A DNA stretch of 64,000 nucleotides from Vulcanimicrobiota bacterium (GCA_963805945.1 CAWDVP010000002.1:576001-640000), one strand, 5' to 3'. Positions 1 to 64,000 are shown, counted from the first letter of the stretch. Numbers and translations: made by a program. Notes: generated from the letters alone by a model not told the origin.

Positions 1-66
1 CGCGACACGCTCGCCGGCACCGAGCGCGGCGCGGGCGGTTTCGGCTCGACCGGCCGCGGTTCGTAG
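1..66 (+). CDS. dut: dUTP diphosphatase, 3' end (partial)
   Basis: Frame 1 translates RDTLAGTERGAGGFGSTGRGS*, containing dUTPase motif V (RGxGGFGSTG). Confidence 0.85.
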   Translation, partial: RDTLAGTERGAGGFGSTGRGS

Positions 67-69
67 CGC

Positions 70-1128
70 ATGCGGGCGCTCGTCGTCGGCGCAGGCTCCA
101 TCGGGTCATACATGGCGGCGCGGCTGCAGCAGGGCGGGCACGAGCCCGTCTTCTGGCTGCGCGGCGACGTCGAGCGGCCGACAGTGGAGTACACGCTGCA
201 CGTCGGCACGACGGAGTATCGGGCGAGCGTCCAAGCGGTGACCCAGTTGTCGGACGGGCGCCTGCGCGAGCCGTTTGAACTGGCGATCGTCGCGGTGAAG
301 ACGTTTTCGACGCAAGGCGCGATCGACGCGCTCGCGGCGATTCCGGCGTGCGCGGCGTCAACCGTACTGGTCATGGAGAACGGCCTCGGCAGCGATGAGC
401 TCTGCGCGACGGCGTTCGGCGCCGACCGCGTCGTCGCCAGCGCGCTCACGACGGCGGTCGAGAAGACGGGCGAAGGCGTGCGCGCGACGAGCAAGGGCGG
501 CTTGAGCATCGCGCCGATGGGCTCTGTGCCGCAGAACTGGCTGGTGGCGGCGCTCGAAGTCACGCCCATCAGGCTCGCGGTCGTCTCCGATTGGCGCGCG
601 CTCAAGTGGTCGAAGCTGTGCATCAACCTCATGGCCAACGCGGTGTGCGCGATCCTCGATTGGCCGCCGGAGCGGGTCTACGCCGACAGCGTCGCTTTTT
701 CAATAGAGCGGCGCTGTCTGCTCGAGGTGATCGCGGTGATGGACAAGCTCTCGATCCAGCCGGTGGCGCTCATCGATTTTCCAGTGCCATGGTTCGTGGG
801 GGTGGCGCGCTCGATCCCAGAGAGTATACTTCGGATGCTCATCGCCTCGCGCGTGACCAAGGGCCGCGGCGGCAAGCTGCCCTCGCTGCTGCTCGACCTG
901 CGCGAACATCGCCCGCAGCTGGAGGTCGACGCGCTCAACGGCGCGGTCGCCTCGCGCGCGGCGGCTGCCGGCGTCGCCGCTCCGGCGAACGCGACGGTGA
1001 CGCGCATCCTCGACGGTATCACCGCCGGCACCGTGAGCTGGCATGAGTTCCGCGACAAGCCCTCGGCGCTTGCCGACGCGATCAATGCGGCCGCGGCCGG
1101 AACTGCCGCACCGCCAGGGCGACCTTAG
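70..1128 (+). CDS. panE: 2-dehydropantoate 2-reductase (ketopantoate reductase family)
   Basis: GAGSIG Rossmann motif, AVKT, ENGLG, KWSKLCIN, SLLLDL..LEVDALNG motifs. Confidence 0.85.
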   Translation: MRALVVGAGSIGSYMAARLQQGGHEPVFWLRGDVERPTVEYTLHVGTTEYRASVQAVTQLSDGRLREPFELAIVAVKTFSTQGAIDALAAIPACAASTVLVMENGLGSDELCATAFGADRVVASALTTAVEKTGEGVRATSKGGLSIAPMGSVPQNWLVAALEVTPIRLAVVSDWRALKWSKLCINLMANAVCAILDWPPERVYADSVAFSIERRCLLEVIAVMDKLSIQPVALIDFPVPWFVGVARSIPESILRMLIASRVTKGRGGKLPSLLLDLREHRPQLEVDALNGAVASRAAAAGVAAPANATVTRILDGITAGTVSWHEFRDKPSALADAINAAAAGTAAPPGRP

Positions 1129-1490
1129 CGGCGAAGCCGGCGGACGGCGTTTTCGTACGCCTTGTCGTGCGGATCCAAGGCAAGCACTCTGACGATTCGA
1201 TCATGCTCACGCACTATGAATACACCGCGGAACACGACGCCGCCGTGCCTCAAAGACGCCGCTCTGGCAAGCTGCAGCTTACCTCTCTTCTTCGGGAACT
1301 GTTTGGGGTCGGTTTCGAGCTTCGCGCGGAGATCGTTCCATGTAGCTCCGAAACCCGGGCGGGTGACGCAGTAGTCGACCAAGGCTTTGCCGACTTCCCT
1401 ATGCAGCACGACAGTCCAGCGGTCACCGGCCGCGCGGCCTGCCCGCGTTGCTGTATCGGACTCCGATCGCCTCGTCGATCGCATCTCCAA
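1125..1490 (-). CDS. putative RelE/ParE-superfamily toxin
   Basis: Small basic protein with WTVVLH..KAL start and C-terminal FRGVFIV..RIVRVLALDPHDKAY strand pattern. Directly downstream of an XRE-HTH gene. Start uncertain (1490 TTG or 1484 ATG). Confidence 0.55.
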   Translation of the reverse strand: MEMRSTRRSESDTATRAGRAAGDRWTVVLHREVGKALVDYCVTRPGFGATWNDLRAKLETDPKQFPKKRGKLQLARAASLRHGGVVFRGVFIVREHDRIVRVLALDPHDKAYENAVRRLRR

Positions 1491-1800
1491 GCACCCTTGC
1501 GCTGATGAACTCGCTGTCCGGTGCTTTGGCTCTGCGCCTCAACGCAGCTGCATCGGCACGGAGGAATCGTGGCTCGAAAAGCTCATCGAGCCGGCATCCG
1601 AGAACCATCGCGATCTTTTCGAGCTTGGCCACGGTGATGTTGCCGTCTCCTCGCTCCACCTTTGAAACCGTTGCACGAGAGACTTTGGCTCGCGTCGCGA
1701 GCCTCGACTGGGAAATATCAAGCTCGGCTCGCTTGCGCACGAGATTGACCCGAAGGATGTCCGTCGCGCGCGTCGCTGGTCGATTCTTTTCTGCTCTCAC
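1423..1800 (-). CDS. XRE-family HTH regulator / putative antitoxin
   Basis: ISQSRLATRAKVSRATVSKVERGDGNITVAKLEKIAMVLG is a typical XRE HTH. Confidence 0.85.
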   Translation of the reverse strand: MRAEKNRPATRATDILRVNLVRKRAELDISQSRLATRAKVSRATVSKVERGDGNITVAKLEKIAMVLGCRLDELFEPRFLRADAAALRRRAKAPDSEFISARVLGDAIDEAIGVRYSNAGRPRGR

Positions 1801-1807
1801 GCCCCAT

Positions 1808-1850
1808 AGTATACGCTGCTCTTGGGCTAATTGTCAATTTTAGTAGACAA
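1808..1850 (-). promoter_or_regulatory. sigma70-type promoter with overlapping inverted-repeat operator for the XRE gene
   Basis: Minus strand TTGACA (1837-1832)-N18-TATACT (1813-1808), 7 nt before the GTG start. Inverted repeat TTGTCAA..TAGACAA at 1831-1850. Confidence 0.7.
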
Positions 1851-3050
1851 TTCAAACGCTTTAGCCGCTGGACAACGGTCGGCGAGACCGCACTGATCGC
1901 ATTGCGGCTCCGGCCGGCACGGACCGAGCGCCGCGAAAAGCGCGAGCGCTCCTTCGACCGCGTACGGGTCGCGGCTGAGCGCCTGCGCGAGCGCGCCGAT
2001 CTCGAGCTGCAGCACTTCCGACGGCGCGCCGGATTCAACGATGGCGAGACGTTCGGCGACGCGCCGTGCACCCGGGTGTGCGAACACAGTGAAGAAGCCC
2101 CATCGCTTCAGCGTCTGACGTGCGGCCATCTCGTTGATGCGTGCGAAATCTGCGCGCAGCGTGTCCACCAACGCAGGCCAGCCTTCCATGGGCTCGTCTG
2201 CGGCGGCGACGCGAGCGACCCGCGCGAGATAACCGCCTTCATCGCGCGCGATGTCGCGCCAGCGCGCGGCGTTGACGACGCAGGCGCGGATCTTCGCCTC
2301 ATTGCGGATGATCGGCCGCCGTAAGAGCTCGTGCACCTCCGCATCGCCGAAGACCGCCACGCGAACAGGGTCATAACCGGCGAACCCCGCGGCCAGCGCA
2401 TCGCGCTTCGACTCCACCACCGTGTTGCCGATGCCTTGTGCGAAGATGACCTCGCACAGGCGGCCGAACGCGACGCTTTCGCCGCTCGGCGCGTCATGCT
2501 CGGCGACGTAGCGGCGCACGCGCGCCGCGCTCTCATCCGCGCCGAAGCGCGTGTCGAGGATGCGGTCGATGACGCGCACGAGGCCTGAGCGCTTGCGCAC
2601 GCTGGCCGCGCGGAGCCGCTTCCGAGGCGGCCCTAGCGTCTCAGCCGGCTGCGCCGACGGCGTTTGTTCACGGGGTTGGGTCAGAGGCATCTCATCTCCA
2701 TCATTTCGCGGGAACGCACTGCGGCAGCGGGCGAGAAAAGCGCGCCACGCGCCGAGGTTCGAGGCGGGGATCGGCGCGATGAACGCGGCGCTGCGCCAGC
2801 GTGCGGTCTCGGCCGAAAACCGGTTGCCGGCGCATGCGACAAAGCGGCGGACGAAGGCGCGCACGAGAAACGGTGAGTCGGCGTCGACGATCGCGCGCAT
2901 GCCATGCGGGATGACGCAACGGTCCACCACGCGCACGGGTGTGGCGCGGCCCGCATCGTCGCACGCGTTGAGGGCGACGCGCGCGGAGACGCCCGAGAGG
3001 CACGGCCGCAGCCGCGCCGTATCGAGCATCACGAACCATAGCCGCTCCAC
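1827..3050 (-). CDS. Tag-like DNA-3-methyladenine glycosylase with C-terminal 4-Cys motif, preceded in frame by a degenerate RAYT/Y1-transposase-like domain
   Basis: KRDALAAGFAGYDPVRVAVF..IIRNEAKIRACVVNA matches the Tag core; C-terminal CRPEPQCDQCGLADRC. An internal GGAG plus ATG at 2690 may be the true glycosylase start. Confidence 0.7.
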   Translation of the reverse strand: MERLWFVMLDTARLRPCLSGVSARVALNACDDAGRATPVRVVDRCVIPHGMRAIVDADSPFLVRAFVRRFVACAGNRFSAETARWRSAAFIAPIPASNLGAWRAFLARCRSAFPRNDGDEMPLTQPREQTPSAQPAETLGPPRKRLRAASVRKRSGLVRVIDRILDTRFGADESAARVRRYVAEHDAPSGESVAFGRLCEVIFAQGIGNTVVESKRDALAAGFAGYDPVRVAVFGDAEVHELLRRPIIRNEAKIRACVVNAARWRDIARDEGGYLARVARVAAADEPMEGWPALVDTLRADFARINEMAARQTLKRWGFFTVFAHPGARRVAERLAIVESGAPSEVLQLEIGALAQALSRDPYAVEGALALFAALGPCRPEPQCDQCGLADRCPAAKAFELSTKIDN

Positions 3051-3092
3051 ATCCGGGGTCTATGTCACGCGGGAGCGCTGTCGCGACAAGAC

Positions 3093-3118
3093 GGGCCGAT
3101 CTAAAGATCGGCCCCTAC
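3093..3118 (-). repeat. REP palindrome, family A
   Basis: Minus strand GTAG-GGGCCGATCT-TT-AGATCGGCCC. Confidence 0.85.
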
Positions 3119-3132
3119 ATAAAGCGCCGAGA

Positions 3133-3804
3133 TCAGTAGGTGCGGCGGGCGAGGTGCCGTTCGAGCGCTCGTGCGGCGAGCGCCATCGAGAAGTTGGTGA
3201 TGAAATAGACGAAGCCGATGAGCGTGAACGTCTCGATCGGATTCAAGTACTTGGCGAAGATGATCGTCCCCGAACCCGTCAGTTCTTGCACGCCGAGCCC
3301 CCATGCGTACGACGTATCCTTGACCACGGTGATGAACTGCCCGACGGTCGGCGGGATGACTTTGCGCATGCCCTGCGGCAAGATGATGAGGCGCAGCGTC
3401 TGGACGTACGAGAGGCCCTGCGAGCGCGCGGCCTCCCATTGCCCCGGCGGCACGCCGTTGAGTCCGGCGCGCACGATCTCGGCGATGACCGCGGCGGTGT
3501 AGATCGACATGCCGGCGATCGCGGCCCACACCGGCGGCAGATGGCTCCAGAAACGCGCGGCGAGCATGATCAACAAAAGCGGTAGGTTTCGGAACAACTC
3601 GATATAGAGCGTGGCGAGCGCCCCCGTCAGGCGCGCGAAGCCGCGTGCGCCTTCGCCCGCGTAACGCGCGACGCCCAAGACGACGCCGCCGACCATCGAG
3701 ATGACGATGGTCCAGAACGCGATCTCCAGCGTGACCTCGAAGCCCCACCACAAGAAACGTAGATTCTCCGACTGGAAGAGCGCGACGAAGCCGTGCCAGC
3801 TCAT
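3133..3804 (-). CDS. polar amino acid ABC transporter permease
   Basis: FRNLPLL, EIVRAG..GQWEAARSQGL (EAA loop), KDTS. Start MSWHG overlaps the upstream stop (ATGA). Confidence 0.9.
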   Translation of the reverse strand: MSWHGFVALFQSENLRFLWWGFEVTLEIAFWTIVISMVGGVVLGVARYAGEGARGFARLTGALATLYIELFRNLPLLLIMLAARFWSHLPPVWAAIAGMSIYTAAVIAEIVRAGLNGVPPGQWEAARSQGLSYVQTLRLIILPQGMRKVIPPTVGQFITVVKDTSYAWGLGVQELTGSGTIIFAKYLNPIETFTLIGFVYFITNFSMALAARALERHLARRTY

Positions 3805-4478
3805 GCGCCGCGCCTCGCATCGGCCGGCGTCGCGATGCGGCGCTCGAAGTAGCGCGCGAGACCGGCGAGTGGCAACGTCAACGCGAGATAGAGAACGGCG
3901 ACGGTGACGTAGGCGACGCCGTACATCAACGTCTCGGATGACCACGTGTCCGCCTGATAGATGAGATCTGCGCCGGCGATGAGCGAGAGCACCTGCGTGT
4001 TCTTCACGAGGTTGACGCACTGGTTGGTGTATGGCGGGATGATGACGCGCAGCGCCTGCGGCAGCACGACGTAGCGCATCGCTTGCACGAACGTGAGGCC
4101 CTGCGACAACGCCGCTTCGAGCTGGCCACGCGCGACCGAGGCGACGCCGCCGCGCACCACTTCGGCGATGAACGCGCCTGTGTAGATCGACAGGCTCACC
4201 ACGCCCACGACGAGCACCGGCAGCACGATGTGGAACCGCGGCAGTCCGTAGTAGAAGAAGAACGCCTGCAGCAGCAGCGGCGTGTTGCGGATCGACTCGA
4301 CGTAGATGCGGTTGACGGCCTGGGCGAGCCGCGACGGCGCGGCGCCGAGCAAGCCGAACGCCACGCCGAGGATCGTCGCGAACACGAGCGCTAGCGCCGC
4401 GACGAGCACCGTGTGCGCGAGCCCGATGGCGAAGACGCGCCAGTCGAGCAGCAGCGCCGACCAGGCCTGGAGCGTCAT
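3801..4478 (-). CDS. polar amino acid ABC transporter permease
   Basis: RNTPLL, EVVRGG..GQLEAALSQGL, KNT. Confidence 0.9.
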   Translation of the reverse strand: MTLQAWSALLLDWRVFAIGLAHTVLVAALALVFATILGVAFGLLGAAPSRLAQAVNRIYVESIRNTPLLLQAFFFYYGLPRFHIVLPVLVVGVVSLSIYTGAFIAEVVRGGVASVARGQLEAALSQGLTFVQAMRYVVLPQALRVIIPPYTNQCVNLVKNTQVLSLIAGADLIYQADTWSSETLMYGVAYVTVAVLYLALTLPLAGLARYFERRIATPADARRGA

Positions 4479-4503
4479 CGCCGTCGTCTAAGCGGCCCTT
4501 AGG

Positions 4504-5337
4504 CTACTTCGTCTCGTTCTCGGTGTAGATGCCCCATTTCTGTTGCCACTTCTTCAGCGTGCCCGAGTTCTTGATGTCGGTGATCTGGGTCGCCACCCAC
4601 GCGGACAACGTGTCGCCGCCCTTGCGGGTCGCCACGCCGTAGTCTTCGCTGCTGTAGCGATCGGGCAGGATGACGGTGGTGGGGTCTTGCTGCTCGTAGT
4701 ACTTGAGGATCGAGCCGTCGGTGGAGAACGCCTGCACGCGGCCGGCCTGCAGCGCCGCGAGGATCTCGCCGTACGTCTCGAACGCGGCGAAGCTCAGCAG
4801 CACGTTGATGTCGGACCCCTTGGCGGTGAGCCGCGTGGCGGTATCCGCACCCTTGGCGACGCCGATGGTCTTGTTGTTGAGGTCCTTGAGCCCTTTGATG
4901 CCCGAGCTCTTCTGCACGAGCAGCGCGATGCCGTCGGTGTAGTAGGGCGGGCTGAAGTCGAGGATGAGCTTGCGCTGGTCGGTGATGGTGAACGTCGCGA
5001 TGACCATGTCGAGCTCGCCGCTGTCGAGCAGCGCGCCGCGCGTCTTCGCCGTCACCGTGGTGAACTTGACCTTGTTCGGGTCGCCGAGCAGGCGCTTGGC
5101 GAGCTCGTGCGCGATGTCGATCTCGTAGCCCTCGTACTGGTTCGTCTTGGGATTGAGGAAGCCGAAGCCGAGCACATCGGCCTTCACGCCGACGTCGAGC
5201 GCGCCGCGCGCCTTGATATCGGATAGCTGGTCGGCCGCCGCCGGTCCGGCGCCGAGCGCGCACAGCGCGAGCGCTGCAGCGAGCGCGGCGAACGTGGCGC
5301 CCGCGACGCGCCCGATCGCGAAATGCCGTCTCTTCAC
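4504..5337 (-). CDS. amino acid (Glu/Asp/Gln-type) ABC substrate-binding protein
   Basis: Signal peptide; [29 protein letters not shown] (SBP family 3). Confidence 0.9.
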
Positions 5338-5353
5338 GATGTCCCCTCCATGA

Positions 5354-6082
<729 letters not shown>

Positions 6083-6114
6083 ATGCGTGCCGCCTGTGCT
6101 CGGCGGTGCGCCGC

Positions 6115-6564
6115 TTAGAAGACCTCGACCGGAGTGCCGCCGGCCGCCGAGAACAGCGCTTTGACTTTGTCCACATCGGGGCCGGCAGCGAAACCGGCGA
6201 CGCTGCGTCCGGAGTCGATCGCATCCGTGTAATCATCGGATCGGCCGTCAGGGATGCTCAGCTCCGCCAACAATTCGTCCGACCCGGACGACACCATGCC
6301 GGCGCCTTTCGGCGTCTCATCGGTGAGTCCGGGTACGCTCATGCCGCCGAAACCGGTGATGATGCCGGTGCCTGAACCCATCGCGTCCGCGTTGGGCTCG
6401 CCGCTGAGGATGAACTCGACGCCGCTGGAGACGAGATCATCCGACGGCGTCTCGCTCGTGATCACCTTGAGACGTTCGATGTCGAGGCCGCTCGCCTTGA
6501 TCGTGTCCGCGAGCTTCGCCACCGCATCGTGGTCCTTGAAAATGCCGACGACCATCGTACCCAT
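6115..6564 (-). CDS. hypothetical protein, general-stress (YflT-like) type
   Basis: VVGIFKDHDAV N-terminus and LAELSIPDG..YTDAIDSGR pattern. Start placed at ATG 6564. Confidence 0.55.
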   Translation of the reverse strand: MGTMVVGIFKDHDAVAKLADTIKASGLDIERLKVITSETPSDDLVSSGVEFILSGEPNADAMGSGTGIITGFGGMSVPGLTDETPKGAGMVSSGSDELLAELSIPDGRSDDYTDAIDSGRSVAGFAAGPDVDKVKALFSAAGGTPVEVF

Positions 6565-6642
6565 GCTAGCGACGTCCTTTCTTGCGTGAACCCCGCGGTT
6601 CGCGCAAGGCGGCGGCGCAGCCTCCTGCGAAACCCAGCGGCC

Positions 6643-7299
6643 ATGAGCGCCCTGAAACTCATCTTCTACGTGGACGTGCTCTCGTCGTGGAGCTTCGTCG
6701 CCGAGCAAGCGTTGGACCGGCTGCGCGCTGAGCTCGGATCGCGCTTGGAGGTCGAGTGGCGCATCGCGTTCCTGTTCGACGGCGGCCCCTTGGGCTATGG
6801 TCTCGAGAAGAACGCCTGGTACTACCGCCGCAACCTCGCGGTGACCGGCGTGACGCTCAACACCGCGTGGCGCGACAGCATGGCCGACACGACCTGGCAT
6901 GCGAACCTCGCGGCGCAAGCCGCGCGCAGCCTCGGGATCGAGGACGACCGCGTTCGGCGCGCTCTCACGCGTGCCGCGATGGTGGACGGCGAACACATCG
7001 GCAGGCGCGACGTCGCCGTCGCGATCGCCGCTTCGGCGGCGGGCGTCAGCGCAGCCGAATTGGAAAAGGCGATGGACGATCCACGCACGGCCGCGCGCAT
7101 GCACGAGACGACGGCGGAGTTCAAGGCGTTGAAGCTCGATGTGCAGCCGGTGTTCATCTTCCGCAACGATATCGGCGATACCGCGATCCTCTCGGGGCTG
7201 TACACCTATGAGACGCTTGCCAGCTGTGCGCGCGAGATGCTCGCCGCGGCCGACGGCTATGCGTCCTTCATCGCGAATAATCCCGAGCCGAAGCAGTAG
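6643..7299 (+). CDS. DsbA/HCCA-isomerase (GST-kappa-like) family protein lacking CxxC
   Basis: LIFYVDVLSSWSFVAE N-terminus and VQPVFIF cis-Pro region. Confidence 0.7.
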   Translation: MSALKLIFYVDVLSSWSFVAEQALDRLRAELGSRLEVEWRIAFLFDGGPLGYGLEKNAWYYRRNLAVTGVTLNTAWRDSMADTTWHANLAAQAARSLGIEDDRVRRALTRAAMVDGEHIGRRDVAVAIAASAAGVSAAELEKAMDDPRTAARMHETTAEFKALKLDVQPVFIFRNDIGDTAILSGLYTYETLASCAREMLAAADGYASFIANNPEPKQ

Positions 7300-7350
7300 G
7301 GACGCGGTCGCCGCGCGAAGGCGACAGTCACCACGGCGACTGGAGGGTCT

Positions 7351-7752
7351 ATGAGCCTCGCGCGCTTGCTCTTGACGGTGCTCGTCATCTTCGTGCTCTC
7401 GGTGGTCTTCGGCACGCTCATCCACGCGTTCTTGCTGAAAGACGACTACATGCAGGTGTCGCAGCTCTACCGGACGGCGATGGACACGAAGTTCGTCTTC
7501 ATCTGGCTCGCGTATCTCGCGTTCGCGATCGGCTCGGTATGGGTCTATTCCAAAGGCGTCGAAGACGGCCCGTGGCTGGGCCAAGGCCTGCGCTTCGGCT
7601 TGGCGATGTGGCTGATCCTGAGCATCCCATCGTTTTTGATCGCATACGCGACCCAGCCGATCCCCGAGAGCCTCGTCATGAAACAGACGCTCTACGAACT
7701 CGTCGACAAACTCGTGCTCGGCGTCGTGACTGCACTCATGCTAAGGAGATAG
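7351..7752 (+). CDS. 4-TM membrane protein
   Basis: Four hydrophobic segments; GGAGG RBS upstream. Confidence 0.7.
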   Translation: MSLARLLLTVLVIFVLSVVFGTLIHAFLLKDDYMQVSQLYRTAMDTKFVFIWLAYLAFAIGSVWVYSKGVEDGPWLGQGLRFGLAMWLILSIPSFLIAYATQPIPESLVMKQTLYELVDKLVLGVVTALMLRR

Positions 7753-7754
7753 AA

Positions 7755-8321
7755 TTGAAAAGATATCCACTTACGGGCGCAACGCTCTTGGTCGCGCTGG
7801 CGCTCGCGCTGCCGGTCGCGACGTTCGCGGACGCCCCGACCGCCAGTACGGCGATGGCGACGCCGACCCCGGTGCCCGGCACCAGCTTGATCAACGTCTC
7901 GCGCTGCCATCCGAAACTGAACAACAACTATGATTCCGGCTATCCGCCCGCCGCGTGGAGCGGCGCCTCTCAGGTCTACAACTATTACGACGTCTACGGC
8001 GGCTATCCGAATCAACGGCCGTCGAGCAGCACCGCGAACCTGTTCATCGATTACACGAACACGACGCACAAGGTGATGACCTCGGTCGAATTCGGTCTCA
8101 CCACGAGCGGCGTGGTGATCGCCGAAGTCAAGGACAGCGGCAAGTTCGCGCCGGGCGCGGAGATCAAGCACCGCTTCTCGATGGGCAACGGCGTCGTGCC
8201 GCTCACCAACCAGCCACCGGTGTGCATGCCGCTGCGCATCACGTGGGCCGACGGCACGACGTGGAAGGCACCGCATCTGCCGGCCATCAACAAGTCAGCG
8301 ACCTACGGAAGCGGGCACTAG
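7755..8321 (+). CDS. secreted hypothetical protein
   Basis: AAGGAG RBS, TTG start, signal peptide ending TFA-D, Pro/Thr linker, G.FAPGAEIKHRF motif. Confidence 0.65.
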   Translation: MKRYPLTGATLLVALALALPVATFADAPTASTAMATPTPVPGTSLINVSRCHPKLNNNYDSGYPPAAWSGASQVYNYYDVYGGYPNQRPSSSTANLFIDYTNTTHKVMTSVEFGLTTSGVVIAEVKDSGKFAPGAEIKHRFSMGNGVVPLTNQPPVCMPLRITWADGTTWKAPHLPAINKSATYGSGH

Positions 8322-8345
8322 GAACGAGAAGCTCGCGCACGTACC

Positions 8346-8378
8346 GACCGGGTCCGCTTTGCGCAGACCCGGTCTTTT
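8346..8378 (+). terminator. intrinsic terminator-like hairpin between convergent genes
   Basis: GACCGGGTC..GACCCGGTC followed by TTTT. Confidence 0.55.
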
Positions 8379-9655
8379 CATATGTCGAGGTCGAGCAGAT
8401 GGTCGAGCGGCTCGCGCTTGGCGACGAGCGTGGCCTGGCCGTCACGCGCCAACACCACCGCCGGCCGAGGGAAGCGGTTGTAGTTGCTCGCCATCGAGTA
8501 GGTGTACGCGCCGGTGTTGCGCACCGCGAGCAGATCGCCGGGGCGCGGGTCGTCAAACCGGACGTCGGGGAACAGCCGGTCTGTCTCGCAATGCCGTCCG
8601 AAGACCGTGTAGATGGCCTCATCCGCCGTCGCAGCCTGCCGGTGCTTCTTCAACAACGCCACCTCATAGCGCGCATCGTACAGCGCCGGCCGTGGGTTGT
8701 CGGACAGGCCGCCGTCGACGATGAGCGCCTGCGACCCATCGGGCAGCGTCTTGCGCACGCCGATCGTGTACAGCGTCGTGCCGGCGCTCGCCACGAGCGC
8801 GCGGCCAGGCTCGACGAGGATCTGCGGACGCGGCAATCCCGCGCCCACGTAATGATGCTCGAAGGCCTCGAAGATGGCGCTCGCCCAGGCGTGTGGCGTC
8901 GGCGCCCGCTCCTCGCCTTCATCGATGCCGATGCCGCCGCCGATGTCGACGACGGAAAACGAGGCGTCGCACTCGCGCCGGGCATCGAGCGCGAAGGCCG
9001 CGAGTGCGGCGATCTCATCCTCGTACTTACCTAGGTCGTAGAGGCGCGAACCGATGTGGCAGTGGATGCCCGCGAGATCCAGGGATGCGCATGACTCGAC
9101 GAGTTCGAGCGCGGCTAGCGCTTGCCCATCGTTGATGGCGAAACCGAATTTCGAATCGGCGCCGCTCGTCTGGACGTGCGCGTGCGTGTCCGTGTCGATC
9201 TCCGGATTGACGCGCACCAGCACCGACGGCTGCTTGTGCAGCCGCTCCGCTGCGGCGGCGAGCGCGTCGATCTCGTCGCGATGATCGATCACGATGTGCT
9301 GCACGCCGGCGCCGACGGCGAGGTCGATCTCCTCGGCCGTCTTGAAACAGCCGTGCATGAGGATGCGATCAGCCGGCACGCCGGCACGCAGCGCGGTGTG
9401 CAGCTCGCCGGCCGAGCAGACGTCGACCGCGAGCCCCTCATCGGCCGCGATGCGCACAACGGCGCGCAGCATGAGCGCCTTGGCTGCGTAGGTGATCTCG
9501 GTGCTCCAGACCTTTGACGCAAAGGCGCGGCGAAAACTAGCCATCGCCCCGCGCAGGGTGGATTCGTCGAGCGCGAGCAGCGGCGTGCCGAAGGTCGTGG
9601 CAAGCTCGAACGCGTCGCAACCGCCTATGAGTCCAGGCACCGTTTCGATCGGCAT
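8378..9655 (-). CDS. lysA: diaminopimelate decarboxylase
   Basis: YAAKA (PLP lysine), SKFG, HCHIGS, EPGRALV, HCE, GAYTYSMASNYN. Confidence 0.92.
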   Translation of the reverse strand: MPIETVPGLIGGCDAFELATTFGTPLLALDESTLRGAMASFRRAFASKVWSTEITYAAKALMLRAVVRIAADEGLAVDVCSAGELHTALRAGVPADRILMHGCFKTAEEIDLAVGAGVQHIVIDHRDEIDALAAAAERLHKQPSVLVRVNPEIDTDTHAHVQTSGADSKFGFAINDGQALAALELVESCASLDLAGIHCHIGSRLYDLGKYEDEIAALAAFALDARRECDASFSVVDIGGGIGIDEGEERAPTPHAWASAIFEAFEHHYVGAGLPRPQILVEPGRALVASAGTTLYTIGVRKTLPDGSQALIVDGGLSDNPRPALYDARYEVALLKKHRQAATADEAIYTVFGRHCETDRLFPDVRFDDPRPGDLLAVRNTGAYTYSMASNYNRFPRPAVVLARDGQATLVAKREPLDHLLDLDI

Positions 9656-9723
9656 GGCGGCGCGTTCAGCCCCGCGCTTATCAAATCCCTCAGTCAACGA
9701 TCGCTCAACGATCGCTGTGCCTT

Positions 9724-11259
9724 CTAACGCGACCACAGCGAGCGGTCGAGCGAGCGATAGCCGACCGCTTCCGCGAGATGCTCCGCCGCCACGCGCTGCG
9801 CACCCGCAAGGTCCGCGATCGTCCGCGCCACCCGCAGGATCCGGTCGTGCGCGCGCGCGGAGAGGTGCAGCTTCATCACCGCGGCGGCGAGCAACGCGCG
9901 TGCGCGGTCATCGAGCGCGCAGTGCTCCCGCAGCGCCTTGGCCGGCATCGCCGCATTGCACTCGACCGGCCCGAGCCGCTCGCGTTGCCGTCCCCGCGCC
10001 TGCTCCACCCGCGCCCGCACGGACGCCGATGGTTCGGCGGAGACTTGGCGCGACATGTCCTCATACGGCAGGCGCGGCACCTCGACGTGCATGTCGATGC
10101 GATCGAGCAGCGGCCCGGATAGGCGCGCGAGGTAGCGCGAGATCGCATGCGGCGAGCACGAGCAGCCGCGCAGCTTGTCGCCGCTGTAACCGCACGGACA
10201 TGGGTTGAGGCTCGCGAGCAGCATGAAGCGCGCTGGATAGGTGACCGTGGCGGCCGTGCGCGAGACGGTCACCGAGGCGCTCTCGAGCGGTTGGCGCAAT
10301 ACCTCGAGCGCCGAGCGCGGAAATTCCGGCAACTCGTCGAGGAAGAGCACGCCGCAATGCGCGAGCGACACCTCGCCGGGTCTAGGCACGGAGCCGCCGC
10401 CGACGAGCGCGGTCGCGCTCACCGTGTGGTGCGGCGCGCGGAAAGGCCGCGCGGTGACGAGCCGCGAGCGGTTGCGCAACAGGCCGCTCACGCTGTAGAG
10501 CTTGGTGACTTCGAGCGCTTCGTCGCCCGTCATCGAGGGCAAGATCGACGGCATGCGGCGCGCCAGCATCGTCTTACCGCTGCCGGGTGCGCCGACGAAC
10601 AGCAGGTTGTGACCGCCGGCCGCGGCGACTTCCATCGCCCGCTTGGCGCGATCCTGGCCGCGCACGTCCTCCAGGTCCTCGACATAGTGCGTCTCGTCGC
10701 GGACGGTCTCGCGCGCCGCACCGCCGGACGCGATGCCGCTGGGTGCTTTGCCCAAGACGACGTCGACGGCTTCTTGCAGCGTGCGCACCGGATGCAGCGT
10801 GAGGCCGTCAATCAGCGCGGCTTCGGCGAGATTGTCGACGGGCAAAATCAGCCGCCGATGGCCGGATTTCTTGACCCCGATGGCGATGGGCAGCACGCCG
10901 CCGACCGATTTGACCGCGCCGTCGAGCGCGAGCTCGCCGATCGCCACGACGTCGCGCAGCAAGCGCGCGTCGAGTTGCTGGTCCATCGCGAGGATCGAGA
11001 GCGCCAAGGCGACGTCGAACGCCGCGCCTTCTTTGCGCACGTTCGCCGGCGCGAGGTTGACGACGACCTTGTAGGTGGGGAAAAGGTAGCCGCACGAGCG
11101 CACCGCGGCATTGACGCGTTCCTTGGATTCCTGGATGGAGCGGTCGGGCAGGCCGATGATGTGGATGCTGACGTCGGTCGTCGCGATGCCGACGACCTCG
11201 ACGCGCACGACGTACGCGTCGATGCCGCGCACGGCGGCCGAATATCCGATGGCGAGCAC
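9724..11259 (-). CDS. YifB/ComM family Mg-chelatase-like AAA ATPase
   Basis: VNLAPA, GAPGSGKTMLARR, RPFRAPHH, PGEVSLAH, FLDELPEF, NPCPCG. Confidence 0.93.
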   Translation of the reverse strand: MLAIGYSAAVRGIDAYVVRVEVVGIATTDVSIHIIGLPDRSIQESKERVNAAVRSCGYLFPTYKVVVNLAPANVRKEGAAFDVALALSILAMDQQLDARLLRDVVAIGELALDGAVKSVGGVLPIAIGVKKSGHRRLILPVDNLAEAALIDGLTLHPVRTLQEAVDVVLGKAPSGIASGGAARETVRDETHYVEDLEDVRGQDRAKRAMEVAAAGGHNLLFVGAPGSGKTMLARRMPSILPSMTGDEALEVTKLYSVSGLLRNRSRLVTARPFRAPHHTVSATALVGGGSVPRPGEVSLAHCGVLFLDELPEFPRSALEVLRQPLESASVTVSRTAATVTYPARFMLLASLNPCPCGYSGDKLRGCSCSPHAISRYLARLSGPLLDRIDMHVEVPRLPYEDMSRQVSAEPSASVRARVEQARGRQRERLGPVECNAAMPAKALREHCALDDRARALLAAAVMKLHLSARAHDRILRVARTIADLAGAQRVAAEHLAEAVGYRSLDRSLWSR

Positions 11260-11295
11260 GTCAGCTCTATCACCAGCTACGTGCGGCGCGTCAAG

Positions 11296-11403
11296 TCAGT
11301 GGTGCGGACCGACCACGCCTTTGGCGATGAGGAACATCTTCGTGTTGATGACGAGGAACCGCCACGCTTGGAAGGGCCAGAACTGCCGCCAGAATCGTCC
11401 CAC
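11296..11403 (-). CDS. 35-aa SQR-associated small protein (not in the ORF track)
   Basis: GTG start 10 nt after the SQR stop; MGRFWRQFWPFQAWRFLVINTKMFLIAKGVVGPHH*. Confidence 0.6.
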   Translation of the reverse strand: MGRFWRQFWPFQAWRFLVINTKMFLIAKGVVGPHH

Positions 11404-11413
11404 GGCCGCGCGC

Positions 11414-12841
11414 CTATTCCGGGATCAGCTGCCAGCCCGGTTTGGCCTGCAGCTTCCACAAGAACGCCGAGTGCAGGGCGCGCTTGGTCCACGCGCCCGC
11501 GAGACCGATATCGAGATCGCACAACGCAAGATCGCGTCCACGCTCGGGATAGCGTTGGAAGTCCCGCACCACCGGCGTCATGATGATCGACGCCGCTGAG
11601 CCGTTCCATATCGACTTGCCCATCGACGCGATGCAGGCGGCGGGGATCTCCGACATGCGGGCATGGTGGGTCGGCGCCTTGCCGGCGACCCGTTCCGCGA
11701 TGTTCTGCGCGACCGTGCGCCCCATGATGCCCGACACCATGCCGGTTCTCGGCGGGGTCGCCGTGATGGCCAGACCGCTAGCCGCTTTCTTGCCCTTCGA
11801 GATCGGATGCGGCGGCGCGAAGGCGATGCCGGCCGCGTAGACGTTGTCGTAGTGCGGCGACACGTAGGTCGCCGGCCAATCCGCGGCGCGGTAGTCGGCG
11901 TATTGCCGCGGCGTGTAATCGGCGTCCACGCGCATGAACCCGTTCGGCAGCGTCATCTTCTCGCCGAGATCGCCGCCGTCGCTTGCGACGTACTTGACCG
12001 GGATGCCGCGGAACTGCGGGATCAGCATCGCCAGATCGTACTCGATCGTGCCCGGATCCTCGCCGATCTGCTCGTAATGCAGCACGCCGGGCTCGACCTT
12101 GGTGACGGCTGCCGCGACCTTCGCGATGATGCGCGCCTCGTCGAGCAGCATGCGCACCATGCCGGCGCCGGTCACGAGGATTCCGCGCTTGATCGCCTCG
12201 ATGCCATCGACGCCGAAATCGCCGGGTTCCGGTTCGTTGGTGATCCACACGAGATCGGCGTTGTCGCGCAGCCCGCGCGCGCGCAGATCCGCGTCGACGT
12301 TCATCAGATATTCGAAAGCGGCGCCTTCGCACGTGGCCGACGGGTGGCCGACGCCGACGACGATCCGCCGCTTCTTGCCCGCCTTGAGATCCCGGACAAT
12401 CGCGAGATACTTATCGCGGGCGTCGATCGCATGCTCGACCGAGCACACGCTGGTCGTGTTGCCGGTCGCGGGGCCAAGCCCGGGTGTACCTTCGAAGTTC
12501 AGGTACGGTCCGGTCGCGTTGAGCAGGTATTCGTACGAGAGCGTCCGCTCCTCGCCGGATGCGCTCGTCACGATGACCTGCCGGTCATCGGGCTTGATAG
12601 TCGTGGCTCGTCCATCGACGTAAGTGATGCCGAGCTTCTCGTAGACCGGAGCGAGCTCGAAATGCACCTCGTCCGGCGCCATGGTGCCGGTTCCCACCCA
12701 GATCAGGCTCGGAAACCAGGTGAAGCGATTGCGCGGCGAGACGACGGTGACGTCGGCGGTGTCGTGGACGAGCGTCGAGAGGTGCAGCGCGGCGGTGTGT
12801 CCGGCAAAACCGGCGCCGAGGATCACGATGCGCGGTTTCAT
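11414..12841 (-). CDS. sqr: sulfide:quinone oxidoreductase (SQR-type flavoprotein)
   Basis: GAGFAG, SVC, TCEGAAFEY, PPRTGM and ACIA cysteine motifs typical of SQR. Confidence 0.8.
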   Translation of the reverse strand: MKPRIVILGAGFAGHTAALHLSTLVHDTADVTVVSPRNRFTWFPSLIWVGTGTMAPDEVHFELAPVYEKLGITYVDGRATTIKPDDRQVIVTSASGEERTLSYEYLLNATGPYLNFEGTPGLGPATGNTTSVCSVEHAIDARDKYLAIVRDLKAGKKRRIVVGVGHPSATCEGAAFEYLMNVDADLRARGLRDNADLVWITNEPEPGDFGVDGIEAIKRGILVTGAGMVRMLLDEARIIAKVAAAVTKVEPGVLHYEQIGEDPGTIEYDLAMLIPQFRGIPVKYVASDGGDLGEKMTLPNGFMRVDADYTPRQYADYRAADWPATYVSPHYDNVYAAGIAFAPPHPISKGKKAASGLAITATPPRTGMVSGIMGRTVAQNIAERVAGKAPTHHARMSEIPAACIASMGKSIWNGSAASIIMTPVVRDFQRYPERGRDLALCDLDIGLAGAWTKRALHSAFLWKLQAKPGWQLIPE

Positions 12842-12914
12842 GTGATAACCGTACATCGTTTGAGCCGCAATCGTGAGAAGAAGCCGTGAAGGACGTACCC
12901 CCGTGGTACGTGCA

Positions 12915-13532
12915 TCACGGGACGATAGGCGAACCCTCGATCGGCCACGGATTATGGATCTTCATGCGCCGCATGTCCGGCGGGTAGGTCGTGGTATGTA
13001 CTTGCAGCCAATCCTCGGAGAGCACGGCGAGGTACTCGAAATTCTCCCACAGCGCATCGTCACTGTCAGCCTCACGGAAGAACGCCGTCAGCGGCTCGAG
13101 ACGGCGCCATAGACCGAGCAGCGGGCTGCAGAAACCCTCCACGAAGATCGTCTTGTCGATGATGCCGTTGCGGACGAGAACGCCTAGCTCTTCGTACGTG
13201 TTCGCGGAGGCGACGACCGCAGCACGCAGCTCGGCGTGTTTCGGATCGGCCGAGGGCGTCGCCCCGCGCGCCAGCGCCAACCAATAGCCGCGAAAGGCGG
13301 GATCCTCGGCGGCCGATGCGAGCTGCGCGCCGATAAGGTCCGTGGCGGCGCGGAAAGCGGGGCCGTTGATGACCTGCGTGATGTTGAGGATGGCGTTGAT
13401 CTGATTTCCCGCGTGCAGGTGACGCAGCTGGACCAGCGCCACCACGGCGGTCGCACCGATGATCGCGACCGTCGCGAATGTACCGAGGATGCTGAGCTGC
13501 TCGAGCGACATGGCGGCCTCCGACGTCGACAT
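12915..13532 (-). CDS. DUF4760-like membrane-anchored protein
   Basis: N-terminal TM plus ALVQLRH..GNQI; NTYEELGVLVRNGIID; WENFEYLA. Confidence 0.75.
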   Translation of the reverse strand: MSTSEAAMSLEQLSILGTFATVAIIGATAVVALVQLRHLHAGNQINAILNITQVINGPAFRAATDLIGAQLASAAEDPAFRGYWLALARGATPSADPKHAELRAAVVASANTYEELGVLVRNGIIDKTIFVEGFCSPLLGLWRRLEPLTAFFREADSDDALWENFEYLAVLSEDWLQVHTTTYPPDMRRMKIHNPWPIEGSPIVP

Positions 13533-13651
13533 GGCCGCCTGAGAAAGACGGCCGGTTGGTCTTACGAGCCCGTTTTGTCGCCGCAGCTCGGCCTCCCTCG
13601 CCGGAGGAGTAGTTCACGTCCTGCCCCAGAAGGTGCGCGCGGGAGGGTGAG

Positions 13652-14209
13652 ATGCCGCTCGAGGTTTGGAGCACCGTCGCAAGCATCGGCACGTTCGTCG
13701 TCATCGCGGCGACCGCGATCGCCGCGCTCGTCCAGCTGCGCCACATGCGCAGCGGCAACCAGATCGCGGTCTACGCGCATCTCGAAGAGCAGTACGACAG
13801 CGATGTGGTCCGAGCGTCGTTCCGATTTATCACTCAAGAACTTCCAGAACGCATAAAGGACCCGGCGTTTCGCCGCGCTCTGTCGGGCGCCAGCATCGGG
13901 GAGGAGGCCCGCGCGATTCTGCCATTGATCAACGTGTACGAGAACATGGGCACGATGGTGAAGCACGGCTACGTCGACAAGGACTTCGTCCTCGACACGT
14001 ATGGCGGCCAGATCATCGGCGCCTGGGAGGGGCTTGACGCCGTGATCCCCATCCTCCGACGTGCGCAGGGATCCGCGGTCGCCATCAACTTCGAGTTTCT
14101 CGCGTCGGTCGCCAAGCAGATGATGGATGCGCACAGATACGACGTCTACCCGCGCGGCGTGCCGCGCATGCCGCTCGACATGACCTGGGTCGACGCGGAC
14201 CGCGCGTAA
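13652..14209 (+). CDS. DUF4760-like membrane-anchored protein (paralog)
   Basis: ALVQLRHMRSGNQI; NVYENMGTMVKHGYVD; NFEFLA. Confidence 0.75.
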   Translation: MPLEVWSTVASIGTFVVIAATAIAALVQLRHMRSGNQIAVYAHLEEQYDSDVVRASFRFITQELPERIKDPAFRRALSGASIGEEARAILPLINVYENMGTMVKHGYVDKDFVLDTYGGQIIGAWEGLDAVIPILRRAQGSAVAINFEFLASVAKQMMDAHRYDVYPRGVPRMPLDMTWVDADRA

Positions 14210-14216
14210 CGGCCCT

Positions 14217-15908
14217 GTGTCCGTTCAAGTCCCCGAAGCGCAGCCGGCCCGCCGGCAAGAGGCATGGCTGCTCGGCGCGCTCGTGGCGGTCGGCGTCGCG
14301 TTGCGCATCCCGGAGCTGTTCACCGGCATCTACAACGATGAAGGCGCCACGTATTTCGACATCGTGCCGAAGACGCTCGGCGCATCGCTGCAGCAGATCG
14401 CCTTCACGGAGTTGAACCCGCCCGGCTACTTCCTGTTCATGCGCGTCTGGGCGCACGCGTTCGGCACGAGCGAGTTCGCCTTGAAGTTCCCGTCGTTCGT
14501 GTTCGGCGTGGCGCTTATCGTCGTCACGTACGTCGTCGCGCGCACGATCGCGGGCCGCACCGCCGCGCTCGTCGCCGCGTCGTTCGCCGCGATCTCGACC
14601 ACCGGCATCATGCTGTCCGGCAGCGCGCGGCCGTACACCCTCGCGGCGCTGCTCGCCGGCTGCACGGCGATCGCGTTCCTTCAGATCTTCTACGGCCGTC
14701 GTGCATACGCGGCGGCGGCCGCCTTCGCGCTGTGCGGCGCCGCGCTCGCGTGGGTGCACTACACCGGACTCATCTTCATCGCCGGTCTGGCGGCAAGCGC
14801 GCCGTATCTGATCTGGCGAGATCAGCTCGTGCGACGGATTCCGCCGCTCATCGTGGGCGTGCTGGCCATCGCGCTCGCCTTTGCGCCCTGCCTGCCTTTG
14901 CTCGCACCTCGACTCTCGGGGCCGGCGTGGGCGCCGTCGATCTGGTTCGGCGATTATTTCGGCCGCGCCATCGAGCAGCTCGGATTCCTCGTGCCGCTCG
15001 ACGTCATGCACGTGCAGATCGCGTTTCTCGCGGCGCTGGGCTGTGCGATCTCGCTCGTGGTCATCGCGCTGCGCGTCGCGCGCGGTGACCGCGCGTCCCT
15101 GCCGAGCGGACCGCTCGCCGCCGCCGCTATCTGCGTCGCGGTCGGCGTGCTCGTCGAGACGCCGCTGTTCTTGCACACGCTGTGGTACGTCTTCGTGTTC
15201 TCACCGCTCGCGCTCGCGTTGCTCGCTGCCGGTTGCGTGTGGGTCGCGCGCACGGCGACATCGGCCGCGACGCCGATGGCATACCGCGTGGCGTTGCTGC
15301 TCGTCGCGCTCTACATCGTGATTCCGGCGGTGCCAGCGCAGGCCGCGCGCTATGCGTGGTTCTACACGCACCTCGAGCGGTCGGGGATGCGCGCGCTCGT
15401 CAAGGACGCCGTCCGGGTGGCCGGCGGCACACGGACGCTGTACGTCGCAGCGCCTGATTTCTTCGCCGCGCCATTCGCGTATTACACGCGCACGCAGCCC
15501 GACATCGCGCTCGTCGGCTTCGCGCATTGGGACTCGCCGCAGCTGTACTGCACGCTGCACTACGAACGCGCGTGGCGCGCGCCGGATGCGGTCGCCGCGA
15601 CCGAACGCAGGATCGCGCAGCTCGTCCCCAGCCGCTTCGACCGCATCGCGCTGATCATGGACGCCAAGGCGGCCGATCTCGGCAGCGTGCCGTACAGCCG
15701 CGTGTGGGACTTGCGCAAGGGGCTCGAGCGCCGCTATCGCACTATCTACACGGGCGCGTACGATGGGTACAACGAGCCCGTGCTGCTCGTCATGCTTGCT
15801 CCGGAGAGCTCGGCGCAGCGGGGCGTCTCGCCGGTGCGCTCGCCCGATGACAGGCACGGGCAAGCGGCGTTGAACGAACCGGAGGCAAGCGAGTGCCCGG
15901 CGCCGTGA
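14217..15908 (+). CDS. GT-C fold (PMT/ArnT-like) membrane glycosyltransferase
   Basis: YNDE, NPPGYF, SEFALKFPS, ARPY motifs; multiple TM helices. Confidence 0.8.
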   Translation: MSVQVPEAQPARRQEAWLLGALVAVGVALRIPELFTGIYNDEGATYFDIVPKTLGASLQQIAFTELNPPGYFLFMRVWAHAFGTSEFALKFPSFVFGVALIVVTYVVARTIAGRTAALVAASFAAISTTGIMLSGSARPYTLAALLAGCTAIAFLQIFYGRRAYAAAAAFALCGAALAWVHYTGLIFIAGLAASAPYLIWRDQLVRRIPPLIVGVLAIALAFAPCLPLLAPRLSGPAWAPSIWFGDYFGRAIEQLGFLVPLDVMHVQIAFLAALGCAISLVVIALRVARGDRASLPSGPLAAAAICVAVGVLVETPLFLHTLWYVFVFSPLALALLAAGCVWVARTATSAATPMAYRVALLLVALYIVIPAVPAQAARYAWFYTHLERSGMRALVKDAVRVAGGTRTLYVAAPDFFAAPFAYYTRTQPDIALVGFAHWDSPQLYCTLHYERAWRAPDAVAATERRIAQLVPSRFDRIALIMDAKAADLGSVPYSRVWDLRKGLERRYRTIYTGAYDGYNEPVLLVMLAPESSAQRGVSPVRSPDDRHGQAALNEPEASECPAP

Positions 15909-16142
15909 GCCGAGATTTTCGGTTTTTTCGCGCGGTCGGGGCCGGGAATAATGCCGTCGAGCCCCGTAATGACGGGCTCAGAAGCGTCCTTAAAGGCTTT
16001 AGGCGGGCTTAACTATTGTGATGTTTTCTATGCACATATCCACACAAACCGAACGAAACCGTGTGGATAGGAGCGGCGAGGGCCGCTCGAACACCCATAC
16101 GCCTTGTATCGTTCGGTAGGACGAACGCATTGGGAGGACAGT

Positions 16143-17087
16143 TTGAAATATCAGGCAGTCGCCGCAACAGCATTCGCGCTCGCGATCGCGCTGAGCGCGT
16201 GCGCGAAGAGCTCCGCACCGAGCGGCACCGGCACGAGCGCCGGCGGCGGCAAGAACATCGCCGTGTCGCTGTTGGATCTCGAGGCCCAGTTCTATCAGAC
16301 GATGGAGCAAGGCATGAAAGACGAGGCTGCCAAGGACGGCTACACCATCACCTTCACCGACGCCAACCACAACCAGGCCAAGCAGACCTCGCAGGTCGAG
16401 GATTTCATCAGCAAGCACGTCGACGTCATCATCTTGTCGCCGGCTGATTCCAAAGCGGTCGGTCCGGCCATCGTCGAGGCGAACAACGCGAAGATCCCGG
16501 TGTTCACCGCGGACATCGCGAGCACGGCCTCCAACGGCGTCGTCGTCTCGCACATCGCGTCGGACAACATCCAAGGCGGCCGCGTCGCCGCGGATCTGCT
16601 CGGCGCAGCGCTCAACGGCAAAGGCGACGTCGCGATCATCGACGAGCCGGAGGTGACGTCGGTGCAAGACCGCGTCAAAGGCTTCCGCGCAGAGCTGACG
16701 GCGAAGTACCCGGGCGTCCGCATCGTCGCGGATCAGACGGCGGGCGGCGAGCGCGCGCGCGCGGCGACCGTCACGGATAATCTGCTGCAAAGCTTCCCGA
16801 ACCTCACCGGCATCTTCGGCATCAACGACGACTCGGCGCTCGGCGCGCTCGCCGCGGTGCAGTCCGCCGGCAAGGTCGGGGTCATCAAGATCGTCGGCTA
16901 CGACGCAAACCCGGAAGCGAAGCGGGCGATCGACAAGGGTGAGATGGTCGGCGACCCGGAGCAGCACCCTGACCAGATCGGCGCGCTGACGATCGACGCG
17001 ATCCACGACTACTTCGCTGGCAAGACGCCGCCGGCGCGCATACCGGTCGCGGTCGGCTCGTACACGGGGAAAGCGCCGGCCAAGTAG
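16143..17087 (+). CDS. ribose-type sugar ABC substrate-binding lipoprotein
   Basis: GGGAGG RBS, TTG start, LSAC lipobox, IASDN..GG, GINDDSALGA, VGYDA. Confidence 0.88.
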   Translation: MKYQAVAATAFALAIALSACAKSSAPSGTGTSAGGGKNIAVSLLDLEAQFYQTMEQGMKDEAAKDGYTITFTDANHNQAKQTSQVEDFISKHVDVIILSPADSKAVGPAIVEANNAKIPVFTADIASTASNGVVVSHIASDNIQGGRVAADLLGAALNGKGDVAIIDEPEVTSVQDRVKGFRAELTAKYPGVRIVADQTAGGERARAATVTDNLLQSFPNLTGIFGINDDSALGALAAVQSAGKVGVIKIVGYDANPEAKRAIDKGEMVGDPEQHPDQIGALTIDAIHDYFAGKTPPARIPVAVGSYTGKAPAK

Positions 17088-17092
17088 GCGTC

Positions 17093-18613
17093 ATGCAGAC
17101 ACCGGACGCCGTCACCGCGGCGCCGCCCTACCTCGTCTTACGAGGCATCTCCAAATCGTATCCCGGCGTGCTCGCGCTCGACGGCGTCGACTTCGACGTG
17201 CGGCCGGGCGAAGTGCACGCGCTCGTCGGCGAGAACGGCGCGGGCAAGTCCACCCTCGTCAACGTCCTCTCCGGCGCGGTGCGCGCCGACGCGGGCACGA
17301 TCGAGGTCGGCGGCCATCAGGTCACCATCGATTCGCCGAAGCGCTCCGAAGCGCTCGGCATCGCGGTCATCCATCAAGAGTTCAATCTCGTGCCGGAGAT
17401 GACCGCGGCGGAGAACGCGCTGCTCGGCCATGAGCCGACGCGCGGCATGACGATCGACCGGCGCGAGCTGCACGCGCGCGCGGACGCGCTCTTCGCGCGG
17501 CTCGGCGTGAGCCTGCCGGCCGGCGCGCCGGTGAAGACGCTCTCGGTCGCGCAGCAGCAGATGATCGAGATCGCCAAAGCGCTGTCGGTCAACGCACGCG
17601 TGATCTTCATGGACGAGCCGTCTGCGGCGCTCACCGGTCGCGAGGTCGACCGACTCTTCGAGATCATCCACACGCTCGCCGCGCAAGGCGTCGGGATCGT
17701 CTACATCTCGCACCGGCTCGAAGAGGTGTTCGCGATCGCCGACCGGATCTCGGTGATGCGCGACGGCAGGCTGATCCGCACCGCCGATAAACGAGAGCTG
17801 ACGCAAGACGACGTCATCCGGCTCATGGTAGGCCGCGCGCTGGACGCGCACTTCCCGACGCTGCCGCCCGATCCGCCGCGCGACAAACCGCTGCTCGCGG
17901 TGCGCGGTCTCACCACGCCCGGGCGCATCGAGGACGTCAGCTTCGATCTGTTCCCCGGTGAGATCTTCGGCATCGCGGGGCTCGTGGGATCGGGCAGCAC
18001 GTCGCTGCTGCGCGCGCTGTGCGGCGCGGATCGCTTCGCCTCCGGCAGCGTCGCGCTGTCGGGCACGCCACTGCATCTGCACGATCCGGCCGACGGCATC
18101 GCCGCGGGACTTGCGCTCGTCACCGAAGACCGCAAGACGCAAGGGCTCGTGCTGGGCATGTCGATCCGCGAAAACGTGACACTGCCGCATCTCGCCGACT
18201 TCGCCGAGCACGGCGTCATCGAGCGAGGAAAAGAAGCGACCGCCGTCGCAACCCTGGCGGCCGAATTGCGCATACGCTCGCGCTCTATCGAGCAGGCGGT
18301 GCGTTCGCTCTCCGGCGGCAACCAGCAGAAGGTGGTGCTCGCGAAGTGGCTGCTCGAGCGCGCGCAGGTGTTGTGTTTCGATGAACCGACGCGCGGCATC
18401 GACGTCGGGGCGAAGGCCGAGATCTACGAGTTGATGGTGTCGCTCGCGAAGTCGGGGACGGGCATCATCATGGTGTCCTCCGAATTGCCCGAAGTGCTCG
18501 GCATGTCGATGCGCGTCGGCGTCATGCGCGGCGGCCGCCTCGTCAAGGAGTTCGCGCGCGGCGAAGCCACCCAAGAGGCGGTGCTGCGCCTCGCGGCAGG
18601 CGCGGCGGCATAG
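17093..18613 (+). CDS. sugar ABC transporter ATP-binding protein (RbsA-like)
   Basis: GENGAGKST, LSGGNQQK, DEPTRGIDVGAK; two NBDs. Confidence 0.95.
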   Translation: MQTPDAVTAAPPYLVLRGISKSYPGVLALDGVDFDVRPGEVHALVGENGAGKSTLVNVLSGAVRADAGTIEVGGHQVTIDSPKRSEALGIAVIHQEFNLVPEMTAAENALLGHEPTRGMTIDRRELHARADALFARLGVSLPAGAPVKTLSVAQQQMIEIAKALSVNARVIFMDEPSAALTGREVDRLFEIIHTLAAQGVGIVYISHRLEEVFAIADRISVMRDGRLIRTADKRELTQDDVIRLMVGRALDAHFPTLPPDPPRDKPLLAVRGLTTPGRIEDVSFDLFPGEIFGIAGLVGSGSTSLLRALCGADRFASGSVALSGTPLHLHDPADGIAAGLALVTEDRKTQGLVLGMSIRENVTLPHLADFAEHGVIERGKEATAVATLAAELRIRSRSIEQAVRSLSGGNQQKVVLAKWLLERAQVLCFDEPTRGIDVGAKAEIYELMVSLAKSGTGIIMVSSELPEVLGMSMRVGVMRGGRLVKEFARGEATQEAVLRLAAGAAA

Positions 18614-18616
18614 CAG

Positions 18617-19672
18617 ATGGCCGGATTGGGCACACCCCCGGTGCAAGCGGTGGACGCATCCGAAGCCGCTGCGGCCAAGGCGAACGCCGCCAAGCGCCGT
18701 GCCGCGGCGCTGCGCGGCGCGGGCCTCGTGACCGGTCTGGTGATCCTGCTCGGCGTGCTCAACGCGCTCACCCACGGCGATTTCCTCGCGCCCGGCAACG
18801 TCGTCAACGTGCTGCGGCAGATCTCGGTGAACGCGATCCTCGCGGCCGGCCAGACCTTCGTCATCATCACCGCCGGCATCGATCTCTCGGTGGGCTCGCT
18901 CATCGCGCTCACCGGCGTGCTCATGGCGGGCACGCTCTCGCACGAACAATCGGGCGTCTTCGGCGTCGCGCTCGCGATCCTCATCGGCGTCGGCGTCGGC
19001 GGCTTCGCAGGCGGCATCAACGGCTTTCCGGTCGTGCGTCTTGGCCTGCCGCCGTTCATCACCACGCTGGCGATGATGCTCATGGCGCGCGGTCTCGCCT
19101 TCCTCTATACCGGCGGCAGCCCGATAGAGATCGACAATCAGACTTTCAACTTCATCGGCAGCGGTCTCATCCCCATCGGCCGCGTGCTCGGTATCCCCGG
19201 CATTCCGGTGCCGGTGCTCGTCATGGTCGCGGTGGTGGCGGCGGGCCATTTCGTGTTGACGCGGACGCGCTACGGTCGCTACGTGTACGCCATCGGCGGC
19301 AACGAGGAGGCGGCGCGGCTGTCGGGCGTCAACGTCTTCGGCGTCAAGCTCGGGGTGTACGTGATCTCCGGCGCGCTGGCGGGCGTCGCCAGTCTGCTGC
19401 TGGCGGGCCGGCTGAACTCGGGCATTCCGCAATCGGGCGAGGGCTACGAGCTGCAGTCGATCGCGGCGGTCGTGGTCGGCGGCACCTCGCTCATGGGCGG
19501 GCGTGGCTCGATGACAGGGACGTTCGTCGGCGCGCTGCTCATCGGAATGCTGTATAATCTGATGAACCTGCTCAACGTGCAGTCGTACGCGCAGGAAGTC
19601 GTGCTCGGCGCGGTGATCTTGGCGGCCGTGCTGCTCGACGAACTGCGCAAACGCTACTTCGTGTCAGGATAA
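18617..19672 (+). CDS. sugar ABC transporter permease (RbsC-like)
   Basis: GIDLSVGS, AIGGNEEAARLSG, ELQSIAAVVVGG. Confidence 0.93.
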   Translation: MAGLGTPPVQAVDASEAAAAKANAAKRRAAALRGAGLVTGLVILLGVLNALTHGDFLAPGNVVNVLRQISVNAILAAGQTFVIITAGIDLSVGSLIALTGVLMAGTLSHEQSGVFGVALAILIGVGVGGFAGGINGFPVVRLGLPPFITTLAMMLMARGLAFLYTGGSPIEIDNQTFNFIGSGLIPIGRVLGIPGIPVPVLVMVAVVAAGHFVLTRTRYGRYVYAIGGNEEAARLSGVNVFGVKLGVYVISGALAGVASLLLAGRLNSGIPQSGEGYELQSIAAVVVGGTSLMGGRGSMTGTFVGALLIGMLYNLMNLLNVQSYAQEVVLGAVILAAVLLDELRKRYFVSG

Positions 19673-19679
19673 GGAGCAC

Positions 19680-20018
19680 ATGGCGGAACAGATTTGGGAG
19701 CGTCTCGACCCGCTCGTCGCGCGCTGGAAGAAGTTCACCGGGCCCGATGCCGCCGAACGGCTCGCCGCGGTGGAACATTCGCTCACCCCGGAACTGCAGC
19801 GCCTGCTCAAGGAGTTCGGCGAGTCGCGCGCCGACGTCGACGCGTACATCGCCGCGCTCGAGACGAAGTACGGCGTGTTCGAGACCGGCGATCTCGGCGC
19901 CGACGCGGCGCCGGAGCCTAAAGACATCAGCCGCCATCAATCGCTGCTCGCGCTGCGCCAAGCGCACGACGACGCGACCGCAGAACTAGAAGATCGAACC
20001 GCGACCGGCGAAGCCTAG
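19680..20018 (+). CDS. hypothetical helical protein at the end of the sugar ABC operon
   Basis: AAGGAG RBS immediately after the permease stop; host-like codon usage. Confidence 0.65.
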   Translation: MAEQIWERLDPLVARWKKFTGPDAAERLAAVEHSLTPELQRLLKEFGESRADVDAYIAALETKYGVFETGDLGADAAPEPKDISRHQSLLALRQAHDDATAELEDRTATGEA

Positions 20019-20080
20019 AGGCGGGGACGGGATTTGCAACTACCCCAAGACGTAGTAGACTAGTCCGAGGTGAAGCTTAG

Positions 20081-20644
20081 ATGGAGATTCTAGCAAATAG
20101 GCAAGCATTGGTGAAGCGGTCGAGGAACCTCTTCATAGCATCGGTCGCACTCCTCGTATTGACTTGTCTCTGGCACCTCCTGCTTCTGTCACTTTACATC
20201 CGAAGCGGACTTAGTAACCAATTCTCAAATGGAATTGGTTTGGGCCTTACCTGGCTGTTTATTGGTATCGTAGCGGTGTTCTTTACGGGCCTTGAAATGG
20301 AGGCGCTGCGGACGGAAGTCTATTCCCGCGAAGAGGCGAGCCGCATGCGCTCGGAACTTCCGAGGTGGTACACGTTTCTTTCATTCAAACGCGACTCAGC
20401 TAGCCTCTACGCCGTAGCACACTCGTCGCTATGGGCCAGGATTGTGACGGCTGCGCTCTTTGTCTATATTCTCGGCTTCTTGATTCTCGGTATCATCAAT
20501 CCCACACTCCGTTCGGGGCTTTATTTCCTAGGGTTTTCGGCGATATATGCTGACATATTTTGGACGTTTGCGCTCTTTTCGTCATTCACGCTCCACTATC
20601 TCGCGGGGGATGAATGGCGTCTGCCGGACAAGGCCGGCGCTTAA
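20081..20644 (+). CDS. hypothetical multi-pass membrane protein (lower GC)
   Basis: About four hydrophobic segments; visibly AT-richer than the flanks. Confidence 0.55.
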   Translation: MEILANRQALVKRSRNLFIASVALLVLTCLWHLLLLSLYIRSGLSNQFSNGIGLGLTWLFIGIVAVFFTGLEMEALRTEVYSREEASRMRSELPRWYTFLSFKRDSASLYAVAHSSLWARIVTAALFVYILGFLILGIINPTLRSGLYFLGFSAIYADIFWTFALFSSFTLHYLAGDEWRLPDKAGA

Positions 20645-20684
20645 GCCGGTCGTCCTCGCTGCACTATAGCGGCTCGGTGATCTC

Positions 20685-21413
20685 TTGATCCCCAGCGCTG
20701 ATTCGACCACAGATGCCCTCTCGGCGCGGGTGTTGAGAGAGGGCTTTGCAATAGTTCCAGGTGTCTTACGCACGGACGAGGTCGAGGCTCTCCGAAATGC
20801 CTGCAATTCGCCCGGAGGTGGTCACGAGTTGCGCCGAAACAGTCAGGTGTTTGGAGTACGCAACTTCATTGATGTTCCAGCGATTCGCAGCCTCTGCCAA
20901 GATCGTCGGGTCAAGTCGCTCGCGGGCGCTGTCATCGGCTATCCGTGCAACGCAGTGCGAGCAACGCTCTTTGACAAGACGGATGCCGCCAATTGGAAAG
21001 TTCCGTTCCATCAAGATCTGACGATTGCCGTCCGAGAGCGGCACGACGTCCTCGGCTTTGGACCGTGGTCGCGAAAGGCCGGTGTTATTCACGTTCAACC
21101 AGCCGCCACCATCATGGAGAGCATGATTTCCATCAGACTGCATCTCGATGACAGCGATATGACAAATGGTCCCTTGCGCGTCGTGCCTGGTTCCCATCGA
21201 TTCGGGCGGTTAGGAGCGGCTGACGTTCAGCGATTGAGAGCCACCCTGATCGAAGCGATCTGTGAGGCAAAAGCGGGCGACGCGTTGGTCATGCGCCCTC
21301 TTCTGCTTCATGCTTCCACCGCTTCCCAGCGTCCGGACCACCGCCGCGTCATTCACATCGACTATTCGAGCGCTAGACTGCCCGGAGGGCTCGAATGGCG
21401 TGATGCTATTTGA
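20685..21413 (+). CDS. PhyH-family 2OG/Fe(II) dioxygenase
   Basis: WKVPFHQD, RLHLDD..NGPLRVVPGSH, LLLHAS..RRVIH. Confidence 0.88.
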   Translation: MIPSADSTTDALSARVLREGFAIVPGVLRTDEVEALRNACNSPGGGHELRRNSQVFGVRNFIDVPAIRSLCQDRRVKSLAGAVIGYPCNAVRATLFDKTDAANWKVPFHQDLTIAVRERHDVLGFGPWSRKAGVIHVQPAATIMESMISIRLHLDDSDMTNGPLRVVPGSHRFGRLGAADVQRLRATLIEAICEAKAGDALVMRPLLLHASTASQRPDHRRVIHIDYSSARLPGGLEWRDAI

Positions 21414-21420
21414 ACCAGAG

Positions 21421-21479
21421 CAGTCGAATAGATTCGACCGCTCAATAAGACAAGGGCCGATCTAAAGATCGGCCCCCAC
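21421..21479 (-). repeat. tandem REP doublet (family B 21421-21444 plus family A 21454-21479)
   Basis: Minus strand GTGG-GGGCCGATCT-TT-AGATCGGCCC and TGAG-CGGTCGAAT-CT-ATTCGACTG. Confidence 0.8.
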
Positions 21480-21486
21480 ATAGGTC

Positions 21487-22197
21487 TTAGATGTGCCAGA
21501 TCGCGTCAGGGATCGTCACGTTGACCTGCACGTCCGTATACTTCAGATCTTTGGCGACCGTGCCGTCGGGCATGTACTGAGTCAATTCGATCGGCAGACC
21601 GTTTGTGCCCAGCACCATGGCTTCTCTATTGACGCCGTTGTCCTGATCGGGGTCAGCGACCAGCCCGGTGATCGTCGTCTTGTCTCCCTCGGTGACGGCG
21701 TCCCACTGCTTCCACTTCACCGACTTGAGCCGTGCGAGTTGCGCGCCGAAGTCCGCGTCCGCGATGGTCGAGCCGCGCAGCGAGGTCGCGATCTTGTTGT
21801 GGATGTCGAGATTGAGCTTGATCATCGACAAGAAGCCGCCCTGATGGCCCACGACGCGGTCGCCCCCCTGCCACACCGCGGCGCTTCCCTTGCCGTCGCC
21901 GCCGACGATGTCGAGCCGCGTCGAGCTCGGTTTTTGGAACCACAGCGCGTATACGCGATCCTGCACTTTGTTGCCGAGCTGTTCGTGGGCCTGGACGCTC
22001 GCCGAGTAGCTCTTCACCGCATCCCAGGCGACCTGGAAGCGGGCGAGCGCGAGCGCCGCCGCGCCCGCCGGAGGCACGCCGTTGGGCGTCGAGGTCGGCG
22101 CAGGGCCCATGACTGGAGCGGGCGGCGCGCCCGTCGGCGGGCTGGCGCCCAGCGTCAATAGCGCGGCGACGGCGAGCCCTGCGACTGAGAACCTCAT
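21487..22197 (-). CDS. secreted LolA-like / outer-membrane lipoprotein-sorting fold protein
   Basis: Signal peptide, Pro-rich linker, VKSYSA..WFQKP..RLD, YTDVQVNVTIPD. Confidence 0.6.
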   Translation of the reverse strand: MRFSVAGLAVAALLTLGASPPTGAPPAPVMGPAPTSTPNGVPPAGAAALALARFQVAWDAVKSYSASVQAHEQLGNKVQDRVYALWFQKPSSTRLDIVGGDGKGSAAVWQGGDRVVGHQGGFLSMIKLNLDIHNKIATSLRGSTIADADFGAQLARLKSVKWKQWDAVTEGDKTTITGLVADPDQDNGVNREAMVLGTNGLPIELTQYMPDGTVAKDLKYTDVQVNVTIPDAIWHI

Positions 22198-22817
22198 CGT
22201 GCTGTCTTCCCTCTTTCGGCGGCCATCTCGGTGGCGGTGAGCTGCAACATGCTTTTGGTGTTCAGGCTGGACACCCCGACGAGCACGTCGGTGCTCGAGC
22301 GCGTCATGATGAAATCGATGGCCTTGGCGAGCGGCGCGCCGGCATAGCCGTGCTCTCGATACGCTCCCATAACGATGAGGCTGACGTTTTCCTCACTCGC
22401 GGCGCGCATGATGGCCGTGCTGAGGAGGCGGTCGCGGATGGTGCGCTGCTCGATCTCGATGCCTTCCTTCCGGCCGATCGCCTCCGCGGTGCTCAGCGCG
22501 TCGAGCGCGGCCCGTTCTTGCTCCGGCAATTCGGCTTCGATCGGCAGCGTGTAGGGCACTTCGATCACGTAGATCGCGACCAGCTTGGCGAGCTGTCGCT
22601 TGGCCATACGGGCGGCAAGCGCCATGAGCACGAGCGAGTTGATGTCGGCCGAGAACACGACGAGCACGTTGCCGGCCATCGTGCTCGCGTGGGTCGAGGC
22701 GCTCTGGGCGATCTTCGCGGAACGGCTCAGCTGCGGATGCAGCATCCAGTACAGCGTCGAGCTCACCGCGCCGAGCACGCAGAACGCGATGATGATGCCG
22801 ACCGGGTGCAGCGTCAT
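22194..22817 (-). CDS. membrane-anchored universal stress (USP) domain protein
   Basis: N-terminal TM; LVAIYVIEVPYTLP, AIMRAA..SLIVMG. Confidence 0.7.
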   Translation of the reverse strand: MTLHPVGIIIAFCVLGAVSSTLYWMLHPQLSRSAKIAQSASTHASTMAGNVLVVFSADINSLVLMALAARMAKRQLAKLVAIYVIEVPYTLPIEAELPEQERAALDALSTAEAIGRKEGIEIEQRTIRDRLLSTAIMRAASEENVSLIVMGAYREHGYAGAPLAKAIDFIMTRSSTDVLVGVSSLNTKSMLQLTATEMAAERGKTAR

Positions 22818-23029
22818 CGGCTCGGCCGTGCCGGCACGCGGGCGCCGCGCAGGTAGATCATGCCGCGCCACAGCCCCGCCAGCACGAGGATCCCCGCGAT
22901 GAGCAGCGCCGTCACCATCGCCGGCGAGACGGGCACGCTCAGCGCGATGCGCACGAGCGCGACGGCGCCCAGTGCGGCGATCGCAAACGACGTGAATATC
23001 TTATAACGCAGACGTTGCAGCGATATCAT
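22814..23029 (-). CDS. small 2-TM membrane protein
   Basis: Two hydrophobic helices; ATGA overlap with the USP gene. Confidence 0.55.
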   Translation of the reverse strand: MISLQRLRYKIFTSFAIAALGAVALVRIALSVPVSPAMVTALLIAGILVLAGLWRGMIYLRGARVPARPSR

Positions 23030-23077
23030 CTGATGTCGAAGAGTGCCGTTTCGGGATGGTCCCCGCGCGGTCCTCGG

Positions 23078-24103
23078 CTAGACGCGATCTGCGCCTTTCC
23101 CCTTGCCCTTGACCTTATCGACCGCACCGCCATAGCGGGCATGCGCCGTCTTCTTATCGCCGCTGCGGCCGGCTTCGATGCCGCGTTCCACCATCGCGAG
23201 CGCTTCCGCGTAGCCGCTGCGTTCGGGCGGTGGGAGCGGTGCGGCGGCCGACGGCAGCGCGCTCGACCAGGCTTGCGCGTTACCGCTCGCGCGCGCCGCT
23301 TCGAGCGCGGCGATGAGTGCGGCGGCATCGTCGAAGCGGCGCTTGGGTTCGCTTTCGAGCAGGCGCGAGACGATGCGATCGAGCTCGACCGGCACGCGCG
23401 GGTTTACCGATCGCGGCGGCCGCGGCACTTCGTTGACGTGCGCGATCATGGTCGAGACGAGATCCTCCGAGGATTCGGAGAAGGGCAGCGAACCGGTGAG
23501 CAATTCGTAGAGCAGCACGCCGACCGAATACAGATCGCTCGACCGATCGCCCGTCTTGCCCATGAACCGCTCGGGCGGCAGGTATGCGATGGTGCCGACG
23601 ATCTCGCTGCTCTGCGAGAGATTGCCGACGTCCGACATGCGCCGCGCCAAGCCGAAGTCGGTCATCTTGACGACCCCGTCGCGGCCAATGATCACGTTGC
23701 CGGGTTTGATGTCGCGGTGGATCACCTCGTTGGCGTGCGCGAAGCGCAGCGCGTTGAGCACCTGCACGATGAGCTCGACGGCGCGATCGATCGTGTACGT
23801 GCGGCGCTCCAGCTCGCGGATGGTGGTGCCGGGCACGTACTCCATGATGATGTAGGACGCGCCGCCGTCCACGCCGACGTCGTACACCGCGACGATGTTG
23901 GGATGGTTGAGCCGCGCCATCGCCTGCGCCTCGGCGAGGAAGCGGCGGTTGGCCTCGACGGCCTGTTCGGCGAGCACCTTGACGGCGACGTCACGCTCGA
24001 GCACGTGGTCGTAGCCGCGATACACCTCGCCCATGCCGCCCGAGCCGATGAGCTCGATGACGCGGTAGCGTTCCGCGAAGACGGTGCCGGATGGGACGCT
24101 CAT
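23078..24103 (-). CDS. Hanks-type Ser/Thr protein kinase
   Basis: IGSGGMGEVY, VAVK, HRDIKPGN, DFGLA, DLYSVG. Confidence 0.95.
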   Translation of the reverse strand: MSVPSGTVFAERYRVIELIGSGGMGEVYRGYDHVLERDVAVKVLAEQAVEANRRFLAEAQAMARLNHPNIVAVYDVGVDGGASYIIMEYVPGTTIRELERRTYTIDRAVELIVQVLNALRFAHANEVIHRDIKPGNVIIGRDGVVKMTDFGLARRMSDVGNLSQSSEIVGTIAYLPPERFMGKTGDRSSDLYSVGVLLYELLTGSLPFSESSEDLVSTMIAHVNEVPRPPRSVNPRVPVELDRIVSRLLESEPKRRFDDAAALIAALEAARASGNAQAWSSALPSAAAPLPPPERSGYAEALAMVERGIEAGRSGDKKTAHARYGGAVDKVKGKGKGADRV

Positions 24104-24507
24104 GAGCTGGGCGAGAACGCCGCTTTGAAGTGGGTGATCTCGCTGCGCGCCGCGGTCAGCTGGAGGCTGATGACGTCGAAGCGGATGCGCGGGAAGACCT
24201 GGCCGGAGAAGGCGAGATAGGTCTGCGCGGCGCGCCGGATGCGGCCTTGCTTGAGCGCGGTGACCGCCTCGATCGGCGCGCCGCGCGAGAGCGTGCGGCG
24301 CAGCTTGACCTCGACGAACACCAGCGTGCCGCCGTCGAGCGCGATGAGGTCGATCTCGCCGCCGCGGCAGCGGAAATTATGCTCGAGCACGTGATAGCCG
24401 CGCGCGCGCAGAAACGCGGCGGCGGCGCGCTCGCCGGCGTTGCCGGCCTCGGTGGTGCTCGCGGCGTTGGCGCCTCCGGCCGCGCTGCGGATGGCGGCGC
24501 GCTTCAC
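24100..24507 (-). CDS. yraN: YraN family endonuclease
   Basis: GERAAAAFL..GY..HNFRCRGGEIDLIA..FVEVK, RFDVI. Confidence 0.9.
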   Translation of the reverse strand: MKRAAIRSAAGGANAASTTEAGNAGERAAAAFLRARGYHVLEHNFRCRGGEIDLIALDGGTLVFVEVKLRRTLSRGAPIEAVTALKQGRIRRAAQTYLAFSGQVFPRIRFDVISLQLTAARSEITHFKAAFSPSS

Positions 24508-25160
24508 GCCGTTTCGCCCTGCGTGAACGTGAGCCGCGGCGCGACCACCGGCATGAACGATCGCCGGTGGATGGCGCATGGACCCAGGCGGTCGAGCGCG
24601 GCGAAGTGCGCCGCGGTGCTGTAGCCTTTGTGCTCCGCGAAGCCGTAGCCCGGATAGCGCGCATCCATCTCGGTCATATACGCGTCGCGCGCGACCTTGG
24701 CGATGATGCTCGACGCGGCGATGACCGCCGACTTGCGGTCGCCGCCCACGATCGGCTGCTGCGGATACGGACAGCCGGGGATGGAGAGCGCGTCGACGAG
24801 CACGCGGCAGGGGGCTTGCGACAGCCCGGCGATGGCGCGGCTCATCGCGAGCTTGGTGCCCGCGAGGATGTTGATACGGTCGATCTCTTCGGCATCCACC
24901 CAACCCAGCGACACGCACACCGCTGCCGCCCGGATCTCGACGTCGAGCTGCGCCCGGCGCAGTTCGGTGACCTGTTTTGAGTCGTTGAGGAAGCGCAGCC
25001 GCAGCGGCCGCTCGATGACGACGGCGCACGCCACGACCGGACCCGCCAAGGGGCCGCGTCCGACCTCGTCGATGCCGCAGAGATAGCGCGCGCCCGCTTC
25101 CCATGCGGCGCGTTCGAAGGTGTGCAATCGCCGCAGCCGCTGGCGCTCTTTGCCGATCAC
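24504..25160 (-). CDS. rnhB: ribonuclease HII
   Basis: GIDEVGRGPLAGPV, NDSK, IAASSIIAKVARD, HKGY, HRRSF. Confidence 0.95.
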   Translation of the reverse strand: MIGKERQRLRRLHTFERAAWEAGARYLCGIDEVGRGPLAGPVVACAVVIERPLRLRFLNDSKQVTELRRAQLDVEIRAAAVCVSLGWVDAEEIDRINILAGTKLAMSRAIAGLSQAPCRVLVDALSIPGCPYPQQPIVGGDRKSAVIAASSIIAKVARDAYMTEMDARYPGYGFAEHKGYSTAAHFAALDRLGPCAIHRRSFMPVVAPRLTFTQGETA

Positions 25161-25969
25161 GCGTCGTCTCCGGGTGGTTCGGGCAGTTCGAAGGTGACTC
25201 GTCCGAGCGTTCCGCTGCGGAACTGCGAGAGCAATCTGCGAGCGGCGCCGGCGCGGTCGACTTCGCCGCCCTTGCGCAGCATCCCGTGCGCGCGCGCGAA
25301 ACCTTCCACGTCGTAGCGCGCGGCGAGCTCCGGCTGGTGGACGCGCAGCCACGCGCCCATGCGTTCGACCACATCTTCGGCGTCGTACGCGGTCTCAGGC
25401 AGGCAGCCGCACGCGGCGAGCTGCCACGCGGCGTCGCGCGACACGATCTTCGGCGGCAGCACGCCCGGCGTGTCGAGCAGCTTCACGTCAGAGGAGAGCG
25501 CAAGCCAGCGCACGTGCCGCGTGACGCCCGCGCGATCTTCCGTGACCGTCTTCTTGCGCCGGCTCAAGCCGTTGATGACGGACGACTTACCGGTGTTGGG
25601 TGCGCCGATGACCGCGACGTGCAGCGCGGCGCGCCGGCGGGGCAGCTTGAGCAGCGTGTCGCGCACCGTTCGCAGCGTTGCGGCGTGCGTGCCGATGGTC
25701 GCAAACGCGTGCCTGCCGGGCGGCAGCGCCCGCAGCCAGCGCGTCGTGGCAGCCGGATCGGCGAGGTCCTCACGATTGAGCAGCGTGATGCATGCCTTGG
25801 TGCGCAGGCGCGGATGGAGGCCCGCGACGTCGGTCGACAGCGGCAGCCGGGCGTCGCGCACCTCCAGCACGACATCGATGAGGCTCGCAAGCTCTTCGAG
25901 CGCGCGCTTGCCCGCCGCCATATGGCCGGGAAACCAGCTGACGGCGGCCTTTTCGGCGGTGGGGGACAC
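25157..25969 (-). CDS. ylqF: ribosome biogenesis GTPase YlqF/RbgA
   Basis: WFPGHM, EVRDARLP, GAPNTGKSS, GVTR, LLDTPG. Confidence 0.92.
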   Translation of the reverse strand: MSPTAEKAAVSWFPGHMAAGKRALEELASLIDVVLEVRDARLPLSTDVAGLHPRLRTKACITLLNREDLADPAATTRWLRALPPGRHAFATIGTHAATLRTVRDTLLKLPRRRAALHVAVIGAPNTGKSSVINGLSRRKKTVTEDRAGVTRHVRWLALSSDVKLLDTPGVLPPKIVSRDAAWQLAACGCLPETAYDAEDVVERMGAWLRVHQPELAARYDVEGFARAHGMLRKGGEVDRAGAARRLLSQFRSGTLGRVTFELPEPPGDDA

Positions 25970-25987
25970 TGCAGGACGGGTCTTGAT

Positions 25988-26011
25988 GGAGCGGTCGGAT
26001 TTATTCGACCG
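25988..26011 (+). repeat. REP palindrome, family B
   Basis: GGAG-CGGTCGGAT-TT-ATTCGACCG. Confidence 0.8.
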
Positions 26012-26039
26012 ACTCGGCCGGCTCGACCGCCGCGGCCCC

Positions 26040-26639
26040 TTAGCGGATCGGGCCGGCACGATTGAGCGGCCAGACCACAAAGGCGGCGCGTCCGATGACC
26101 GACGTCCGCGGCACCGGACCGAAGGCGCGCGAATCGTCCGAGGCGCCGCGATTATCGCCGAGCACGAACAGTGAGTCGGCGGGCACGACCTGCGCGCGCA
26201 TGCTCGCGCCGTCGCGCAGCGACACATACGGCTCGGCGAGCCGCCTGCCGTTCACCATGACGGCGCCGCGCACGATCGCGACCGAGTCGCCCGAGACGCC
26301 GATCACCCGTTTGACGTAGACCTGCCCCGCATCGCCACCCGCGGCGTGTTGGAACGCGACGACGTCGCCGCGGTTGATCGGACGCAGCTGAAGATCGAAG
26401 ACCGGGCGCACGCCGCCTGCATGCACGCCATAGGCGAGCGTGTTGATGAGCACGTGCTCGTCGGCACGCAGCAGCGGCTCCATGGAATGGCCGCTCACCT
26501 GCGGCATGCGGATGAAGAAGAGCGATGCAAGGGCGACGAGCGCGGCCGCCTCGACGCACAGCTTGCCGATCCGGATGAGGGTACGCAGGAATTCAGGCGG
26601 CGCGGGGACTTCGATGACGCTGGATGCCGTCGAATTCAT
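26040..26639 (-). CDS. lepB: signal peptidase I (paralog 2)
   Basis: VSGHSMEP, YVKRVIG, GDNR..SDDSR. Confidence 0.9.
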   Translation of the reverse strand: MNSTASSVIEVPAPPEFLRTLIRIGKLCVEAAALVALASLFFIRMPQVSGHSMEPLLRADEHVLINTLAYGVHAGGVRPVFDLQLRPINRGDVVAFQHAAGGDAGQVYVKRVIGVSGDSVAIVRGAVMVNGRRLAEPYVSLRDGASMRAQVVPADSLFVLGDNRGASDDSRAFGPVPRTSVIGRAAFVVWPLNRAGPIR

Positions 26640-26648
26640 CGTCCGCGT

Positions 26649-26672
26649 CGGTCGAATGAATTCGACCGCTCC
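26649..26672 (-). repeat. REP palindrome, family B
   Basis: Minus strand GGAG-CGGTCGAAT-TC-ATTCGACCG. Confidence 0.8.
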
Positions 26673-26789
26673 ATACGCCGTGACCGTGAAACCGGCTGTC
26701 GCACGGACTTACGTGTTCCGCTTGCACGCGCGCACGCCCTCCGTCGGACGCGGAGGTCGGGTCACCCGCGCTGCGCGAACATCAAGCGG

Positions 26790-28016
26790 ATGCCCGAGGG
26801 ACACCCGACGCGCAGCATCTTCGCTGAGCGCAGTTACACGTTGTACTACTCAGGCCAATTCTTGAGCTATCTCGGATTTGGCCTGGGCGCGCTCGCCATC
26901 CCGCTGCTCGTCTTCCATCTCACCGGCTCCGCGCTCTCGCTCGGGGTCACCTACGCGCTGGAGTTCCTCCCGTTCGCGCTGTTCGGGCTCGTCGGTGGCT
27001 CGCTCGCAGATCGCCTCGATCGCCGGCGGCTCATGATCGCCTGCGACTTCGTGCGCTTCGCGATCTTCACGCTGTTCGCCGTGCTGTACTGGCGGCACGC
27101 GCTCACGCTGCCGATCCTCTACACTGGTATCGCGATCTCCGCCGCCTCGGCCGCGATCTTCCTCGGCGGACAATCGACGGCCATCCCGTTCCTGGTGGGC
27201 AAGGAGCGCTCGGCGAAGGCGGTCGCGTCGCTCATCGCGGCCGAACAGACCACCAACCTCATCGCACCGCCGATCGGCGGCATCCTCTTCACCCTCGGCG
27301 GGCCGTTGCCGGCGCTGATCGCCAATGCCTTCACCTATCTGGCATCGCAGCTCTCGCTCACGCTGGTGTCGAGCATGGGCCCGGAAGAACCTGGCCCGCT
27401 GCCGAGCCTCACGGAGCTCTGGTCCGACATCGCAGAAGGTTTCCGCTTCCTGTGGGCCGATCGCGTCATGACCGTCGTCGCATACTGCAGCCTCGGGCTC
27501 AACCTCTTCGGCATGATGGCGATGACCGTGATGATCCCGTACATGAAGCTGCGCTATGGCGCGACCGACGCCCACGTCGGCCTCGCTTTCGGCCTGATCG
27601 CGCTCGGTTCTATCGCCGGGTCACTGCTGGCCGGGGCGACCGCGCGCAAGTGGCCGTTCGGGCCGGCGCTGCTCATCGCGTACGCGATCGACGGGCTCAT
27701 CTTCGTGCCGGTCATCTTCGCGCATAACCTATGGGTGATGGTGCTCTTCGCGGCGCTGGCGTCGGGCGGCGGCACGTTTGAAGTCACGCAGATCATCAGC
27801 TGGCGCATGCGCATCGTGCCGCAGGAGAAGATCGGCCGCGTCTTCGCCGCGGTGCGGCTGGTCGCCCTCATCGGCGTCGTGCCGGGCACGCTCATCGGCG
27901 GCTACCTCGCCGACGCGCACGGCCCGCTGCTGTCGATCATCGTGTCCACCTTCGGCTACTTGATCATCGCGCTCGCCGCCGCCGCCGTGCCCGCGCTGCG
28001 CCACGATCGGCGCTGA
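26790..28016 (+). CDS. MFS transporter
   Basis: GSLADRLDRRR motif A; about 12 TM helices. Confidence 0.9.
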   Translation: MPEGHPTRSIFAERSYTLYYSGQFLSYLGFGLGALAIPLLVFHLTGSALSLGVTYALEFLPFALFGLVGGSLADRLDRRRLMIACDFVRFAIFTLFAVLYWRHALTLPILYTGIAISAASAAIFLGGQSTAIPFLVGKERSAKAVASLIAAEQTTNLIAPPIGGILFTLGGPLPALIANAFTYLASQLSLTLVSSMGPEEPGPLPSLTELWSDIAEGFRFLWADRVMTVVAYCSLGLNLFGMMAMTVMIPYMKLRYGATDAHVGLAFGLIALGSIAGSLLAGATARKWPFGPALLIAYAIDGLIFVPVIFAHNLWVMVLFAALASGGGTFEVTQIISWRMRIVPQEKIGRVFAAVRLVALIGVVPGTLIGGYLADAHGPLLSIIVSTFGYLIIALAAAAVPALRHDRR

Positions 28017-28057
28017 AGCAAGGCATGGGCGGTTCGAAGCAACAACCATGTAGACCG

Positions 28058-29692
28058 ATGAGATCACAGCTCGTGGCCTGCGCCGCGCTCGCGTGCGTCG
28101 CGATCGTCGGATGCAGCCGCGTCTCGGAGAACGCGCAGCTCGCGCGTTCCACCACGATCCCCGGCACGCTGCGCTACTCGGTGAACGGCGTCGGCAGTCT
28201 GAACCCGCTCACGCAGACGAACACGAACGAAGTCCTCCTCGACATGTTCATCTACGGCTGGTTCTTCTACGTCGACGACAAGGGCCGCTTCGTTCCCGAC
28301 CTGGCGACCGAAGTGCCGAGCTATGCGAACGGCGGCATCAGCCGCGACGGCCGCACGCTGACGTACCACCTACGCCGCGGCGTGCGCTGGCAAGACGGCG
28401 CGCCGTTCACCTCGCACGACGCCGCTTTCACCGTGAGCGCGATCATGAATCCGCGCAACAACATCTTCTCGCGCACCGGTTGGGATGATATCGCCTCGAC
28501 GGAGACGCCCGACGCCTACACCGTGCGCTTCCATCTCAAACAACCCTACGCGCCGGCGCTCGCGACGTTCTTCGTGCCGTACCAGCACAGCGGCTATCCG
28601 ATGCTGCCGGCGCATCTGCTCGAGCGTTATCCGGATCTCAATGAGGTGTCGTTCAACGGCGCGCCGATCGGCACGGGTCCGTTCAAGGTCACGAAATGGG
28701 TGCGCGGTGACCGCATCGAGCTCGAGGCCAACCCGCTATACTGGCGCGGCCCGCCGAAGCTCACCCGCATCGTGGTGAAGATCATCCCGGACGACAACAC
28801 CGCGCTCACGCAGTTCAAGACGCACGAAATAGACGCGATCTTCGCAGCGCCTTTAGGGCAGTACCCGCAGCTCGCCGCGCTGCCGGACGCGAAGGTGCTG
28901 CTCGTGCCCTCGTCCGCGTTCGACATGCTGGTCATGAACACGCGCCGTCCGCCGCTCGACGACCTACGCGTGCGCCGCGCGATCGCGGAGGCGATCGACA
29001 AGCGACGCATCATCGACAATATCACGCACGGTGTGGGCACGCCGGCGGATTCCGATATCGTGGGCGTGTCCTGGGCGCATGCCGCCGGCCTGCCGAGCTA
29101 TGCGTACGATCCGACCGCCGCGGCGGCGCTACTCGGCCAAGCCGGCTGGCTGCCGGGGCCGGACGGCATCCGCGTGAAGAGCGGCAAGCGGCTCACGCTC
29201 AACCTCACCACCATCGCGAAAGATGCGACGAGGGTGGGGACCGTTCTCATGATCCAGGATCAGCTGCGCGCCGTCGGCATCGCTGCGGAGGTCAAGAACT
29301 ATCCGGCGGAATTGGTGTACGGCACCGCGGCCGACGGCGGCGTGCTCATGGGCGGCCGCTACGATCTCGGCGAGATCGGCCAGAACACCGGCATCGACCC
29401 GGACGACTCGACGCTGTTCATGTGCGACCAGATCCCGCCTGCCGGTGTCAACGAATCGTTCTGGTGCGATGCCGCGTTCGACGCCGCCGAGCGCGCGGCG
29501 CTGACGGACTACGACCAAGCCGCGCGCACGCGCTCGTACGCGGTGACGCAGCGCCGGCTCGTCGAACAGGTGCCGGTGGTCTTCCTCTACTACCAGCGGC
29601 TCATTCTGGTGGTGACGCCGCGGCTGCACGGCCTTGCACCGACCCCCTCGCAGATCTTCAACTGGAACACCTGGGAGTGGTCGATGCAGTGA
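28058..29692 (+). CDS. peptide ABC transporter substrate-binding lipoprotein (family 5)
   Basis: IVGC lipobox, PDLATEVP, WQDGAPFT, PIGTGPF, RVRRAI. Confidence 0.9.
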   Translation: MRSQLVACAALACVAIVGCSRVSENAQLARSTTIPGTLRYSVNGVGSLNPLTQTNTNEVLLDMFIYGWFFYVDDKGRFVPDLATEVPSYANGGISRDGRTLTYHLRRGVRWQDGAPFTSHDAAFTVSAIMNPRNNIFSRTGWDDIASTETPDAYTVRFHLKQPYAPALATFFVPYQHSGYPMLPAHLLERYPDLNEVSFNGAPIGTGPFKVTKWVRGDRIELEANPLYWRGPPKLTRIVVKIIPDDNTALTQFKTHEIDAIFAAPLGQYPQLAALPDAKVLLVPSSAFDMLVMNTRRPPLDDLRVRRAIAEAIDKRRIIDNITHGVGTPADSDIVGVSWAHAAGLPSYAYDPTAAAALLGQAGWLPGPDGIRVKSGKRLTLNLTTIAKDATRVGTVLMIQDQLRAVGIAAEVKNYPAELVYGTAADGGVLMGGRYDLGEIGQNTGIDPDDSTLFMCDQIPPAGVNESFWCDAAFDAAERAALTDYDQAARTRSYAVTQRRLVEQVPVVFLYYQRLILVVTPRLHGLAPTPSQIFNWNTWEWSMQ

Positions 29693-30004
29693 CTAGCTCG
29701 TGAAGATGATCTTGTCGCAGTAGCGAACGCCGAGCTGCTGGTGGTAGACGATCTTCACGTGTCTGCCCGGCTTGACGGACTGCATCTGATATGTCGTCTT
29801 GCCGTCATCTGAAAAGACCTGGTCGAACGACGGCGCGAGCAGGAAGCTAAGCTCCTTGCCGTTGCTGTTCTTCACCTTGATGTTGCTCGTCGAGACGTGC
29901 GTCACGGTGCCGTAATATGTGTCGGCGAGCGCCGGCGACGCGCTCGTGGCGATAACCGCTCCGGTGATGGCCAAGGCGATGCCGAGAACTGCGAATGCGC
30001 GCAT
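29693..30004 (-). CDS. small secreted OB-fold-like protein
   Basis: Signal peptide ending ALA-D; GAAGGAG RBS upstream. Confidence 0.6.
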   Translation of the reverse strand: MRAFAVLGIALAITGAVIATSASPALADTYYGTVTHVSTSNIKVKNSNGKELSFLLAPSFDQVFSDDGKTTYQMQSVKPGRHVKIVYHQQLGVRYCDKIIFTS

Positions 30005-30017
30005 GGGGCTGCTCCTT

Positions 30018-30712
30018 CTAGCGAAGGCCGCCGATGTGCTTGGGCGGCCAGAACACAAAGAACGCGTGGCCGACGAAGTGGTCGCGCCGCAGGAATCCCC
30101 ACAGGTGTCCGTCGTCTGAATCGTTGCGGTTGTCTCCTAACATAAGATAGTACCCATTGGGAACCCTGTCCGGCGCCTGCCAGGCCGATTGGGAGGGACC
30201 TGCGCGCGATGCGGGTCGAGCGGGATGCCGTCCACCCAGATCGTAGTCCTTGATCTCAAGCTCGTAATCGGGGCGCTGCGCCCTTCGGGCATGATACGGC
30301 TCGACGAGCTTTGCCGTTGCGATACACGTCGCCATTGTGGATGCGGATATTGTCGCCGGGCTGCAGCCATGATGCGCTTGATGAAGTCGGTCGTGCCGAG
30401 CTGCGGCGGCGGCTCGAAAACGGCGATCTGGCCGTCCTGCGGTGCTGAGACCCGATACTGGATCTCGTTGGCCAGCAGCACGTCGTGGATGTTGAGCGTC
30501 GGCAGCATCGACCCCGACGGGATCCAGAACGTGCGCACGACGAACTGCATGAGCAAGAGCGCCACGATGCCCGCGATGAGGAACGCGTCGAGGTACTCGC
30601 TTGGCGACGTTGCGCTGCTTCTCGTTCGGCGATGACGGCGGGCCAGAGCCCAGAATGACCGCGCGGGCAACGGCAGAATGCCCATGATGGTGCCGAGGAT
30701 GACTGGACTCAT
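30018..30712 (-). CDS. lepB: signal peptidase I (paralog 1), frameshifted in this sequence
   Basis: [10 protein letters not shown] and DFIKR in one frame, [11 protein letters not shown] in another; follows rplS. Confidence 0.8.
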
Positions 30713-30723
30713 CCGAGCCGTGA

Positions 30724-31070
30724 CTATTTCTTTTCTTTGATGCGGGTGGCTTTGCTGCCGACGCGATCCTGGAGATAGAAGAGCTTCGCGCGCCGCACGA
30801 GGCCGCGGCGCAGCACTTCGATCTTCTCGACGCTTCGGCGAATGGATGAGGAACGAGCGCTCGACGCCCACGCCATGCGCGATGCGGCGGACCGTGAAGG
30901 TGGCTTGGCCAGCCGCCGTGCTTGCGCTCGGTGATGACGCCCTCGAAGACCTGGATGCGTTCTTTGTTGCCTTCGGTGACGCGCGAGTGCACCTTCACCG
31001 TGTCGCCGGACGCGAAATCGACGCTGCGTTTCTTGGCGTGGCCGTCGCCGACCAGGCTGGCGAGATTCAT
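30724..31070 (-). CDS. rplS: 50S ribosomal protein L19, frameshifted in this sequence
   Basis: [43 protein letters not shown] spread over different frames. Confidence 0.88.
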
Positions 31071-31265
31071 GATGATGTGTCCTCTACAGGGCCGCGAAAA
31101 AGGCGTCGGCCTACATTCTTTGAGGCCCGACGCCGCAGCCGATCACAAAAGCCTAAATGCGAACGGAAACCAGTATAACACAAGGCCGCGGCGGGCTTCA
31201 AGCCTCGGACTGCGAGGTGCAGCAGGAGCGTCCTTGCGTCCGCCTCGTGGGACGAAATCGACCGG

Positions 31266-31844
31266 TCACGGCAGCAAAGGCTGTACGGGGCGCGCGTTCA
31301 TCGGAAACACCTGTCGGAATCGTGCGATCTGTTCCGCCGACACGCTGACCGGTTCGCGCAACACGAGCCAGCGCACGTCGTCCGTGTAGGGCGGCATCGT
31401 CCGCGACCCGACATACTCGAAGTACACCATAGACACGGGCAGCAGGCCGCGCAGGTCGACGCTGACGCCGGGGATGGTGGCCTCTGCCGTGATGCCAGGG
31501 GGAAGCGCAGCCCAGATCGGCTCGAGCGCTTCGTTTGCCCCACCGGGTTCGAAGAACACCCCGAGCACCGCGAGCTCGCCCGCCGCGTCCTGGTGCACGA
31601 TGTGCAGCTCCAGCGGGTACGCGCGCCCGCCGATCGTATGCTCGGCCGGCGTGTGGAAGTGGAATTGGACGACCTCGTACGCGCGGCCGTTGATCGTCAT
31701 CCGGCTGCCCGGCGCGTGGTTGACCTGCACGGTGAGCCCGTCGTTGAGGATGCGCAAGGGCGTCGGCTGATACGCGAGCGCAAGGTCGCCGAGCTTCGCC
31801 TGGATCGGGTGGACGATGTCGATCGGGGATTGCTGCTTTTCCAG
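31266..31844 (-). CDS. alpha-carbonic anhydrase, apparently without signal peptide
   Basis: QSPIDI, QFHFH, EH, ELHIVH, GSRTMPP..VRW, NARPVQP. Start uncertain (CTG at 31844 after GAGG). Confidence 0.8.
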   Translation of the reverse strand: MEKQQSPIDIVHPIQAKLGDLALAYQPTPLRILNDGLTVQVNHAPGSRMTINGRAYEVVQFHFHTPAEHTIGGRAYPLELHIVHQDAAGELAVLGVFFEPGGANEALEPIWAALPPGITAEATIPGVSVDLRGLLPVSMVYFEYVGSRTMPPYTDDVRWLVLREPVSVSAEQIARFRQVFPMNARPVQPLLP

Positions 31845-31855
31845 TGCCTGCGTCC

Positions 31856-32559
31856 TCAGTCGCTCTTCGTCTTCGGTGCGGTGTGCCGAGGTCGGGTCGC
31901 CGCGTCTCAGTGCGCGCGCGCGCCTGCTCGAGCCGCCACGCGTCGATCTTCGCATGATCGCCGGAGAGCAGCACTTCTGGCACGGCCTTGTCGCGGAAGA
32001 CCGCGGGTCGCGTGTAGTGCGGCCAGTCGAGCGCGCCGCTGGCGAACGAGTCGGCCTCGGCGCTGCCCGCGGTGATGGCCCCCGGAAGCAGCCGCACGCA
32101 CGCGTCGACGAACGCGAGCGCGGGGATCTCACCGCCGGTGAGCACGAAATCGCCGAGCGAGACCTCCTGCGCCGGCACGAGATCGAAGAGCCGCTCGTCG
32201 ATGCCTTCGTAGTGACCGCAGATGACGATGAGACGCGAGAGCCGCGTCCATGCGCTCGCCATCGCGTGGTCGAAGCGCGCGCCCGCCGGCGACGGCACGA
32301 TGATCGTGCAGTCCTCGGGCACGGCCAGCTGCGGGCCGAGCAGTTCTTCAAGACACGCCACCAGCGGTCCGAGCCGCATCACCATGCCCGGCCCGCCGCC
32401 ATAGGGCGCGTCGTCGGCGCGCTCGCCTTCGGGCACGTAGTCCCACAGGTCGTGGACGCGGATCTCCACCAGCCCCTTGGCCTCCGCGCGTCCGAGGATG
32501 CTGCCGGAGAAGATAGGCTCGAGAAAGCCGCGAAAAAGCGTCACGATGTCGATGCGCAT
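31856..32559 (-). CDS. trmD: tRNA (guanine-N1)-methyltransferase; 3' end probably affected by an indel
   Basis: MRIDIVTLF, DDAPYGGGPGMVM, CGHYEGIDER, SLGDFVLTGGE, PHYTRP, RRPDL. No in-frame stop at the expected position; TGA at 31856 lies in another frame. Confidence 0.9.
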
Positions 32560-33025
32560 GGGGCCGAGCCGTTTTCGCAAGAGCCCGCCCACGCCCTTCG
32601 AGCTCGGGCTGGAAGCGTACGCCGGACGGCGCTACGAAGAAGCCATCAATTACTTCAGCGCCGCGACCTCAGGCGACAAGGCCGCCGAGGCGTTCTCAAA
32701 ACGCGGCGTGTGCAAACTGCGCCTGCGCGACCCTATCGGGGCTGCGGCGGACTTCGAAGCCGCGTTGGCGGTCGATCCTCGCTGCGCGCAAGCGCTCACC
32801 AACCTCGGCAACCTTGCGTTAGTGGCCGATAGGCTCGACGAGGCGCGGACGCGCTTCGAAGCCGCGATCGCGGCGGATCCGGCCTACCCGCTCGCGCACC
32901 ACAACTACGCCGTGCTGTTGCGCCGCGAAGGCAAGCTGCCCGAATCCGTGCGCGAGCTGCGCCTGGCGGGCAAGCTGGAGGGCGGTTCGATATGGGAGTG
33001 GCTGACCGGGAAACGCCGGCGCTGA
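32558..33025 (+). CDS. TPR repeat protein
   Basis: Several TPR-like units (AFSKRGV..AAADFEAALAVDP, ALTNLGN, AHHNYAV). Confidence 0.8.
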   Translation: MGPSRFRKSPPTPFELGLEAYAGRRYEEAINYFSAATSGDKAAEAFSKRGVCKLRLRDPIGAAADFEAALAVDPRCAQALTNLGNLALVADRLDEARTRFEAAIAADPAYPLAHHNYAVLLRREGKLPESVRELRLAGKLEGGSIWEWLTGKRRR

Positions 33026-33063
33026 GGCCGCAACAAGCGTCGCCGGCGAAACGTTTCTCTGCC

Positions 33064-34870
33064 ATGCGAGGGGCTACTGCATTCGCCCGATCGTTCGTTC
33101 TCGTCGCCCTGCTCACCGGCGGCGTCATCGTCTCGTGGACGCCTATGCCCGCCGGCGGCGCCGGCGTGCCCAGCGGGCCGGCGCCGATCGTGTCCACTCC
33201 CAAACCGTCGCCGTCGCCGACCGCCACCAGCACGCCGCCGTTCGGCGCGCTGCACGCACCGCTCTTGCACGCCGCGCATATCTACGTCAGCGAGGGCAGC
33301 TACGTGCTTGACAAGAGCTACATCGGCGGGCCGATAGACTGCGGCACGGCGCCTGCCAAATGGGGCGGCGCCATGAAAGCCAATCTGCGCGCCGGCTACA
33401 CCAGCGAAAAGGCCTATATCCAGGAGAAAGACGCCTTCGCTTCTCCGGTGCTCATCGGCTTCGTACCGGAGACGACGGGACCGAGCCTGCATCAACTTCA
33501 CCGTCAACGTCGGCCACTACGGCGGCGACAAAGCGGCGTCCGCGTTCTTCATCACCGCGCGCCACAACCTCGGCGGCGCGCTGATCTGCGTCACCTCCAT
33601 CAGCGGCACGCTGGCCAGCGGCGAGGTCGGCGTTTCGAATAGCGGCGCGCCCGTGCTGAATCCCGATCAGTGCGCCGCGCTGCCGGTCTTCGTGCCGTCG
33701 ACGACCTCGTTCTCACCGGAGCTGGTGCGGCCGGCCATCAACCCCGTCCAGACGCCGTCGCATGGCCTGGCGGTTGCGCCGGCGCTGTCGAAAGCGGCGA
33801 CGCCGTACGATCTGAATATCACCAACGATCTCCCGACGTGCACGCAGCACACCGGCGATCAGAACGTATGCGGATTCGACATCGTCAACGCGCGCGCGAT
33901 CATGATCTGGGCCGCGGGGACGAGTTGCGGCACATGGAAATTCTGCACCACGCACGTCGCTGGTTTTCGCATCTACAACGTGCCGCGCAGCATACCCAAG
34001 ACGAGCGTGCCACCGCCGAACACCATCGAGCTGAGCCCACCGGCGGTCAACAACAGCGTTGCGTCGACCGTCCACGCCACGCCGACGCCCAACCCGGCTG
34101 TTATGCAGATGCATCCCCTCATGACGCGCACACTCGTCGCGACGGTGACCGACCCAGACCACAAGGGCGGCATCGCGACAGCCGCCGGCGTCTACTCGAG
34201 CTACGTCAAGACAGGGCAGTGCTTCGTCGTGGTCGCGTATCTGCCCAGCGGTGACGAATCCGATGACAGCCCGCAGTACTGCGTCGCCGGTCCCGTCAAA
34301 GTCGGGCCGCTGATCCTCGATCTCACGCCGTCCGTCCTTGTCACTGCGTACGGCCACGGGAACGGATGCAGCGCCGCCGCGCCTTTCGCGCACCCCGGCG
34401 GTTCGGTGCTCGTCGGCTACTCGGTGACGCCAGGCACGAACGACAACCCTTCGGGCTACCGCTGCCGCCAGAACGAGGGTCTGATGAAGTTCGACTTGAG
34501 CGGCATCTCGCCGCCGCTGGTGTACAAGGCGACGCTCGCGTTCAAGAACCTCCAGAACTACAAAACCGACGGTAGCATCTACTCCTCGCCGGGCGAGTGC
34601 GTGCCAGAGTTCAACAACACCTCAGACGATTGGGCCAGCGGTGCGACCGACCCGCGGGCCGGACTTGTGAAACATGGCGACCCGATCACGGGCGTGGGTG
34701 CCCTGGGATATAACACCGTCGATGTGACGGCGGCGGTCAACGCCATGCTGGGAAGCGGCGTCAACGACGGCTTCGTGATGCACACCACCGATTGGAACGG
34801 CCCCGGCTCGAATTGCTTCACCGCTTACGGCGACTTCCACCTTACCATCACCGCCTATGGCGGCCATTGA
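33064..34870 (+). CDS. large secreted Cys- and Pro/Thr-rich protein, one frameshift near 33485
   Basis: Signal peptide and P/T linker in ORF 32992-33642; from about 33485 the coding-like frame is continuous with ORF 33653-34870. Confidence 0.6.
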
Positions 34871-35350
34871 CTAGCGTTTCGTCGGCTCGAGCACCTCGAC
34901 CACGTCGGCCTTCTTGATGTCCTCGAGATATTCGAACAATTGCGGCAGCGAGATGCGCTCGAGCGCGTTGCGCTTGGGAGCTTTGCCCTCTTCGCCTTCG
35001 TCGCGCATGTAATAGCGGACGTCGAAGTCACCTTGCTCCTCGGTGTAGAAGGCGACCGCGTAGCCCTTGCCCTCGTCGTAGATGCGCAGGGCGTGCGGGT
35101 TGACGATCTCGATCGAATGGGCGGGATGATCGCCGTCGAAAAGCGTGACGATGAGCTCGTTGGCGCCGCTCACGTCGGCTTGCCCGAGCAGGAAGACGTT
35201 CTTGACCGAGAACAGCTGGCGCGTGCGCCGATGGCGCGCGGACATCTCATAGAAGACGTAATGGTGCACGAAGCGCGCCAATATCTTCTTGAGCGTGGCC
35301 AGCGACGCGACCGGGTCTTCGCGCTGCCCTTTGGTGTAGAATATCTTCAA
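34871..35350 (-). CDS. hypothetical protein
   Basis: Host-like codon usage; start placed at TTG 35350 (uncertain). Confidence 0.6.
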   Translation of the reverse strand: MKIFYTKGQREDPVASLATLKKILARFVHHYVFYEMSARHRRTRQLFSVKNVFLLGQADVSGANELIVTLFDGDHPAHSIEIVNPHALRIYDEGKGYAVAFYTEEQGDFDVRYYMRDEGEEGKAPKRNALERISLPQLFEYLEDIKKADVVEVLEPTKR

Positions 35351-35460
35351 GAGAGCCGCCCAGAAAGTGAGATATCCGAGAGAAAGCCGGACGCAAGCGG
35401 TCGGCCCACCAGGGACGGGGAGCTGCCTTCCCAAACTTTGTCCAACATCACGGGAAAACC

Positions 35461-35799
35461 ATGCTGAGCCCATCTGACACCATCATCGTGTTCGTCGTCG
35501 CGCTGCTGCTCTTCGGCCCGGAACATCTGCCGAAGGTCGCCCGCCAGCTCGGTGACGCGATGCGTCAGGTGCAGAACACGACCAGCACGTTCATGGCGGA
35601 GATGGACCGGGCGGCCGCGGCCGCCGAGCACCCGACGCAGTCGACGTGGAGCCCGCCGCCGGACGAGCCTGTTCCCGTGCCCGAGCTGCCGCCGCATCCG
35701 GATATCGAACACGCACTGCCGGGAAGCGATCTGCGCGCCGAAGACGCCGCCGATCTGCCGGCCCTGGACGTCAAGCCGAACGAGCAGTCAGCGCCCTGA
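35461..35799 (+). CDS. twin-arginine translocase TatA/TatB subunit
   Basis: VVALLLFGPEHLPKVARQLG. Confidence 0.85.
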   Translation: MLSPSDTIIVFVVALLLFGPEHLPKVARQLGDAMRQVQNTTSTFMAEMDRAAAAAEHPTQSTWSPPPDEPVPVPELPPHPDIEHALPGSDLRAEDAADLPALDVKPNEQSAP

Positions 35800-36366
35800 C
35801 ATGCCGTAGAGCCGGCGCCACAGCGTGATCACCTTCATCACGTAGTTCTGGGTCTCGTCGTACGGCGGTATGCCGTGGTAACGGTCGACTGCGCCCGAAC
35901 CCGCATTGTACGCCGCGATGGCGCGCTCGTATTGCTCTTGCGGGTCGAGGCCCGAGTAGTGCTCGAGGTTGCCTTTGAGTGTGAGCACCGTGCCGTGGAT
36001 GTTCTGATCGATGTTCTCGACGTCGGTGACGTTGTCGAGCGCAGCCGTGCTCGGCATGAGCTGCCCCAGGCCGCGTGCGCCGGCCGAGCTGCGCGCCGTC
36101 GGATCGAACGAGCTCTCGGTCGCGACGACGGCGACGACGAGCACCGGGTCGACCTTCTCGGTCCAGCTCTCGCGCAGGATGGCGCTGACCATCTCGCGCG
36201 CCTCCGGTTCGTCGACGCTCGGATTGAAATAGCGGATCGCCTCGACATAAGCGGATTGCTCAGCGGGGGTGAGCGGTCGGGGCTTGTGGAGATCGGCTGC
36301 GGCCGGCCGTGCGACGCTTACGGTCACGAGCACGGCGAGCAGCGTGTAGAGCACTCTGCGCATCAT
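35788..36366 (-). CDS. lytic transglycosylase (SLT domain)
   Basis: AVVATESSF, SSAGARGLGQLMP, AAYNAG, IPPYDETQNYV. Confidence 0.9.
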   Translation of the reverse strand: MMRRVLYTLLAVLVTVSVARPAAADLHKPRPLTPAEQSAYVEAIRYFNPSVDEPEAREMVSAILRESWTEKVDPVLVVAVVATESSFDPTARSSAGARGLGQLMPSTAALDNVTDVENIDQNIHGTVLTLKGNLEHYSGLDPQEQYERAIAAYNAGSGAVDRYHGIPPYDETQNYVMKVITLWRRLYGMSGR

Positions 36367-36485
36367 GAAGATTATCGGCAGATCTTCCTCCCGTCCCTGT
36401 TCGCCCAGGGAAAGCGCCTTAAACCAGCCGTAAGGAGAACGCAAGGTCGCTTGGTTTCCAAAGCGGCCTCGGAGGGCGATGTCGG

Positions 36486-37222
36486 GTGCTCATCACTGTG
36501 CTTCTTCGCGTGCTGCCATTTATCGCGTCTGTCGCGATCGCGACTCCGACGGTGGCCACGCCCACGCCGGCGCCGATGGGCATGCTCCGAGAAGTGACAT
36601 ATAAAGTCACATGGAGTTCGCTCAGGACCGGGGGCATATCGTCTCGTACGGGGGTCTCTCTCAAGGCCAAGCAGGGCAAGCTGATCACGGCACGGTCGTC
36701 GTCGACGTCATCGCGATCCAAGACAAAAACCTCGGGGTCGAGGTCACGGAGACGATGTGGCGGGGCGGCGGTCCTTTCACGTTCAAGGGCATCATCTCGC
36801 CGGAGGGCATCGTCACATTTCCAGCGGAATCGATCTCGGAAGTCAGCCGGGAGTTGCTGCCGTATTTCGCCACGGACCTCATTCCGCCGGGCGCCGACCT
36901 CACTCCCGGATCAGGATGGAAGAGCGTTCTCGACACCCGTGCACCGAGCGGCCGTAGCGCGGCCCTGCACGATCAATACACGGTGACAAAAGTTGAGGGC
37001 GATCTCCTCACCGTGCGCAAGGTCGAAAACGCTAGCTTCACCGGCGGCGGCGCCACGACGACGTCGGATGGGACCGTTGTCTTGAAGCCGGCGCTCCTCG
37101 TTCCGATCAGGGGAAATATACGTAAGGTGATAGACCAATATACCGGGCAACTCGGCTACAAAGTGGAACTCACCATGACCTTCGAGCGCGTGTCGGACAC
37201 GCGCGACGTGCCCGCGAAATAG
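36486..37222 (+). CDS. secreted hypothetical protein, frameshift near 36630 (G-run)
   Basis: GGAGG RBS and signal/PT linker in ORF 36486; body continues in ORF 36611-37222. Confidence 0.55.
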
Positions 37223-37477
37223 CTAGAACTTGAACTGGGAGCGGACTTCGCTGACGCGTTCCTCGACGAACTTGGTCACCGTCTTGCGCAGCGCTTCGCG
37301 ATGCTCTTCCTCAAGCCGGTTATAGATGACGTAGCCCGCGGTCGCCAGCACGGCGCCGATGACGCCGGCGACCAAGGCACCTCGCATCTCGCTCGAGCCG
37401 TCGTCGGGTAGTTGTCGGCCTGGATTGCTGCTGCTGCCGTTCGGCAGGGCGGCGTCCTTGTTGGTCATCGAATCCAT
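37223..37477 (-). CDS. small single-TM protein (YtxH-like)
   Basis: GALVAGVIGAVLATAGYVIY plus helical tail; AAAGGAG RBS. Confidence 0.65.
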   Translation of the reverse strand: MDSMTNKDAALPNGSSSNPGRQLPDDGSSEMRGALVAGVIGAVLATAGYVIYNRLEEEHREALRKTVTKFVEERVSEVRSQFKF

Positions 37478-37479
37478 GA

Positions 37480-37878
37480 TCAGGCTCCTTTGCGGGGTTT
37501 GGGCTTTTCCGCGCCGCGACGGCGCGCCCCTGTGCTACTGGTGGTCACGGTCAGATAGCGTGGGTACGAGCGAGCGATCGCACGCAAGCCGGACAGCGTG
37601 GTCTCCAGCACCGCCTGGGCGCGGGCGTTGCCGCCGCCGGCGAGGCGTATGGTGTAGGCGTCGGCATCGTCCTCGATGTGGGCCGCCGCCGCGCAATGGC
37701 GCACGATGCCGTACGCCGCCGTCAGGACGAGCGCGCTCACCGCGGCGCACACGATGTCGTCGCCGACGGACGCGAAACCGGCGTGGCCGGTCACCTCGAG
37801 GCTGACGATCGCGCCGGCCTGGCGCTGTGCGGCGACGCGGAGGCTTCGGTCGGACTTCTTAGAGGGTGATCTTCTCAA
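37480..37878 (-). CDS. prp: ribosomal-processing cysteine protease Prp (YsxB/DUF464)
   Basis: GHA..GDDIVCAAVSAL catalytic His/Cys motif; directly after rplU. Confidence 0.85.
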   Translation of the reverse strand: MRRSPSKKSDRSLRVAAQRQAGAIVSLEVTGHAGFASVGDDIVCAAVSALVLTAAYGIVRHCAAAAHIEDDADAYTIRLAGGGNARAQAVLETTLSGLRAIARSYPRYLTVTTSSTGARRRGAEKPKPRKGA

Positions 37879-38170
37879 TGCGCAGCTCGGTGATCGGCTG
37901 CCGGTGCCCGTTGCGCTTTCGGATGCGCTTCTTCGGCTTGTAATGGAAGACCATGATCTTGCGGTCTTTGCCCTGGCGGAGCACCCGTGCGCTCACCTTC
38001 GCGCTGCCCAGCAGGGGCGATCCGAGGCGCAGTTCTGAGCCGTCGTGGGCGAGCACGACCTTGTCGAAAACGATGGTGGCATCCGGCTCGCCAGCGATGC
38101 GGTCGATACGGATCACATCTCCTTCAGACACCTTGAACTGACGGCCGTTGGCCTCGAAGACGGCGTACAT
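37859..38170 (-). CDS. rplU: 50S ribosomal protein L21
   Basis: MYAVFEANGRQFKVSEGD..GHRQPITELRIEKI. Confidence 0.95.
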   Translation of the reverse strand: MYAVFEANGRQFKVSEGDVIRIDRIAGEPDATIVFDKVVLAHDGSELRLGSPLLGSAKVSARVLRQGKDRKIMVFHYKPKKRIRKRNGHRQPITELRIEKITL

Positions 38171-38244
38171 GCGTTGTGACCTTCTTAAGAAGCGGAGAGA
38201 GCGATGAAATGGGCTTAAGATTGCATTGCGCGACGCAAAGGGAA

Positions 38245-38338
38245 ATCCTATCACACGACCTTCGTATCAGTCAAACAGTCTTGTCCCGAAGGGCGGATAC
38301 CGAAAACTATTTACAAAAAGTGTTAAATGGCCTAATAT
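38245..38338. promoter_or_regulatory. divergent sigma70-like promoters for rplU (-) and speD (+)
   Basis: Minus strand TTGACT-N18-TAGGAT (38274-38245); plus strand TTTACA-N17-TAATAT (38310-38338). Confidence 0.55.
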
Positions 38339-38431
38339 TCGTACTTGGTACGTGGGACAACCCGCGTCTTGGCAACCCGACCAATGGAGGTGGGCTCTCC
38401 CTGCTCGTTCACCCTGTGGGGGGTCAATTTA

Positions 38432-38869
38432 TTGAACGCACTCGGCACACACATCATCGTCGAACTGTCGGATTGCAACGCCGCGATCCTCAGCGACGTG
38501 GACCGAGTTGAGAACATCCTCGTAGCAGCAGCAAAAGAAGCCAACGCAGAAGTGCTGCAGACCGCTTTCCACCGCTTCACGCCCCAGGGTGTGAGCGGTG
38601 TCGTCGTCATCGCTGAATCACATCTGTCGATCCACACCTGGCCCGAGCTTGGCTATGCGGCTATGGACATCTACACATGCGGCGACAGCACCGATCCCTG
38701 GAAGGCCTGCCGCTACGCGGCCAGCGCGTTCCAGGCGAAGCAGATGCTGACCACGGAAGTGCGCCGCGGAATGCCCAACGAAGAAGGCGTGTACAGCCAC
38801 ACCGTTGGACGCAAGACGTCCGGAGCCGAACCGGTTGCCAAAAACCGAAAACTTTCAGTGGTACGTTGA
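38432..38869 (+). CDS. speD: S-adenosylmethionine decarboxylase proenzyme
   Basis: LGTHIIVEL, GVSGVVVIAESHLSIHTWPE, DIYTCG. Confidence 0.95.
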   Translation: MNALGTHIIVELSDCNAAILSDVDRVENILVAAAKEANAEVLQTAFHRFTPQGVSGVVVIAESHLSIHTWPELGYAAMDIYTCGDSTDPWKACRYAASAFQAKQMLTTEVRRGMPNEEGVYSHTVGRKTSGAEPVAKNRKLSVVR

Positions 38870-39722
38870 GCAAGTCGCCCCAGGCGAGATCCACGGCCAC
38901 GCGCTGACCGCGACGCTGGCGTCGGGCCGCTCCGAGTATCAGACCTACGCGGTCGTCGCCAGCCCCCTCTTCGGAACCATGCTCGTCCTCGATGGCGATA
39001 CGCAAAGCGCCGCCTTGGATGAGTATATCTATCACGAAGCGCTCGTCCACCCCGCCTGCGCCGCCGCGGGTGCGCCGCAGCGTGCGCTGATCCTCGGCGG
39101 CGGCGAGGGCGCGACGCTGCGCGAATTGCTGCGCGTGCCTTCCATGCGCAAAGTCACCATGGTCGACATCGACGGCACCGTCGTCGAGGCGTGCCGCAGA
39201 CACATGCCGGAATGGAGCGCCGGCGCGTTCGAAGATCCGCGCAGCGAGCTTATCATCGGCGACGCCAAGGCCTATATCGAACGCTCGGACGAGCTGTTCG
39301 ACGTCATCATCGGCGATCTCACCGAGCCCGTCGAGGACTCGCCATCCTACGGCCTGCACACGGTGTCCATGTATACCACGATCCGCAAGCGGCTCACGCC
39401 GCAGGGCCTCTACGCGCTGCAGACATCCATGGCGGGGCCACACAATTTCGCGCTGCATGCGCGTATGATCGCGACGCTGAGGGCTGCGTTTCCAAGCGTG
39501 GCGGCGTATTGCGTCTACGTGCCGGCCTTCGACACGGAGTGGGGGCTGGCGCTCTGCGGCGCCAAGGTGGCGGCGCAGACGGACGCGGCGGCGGCCCGGG
39601 CCGACGCGCACGCGGCGGCGTGCGGCGGCTTGCGTTTCTACGACGCCGAGTCGCATCGCGGAATGTTCAACGTGCCGCGCTACCTTCGCGACGCCTATGG
39701 CGCGGCGGTCCCGCTGACCTAG
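38835..39722 (+). CDS. speE: spermidine synthase / polyamine aminopropyltransferase
   Basis: LVLDG..Q..DEYIYHEALVHP, LILGGGEG, VDID, FDVIIGDLTEP. Confidence 0.92.
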   Translation: MPKTENFQWYVEQVAPGEIHGHALTATLASGRSEYQTYAVVASPLFGTMLVLDGDTQSAALDEYIYHEALVHPACAAAGAPQRALILGGGEGATLRELLRVPSMRKVTMVDIDGTVVEACRRHMPEWSAGAFEDPRSELIIGDAKAYIERSDELFDVIIGDLTEPVEDSPSYGLHTVSMYTTIRKRLTPQGLYALQTSMAGPHNFALHARMIATLRAAFPSVAAYCVYVPAFDTEWGLALCGAKVAAQTDAAAARADAHAAACGGLRFYDAESHRGMFNVPRYLRDAYGAAVPLT

Positions 39723-39735
39723 TCTGTCGACGGAT

Positions 39736-39759
39736 GGAGCGGTCGAATTTATTCGACCG
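39736..39759 (+). repeat. REP palindrome, family B
   Basis: GGAG-CGGTCGAAT-TT-ATTCGACCG. Confidence 0.85.
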
Positions 39760-39780
39760 AAGAAGCGCACCTTTGGGTTG

Positions 39781-40554
39781 TCACCGCCTCGCAACTAGAA
39801 GAACTTCTCGGACTCGTGGTGGCCTCTTGGCCTTTTCGAGTCCCTCAAGCGCCTCCGTGATGAGCTCCTCAGCCGGCGGTCCGATCTCGCGGCGCAGCTC
39901 GTCGGCGCGCTCCAACCATGCGCGATAGACACCAAGAGAGCTGGCTTCAAAGTCTGCGACCTCCTCGCGAACCTCGACAGTGAATCCGGCCGCTTCAAAT
40001 ATCGGCCTGTAGTCGCGCACGAGCGTGGGAAGAAACGGGTCCACAAGGGTTTCGGCCGCCCGAACGACAGCCGTGCCGTTAGGCTTGAGAATGCGGGCGA
40101 TCTCATGGACCGCACATGGATGAATGAACATCAGCGCATCGATACTCATGACGCCGTTCACAGATGCGCTTTCGAGCCCGGTGGCCACAGCCTGCGCGAC
40201 CACAAATCGCGCTCGCGTCGTCAATCCCCGCTGCTGGGCAAGCGTTTGTGCGGCCTTCACGGCCGCGGCGGAAAAATCCACTCCCACGAGCGCCGCGCCG
40301 GTATGCTCGGTAACCCAAATGCCAGGACCGCCAAGCCCACAGGCTAGGTCCACGAACGTGTCGCCCGGTCCCACCTTCAAAAGACTGGCGATCCGAGTAA
40401 GGTCCTTGAACGTGACGGTACTATATGGTGCGAGCCAGTCAGGCAGCTCAGGATCAGCAGCGTGCATCGCCTCGCGATAGACTTGGCTTGTGGCCAATGC
40501 CGCAAATATGCGATCAAAATGGTCGGCCGGATACGCTTGCTTGGGCTCCTTCAT
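39781..40554 (-). CDS. class I SAM-dependent methyltransferase
   Basis: VDLACGLGG, GVDFS, EIARILKPNG. Confidence 0.85.
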   Translation of the reverse strand: MKEPKQAYPADHFDRIFAALATSQVYREAMHAADPELPDWLAPYSTVTFKDLTRIASLLKVGPGDTFVDLACGLGGPGIWVTEHTGAALVGVDFSAAAVKAAQTLAQQRGLTTRARFVVAQAVATGLESASVNGVMSIDALMFIHPCAVHEIARILKPNGTAVVRAAETLVDPFLPTLVRDYRPIFEAAGFTVEVREEVADFEASSLGVYRAWLERADELRREIGPPAEELITEALEGLEKAKRPPRVREVLLVARR

Positions 40555-41063
40555 ATAATGTCTGGCTTGACATAGGCGACGGCGCGGTCCACGCATTCGG
40601 CGACAGAACGGGTGCCGTTAAGGACGAGGCGCGGATCATGCCACGGCTCATAGCCGCGTGCGAGGACCTCGGCCCACGTCGGCTGATGCAGTTCGGGCAG
40701 ATCCCATTCTCGCCGTTCCACGCGCCGGCGACGCTCGATTTGGTCATCGCACGTGAGCTCAATGACCCTCAGCTTCACGCCACAACGCTGCGCAAGAGCA
40801 CGCCATTGAGCGCGCGGCGCTTCGCTGTCATTAACAGCGTCGATGATGACCGTGGCGCCAGCGCGCAAGCTTGACTCCGCGACTGCCTCGGCGATAATGT
40901 AGTCTGTCTGTCCGACCGGATCGGGTACCGCGCCGGCGCGACGCAAGGCTGCCCCGATCGCGTCAATCCGTAGGTGCGCGCAGCGCAACTCTTTGGCGAG
41001 TGCGGCGGCCAACGTTGTTTTCCCAGTTCCGGGAAGCCCTGCTACCACGATGAGCACAATCAC
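40551..41063 (-). CDS. AAA_33-type P-loop kinase
   Basis: GLPGTGKTT, LRID, VIIDAVN. Confidence 0.82.
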   Translation of the reverse strand: MIVLIVVAGLPGTGKTTLAAALAKELRCAHLRIDAIGAALRRAGAVPDPVGQTDYIIAEAVAESSLRAGATVIIDAVNDSEAPRAQWRALAQRCGVKLRVIELTCDDQIERRRRVERREWDLPELHQPTWAEVLARGYEPWHDPRLVLNGTRSVAECVDRAVAYVKPDII

Positions 41064-41160
41064 CAACTTGGCGGCACACGGGCTGTTCTCATACGCTCGC
41101 CCGGACAAGGGGATGCTATGCGGTCGTTGGCGTGAGGCGGTACGCGAGTTAGCATGACGG

Positions 41161-41235
41161 TGGGCCGAGCGCGCTAGCGCGGGTCGCCTTTTGACGGTAG
41201 GACGACGCCGGGTTCGATTTCCCGGAGGTCCACCA
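41161..41235 (+). ncRNA. degenerate tRNA-like element (pseudo-tRNA-Gln(TTG)-like or tmRNA/tRNA 3' remnant)
   Basis: TGGGCC..GGTCCA acceptor pairing, TTTTGAC loop, CCGGG-TTCGATT(T)-CCCGG T-arm, terminal CCA. D-arm is non-canonical. Confidence 0.5.
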
Positions 41236-41248
41236 ACTTTGGAGGGGA

Positions 41249-41503
41249 GTGATGATCGATGCGGCGACGATCCGGGGATTCGTGGAGGCGACGGCGCGGC
41301 GTAATCGTGCCGCGGGGCGCCGGTTAAGCCCTACGGCGCTGGTGGCAGCGCTCGAAGGGTTTGTCAAAGCGCGCGCGATCGCGTACGGTGGGCGAGCGTC
41401 TTTGCCACGTGGCGCACGGACCGCAGCGGTCAAGCAATACCGCGCCTTGATGGGCGGCGCACGTGCGCTGGCTAAAGGGAACGGCGTAACATACGTTTCT
41501 TAG
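41249..41503 (+). CDS. hypothetical basic protein
   Basis: GGAGG RBS just after the tRNA-like element; no recognisable motif. Confidence 0.4.
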   Translation: MMIDAATIRGFVEATARRNRAAGRRLSPTALVAALEGFVKARAIAYGGRASLPRGARTAAVKQYRALMGGARALAKGNGVTYVS

Positions 41504-41623
41504 TCACGCTTGCGTGTGTGGGCACGTTTGCGCTGTGCAGCGTGCTCCCGTTGTCGTCGCGAACAGCCTGAAACCGATCGAGTCCGCGGGGACGCACTCA
41601 CGTAACGCCGCAGCAAGCGCGGT

Positions 41624-42448
41624 TTGAGCAGAAAGACTGCCGCCACTTCCTTTAATCGAGAAGCTAGGACTAGGCGCGACGCGAACGAAGCTCCTCCCAT
41701 TCTAAACAGCACGCCCGCCCTGCAAAACATCGCGACCGATATCTGGCTGGTCGACGGTCCAAGCGTCCGCGCGGCCTTCGTGTCGTTCCCAACCCGGATG
41801 ATCGTCATCAGGCTCAGCGAGGGATCGTTATGGATCAACTCACCAGTTGCTGTGCCACGCGAAACGCTCGACCAGATCGTGGCGCTCGGCCCAGTTCGGT
41901 ATCTCGTGGCGCCCACAGCGCTTCACGCGTGGAGACTGAAGCGATGGCACGCGCTTTTTCCCGAAGCGCAGATTTGGGTCGCCCCGAAGATCGCGCGCGG
42001 GTTTGCACGTAGTACCTTTGCCGCCCTAGCTGGGATCGCCCGATCGCCCGACCCACAACTGACGAGTTGGAACATTTTAGAAGATGCCCCGCCGGCTGCA
42101 TGGGCACAAGACCTCGACCAACTCGTGTTCGGTGGCAACTACTTCGTCGAAGAGGTAGAGTTCTTGCACAGGAAGTCGCGCACGCTCATGGTGGCTGATT
42201 TCATCCAAAACTACAGGGCTGAGAACGGAGACTTCCTCGGCAACATGGCGAGACGTGCGGCAGGCGTGTTGAACGGCGGCGTGCCACGTGACATTCGGTG
42301 GTCATTCACCAACAGGCAGCGTGCGCGAGCAAGCCTCAAGAGGTTGCTGTCATGGGATTTCGATAAATTGATTGTTGCCCATAGCTTCTGCGTAGAGCAC
42401 GATGCCCAGGCATTTGTGGAACGCGCCTTTCGCTGGTTGAGCGGTTGA
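41624..42448 (+). CDS. DUF4336-type metallo-beta-lactamase-like protein
   Basis: FPTRMIVIRL..LWINSP, LGPVRYLVAP..H, EVEFLH..SRTLMVAD, WDFDKLIVAH. Start uncertain. Confidence 0.75.
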   Translation: MSRKTAATSFNREARTRRDANEAPPILNSTPALQNIATDIWLVDGPSVRAAFVSFPTRMIVIRLSEGSLWINSPVAVPRETLDQIVALGPVRYLVAPTALHAWRLKRWHALFPEAQIWVAPKIARGFARSTFAALAGIARSPDPQLTSWNILEDAPPAAWAQDLDQLVFGGNYFVEEVEFLHRKSRTLMVADFIQNYRAENGDFLGNMARRAAGVLNGGVPRDIRWSFTNRQRARASLKRLLSWDFDKLIVAHSFCVEHDAQAFVERAFRWLSG

Positions 42449-42530
42449 CGAACGCGCTGCGGGAAGCGGCGATAAGCTTTGCGCCAGCGCAGAAGTCTGG
42501 ATGGTGAAAAGTTAACGGAGGAGAGCCGCG

Positions 42531-42788
42531 ATGAAACTTGACATCAGAAGGTTTTCTCGTGCTGCTGCGATCCTGTGGGGCGCAGGCGTCTTTAGCCTCG
42601 GGATACTCGGCCACTATGGTTGGGGCGCGAAGATCGTGGACGTATTGGGCAGCGGATATATCGGCTACTCAACGTCCCTTACGGGAGCGCTCATCGGAGG
42701 CGTTTGGGGCTTTTTCGACGGGTTGGTCGGCGGCGCGCTCTTCGCTTGGCTCTACAATCGGTTGCCTGGAGAGCAAGCCTCCTCGTAG
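42531..42788 (+). CDS. small 2-TM membrane protein
   Basis: GGAGGAG RBS; YIGY..GALIGGVWGFFDG..FAWLYNRL. Confidence 0.7.
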   Translation: MKLDIRRFSRAAAILWGAGVFSLGILGHYGWGAKIVDVLGSGYIGYSTSLTGALIGGVWGFFDGLVGGALFAWLYNRLPGEQASS

Positions 42789-42893
42789 TCCTTAGCGACG
42801 ACGCATTGCGTGAGCGAAGGACAGTTGCAATGCCGATCCAATGAGATAAAGGGCAGTGGCGAGGAACCTCAGTGCGTGCGCCTCACTGACCGC

Positions 42894-44072
42894 TTACTCT
42901 GCCTGTGGCAAGAAGCTCTTGACTGCGAATTGCTGGCGAAGCAGCGGAGTGAACGGCTTGCTGAACAAGACTCTCAGGACGATCGCCTGAAGTGCGACCG
43001 CTAGCCGGCTGCCAGGTACGACGGACTTAACGAATCCCTTGGCGCTCTTTTGTTGCGCCTCGACATGTGGACGCATCAAAGCCTCGTAGCGCTCGAACGC
43101 TTTTTGATAGTCTGGCGTGTCGCGCAGCGCGCTCGCCAAAAGGTAGGCGCCGCCCATCGCAAGCGACGCGCCTTGACCGGATACCAGGGTCGGGCAGTCG
43201 CATGCATCCCCCACGAACACGATACGGTCCTTATGCCAGCACGGCATTCGGATCTGAGCTATCGCGTCCATGAAGATGTCAGCCGAAGGATCGGCACCTG
43301 CTAGCATGTCCTTCGCGATCCACTCGGCATCGCTGAAGACGCGCCGCAGCGTCTCAAGTCTTCGCTCGCGCGGCACATACGTGGTCTCGTCGGTTCGCCA
43401 CAGGAAGAACGCGAATATCGACCCCGGCTCATCGGCCGCATACGCGCCCACGACGCGGCCTGGCTCGTTATGCATGGTCCAGGTGCGTCCGATGCCGAAG
43501 CGATCGGGGAGTCGATAGCTGGCGATAGCGTACCCCAAGTGCCGTTGAAAGGCAGACTCCCGTCCCATCACAAGAGCTCGCGTCGCGGAATGGACGCCGT
43601 CCGCGCCCACGAGCAAATCGTACTTCTCGGACGCGCCGTTGTCGAAAGTCGCGATGACGCCATCGCGGTCATCCTTGATGTCGCGTATCACTCGCCCGAA
43701 GCGGATCGAGACGCGATCCTTGACGCAGTCGTACAGCGCGCGCTCCAAAGTCTGATGCATGAGCGGCACGTACTTGCCGTCAAGCAACGTCCGGATGCGC
43801 TCCACGTCGAGCGCGGCGAGCTCCCTGCCTCGCGGGTCGACGTAGACGATGCGATCAACAGGCACGCGGCGAGAAGTCAGCTCTTGGTCGATACCCATGC
43901 GCGCAGCGACATCGAAACCAGTGCCGAAGAAGTCAATCGCGTAGCCGTCGCGCCGCAGCTTCGGAGCTCGTTCCACCACGACAGGCGAATCGCCGTGCTC
44001 CGCCAGCCAAAACGCCAACGTCAGTCCCGCAATACCACCGCCGGAGATAAGCGCCCGTCGGCCCTTCACCAT
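42894..44072 (-). CDS. FAD-dependent monooxygenase
   Basis: ISGGGIAG, LVGADGVHS, VGDA..GQGASLA. Confidence 0.88.
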   Translation of the reverse strand: MVKGRRALISGGGIAGLTLAFWLAEHGDSPVVVERAPKLRRDGYAIDFFGTGFDVAARMGIDQELTSRRVPVDRIVYVDPRGRELAALDVERIRTLLDGKYVPLMHQTLERALYDCVKDRVSIRFGRVIRDIKDDRDGVIATFDNGASEKYDLLVGADGVHSATRALVMGRESAFQRHLGYAIASYRLPDRFGIGRTWTMHNEPGRVVGAYAADEPGSIFAFFLWRTDETTYVPRERRLETLRRVFSDAEWIAKDMLAGADPSADIFMDAIAQIRMPCWHKDRIVFVGDACDCPTLVSGQGASLAMGGAYLLASALRDTPDYQKAFERYEALMRPHVEAQQKSAKGFVKSVVPGSRLAVALQAIVLRVLFSKPFTPLLRQQFAVKSFLPQAE

Positions 44073-44263
44073 ATCGACGACTCCCGAACGCAAGGCTTGG
44101 AGATCCTAGGTCTTCGCTCTTCTATCGGCTCTTGAACGCAGTGCTCAGTAATTCTTGGTCGGAGCACGCATTGCCCGTACGATAAGCTGACGGGGGTGCA
44201 GGCAGTGAGCTTTGCACGGGTTATCCGCTGCCCTCACGTAACGCACGTGGGCGTGTATATGCT

Positions 44264-44461
44264 ATGCGCACCGACGGCCACGCGGGCCTTATCGCCGCGG
44301 CGGGCGGTAACGCCGACGATGCGGCGCGAAACGACTACCTATACTTAAGCGCGATCCTGTCGCGCGTACTCGAGAGCACCGACGACGAGCTGGTGCTGGT
44401 GGAGAGCATGGAGTGCGACTTCGTCGACGTGCTGGAGCTTGACCGACAGGACGCAGCTTGA
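44264..44461 (+). CDS. short hypothetical acidic protein
   Basis: Open frame only. Confidence 0.3.
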   Translation: MRTDGHAGLIAAAGGNADDAARNDYLYLSAILSRVLESTDDELVLVESMECDFVDVLELDRQDAA

Positions 44462-44730
44462 GGAGAGTGAGCTAGGCAGCCGGGGTGGGTGCGCGGCGCG
44501 TTTACGGCGGGCCGCCTAAGATGATTCCTTTAGCCTCGCTCGCACGCTTTGGCGTGTACGTGCTATGCGGCGTGATCGCGGTCGTGTTGGTAACGGCGCT
44601 TGGAAGCACGCCATGGATGTCCTGTCCACTTCGACAAAGGTCGGCGTACCGCGAACCAAGGGCCGAACAATAGTTCGGCCCAAAAACCAGTGACGCATGT
44701 ATTCCCCGGCGCCGAGGCGAAAAAAGACCC

Positions 44731-45864
44731 GTGACCACATCCCAAGGCGAAGCGCGGACGGCATTGTTCGCGACGCATGAACGGCTTGGCGCCAAGATGT
44801 CCCCCTTTGGGGGATTTCTTATGCCCATCGCAATACGCCGAGCATCCTCGACGAGCACCAAGCCGTCAGGACCGCCGCCGGCATCTTCGACCTTTCGCAC
44901 ATGGGGCAGTTCGTCGCGACCGGCGAGGGCGTGCCGCCTGGCTTGACGGCCTCACGGTCAACGAGGTCGGCACGATGCTGCCGAACCAGGCGCGCTACAA
45001 CATCTTCACCAACGAGCGCGGCGGCGCGATGGACGACGCGATCATCTACCGCTTGAGCGGGCGCTGGCTCATCGTCGTCAACGCCGGCAACAGCGCGAAG
45101 ATGTGGGAGTGGCTGTCGGCGCGCGTGCCGGCCGGCGTGTCGCTCGTCAACCGCACGGCGCAAAGCGCGCTCATCGCGATCCAAGGGCCGCGCTCGCTCG
45201 AACTGCTGCAGCCGCTCACCGACGCGGACCTCACGAACCTGAAGTACTATCACGCCGTCGGAAGGTTCGGTCAGCGGCATGCCCGCCGAGATCGCGCGCA
45301 CCGGCTATACCGGCGAAGACGGCTTCGAGCTGTTCGTCAAAGCGACCGCGGCCGAGTGGCTGTGGAACACGCTGCTGCGCGAAGGCGAGCACGCGTCGGC
45401 CTGCAGCCGGCCGGCCTCGGCGCGCGCGACGTGCTGCGGCTGGAGGCCGGCATGCCGCTGTACGGCCACGAGCTCGAAGAAGATATCACGCCGCTGCAGG
45501 CCGGGCTCGACTATGTCGGTCAAGCTCGGCAAGCCAGACTTCATCGGCAAGGCCGGCGCTCGAGGCAGCAAAAGGCGCGACGGCAAGTACGATCGCATCG
45601 TCGGACTGATCATGGAAGGCAAGGCCCCGGCGCGCGCCGGCTATCCGGTGTTCCTCGTCGACGAGCGCGTCGGCGAAGTGCGCAGCGGCTCGCCCGCGCC
45701 GGCGCTCGGCAACAAGAACATCGCGACTGCGCTCGTACGCCCAAGGCGCCGCCATCGCCGGGCGCGCAGCTCGAGGTCGAGATCCGCGGCAGCGGCATCC
45801 GGCGACGGTCGTCGCGCTGCCGTTCTACAAGCGCCGCAAACGCGCGTTACCGAAAAAAGGATAG
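44731..45864 (+). CDS. gcvT: glycine cleavage aminomethyltransferase T, multiple frameshifts
   Basis: [50 protein letters not shown] in successive frames. Confidence 0.88.
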
Positions 45865-45870
45865 ATCGAC

Positions 45871-46266
45871 GTGGCCTTGCCGCAACGATCTCAAGTACAC
45901 CAAAGAGCACGAGTGGGTGAAGATCGACGGCGCGAACGCCGACCGTCGGCATCACCGACTACGCGCAATCGTCGCTCGGCGACATCGTCTACGTCGAGAT
46001 GCCCAAGCCGGGCGCGCAGGTGGAGCAGTTCAAGCCGATCGGCGTCGTCGAGTCGGTCAAGGCCGTCTCCGACATCTACGCGCCGTTGTCCGGCACGGTC
46101 GTCGAGATCAACGGCGAGCGTGGAAGAAGATCCGGCCAAGGTGAACAACGATCCGTTCGGCGAGGGCTGGCTCGTGAAGATCAAGCCTCGCCGACGCGGC
46201 CGACAAGACCGGCCAGCTCTGGATGCCGCCGCGTACGAGGCCGTGGTGGACGAGGCCGCGCACTGA
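45871..46266 (+). CDS. gcvH: glycine cleavage H protein, frameshifted
   Basis: [24 protein letters not shown] (lipoyl Lys), [10 protein letters not shown]. Confidence 0.9.
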
Positions 46267-46270
46267 TCGC

Positions 46271-47634
46271 ATGTACACGCCCCACACACCCGACGAGATT
46301 CAGGCGATGCTCGCCGCAGATCGGCGCGCCGTCCCTCGAGGCGCTGTCTCGGACCCGCCCAAGGGTCTGAGATCAAGGGCGCGCTCGACGTCGCGCCCGC
46401 GCTGCCCGAATCCGAGGCGTACGCGCACATCAGCGCGATGGCCGACAAAACGATGCCGCGTCGATGCTGTCGTTCTTGGGCGCCGGTGCCTATCGCCACT
46501 ACCAGCCGCCAGCCGTGCCGTGCTTCGCGTTCGCGCTCGGAGTTCCTCACCGCGTATACGCCGTATCAAGCAGAGGCGAGCCAGGGCAGCCTGCAAGCGA
46601 TCTTCGAGTGGCAGACCTACATCTGTCTGCTCACCGGCATGGACGTGAGCAACGCGTCGCTGTACGACGGCGCGACCGCGCTCGTCGAAGGCGTCATCAT
46701 GGCGGCGCAGGCGACCGGCCGGACGCGGGTCGGCGATCAGCCTAGCCGTGCACCCGCTCTATCGCGCCGGTGCTCGCCACGTACGCGCGGGCATGGGCAT
46801 CGAGATCGTCGGAGCTGCCGGTCGCGCCGACGGCGGCACCGACCTCGCCCGCGCAGCGCGAGAGCGTCAAGAAGGCGTCGTGCGTGATCGTGCAGAGCCC
46901 CAACTTCTTCGGCGCATCGACGACGTCGGCGCGGCCTGCAGAGCTCGCGCACGCGAACGGCGCGCTGCGCATCACGTCTCGACCGAAGCGCTCTCGCTGG
47001 CCGTGCTGAAGACGCCGCGCGAGCTGGGGCCGACATCGCCGTGGGCGAAGCGCAGTCGTTCGGCCTGCCGGTCGGCTACGGCGGTCCATACGTGGGCTTC
47101 ATCGCGACCACGAAGGAGCACGTGCGGCGCTTGCCCGGCCGGCTCGTCGGCGAGACGCCGACGTCGACGGGCGGCGAGCGTTCGTGCTCACCCTGCAGGG
47201 CCGCGAGCAGCACATCCGCCGCGAGCTGGCGAGCTCGAACATCTGCACGAACCAAGCGCTGTGCGCGCTCATCGCGACCGTCTACCTCGCGACGGTCGGC
47301 GCCAACGGGCTGCGCTCCATCGCGACCGCCAATCTGAGCACGGGCACGCGAGCTGTGCCGATGCGCTCACCTCGCTGACCGGGTTCTCGCGGGCCGTATG
47401 CGACGGCGTTCTTCAACGAGTTCGCCTGCGCACGCCGCATGCCGGCCGACGGAGCTGGCGCAAGCGGCTGAAGCGTCGCGGCATCCTCGCCGGTCTGCCG
47501 CTGTCGCGCTTCTATCCGCGACACTGACCCACCAACTGCTGGTCTGCGCGACCGAGCTCACGACGCCGGACGAGATCCGCACGTTGACGCGCGCGCTCGC
47601 AGAGGAGACCGCCCGTGCCGTCGCTGCTGTTTGA
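46271..47634 (+). CDS. gcvPA: glycine dehydrogenase subunit 1, frameshifted
   Basis: [45 protein letters not shown]. Confidence 0.88.
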
Positions 47635-49085
47635 GCGCGGCGCCCCGGCCGCGGCGACGACGTTCGTGCGCCGACGCGGCGCCGCCGGCCGCTAGTTCCT
47701 CGACGCGTCGCTGCTGCGCAGCGAGCTGCCGATGCCCGATCTCGCCGAGCTCGAGGTCGCCCGCCACTTCACAGAGCTCTCCGGCCGCAATTTCTCGGTC
47801 GACCGCAACTTCTATCCGCTGGGCTCGTGCACGATGAAGTACAATCCCAAGCTCAACGAGGCGGTCGTCGGCGTTCGCGGGCTTCACCGACCTGCATCCG
47901 TTCGCGCCCGACGCCGGCGCGCAAGGCGCGCTGCACCTGCTCTGGGACATGGAGCGCACGCTCGCGGCGCTGTTCGGCATGACGGAGTTCTCGCTCATGC
48001 CCGCGGCAGGCGCGCACGGCGAGATCACGGCCATGCTCATGGCGAAGAAGTATTTCACCGAGATCGCGGCAAGCGCGAGCGCAACGTCTGCCTCGTGCCC
48101 GACACCGCGCACGGCACGAATCCGGCGAGCGCGGCGATGGTCGGCTACCGCGTCATGTCGATCCCATCGACGAGCCGCGGCCGCACCGACTCGCCGCGCT
48201 GCGCGCCAAGCTCGACGGCTCGATCGCCGTGTGCATGATGACCAACCCCAACACGCTCGGGCTGTTCGAAGACGACATCATCGAGATCGACGCAGGCGGT
48301 GCACGCCGCCGGCGGGCTCATGTACTACGATGGTGCGAATGCCAACGCCATCGTCGGCCTGTGCCGGCCGGGCGACATGGGCTTCGACCTCATGCACCTC
48401 AACCTGCACAAGACGTTCTCCGTGCCGCACGGTGGCGGCGGTCCGGGCTCGGGTCCGGTCGGCGCGCAACGCGAAGCTCGCCAAGTATCTGCCGCGACCG
48501 CTTGTCGTCCGTGACGCCGACGGGAGCTTCGCGCTCGATTGGAACGGCGATATGCCGCGAGCATCGGCCCCGTGCGCGTGTTTCTGGTCGCACTTCCTCG
48601 CCGTGGTCCGCGCCTATGCCTACATCATCGTGCACGGCGAAGAAGGGTCTGCGCCGCAACAGCCAGCTCGCCGTGCTCAACGCGAACTACGTGCGCGCGA
48701 AAGTCAAGGATGTCCTCACCGTGCCGTACGACGACTTCTGCCGTCACGAGTTCGTGTGCTCGGCCGAGGACGCTCAAGAAAGAGACCGGCGTGCGGGCGC
48801 TCGATCTGGCCAAGGGCTTGCTCGACGCCGGCGTGCACGCGCCGACCATGTACTGGCCCCACGTCGTGCCCGAGTGCCTCATGATCGAGCCCACCGAGAC
48901 GGAGACGAAGGAGACGCTCGACGCGTTCGTGGCGACGCTGCGCACGAACTCGTCGCGCTCAGCGCACGCCGATCCGGCGTCAAGGTGCAGCAGATGCCGC
49001 TGCACACGCCGGTGCGCCGCGTCGACGAAGCGCAGGTGGGCCGTCAAGCGAACAAAGGCATCGGCCTGCGCTGGAAGCCGCATAG
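47615..49085 (+). CDS. gcvPB: glycine dehydrogenase subunit 2, frameshifted; end approximate
   Basis: [53 protein letters not shown]. Confidence 0.88.
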
Positions 49086-49551
49086 TGAAGGATGCGCGCC
49101 GCCGGCGAGCAGGTCAAGCACGAGCGATCCGCCGGCGGTTTCGTGCTAGCGCGCGGGCGACTGCGTACTCGGCGCTCGTGATCGGACGCAGCACGCCGCG
49201 CATCTGGTCGCTGCCCAAAGGGCACATCGAACCCAATGAGACGATCGAGGACGACCGCGCGTGCGCGAAGTGCTACGAAGAGACGGGCGCGCACGCAACG
49301 ATCATCGAGAAGCTCGCCGACATCAGTACTGGTTCTACAGCAGCCGGCTCAAGCACAGCAAGATCGTCCACTTCTACCTCATGCGCTACCTCAAGGGCGC
49401 GCTGGTGCCGCAAGAGGGCGAGGTCGAAGAGGTCGCATGGGTGCCGCTGGCCGAGATGGCCAAGCGCTGACGCATCTGAACGAGCGGCGGCTGGTCATGC
49501 TGATCGAGAAGATCGTGCAAGAGAAGTCCGCGGCCGACCTCGGGCTTTTGA
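49085..49551 (+). CDS. NUDIX hydrolase, frameshifted; ends approximate
   Basis: [19 protein letters not shown] Nudix box split across frames. Confidence 0.7.
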
Positions 49552-50578
49552 GAGATTCGCCGCATCGCCGGAGCGCTCGCCGCGCTCGCGCTCGCCTCGC
49601 GGCTGCGCGGGGCACGAGCAAAGCCCGGCGCCGACGCCCGCACCGACGCCCTCGCCCACGCCTGCGGTCGCCAATCCGCTCAACGGCGCGATGACGCCGC
49701 CGCGCAGCATCCGTCATCGCATCGCCGCGATCATGATCGACAACTATCCCGACGCGCGGCCGCAGAGCGGCTTGCACGACGCCGACGTCGTCTACGAAGT
49801 CGAAGCCGAGGGCGGCATCACGCGATACATGGCGCTGTTCCTGAGCACGCCGGCCGCGGAGGTCGGCCCGGTGCGCAGCGCGCGCACGTATTTCGTCGAT
49901 CTCGCGCGTCCCTACGATCCGTTCTTCGCCCATGCCGGCCAGAACGACGACGTCATCGACGTGCTGCGCGACCTGCGCTCGGGCGGTTTCCCGGATATGG
50001 ACGAGATCCAGCAGACGCCCGACGCGTTTTGGCGCGACAACTCGCGCGACATGCCGCACAACCTCTACACCAGCGTGCCGCGCATCCGCAGCGTAGGCCC
50101 CAAGAGCGGCTATCCGGACCACGTCTACGACGGCAAGCAGTTCGCGTTCAACGCACCCGGCCCCGCGCCGTCGCCCACGGCGGTGCCCGAGACGGTCGCC
50201 TCCTTCTGGCTGGACTATGACGTCCATTTCGTCTGGGATGGCCGCGCCTACGAACGCTTCATCGACGGGCAGGCGCAGCACGATCGCGACGACGACCGGC
50301 CGTACGAGGTCGCGGACATCATCGTCACGTGGATACCGGCGACCGTCAAGGACAAACTAGGCGATCTCGACATGACCGTCTACGGCACGTTTCCCGCGCT
50401 GCTCATCGTCGACGGTCGCGTCACGAAGGCGCAATGGATCGCCGCGGGGCCGACGACGTTGCCGACCATCGTCGGCGACGACGGTTCGACGCTCACCTTG
50501 CGCCCGGGGCAGATCTACGTCGAGGTCCTGCCGCAGGGCAGCACCGTGAAAACCGGGAAACTAGTCGTCTCGCATTAG
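49548..50578 (+). CDS. DUF3048-type lipoprotein; 5' end frameshifted
   Basis: PT repeats, [38 protein letters not shown]. Confidence 0.8.
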
Positions 50579-50663
50579 ATCCGCCGAGAGGAGACCGATC
50601 CCAATAGCCGCTGGCGCCCCGACCGCAGCCGCACCGGCCGCCGCGATCGCCGACCGCAAGAGA

Positions 50664-51396
50664 TTGCTGGTCAAACTCGACGTCTTCGACGGTCCCCTCG
50701 ACCTGCTGCTCCACCTGGTCCTCGAAGCCGACCTCGACATCACGAGCGTCAGCCTTGCCGACGTCTGCGAACAGTACATGGCCTACCTGTCGCTCATGGA
50801 AGGCCTCGATATCGACGTCGCGAGCGAGTATCTCGTCATGGCCGCGACGCTGCTCTTCATCAAGTCGAAGAAGCTGCTGCCGCCGCCCCCGCCGCCGTTC
50901 TCCGACGACATGGAAGACGAAGCGGCGATCGCCGAAGAGACGTTGCGGCAGCGGCTCATCGCGTATCAACATTTCAAACGCCTGGGCGCCGCGTTCCGCG
51001 AGCGCATGGAAGAGAACGCCGCATACTATCCGAGCGGCGCGTTCGCGGAGAGCGGGCTGGTCCAGCATTTCCAGATCGAGGGCGGGTCGCTCGCCATCGC
51101 GTTCGCGCGCGCGCTCGCCAACGCTGAGGCGCGTCCGCAGGTGGTGAAGCGCGAGACGTTCTCGATGGTCGTCAAGATGAACTACGTGCTGCACCAAGTA
51201 GCGCGAATGCGCGACGCTCGCGTTCTCCGAGCTCATCGCGGGCTGCCGCAGGCTCGAGGTCGTCGTCACCTTTCTCGCGCTGCTCGAGCTGGTGAAGGCG
51301 CGCAAGGTGCACGCCGTGCAGCCCAAGCTCTTCGCCGACATCGTCATCACGCCGGCGCCCAAACAGGTCACGGAGCGGCTTGGCAAGTCTGCGTAA
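50664..51396 (+). CDS. scpA: segregation and condensation protein A, frameshift near 51210
   Basis: FDGPLDLLLHL, ASEYLVMAATLL.IKS; VVTFLALLELVK in another frame. Confidence 0.9.
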
Positions 51397-52053
51397 CCGC
51401 GTCGAGGCGGTGCTCTTCGTCGCCGACAAGCCGGCGTCCGAAAAGGAGATCTGCGCCGCCACAGGCGCCGCGCCCGCCGAAGTGCGCGCCGCGCTGCGTG
51501 AGATCGGCGCCGGGCTCGACGGTCATGGTCTCGCGCTGCGCGAGGTCGCGCGGCGGCTGGCGGCTCGTCACGCATCCCGACTGCCGCGACGACGTCGAAC
51601 GCTTCCTCTTGCCGCCGAAGACGCACATGTCGCAGGCGTCGCTCGAAACGCTTTCCATCGTCGCCTACCTGCAGCCGGTGACGCGCGCCGAAGTCGAAAG
51701 CCTGCGCGGCGTCAACGTCGACGGCGTCATGCAGACGCTCGAGGATCGCCGGCTCATCAAAGAACTGGGGCGCAAAGAGACGGTCGGCAGGCCGATCGAA
51801 TACGGCACGACCGACGGTTTCTTGGAAGCGTTCGGACTGCGTTCGCTCGACGATCTGCCGCCGCTGCCGGAAGGCGCACCGCGCCGGATCGGCGGCCAGG
51901 TGATCCCGATGCCGCTGTCCGCGCGGCGCCAAGAAGAGATCGGGCAGATCCACGAGTCGGTGGAAGGCCACGAAGGCGACCAGGTGCCGCATTCGCGAGT
52001 CGAAGCTCGAGCACAGCGTCGCAGAAGAACTCGCGCACGCCCTCGACGAGTGA
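51380..52053 (+). CDS. scpB: segregation and condensation protein B, frameshifted
   Basis: VEAVLFVA, SQASLETLSIVAYLQPVTR..RGVN, GRPIEYGTT..FGL. Confidence 0.9.
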
Positions 52054-52844
52054 GGTATCCGTCGGATTTCGATACGCTCGTCGAGGAGTACGTGCGCTAT
52101 CGGACATCCTATTCCAGCGAACTGTTCGACGTCGTCGCGGAGTACATCGGCCGGTCGCCTGACAAACGCGTGCTCGACGCGGCATGCGGCACAGGGCTTG
52201 CCACCCTTGGCCTGCTCGAGCGCGGCTTCGCCGTCACCGGCATCGACGTCGCAGAGCGGATGCTCGAGGTCGCGCGTTCGAGCATGCCCGCCGGCGCCGA
52301 CGCAGCGTTCTATCCGGGCCGCGCGGAGGCGCTGCCGTTCGCGGACGCCGCCTTCTCCGGCGTCATCTGCGCTCAGGCGTTCCACTGGTTCGACGAGGCG
52401 CTCGCGCTCGCGGAGTTCGCCCGGGTGCTGCAGAACGGCGGCGCGCTCGCGATCTTCTGGAAGCACGCGCGCCCCGACGACCGCTATGCGCGCGCGGTGA
52501 GAGAACTGCTCACGCAGTGGACCGGCCGCTCTGAGGCGCCGATGGAGAGCAGTTTCCGCGACTCGCTCGCCGCGTTCTGGTCCGAGATCGGCGGTTCGGG
52601 CGAGGGCCGGCACGGCTCGCTGTTCGGCGAGGCCGAACTGCGCATGCTGCGCTTCGGGTTGCGCTACGACGTCGATTCCTACGTCGGCTATCATCGCTCG
52701 CGGGAGAACCTGCGCATCGCGCTCGGCGATCGGCGCGAGCAGTTCCTCGACGAGGTGCGCAAGGAGATCGAGGCGTTGGCGCCGTCGTCGGGCGAGTTCG
52801 AGGTCGAGCAGGACCAGTTCTTATATCTCGCGCGCAAGCGCTGA
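52050..52844 (+). CDS. class I SAM-dependent methyltransferase
   Basis: VLDAACGTG, AEALPF, AQAFHWFD; GTGA overlap with the scpB stop. Confidence 0.85.
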   Translation: MRYPSDFDTLVEEYVRYRTSYSSELFDVVAEYIGRSPDKRVLDAACGTGLATLGLLERGFAVTGIDVAERMLEVARSSMPAGADAAFYPGRAEALPFADAAFSGVICAQAFHWFDEALALAEFARVLQNGGALAIFWKHARPDDRYARAVRELLTQWTGRSEAPMESSFRDSLAAFWSEIGGSGEGRHGSLFGEAELRMLRFGLRYDVDSYVGYHRSRENLRIALGDRREQFLDEVRKEIEALAPSSGEFEVEQDQFLYLARKR

Positions 52845-52860
52845 GAATCCCAACGGACTT

Positions 52861-52929
52861 GGAGCGGTCGAATTTATTCGACCGACCCTCACGTAAAAAA
52901 AAAGACGGTCGAGTAAACTCGACCGCTAC
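52861..52929. repeat. inverted REP doublet (REPIN-like), family B
   Basis: Plus strand GGAG-CGGTCGAAT-TT-ATTCGACCG (52861-52884); minus strand GTAG-CGGTCGAGT-TT-ACTCGACCG (52929-52906). Confidence 0.85.
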
Positions 52930-52965
52930 ATAGGAGAACCCGTACGGCAGGCTAACCAGGTGCGC

Positions 52966-53835
52966 ATGCGATTCGGCGTGCACGTCGGCATCGGCGCCGG
53001 CTTTCCGCGCAAGACGATCGACGAGGCGCTCGCCGCCGGCTGCGATTGCATCCAGATCTTCGCCGGCAACCCGCGCGGCTGGCGGCGCGCGCCGTACGAC
53101 CCGAAGCCATGGCAAGAGTTCCTACGGCTGCGCGAGGAGCACGGCATCGCGCCCGTCGTCATCCACACCTCATACCTCATCAATCTAACCACCGCCGACC
53201 GCACGCTGCACGCCAATAGCGCGCGGCTCGTCGCGTACGATCTTGACGTCGCGGCCAAGGGCGGCATCGAGTACGTCAATACCCATCTCGGCAGTTACGG
53301 CGATCAGGACCGGGCGAAGGGATTTGCGCGCGTCTGCGCCACCATCGAAAAAGTCGTGAGCGCCGCCAAACCCGGTCCGATGCTGCTGCTCGAGAACTCG
53401 GCCGGCGCGGGAAATCTGTGCGGCGGCACGCTCGAGGAACTGGGCGCCATCCTCAAAGCGGTCGGCAGCGCGCGCGTTGGCGTGTGCCTGGACACCGCGC
53501 ACGCCTGGGCGTCCGGTTATGATATCCATACCGCCCATGGGGTCGACGACTTCGTCGCCGCGATCGACAAGCATATCGGCAGCGCGCGCGTGCGCGCGCT
53601 GCATTGCAATGACACCAAGGTCGAACTCGGGGCGAAGCGCGATCTGCACTGGCACGTGGCAAAGGGGCGCATCGGCAGCGCGGGTTTCCGGGCCTTGCTG
53701 CGGCGTCCCGAATTCGCACACGCGGCGGTCATCTGCGAAACGCCGAAGACTCCAGAAGATGACAAGGGCAACGTCGCGACCGTACGGCGTTTGGCAGGTG
53801 CGCCGCCGCGCCGCGCGCGGGCGAAGAAAGCTTGA
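52966..53835 (+). CDS. nfo: endonuclease IV
   Basis: GVHV, QIF..NPR, HTSYLINL, LLENSAG, CLDTAH, HCND..DLH, ETP. Confidence 0.92.
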   Translation: MRFGVHVGIGAGFPRKTIDEALAAGCDCIQIFAGNPRGWRRAPYDPKPWQEFLRLREEHGIAPVVIHTSYLINLTTADRTLHANSARLVAYDLDVAAKGGIEYVNTHLGSYGDQDRAKGFARVCATIEKVVSAAKPGPMLLLENSAGAGNLCGGTLEELGAILKAVGSARVGVCLDTAHAWASGYDIHTAHGVDDFVAAIDKHIGSARVRALHCNDTKVELGAKRDLHWHVAKGRIGSAGFRALLRRPEFAHAAVICETPKTPEDDKGNVATVRRLAGAPPRRARAKKA

Positions 53836-53891
53836 TCGACGAGGCGCCCGGGACGTGACATTTTGGGCATTGGGAGAGTAAGAGAAGCGAT

Positions 53892-54851
53892 ATGAACAGC
53901 ATGAGAAACGCTGCCTTGTGGGCTGCCACGTGCACGCTTGGCGTGCTCGCGCTCGAGTTGGCCGGTCCGCTCGAGGCGATGGCGCGCGCGGGCGGTGGCG
54001 GGCACTACGGCGGCGGCGGCGGCGGCTCCCACAGCGGTGGTGGCGGCTATGGCGGCGGCGGCTATGGCGGTGGCGGCGGCGGGCTCTTCAGCCTGTGGCC
54101 GTTGTTCTTCCTCGGCCACGGCAGCTTCGGCGTCATCATCGTCCTGATCGTCATCTACTATCTGTGGAACCGCATGCAGGCGAACGCGCAAGCGCAAGGC
54201 GGCGTCGCGCCGTTGTTCCAGCCGGGCAGCGAGGCGGCGCCGGTGACGAAACAGTTCATGGACCAGCCGACGCGGACCGTCGATCCTGCGGCGATCGCCG
54301 CAGGCGAAGCTGCCATCAAGGCGCACGACCCGGGCTTCGACGAGCGCACGTTCCTCGACCGGGCGCAGACGGCGTTCTTCAAGATCCAGCAGGCATGGAT
54401 GGCGCGCAACCAGGACATCGCGCGCGATTCGATGAGCGACGCGCTCTACATGCGCCACAAGATGCAGACCGACCAGCTCATCGCAGCGCATCAGATCGAC
54501 GTCCTCGAGAACATCGTCATCGGCCATGCGAAGGTCGTCGAGGTCACCGCCGGCAAGCCGTTCGATTCGATCGCGGTGGCGTTCACCGCGAGCATGACCG
54601 ACTACACCATCGACGAGAACACGAAACAGGTCGTCGACGGCGAGCGCGCGCCCAGCACCTTCACCGAGTTCTGGACCTACATCCGGCGTGCCGACGCGAC
54701 CACCGCGGTCGGCGCGACCGGCCTCGCGTCGACCTGCCCGTCGTGCGGCGCACCGCTCAAGCTCACCAACGGGGTCTGCGATTATTGCGGCGCGCCGGTG
54801 CGCACATCGTCGTCGGACTGGGTGGTCGACCAGATCGAGCAGGCGTTTTGA
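53892..54851 (+). CDS. Tim44-like domain protein with Gly-rich N-terminus and C-terminal zinc ribbon
   Basis: ARAGGG..G-rich, TM, DPGFDE..FL, EFWTY, CPSCG..CDYCG. Confidence 0.8.
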   Translation: MNSMRNAALWAATCTLGVLALELAGPLEAMARAGGGGHYGGGGGGSHSGGGGYGGGGYGGGGGGLFSLWPLFFLGHGSFGVIIVLIVIYYLWNRMQANAQAQGGVAPLFQPGSEAAPVTKQFMDQPTRTVDPAAIAAGEAAIKAHDPGFDERTFLDRAQTAFFKIQQAWMARNQDIARDSMSDALYMRHKMQTDQLIAAHQIDVLENIVIGHAKVVEVTAGKPFDSIAVAFTASMTDYTIDENTKQVVDGERAPSTFTEFWTYIRRADATTAVGATGLASTCPSCGAPLKLTNGVCDYCGAPVRTSSSDWVVDQIEQAF

Positions 54852-55189
54852 GCGATACGGACGGCGAGCTCAACTTCGAGCGGCGCCGCTACCCCCGTTT
54901 CAACGTCAAGCTGCCGGTCGAGTTCACCATCGTCGCGGAGAGCCGGCGCTGCCGGGCGATCGTCGATAACATCAGCCTCGCCGGCGTGCTGATCCTCACC
55001 GACGAGAAGCTCGAGCAGGGCACGCCGGTGATCGTGCATCTGCCGGGCGGCCCGACCGGGCTGTTCGACATCGAGGCGAGCATCGTGCGCACCTCGGTGG
55101 TCGGCGAGTTCGGAGTGGCGTTCGGGGCGATGAGCGAAGACGAGATCGAGTGGGTGACGAGCTTCGTAGAGAACCGCTCGGCGCTCTAG
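54848..55189 (+). CDS. PilZ domain protein
   Basis: ERRRYPR (RxxxR) and NISLAG (D/NxSxxG). Confidence 0.85.
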   Translation: MSDTDGELNFERRRYPRFNVKLPVEFTIVAESRRCRAIVDNISLAGVLILTDEKLEQGTPVIVHLPGGPTGLFDIEASIVRTSVVGEFGVAFGAMSEDEIEWVTSFVENRSAL

Positions 55190-55196
55190 ATAGCGC

Positions 55197-56870
55197 CTAG
55201 CGCTCGAGGATGAAGCGCCCGCCGCTGTAGTCGAGGAAGACCGCGGTGAAGCGCGAGAGCACGCCCGCGCCGACCAAGCCGTCCGATAGGGTGGGCACGA
55301 ACGCGCCGGTCGGCTGCATGACGATCTCCGTCGCGACGCGGTCGACCTCCAGATTTCCGAGATTCAGCTTCGAGACATATGCGGTCTTGATGTGGATGCT
55401 GCCGCCCGCGCCGCTGGCCTGTGCCATCGAGCTGAAGTACGACGACACGTCGGTGTGGCTGGACGCGTCGGTGCCCGCCACCGTCTGCCCGCGCGAGCGC
55501 TGGCTGCCGGCTTGGTTCGGATCCAGCGGCGCACCGGCGTCCGTCGCGAGATCGCCGGGTCGCAGAAAATCACGCGAGTGCGTCGACGCGAAATCCTGAT
55601 ACAGGGTGAGCCCCGAGTTGCTGCCAGTGTCGATGGTGAAGGTCACCGGATCCTTGTCCCCGATCGTCGCCGCGACGTAGGGTAGGCGGTTGGTCGCATC
55701 GAGCGACAGCACGAGGCCGTTCCCCGCGTACCTGAACGCGCTCGGCTCGATGAATTGCACTTGTCCGCGCCCGTAGCTGATGCGCGTCACGACGTGCGCG
55801 AGCACGTCGAAGCCGAGCACGCCTTTGATGCCATAGCCGCGGATCTTCGCGGGTAGGCCGAGCGGCACCGCGGTGAGCACGATCGGGTGGAAGCGCAGCC
55901 CGCCGAGGTCCAGGCTGTCCGCGAGCGCCGACTCGCCGGTGAGCATAGTGGCGCCCGCCACGTGTGAGCTGCCGCCCATCGGCAGGCCAAGCGTCTTGGC
56001 CTCGTCGAGATCGATGAGCGACGTCGAACTGCCAGAATCGAGCAAGAACTTGGCGTTCTGACCGTTGATGCGCGCGCTGATCACGATGAGCGAGAGCGGC
56101 GAGTCGAAGTTCAAGGAGACGTCGCTTCGCCCGGCGGGGAACTCGGGCAAACGCGGCGGCGGAGGGGCGAAGCTCACCGTGGGCGGGTCGAAGACGACGT
56201 CGGTCACGGTGGTGGTGACGCTCGAACCGTCCTGCGTCTCGACGATGCGCGTCGGCAGCGTGAGTCCGCCGAAGCGGGCGTACTCGGGATAGCGGACGAC
56301 GCGCGCGCCGACGTCCACGCCGTCGACAAGCGCCGTCTGCTCGTCGACGTAGAACAGCGCGGGGTATGAACCGAACTTCGTGCGCAGGCGGTAGACATCG
56401 CGGCCGTCGAGCTGTGCGGTGCCATCCATCGTCCAAGCCACGGCCTCGTCGAGCAGCGCGCCGTTGAAGCCGAGCAAGCGGATGGAGAGCGCGCGCCGGC
56501 GCGTGTTCGCATCCGTGGTGACGTTGCCGTTGACGTCCTGCACCCAGTGGACGATGCCGTCGCTGCCCTCGACGCGTTCGCCGAACGGCATCGACAGCGT
56601 CGTCTTGTAGTGGCCGCTGTCGTCCGAGATCGCCGCATACTTTATCTGGGTGTCACTACGGCTGATGACGCCGTCCCATGACGCGCTCGAACCGGTGAGC
56701 GCACCGATCGCGTGGCGATGGCGCAGCAACAGCGCGCCGAGCTCGGGCGAGCGTGACGCGGGTTGCGCGCTTGCGGGCGCTGCGCTGGGAAGCGCTGGTT
56801 GCGCGGATGGCATCGCAGGGCCGGGCGCCAGCACGAGGGCCGCGACGACACCGATCCAAAGGCCGACCAT
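55197..56870 (-). CDS. secreted retropepsin-like aspartyl protease (two domains)
   Basis: FLLDSGS, GVLGFD, FTIDTGS, DGLVG. Confidence 0.8.
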   Translation of the reverse strand: MVGLWIGVVAALVLAPGPAMPSAQPALPSAAPASAQPASRSPELGALLLRHRHAIGALTGSSASWDGVISRSDTQIKYAAISDDSGHYKTTLSMPFGERVEGSDGIVHWVQDVNGNVTTDANTRRRALSIRLLGFNGALLDEAVAWTMDGTAQLDGRDVYRLRTKFGSYPALFYVDEQTALVDGVDVGARVVRYPEYARFGGLTLPTRIVETQDGSSVTTTVTDVVFDPPTVSFAPPPPRLPEFPAGRSDVSLNFDSPLSLIVISARINGQNAKFLLDSGSSTSLIDLDEAKTLGLPMGGSSHVAGATMLTGESALADSLDLGGLRFHPIVLTAVPLGLPAKIRGYGIKGVLGFDVLAHVVTRISYGRGQVQFIEPSAFRYAGNGLVLSLDATNRLPYVAATIGDKDPVTFTIDTGSNSGLTLYQDFASTHSRDFLRPGDLATDAGAPLDPNQAGSQRSRGQTVAGTDASSHTDVSSYFSSMAQASGAGGSIHIKTAYVSKLNLGNLEVDRVATEIVMQPTGAFVPTLSDGLVGAGVLSRFTAVFLDYSGGRFILER

Positions 56871-56951
56871 GCGGCAGACTTCGGGATGCAGGGTCGCGAT
56901 TACCCTGGCCGGCGCAGGCTGGGCGCGGTGGCGGACGGGAGGTTCGGAGGG

Positions 56952-58712
56952 CTAGCTCGCCTTGATCTTGCGCCCGGCCACCCACGTCTCGGTGACCTTG
57001 ATCTTCTGGATCTGCTCGATCGGTATGGCGCGCGGGTCGTCCGCCAATATGACGAGGTCTGCTTGTTTGCCGACTTCGAGCGAACCGAGGCTTTGCGCCA
57101 TGCCGATCTGCGCGGCCGCGTAGATCGTCATCGCCCGCAGCGCGTCGCTGGGCGGGATCACCTGCTGCGGGCCGATGACTGACGAATCGGCGGAGCAGCG
57201 GCGGGTGACCGCCGTGCCGATGAGTTGCAACGGGCCTGGTTTCGTCACCGGTGCGTCCGAGTGCAGCGTGAACGGCAAACCGAGCGCGACGCACTGCCCG
57301 GCCGGGTCCATGTGCGCCGCGCGCTCGGGCCCGAAGAGCTCATCGCGATACGCGGCGCCGTAGTAGTACACGTGGTTCATCAGGAAACTCGGTTGGACGC
57401 CGAGCTTCTGCATGCGTTGGATCTGATCGGGCCGCGCCATCGTGCAGTGCTCGATGCGGTTGATGCCGGTGGCCGGGTTGGCGCCGTAGACCTGCTCGAT
57501 CGCGTCGAGCGCCACCTGGATCGCGGCGTCACCATTGGCGTGGATCGAGACCGGCCAGCCAAGCGACTTGACCTTCTGGCACTTCGCCACGAGCTCCGCG
57601 GCGGAGAAGTTGAGCATGCCCTTCTCGGTCGTGTTCAGATAGGGGATCGTCTGGGCGCCGGTCTTGGTCTGGTTGGAGCCGTCTGCGATGATCTTGACCG
57701 CGTAGAACGAGAGCAGCGAGCCGGGCACCTGCACGGCCTGGGCCCCCGGTTTGCCGTACTTGATGACAAATGCATTGCCCTCATCGAGCTGATCGAATAA
57801 CGGACTGGAACTGAGCCGCACCGGCGTGGTGCTCGCCTCGGCGAGCCGCTCGTATCCGCCGAGCAGATCGTCGGTGCGTCCAGGCACGCCGCTGCCTGCC
57901 TCGTGCAGCGTCGTCATGCCGGTCGAGGCGCAGTGCTGCATGAACTGCTTGAACGCGGTCGCGACGCCCGCCGGCGTGATCTGCAAGCCGCCGTAGAAAT
58001 AATCCATATTGGTCTCGAACGCGACGCCGGTGAGCTCGCCGTTCGCATCGCGCGAGAAGTGACCGCCGCCGGGCTTGTCCGGCGTGCTCTTCGTGACGTT
58101 GCTCGCGCGCATCGCGGCGCTGTTGAACGACGCGGTGTGCCCGTTGTTGTACTGCACGTAGATTGGAATGGTCGCCGAGGCGTGATCGAGCTCTTGAAGC
58201 GTGAGCTCTCCGCCTTGCAGCAGGTTGTCGAAATCGGCGGCATAGATCCACTCGCCGGCCTTCTTCTTGGCGGCCGCGGCTTTGAGGGCGGCGAGCAGCG
58301 TCCCTTTGTCCGTGTACAGATCGGGACCGCACGGCGAGAAGAACGTGTTGAGGATCGCGGCGCCGATCGGGTGGAGGTGCGGATCGATGAAGCCGGGCAG
58401 CACGGTGCGGCCGCCGAGATCGATCACCTTGGTCGCGGTGGTCTTGTGCGGCATCACGTCGGCCTCGTCGCCGAGCGCGACGATGCGGTCACCGGCGATC
58501 GCCATCGCCCGGACATCGGGCTGCGTGCCGGCCATGGTGATGAAGACCGCGTTGCGCAGGATGATCTGCGGCTGCTCCGCCGCGCGCGCGCCACGCACGC
58601 CGGCCGCGAGCAGCGAGAGCAGTGCGCCGGAGCCGGCGAGGAATTCGCCGCGCGTGGGCAACGCCTTGGCGAAGATGTCGGTGAAGGCCGGGGAGACGCA
58701 CGTGCGGCACAT
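56952..58712 (-). CDS. amidohydrolase family 3 (YtcJ-like)
   Basis: PGFIDPHLH, KIIADGS, HANGD, RIEH, HSDAP, GSLEVGKQADL. Confidence 0.9.
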   Translation of the reverse strand: MCRTCVSPAFTDIFAKALPTRGEFLAGSGALLSLLAAGVRGARAAEQPQIILRNAVFITMAGTQPDVRAMAIAGDRIVALGDEADVMPHKTTATKVIDLGGRTVLPGFIDPHLHPIGAAILNTFFSPCGPDLYTDKGTLLAALKAAAAKKKAGEWIYAADFDNLLQGGELTLQELDHASATIPIYVQYNNGHTASFNSAAMRASNVTKSTPDKPGGGHFSRDANGELTGVAFETNMDYFYGGLQITPAGVATAFKQFMQHCASTGMTTLHEAGSGVPGRTDDLLGGYERLAEASTTPVRLSSSPLFDQLDEGNAFVIKYGKPGAQAVQVPGSLLSFYAVKIIADGSNQTKTGAQTIPYLNTTEKGMLNFSAAELVAKCQKVKSLGWPVSIHANGDAAIQVALDAIEQVYGANPATGINRIEHCTMARPDQIQRMQKLGVQPSFLMNHVYYYGAAYRDELFGPERAAHMDPAGQCVALGLPFTLHSDAPVTKPGPLQLIGTAVTRRCSADSSVIGPQQVIPPSDALRAMTIYAAAQIGMAQSLGSLEVGKQADLVILADDPRAIPIEQIQKIKVTETWVAGRKIKAS

Positions 58713-58749
58713 GAGGGCTACCGATCCAGCTCTGTTCCGAAGAGCGACG

Positions 58750-58843
58750 TGGCGGGAGAAGATAGGAATCGAACCTACCGGTCCCCTTGCGAAGACCAAC
58801 TGGTTTTGAAGACCAGCAGGGGCACCAGCCCCATGCTTCTCCC
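58750..58843 (-). tRNA. selC: tRNA-Sec (anticodon TCA)
   Basis: 8-bp acceptor stem GGGAGAAG/CTTCTCCC, extended D-stem with TGGT loop, CTTCAAA anticodon loop, long variable arm, TTCGATT, GCCA end. Confidence 0.95.
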
Positions 58844-58904
58844 ACGAAGCATCAGTCGTGCCCGGACGAAGTTCGGGTCACGCATGCCATCTCTTGCTTC
58901 TCGG

Positions 58905-60035
58905 CTACGCCGGGGCGGGCGGGGGCGCCGGCGCGGGTTGAGGCGGCGGCGGCGTTGCTGGTTCCGGCAGCGCGTAGCGCGGCACGAGGTTGACGAACAA
59001 CACCTTGATGATGCCGGCGATCGGCACCGCGACGAGCAGACCCAACAGTCCGAAGAGCTCGCCGAAGGTGAGCAGCGCGATGATGACCACGAGCGGCGAG
59101 AGGCCGACGCTTTGCCCGACGACGAGCGGCGCGATGACATGCCCCTCGAGCTGGTTGATGATGACGAAGCCGATGATGACGAAGAGCGCGTTGAGCGGGC
59201 TATTGGTGAACAGCGCGATGAGCACCGCCGGCGCCGCGCCGGCGAACGCGCCGATGTACGGGATAACGTTGAGCACGCCCGCGATGACGCCGATCAAGAT
59301 GGCGAAGCGGACGTGCAGCAGCGTCAGCATGATCGCGATGAGGGTGCCAACGACGATCGCGACGAGCAATTGGCCGCGGATGAAGCCGCCGAGCACCGCG
59401 TTGATCCCATCGATGATCGCCACCGCCTTTGGCTGCGACGGCGGCGGGAACAGGCTCAAGGTCCCGCGGTAGAGCTTGTCGCTGTCTGCCATGAGATAGA
59501 TCGCGACGATAGGCACGATGACGAACAGCACGAGGATCGAGACCGCGGACATGACCACGCCGAGGAAGCCCTTCGTCGCCTCGCCGCCATAGCGGTCTGC
59601 GAGCGTGACCAGCTCCGTCGGCAGCGCCGCGATATAGTCGCGGAGGCCCGGCGTAAGATGCGAGCCGATGGGACTGGCGGGGTCGGAAAGCGTGGCTTGC
59701 GCGTTTTGGGCGATCGCCGGCGCGTCCTGGACGAACTGCCTCACGTTGTCGCTCACCAGGGGCACGATGAACGCGAGCCCGACGCCGACGATCACAATGA
59801 CGACCGCATAGACGATAGCGATGGACGCCCACAATGGCAGACGGGTGTTGAGCCGGCGCACCGCCGGCAGGACCACGTAGCATAAGAAGACGGCGCCGAT
59901 GACGATCACCGTCACGGTGTGGACGCGTCCGAGCAGCTGCAAAAAGCCGATTAGCACGAGCGCAGCGAGCACGACCACGCCGAGCACCTTGAGGGCCGTC
60001 GTCAAGCGCGCGTCGCCAAGCGTCAGGTTCTGCAT
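58905..60035 (-). CDS. AI-2E family transporter
   Basis: GFIRGQ, IPYIG, NQLEGHVIAP..G.SVGLSP, GLLVAVP. Confidence 0.9.
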   Translation of the reverse strand: MQNLTLGDARLTTALKVLGVVVLAALVLIGFLQLLGRVHTVTVIVIGAVFLCYVVLPAVRRLNTRLPLWASIAIVYAVVIVIVGVGLAFIVPLVSDNVRQFVQDAPAIAQNAQATLSDPASPIGSHLTPGLRDYIAALPTELVTLADRYGGEATKGFLGVVMSAVSILVLFVIVPIVAIYLMADSDKLYRGTLSLFPPPSQPKAVAIIDGINAVLGGFIRGQLLVAIVVGTLIAIMLTLLHVRFAILIGVIAGVLNVIPYIGAFAGAAPAVLIALFTNSPLNALFVIIGFVIINQLEGHVIAPLVVGQSVGLSPLVVIIALLTFGELFGLLGLLVAVPIAGIIKVLFVNLVPRYALPEPATPPPPQPAPAPPPAPA

Positions 60036-60104
60036 ACCGACTCCCATACGGCAGGGGCCGCGGCCCCATCCGGAACACACCCGCTCACACGGGGGAAGCA
60101 TCTT

Positions 60105-61745
60105 GTGACTATAGCCGCGTTTCTCCTCATCCTTGCGATCATCGTCGCGCTCGTGGCGCTCGCGAATCGCATCCGCGTCGCCTTTCCGATCGTGCTCGTG
60201 CTCGGCGGCATGCTGCTCGGCTACATACCGGGGTTCCCGGTCATCCTCATGCCGCCCGAACTCGTCCTCGTCGTCTTCTTGCCGCCGCTGCTGTACTGGG
60301 AGAGCGTCACCGCCCCGACGAGCGAGTTCCGTTCGGGGGCGTGGTGGATCTTCCAGATGGCGGTTGGTCTCGTGATCGTCACGACCTGCGCGGTCGCGGT
60401 GGTGGCGCATTGGCTCGAGCCCGCGCTGGGCTGGGCCGCCGCATTCGTGCTCGGCGCCGTCGTCTCATCGACCGATGAGGTCGCGTTCGCGCCGATCGTG
60501 GAACGGCTGCCGCTGCCGCGGCACGTCGTCGCCAGCATCGAGGGCGAGGCGCTCGTCAACGACGCCACGTCGCTCGTTCTGTACGCGGTCGCGGTCGCAG
60601 CCGTCGTCACGGGCACGTTCTCCGTGCGGCAGGCGATCGGAGATCTCGCGCTTGCGGTCGTCGAGGCCGTAGCCATCGGCATCGCCGCCGGCGCGCTCGC
60701 GGTGCTCGCGTGGCGTTTCATCAAAGAAGACGCGTTGCAAGCGATCATCTCGATCTTGACGCCGTACCTCGCCTACCTGCCGGCGCAGCACCTCGGTGCG
60801 TCCGCCGTGCTCGCCGTCGTCACCGCCGGTTTGTTCGTGAACCGCTACACGCCGACCGTCCTCACGCCGAGCGCGCGCGAACGCGCCACCGGTTTCTGGG
60901 GCACCATCACCTTCACCGCCAACGCGCTGATCTTCATCCTCGTCGGGCTCCAGTTCCATCCGGTGGTCGAAAGCCTCGCGCAGTACACCGTCCCGACGCT
61001 CATCTGGTATGGTGTGGCCGTGTCGGCGGTCGTCATCATCGTCCGCGTGCTCTGGACGTTCGGCCAAGCGCTGCTCCCGATCACAAACGAGCCCGAACAC
61101 GTCGGTGGAAAGGCCGAGTGGTCGCACGTGTGGCTGCTCTCGTGGGCGGGCATGCGCGGGGGTGTGTCGATCGCGGCGGCGCTCGCGATCCCCTTCGAGA
61201 CCGCGGCCGGGGAATTTCCTGGCCGCAACCTCATCATCTTCCTCACCTTCTGCGTGCTGTTGGCGACGCTCGTCGGACAGGCGGGCACCATGCCGCTGTT
61301 GATCCGCTGGCTGCATATCGAGGACGACGGAGCGGGCAAGCGCGAAGAGCGGCTCGCGCTCGCCGCGATGGCGCGCGCCGCCCTCACGCGGATCGACAAG
61401 CTCGGCAAGAGCGGTGAGCTGAGCAAAGAGATGTGCGATTTCCTACGCGTGCGTTTCGAGAAACGCTGGCAGGAGTTCAAGCGATCCGACGCCGCCGACG
61501 CGGCCACGAAGGGCGATGCCGCCGAAGGTACTGCCGCGACGGCGCTCTACCGCAAAGCGTCGGCCGATCTGGTCGACGCGCAGCGCACCAAGCTCATCGC
61601 GCTTCGCGACAAAGGCAAGATCGACAACACCGTGATGCGCCGGCTGCAGCGGCTGCTCGATCTGGAATCAGAGGAGATCGTGCTGCTCGGCAGCGCTGGC
61701 CACTCGGCACTCGACGAGGAGATGGGAACGGACGAGTCGTCCTAG
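60105..61745 (+). CDS. CPA1 (NhaP-type) Na+/H+ antiporter
   Basis: FLPPLLY, STD.V, EGEALVNDA, WAGMRGGVS.AAAL. Confidence 0.9.
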   Translation: MTIAAFLLILAIIVALVALANRIRVAFPIVLVLGGMLLGYIPGFPVILMPPELVLVVFLPPLLYWESVTAPTSEFRSGAWWIFQMAVGLVIVTTCAVAVVAHWLEPALGWAAAFVLGAVVSSTDEVAFAPIVERLPLPRHVVASIEGEALVNDATSLVLYAVAVAAVVTGTFSVRQAIGDLALAVVEAVAIGIAAGALAVLAWRFIKEDALQAIISILTPYLAYLPAQHLGASAVLAVVTAGLFVNRYTPTVLTPSARERATGFWGTITFTANALIFILVGLQFHPVVESLAQYTVPTLIWYGVAVSAVVIIVRVLWTFGQALLPITNEPEHVGGKAEWSHVWLLSWAGMRGGVSIAAALAIPFETAAGEFPGRNLIIFLTFCVLLATLVGQAGTMPLLIRWLHIEDDGAGKREERLALAAMARAALTRIDKLGKSGELSKEMCDFLRVRFEKRWQEFKRSDAADAATKGDAAEGTAATALYRKASADLVDAQRTKLIALRDKGKIDNTVMRRLQRLLDLESEEIVLLGSAGHSALDEEMGTDESS

Positions 61746-61758
61746 GGCCGCGCGATCG

Positions 61759-62244
61759 CTAGATGTGGCAGGTCGGCGCGATGCCGCGCTTCTCGAAGTA
61801 GCGCTGATGGTAGTCCTCGGCCTCGTAGAACTTCGACGCCGGCGTGATCTCCGTGACGATGGGCCGCTTGAAGCGGCCTGACGTCTGGAGTTGCTCCTTT
61901 GAGCGCTTCGCCGCCGCCTCTTGCTCGGGCGTGTAGAAGAAGATGGCGGAGCGGTATTGCGGCCCCACGTCTGGTCCTTGGCGGTTCAGCGTCGTCGGAT
62001 CGTGCAGCTTCCAAAACGCGTCGAGCAGTTGCTCGTAGCTGACCTTCTTCGGGTCGTACGTGAGCTGAACGGTCTCCGCATGGCCGGTGCGGCTCGTGCA
62101 GACATCCTCATAGGTGGGATCCGCAAGCGTGCCGCCGAGATAGCCGACGCGCGCGTCGACGACCCCGGGGATCTGGCGGAAATTCGATTCGACGCCCCAG
62201 AAGCAGCCGGCGCCGAAGGCCGCGGTCTCTAGTCCATCAGGCAT
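61759..62244 (-). CDS. msrA: peptide-methionine (S)-S-oxide reductase
   Basis: [29 protein letters not shown]. Confidence 0.95.
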
Positions 62245-62344
62245 TGTTCGTGCTCATCCTCCACCAAGAGATACGCTGTTACGCCGTTCTTGGATGTACG
62301 CCCTTGCCACAGAGGGCATGCCATAGGCGCGGGTACAACTCATC

Positions 62345-63597
62345 GTGACCATGACCTCACCCCAGCGACCCGAACGGCTTGAGGTCGCCTGCGCCATCGC
62401 CGGCGGCGGACCCGCCGGCATGGTGCTCGGATACTTGCTGGCGCGCGCCGGCGTCGACGTCGTCGTGCTGGAGAAGCACGCCGACTTCTTCCGCGATTTC
62501 CGCGGCGACACGATCCATCCGTCGACGCTCGAGATCATGTACGAGCTCGGCGTGCTCGATGCGGTTCTTGAAGCTGCCGCATCAAGAGATCACGCAGCTC
62601 AGCGGCCAGATCGGTCCGACGCTCATCCCCATCGCGGACTTCACCCACCTCCCGACGCATTGCAAGTTCCTCGCCTTCATGCCGCAATGGGATTTCCTGG
62701 ATTTCATCGCGGCGCAAGCCAAGCGCTATCCGGCCTTTCGCGCTGCGGATGCAAGCCGACGTCACCGATCTGATCGTCGAGGACGGTCGCGTGGCCGGCG
62801 TGCGCGCGTCGATCCCCGGCGGCGAGCTCGAGGTGCGCGCGAAACTCGTCGTCGGTGCGGATGGCCGCCATTCGACCGTGCGGGCCGCGGCGGGGCTGGT
62901 CTTCGATGATTTCGGCGCGCCGATGGACGTCATGTGGTTCCGCATCTCGCGGCGGCCGGACGATCCGGGCCAGGTGTTCGGCCGGATCGACCGCGGCCGC
63001 ATGCTCATCATGATCGATCGCGGCGACTACTACCAATGCGGTTATCTGATCCGCAAAGGCGCGTTCGACGAGATACGTCAGCGCGGGCTACCCGCGTTTC
63101 ACGACGACCTCGTCTTGCTCGCGCCGTTCTTGCGCGATCGTCTCGGTGAGATCGCGGATTGGGACCACATCAGCCTGCTCACCGTGGTGGTCGACCGCCT
63201 GCGCCGCTGGTATCGGCCGGGGCTGCTGTGCATCGGCGACGCGGCGCACGCGATGTCGCCGATCGGCGGCGTCGGCATCAACCTCGCGATTCAAGACGCG
63301 GTCGCCGCCGCCAACATCCTGGCGCAGCCGCTGCGCGAGGGCCGCGACACGGACGGTTCGCTCGCAGACGTGCAGCGGCGGCGCGAGTTCCCCACGCGCG
63401 AGACGCAGCGGCTCCAGGTGATCATCCAGAACAACGTGATCCGGCGGATTCTCGGCGTCGATCGCCCGCTGACGCCGCCGTGGCCGCTGCGTTTGCTCGC
63501 GCGCTGGCCGCTCCTACGACGTATCCCCGCGCGAGTCGTCGGCGTCGGTTTCCGGCCGGAACACATCCGGACGCCGGATCTAGCAGCCGATCTTTAG
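62345..63597 (+). CDS. FAD-dependent oxidoreductase (UbiH-like), two frameshifts near 62565 and 62745
   Basis: GGGPAG, DFRGDTIHP, PQWDFL, GADGRHS, IGDAAHAMSPIGGVGINLAIQDA. Confidence 0.85.
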
Positions 63598-63603
63598 ATC
63601 GGC
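63580..63603 (+). repeat. degenerate REP, family A
   Basis: CTAG-CA-GCCGATCT-TT-AGATCGGC. Confidence 0.6.
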
Positions 63604-64000
63604 GTGCTCGGTCTCACCTTGCGCAGCCGCCGCAGATCGCCGTCGCGCAGCGTCACCCCGATCCCGTCGAAGTGCTCCATGAGCGGGAGCGCGTAACGGC
63701 GCGAGGTGCCGAAGGCGTCGCGCATCTGCGCCATGGTCGCGCCCGCGCCGTCCTTGAGCAGCTCCGCGAGGATCGCGCGCGCGCGCTGGATCTGCGCTCG
63801 CCGGTATAGGTCGTCGCCGATGCGGGTGAGCGCTCCGGTGGCCAGCAGCGCTTCGACGGCGTCGGCGAGTCCTTCGATTCGAGCGCCCGTCACCTGCGTC
63901 ATGAGTGCGTCGTAGGAGCCCGGCAACAACGGATTCGTGGGATCATCGCGCAGCGCGCGGGCGAAGAACTCGCGCTGCGGTTGGCTCAGCGACGGCGTCG
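63594..64000 (-). CDS. selB: selenocysteine-specific elongation factor, 3' end (partial)
   Basis: MRDAFGTSRRYALPLMEHFDGIGVTLRDGDLR matches the SECIS-binding winged helix; selC is nearby. Confidence 0.85.
   Translation of the reverse strand, partial: TPSLSQPQREFFARALRDDPTNPLLPGSYDALMTQVTGARIEGLADAVEALLATGALTRIGDDLYRRAQIQRARAILAELLKDGAGATMAQMRDAFGTSRRYALPLMEHFDGIGVTLRDGDLRRLRKVRPSTPI

What the first reader, a model, noticed from the sequence alone, without database searches (positions are those of the whole stretch)
2690..3118. Catalytically dead RAYT-like domain beside a REP and joined to a DNA glycosylase
Seen: residues 1-115 of ORF 1827-3050 follow the RAYT/Y1 transposase motif order by eye: LWFVMLDT..RPCL (cf. 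YFVTxxT..R.PLF), CVIPHGMRAIV (cf. VVMPNHUH), FVRRF, RWRSAAFIAPI (cf. WQxxYxDHxI), WRAFLARC (cf. xxYIxxNP). Both HUH histidines and the catalytic Tyr are replaced. A perfect GTAG REP sits about 40 nt upstream. Known: RAYT genes are flanked by their REPs. Inference: either a decaying REPtron or a domesticated hairpin-binding domain fused or coupled to a repair enzyme, which could target repair to REP sites. Caveat: an internal RBS plus ATG at 2690 and an out-of-frame TGA at 2701 mean one indel would make two genes.
Basis: partly seen in the sequence, partly recalled or inferred. Interest (0 to 1): 0.75.

Follow-up and report, generated by a model that had tools for sequence, protein, structure and literature searches.

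The report
Dead transposase domain on glycosylase-like protein
One family of uncultured soil-type bacteria keeps a fixed chromosomal gene in which a transposase fold that has lost its cutting residues is joined to a DNA-repair-type fold, with a second start signal between them that likely yields a long and a short protein; it looks like a tamed mobile-element part, likely reused to grip DNA, and the REP repeat beside it appears to be a bystander.

Summary
ORF 1827-3050 (-) is one 407-codon frame. Residues 1-112 fold as a Y1/HUH transposase (best structural hits IS608 TnpA, TnpA-REP, Sulfolobus TnpA; Z 10.7-12.7, next 8.4). The HUH site is G-x-R in 68 of 68 homologues. Residues 143-400 are a Tag-like HhH fold with a four-cysteine motif; it lacks Tag's Glu38 and EndoIII's catalytic Asp. 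The fusion is in 23 of 32 Eremiobacteraceae genomes, single-copy and syntenic, with dN/dS 0.10-0.36 on the dead domain in close pairs: domesticated, not decaying. Motif spacings match IS200/IS605 TnpA rather than RAYT, though the tree is unresolved. The REP is one of about 140-160 copies in this genome; six same-genus genomes carry the fusion without this REP family, and no relative has a REP upstream. An in-frame ATG with a Shine-Dalgarno site sits in the linker in 16 of 18 genomes and 26 of 30 metagenome loci, so two nested products are likely. The best guess is a DNA-hairpin/ssDNA-gripping module on a lesion-binding protein; untested.

The parts
1827..3050 (-). Whole fusion ORF, GTG start, 407 aa (long product)
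   Evidence: same fusion in 23 of 32 family genomes
2715..3050 (-). Catalytically dead Y1/HUH transposase-fold domain, aa 1-112; conserved W5, D10, R13, R15, G50, R52, R64, R68, R69, W85, R86
   Evidence: fold; conservation in 68 sequences; dN/dS
2895..2903 (-). Former HUH motif, now G50-M51-R52
   Evidence: register to ISDra2 TnpA; G 68/68, R 68/68, His 0/68
2736..2738 (-). Former catalytic Tyr position, F105 here
   Evidence: F 29, Y 18, L 9, Q 4 of 68; register
2625..2714 (-). Variable, low-confidence linker, aa 113-142, holding the internal start
   Evidence: pLDDT <50 at aa 117-142; length varies in the alignment
2688..2699 (-). Shine-Dalgarno-like GGAG (2699-2696) and in-frame ATG (2690-2688, Met121): likely start of a 287-aa short product
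   Evidence: ATG+SD in linker in 16 of 18 genomes versus 0.006 expected; 26 of 30 metagenome loci; Met in 57 of 67 proteins versus 13% expected
1851..2624 (-). HhH-superfamily glycosylase fold, aa 143-400: Tag-like first half, EndoIII/MutY-like second half
   Evidence: PF03352 E 3e-11; TIGR00624 far under cut-off; VIA Z 12-13 to EndoIII, TAG, NTHL1
2076..2078 (-). His325 at the place of EndoIII's catalytic Asp
   Evidence: weak HMMER alignment to 1p59, E 0.17; H 56, N 6, A 1, gap 5 of 68
1872..1919 (-). C378-C384-C387-C393, EndoIII-type iron-sulfur motif (cluster predicted)
   Evidence: PF10576 weak, E 0.07; Cys in 61-62 of 68, nearly all others truncated
3061..3089 (-). Conserved promoter-like element (-35-like 3089-3084, 17-nt spacer, -10-like 3066-3061), 10 nt before the GTG; no SD at this start
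   Evidence: aligned in 21 of 21 upstream regions; a matrix built without this genome finds it again; below the threshold of the consensus scan; function inferred
3093..3118 (-). GTAG REP, one ordinary copy of the genome-wide family, just after the stop of the amino-acid ABC transporter operon; bystander
   Evidence: (142 matches in this genome)

Best explanation
This is a vertically inherited, single-copy Eremiobacteraceae gene in which a Y1 (HUH) transposase fold lacking its metal-binding histidines is fused in frame to a Tag-like HhH/iron-sulfur glycosylase fold, and it likely makes two nested proteins, the long one likely using the dead transposase domain as a non-cutting grip for hairpin or single-stranded DNA. 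Shown: folds, loss of catalytic residues, in-frame fusion, synteny, purifying selection, conserved internal SD-ATG. Inferred: (1) a transposase, more likely IS200/IS605 TnpA than RAYT (about 65:30), landed upstream of the glycosylase-like gene in the family's ancestor and was read through into it, while the old start was kept; (2) a promoter about 10 nt before the GTG gives a near-leaderless message, so the long form would be minor and the SD-led short form major; (3) the basic face of the Y1 domain (R13, R15, R64, R68, R69; median net charge +13) binds DNA secondary structure or ssDNA without sequence specificity for REPs, with invariant Arg52 possibly replacing the metal's charge; (4) the HhH domain binds or excises a non-canonical base lesion. 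It is not a textbook 3-methyladenine glycosylase and may be a non-catalytic lesion binder (about even odds).
For: Fold. No His at either HUH position in 68 of 68; third metal-ligand position is C or M in 53 of 68 (ligand position from PMC6006769). Fusion in 23 of 32 genomes, one copy each; opposite panE in all 9 orthologue-bearing wide loci. N-domain found in 13 of 15 family genomes and in none of 185 other phylum genomes apart from one weak hit, E 0.007, that I did not inspect. dN/dS on the N-domain 0.10, 0.21, 0.28 and 0.20-0.36 in 5 further close pairs; pN<pS in 153 of 153 pairs. Internal start; 54 database homologues of 255-300 aa were called from a Met at about the same distance from the first conserved C-domain motif. 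DNA grip: in TnpA-REP helix C inserts into the hairpin minor groove via R78/K81/K82 (PMC3479197 section 17); by my register, R68 (60 of 68) corresponds to R78. IS200 leaning: spacings 45/18/20 in the N-domain (64, 60, 67 of 68), the same in IS200 (17, 19, 15 of 19), but 46/19/21 in RAYT (21, 15, 24 of 26); W+6 is non-acidic in the N-domain and IS200 but D/E in 22 of 26 RAYTs; profile-profile E 0.0014-0.0018 versus 0.02-0.97.
Against: No binding or expression data. TnpA-REP K81/K82 map to V71/A72, so part of the hairpin-binding face is lost. High Arg content is partly expected in a 66% GC genome. The internal SD-ATG could reflect constraint left from the ancestral gene, and gene callers' choices are not evidence of translation. 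dN/dS rises to 0.37-0.67 in the ten more distant pairs, where dS is near saturation. The gene is dispensable: no orthologue found in 8 of 32 family genomes (55-94% complete), two genomes have a frameshift near aa 336-340, and L249 has a nonsense codon and a frameshift. For RAYT rather than IS200: no IS200 TnpA over cut-off in 32 family genomes while RAYTs occur in 8 of 15; the model's last helix lies in cis as in 4er8 (114 aligned versus 98), though a single-chain model would tend to do that; the tree leaves the domain on a long unresolved branch.
Confidence: 0.5

Rival explanations
1. The dead Y1 domain is a protein-interaction or oligomerisation module (IS200 TnpAs are obligate dimers) that dimerises, localises or regulates the glycosylase-like domain rather than binding DNA.
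For: IS200-type spacing, and the hydrophobic strand residue that PMC3479197 ties to the IS608 dimer surface (I113) is non-acidic in 68 of 68.
Against: The best-conserved surface residues are arginines. The Thr/Ser at W+8 and the Pro after the HUH strand that the same paper names as dimer determinants are not conserved.
Confidence: 0.2
2. The long form is a host brake on active Y1 transposases: it occupies IS200/RAYT hairpin substrates or forms dead mixed dimers, and the HhH domain protects or processes the resulting DNA ends.
For: Intact RAYTs with REP arrays are common in this family; an anti-transposon role was proposed for the analogous CSB-PGBD3 fusion (PMC2268245 abstract).
Against: The gene is kept in six same-genus genomes with no Y1 transposase found and in this genome beside a large REP family; RAYT is monomeric.
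Confidence: 0.1
3. Only one product matters: the full-length fusion is the functional protein and the internal SD-ATG is an unused relic, or the two domains act as separate, merely co-encoded units.
For: L014 and L021 lack an ATG+SD in the linker; 4 of 30 metagenome loci have TTG or GTG there instead. One 146-aa database protein on a 44-kb contig ends after the N-domain while its cluster mate is fused.
Against: SD plus start persists at a nearly fixed distance (W85+31 to +36) among proteins only 38-56% identical, inside an otherwise unconserved linker.
Confidence: 0.12
4. One reading: a RAYT-derived domain that targets repair to REP sites.
For: Y1 fold with 4er8 among the top hits; REP 42 nt upstream; two relatives have a REP-like hairpin just after the stop codon (L010, L017); other REP types exist in family genomes.
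Against: No upstream REP in 22 other genome loci (2 lack upstream DNA) or 29 metagenome loci. The REP family is missing from 6 of 6 same-genus carriers. The C-terminal RAYT extension that reads GTAG (around E161) and the Asn-Pro after the Tyr are absent. Spacings are IS200-type.
Confidence: 0.06
5. A decaying REPtron or assembly artefact accidentally in frame with a glycosylase gene.
For: One related copy is decaying (L249).
Against: Family-wide in-frame conservation, purifying selection, and independent contigs across the junction with only a 9-nt in-frame gap.
Confidence: 0.02

Closest known systems
IS200/IS605 TnpA (IS608 2vhg/2vjv, ISDra2 2xm3, Sulfolobus 2ec2; NF033573, PF01797)
   Same: Fold over aa 1-98 (Z 12.7, rmsd 2.4); identical spacing of strand 1, HUH, helix C, Trp and Tyr positions; L-x-G after the arginine loop.
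   Different: No HUH histidines, no Gln after the Tyr, mostly no Tyr; no family model hit; fused to a host domain; single-copy at a fixed locus.
RAYT / TnpA-REP (4er8; NF047646)
   Same: Fold over the whole domain (Z 11.3, rmsd 2.9, 114 aligned); single-copy, host-retained behaviour.
   Different: RAYTs keep catalysis and are flanked by their REPs; this domain lacks the catalytic residues, the Asn-Pro motif, the acidic W+6 residue and the C-terminal GTAG-reading extension, and is not REP-flanked in relatives.
3-methyladenine DNA glycosylase I (Tag; 2ofk, PF03352, TIGR00624)
   Same: Sequence match over about aa 181-275 (profile E 7e-15); Tyr13 and His17 equivalents kept (Y181, H185).
   Different: 38 bits against a cut-off of 232; Tyr16 is D/E/A, Glu38 is Val (59 of 68), Trp46 is F/Y/other; an EndoIII-type C-terminal half with four cysteines follows. 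The genome has separate Tag-family genes.
EndoIII/MutY HhH-GPD glycosylases with a [4Fe-4S] cluster (2abk, 8a5g, 1p59)
   Same: Whole two-subdomain fold (Z 12-13 over aa 144-400) and C-terminal four-cysteine motif.
   Different: Catalytic Asp position is His or Asn; no conserved Lys after the HhH; separate HhH-GPD genes exist in the genome.
Primate CSB-PGBD3 fusion (PMC2268245, abstract read)
   Same: A domesticated transposase joined in frame to a DNA-repair protein, kept by selection, and co-expressed with an unfused product of the same gene.
   Different: Eukaryotic, piggyBac transposase, made by alternative splicing; here bacterial, Y1 fold, with a likely internal translation start. Analogy only, no homology.

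Membership tests
Y1/HUH transposase superfamily (fold) | Four-stranded sheet with flanking helices and a C-terminal Tyr helix | tested here: met
Active Y1 transposase (IS200 or RAYT) | HUH histidines | tested here: not met
   G-x-R in 68 of 68
Active Y1 transposase (IS200 or RAYT) | Catalytic Tyr and third metal ligand (Gln/Asn) four residues later | tested here: not met
   Tyr in 18 of 68; ligand position C or M in 53 of 68
RAYT / REPtron | Gene flanked by its cognate REPs | tested here: not met
   one REP in this genome only; none upstream in relatives; the cognate RAYT is L001
RAYT / REPtron | Tyr-x-x-x-Asn-Pro motif, acidic W+6 residue, C-terminal extension | tested here: not met
RAYT / REPtron | GTAG-dependent hairpin binding | not testable with these tools
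   needs EMSA
IS200/IS605 TnpA (ancestry) | Motif spacing and profile similarity of class 1 TnpA | tested here: met
   45/18/20 spacing; profile E 0.0014-0.0018, score 18 versus at most 3.5 in 40 column shuffles; weak in absolute terms
IS200/IS605 TnpA (ancestry) | Phylogenetic placement inside the IS200 clade | tested here: inconclusive
   long branch between IS200 and RAYT, support 82/19; AU test not run
IS200/IS605 element | Mobile, variable location | tested here: not met
   single copy, conserved neighbours; IS end hairpins and tnpB remnants not searched specifically
Tag (3-methyladenine glycosylase I) | Score over the family cut-off | tested here: not met
   TIGR00624 38 of 232.5 bits; Pfam PF03352 domain cut-off is passed
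Tag (3-methyladenine glycosylase I) | Base-pocket residues Tyr16, Glu38, Trp46 | tested here: not met
   alignment, counts; residue roles recalled, with E38Q and Y16F mutant entries seen
HhH-GPD glycosylase (EndoIII/MutY type) | HhH two-subdomain fold and four-cysteine motif | tested here: met
HhH-GPD glycosylase (EndoIII/MutY type) | Catalytic Asp after the HhH | tested here: not met
   His 56, Asn 6, Asp 0 of 68; the alignment is weak (E 0.17) but anchored on the following helix
DNA glycosylase (any) | Base excision activity | not testable with these tools
   needs an assay

The most novel reading that the evidence does not exclude
A bacterial family has turned a single-strand transposase into a non-cutting DNA-structure sensor and uses two translation starts in one gene to make a free lesion-processing HhH/iron-sulfur protein and a version tethered to hairpin or lagging-strand ssDNA, with a His-for-Asp active site of unknown chemistry: a bacterial counterpart of CSB-PGBD3-style transposase capture and a new glycosylase subfamily.
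Probability: 0.3. Interest if true: 0.85.

Novelty: new variant of a known kind. Interest (0 to 1): 0.64.

Why it matters
Domesticated prokaryotic Y1 transposases described so far (RAYTs) keep their catalytic residues. The main survey of the family set aside both over-long fusion proteins and sequences lacking HUH/Y (PMC6006769), so dead, fused Y1 domains like this one would have been filtered out, and databases label these proteins simply as Tag. The gene is a testable case of a mobile-element fold recruited as a pure binding module in bacterial DNA maintenance, with a conserved dual start and an unusual HhH active site. It is limited to one uncultured family and no function is shown.

Tried and rejected
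Complex prediction of two copies of aa 1-116 (66-row alignment): no answer, score 0.12 against a mark of 0.42; not used for or against. Sequencing runs: no RNA holder listed, so expression is untested. ESM Atlas: no result obtained. Pfam, NCBIfam and PHROGs scans do not detect the N-domain. Profile comparison with 14 family RAYTs alone: E 0.75. The profile search of 1.84 billion representatives gave 20 hits: 17 family members, 2 repeat-rich proteins that I dropped as noise, and 1 unrelated degenerate IS200-like protein, P0020. Searching proteins of 63-203 aa found 2, both apparent fragments of the fusion; longer lengths were not searched with that tool. No relative in viral contigs; only ordinary partial Tag matches in plasmids. 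The weak second N-domain hit in G013 is in an unrelated region. The upstream promoter-like motif gives 82 genome hits against 29-35 in 2 shuffles, before unrelated genes, so I found no sign of a repair regulon. The tree (15 of 68 N-domains, 17 of 19 IS200, 21 of 26 RAYT; insert-bearing RAYTs and near-copies left out) did not settle the ancestry. Literature searches (listings and abstract starts only) showed no description of this fusion; most subscription papers are not in the library. A primary paper on the Tag pocket was not held, and two searches for one found none (searches were unhelpful; one search gave only a review). Earlier-findings look-ups by sequence and by words returned nothing.

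Full report
Observation. The window's ORF 1827-3050 (-) runs 407 codons from a GTG. The GTAG hairpin at 3093-3118, the internal ATG at 2690 with GGAG five bases before it, and the out-of-frame TGA at 2703-2701 are all as described. Record titles of related loci name Vulcanimicrobiota / Ca. Eremiobacteraceae; the window's own genome is G000, 2.3 Mb, 82% complete.

N-terminal domain. Family libraries miss it, but a profile of 18 orthologues ranks ISDra2 TnpA first among 177,635 PDB sequences (E 0.14). Its AlphaFold model (pLDDT 92.6) matches Y1 transposases: Foldseek E 5e-7 to 2e-5 for the 19 listed top chains; VIA Z 12.7 (IS608, rmsd 2.4, 98 aligned), 11.3 (TnpA-REP, 2.9, 114) and 10.7 (Sulfolobus, 2.7, 97), next 8.4. 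Among 68 sequences under 90% identity (kept from 78), G50 and R52 are invariant at the two His positions, the Tyr position is F 29, Y 18, L 9, Q 4, and the third metal-ligand position is C or M in 53 (ligand position from the opening part of PMC6006769). The domain cannot cut DNA by the HUH mechanism (inference from established chemistry).

Not decay. The two domains lie in one frame in 23 of 32 family genomes: 18 full-length, 3 cut by contig ends, 2 with a frameshift near aa 336-340. One more shows only the C-terminal end at a contig edge, and 8 show no orthologue. In metagenomes 29 of 30 loci with a whole N-domain are fused (the script printed 28, L217 was missed by a motif filter but reads through to the cysteines); the exception, L249, is decaying. 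These loci may overlap the genome set and kin are not independent. Contigs from two independent runs cross the junction, one with no gap and one with a 9-nt gap. The gene lies opposite panE in all 9 orthologue-bearing wide loci, and panE is present in 45 of 66 loci of any length. Nei-Gojobori dN/dS on the N-domain is 0.10-0.28 in the three closest genome pairs, 0.37-0.67 in ten more distant near-saturated pairs, and 0.20-0.36 in five further close pairs; the C-domain gives 0.08-0.12 in close pairs. Outside the family the domain was not found in 185 phylum genomes, apart from one uninspected hit at E 0.007.

The REP is a bystander. It is one of 142 to 164 copies in about 134 clusters, roughly one per 13 crudely called genes. 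The cognate intact RAYT is at G000:C3:119.7 kb with this REP on both sides. All six same-genus genomes carry the fusion, have 0 matches to this REP pattern and no Y1 transposase found. No GTAG/GTGG hairpin lies upstream in 22 other genome loci (two lack upstream DNA) or within 250 nt in 29 metagenome loci. Two relatives have one just after the stop codon. GTAG reading by TnpA-REP involves its C-terminal extension (PMC3479197, passages and section 17), which this domain lacks.

Ancestry. Distances strand 1 to HUH, HUH to helix C, and Trp to Tyr are 45/18/20 in the N-domain and in IS200 TnpAs but 46/19/21 in RAYTs, and W+6 is acidic only in RAYTs (68, 19 and 26 sequences). E. coli TnpA-REP shares the 45 spacing. 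Profile comparison gives E 0.0014-0.0018 to IS200 and 0.02-0.97 to four RAYT subsets. Against this, the family now has RAYTs but no IS200 TnpA over cut-off, the model's last helix is in cis, and the tree places the domain on a long branch between the two groups, outside the starred clade of 15 family RAYTs. I put IS200/IS605 at about 65% and RAYT at about 30%.

C-terminal domain. Residues 143-400 form a complete HhH fold (Z 12-13 to EndoIII, TAG, NTHL1), Tag-like in sequence over its first half and EndoIII/MutY-like with four cysteines in its second. Tag's Tyr16, Glu38 and Trp46 positions are D/E/A, Val and F/Y/other, and EndoIII's catalytic Asp aligns with His325 (His 56, Asn 6, Asp 0 of 68). 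The roles of these residues are recalled; a review passage confirms a catalytic Asp for AlkA-type HhH enzymes (PMC4437013). Many pocket-side residues are nearly invariant (R177, R179, Y181, H185, Q205, E366), so a site is being maintained. The full-length domain was found only in this family; other genomes match the Tag-like half alone. The genome has its own Tag-family and HhH-GPD genes elsewhere. A defence role of the Dag type (bioRxiv 10.1101/2025.10.29.685425, passages) fits poorly with a fixed core-like locus.

Two starts. An in-frame ATG with an SD of four or more bases lies in the linker in 16 of 18 genomes, against 0.006 expected from the rest of the same genes, in 26 of 30 metagenome loci, with TTG plus SD in 2 more, and a linker Met is in 57 of 67 proteins against 13% expected. 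The upstream GTG or ATG usually has no SD (3 of 18) but sits about 6-13 nt behind a promoter-like element aligned in 21 of 21 upstream regions. I infer a near-leaderless message giving a minor long form and an SD-led short form; no expression data were available.

Mechanism. Most likely the long form uses the arginine-rich Y1 domain (median net charge +13; R68 corresponds by my register to TnpA-REP R78 on the hairpin-binding helix) to hold hairpin or single-stranded DNA without cutting, and presents it to the HhH domain, which binds or removes an unknown lesion. Confidence 0.5; rivals are a dimerisation module (0.2), a single functional product (0.12), a brake on active Y1 transposases (0.1), REP targeting (0.06) and decay (0.02).

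Novelty. Four literature searches (listings only) showed no such fusion. The Y1 survey discarded fusions and HUH-less sequences (PMC6006769, part 2); its supplements were not read and may list such proteins. The nearest conceptual precedent is CSB-PGBD3 (abstract). Verdict: new variant of a known kind, interest 0.64.

Unpublished genomes. G013 (L018, L038) and G010 (L019) are 2 of the 18 rows in alignments A1, A2 and A4-A6 and count in 23 of 32, 16 of 18 and 21 of 21; G016 is one of the 8 genomes without an orthologue. No conclusion depends on them alone.

Noticed in passing
window 1125-1800 (-): An Xre-type HTH gene (1423-1800) followed by a RelE-like ORF (about 1125-1418; PHROG 1213, E 0.027) with a strong TTGACA-18-TATACT promoter at 1837-1808 overlapping the fusion gene's 3' end. 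It looks like an antitoxin-first toxin-antitoxin pair between the fusion gene and panE. Not found in 66 related loci, but partly covered by contigs of two runs.
   Followed up: partly
L001 (G000:C3:119,550-120,180): Intact RAYT (NF047646 over cut-off) flanked by inverted copies of this genome's REP family: a complete REPtron, so this REP family is not an orphan.
   Followed up: yes
L044, L045, L046, L049, L051, L052, L054, L056, L058: Other Eremiobacteraceae RAYTs each carry their own GTAG hairpin type, several as tandem arrays of up to 8 copies on one side.
   Followed up: no
P0020 (215 aa): A separate degenerate IS200-like protein without HUH histidines and with an unrelated C-terminal tail (NF033573 E 0.027): possibly another independent dead Y1 domain.
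   Followed up: no
L249 2490-3620; L098; L099: Broken copies of the fusion gene: a nonsense codon just after the linker start plus a frameshift in L249; single frameshifts near aa 336-340 in G047 and G044, which may be sequencing errors.
   Followed up: partly
G000:C6:489,958-490,466: The genome's canonical Tag gene matches PF03352 in pieces in different frames, so it is frameshifted or mis-assembled; another Tag-like gene is at C8:69,643-69,891.
   Followed up: no
window 21454-21479 (-): Second REP copy in the window, with a GTGG tetranucleotide.
   Followed up: no
window 3133-6082 (-): Polar amino-acid ABC transporter operon directly upstream of the REP; present beside the gene in only 4 of 66 related loci.
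   Followed up: partly
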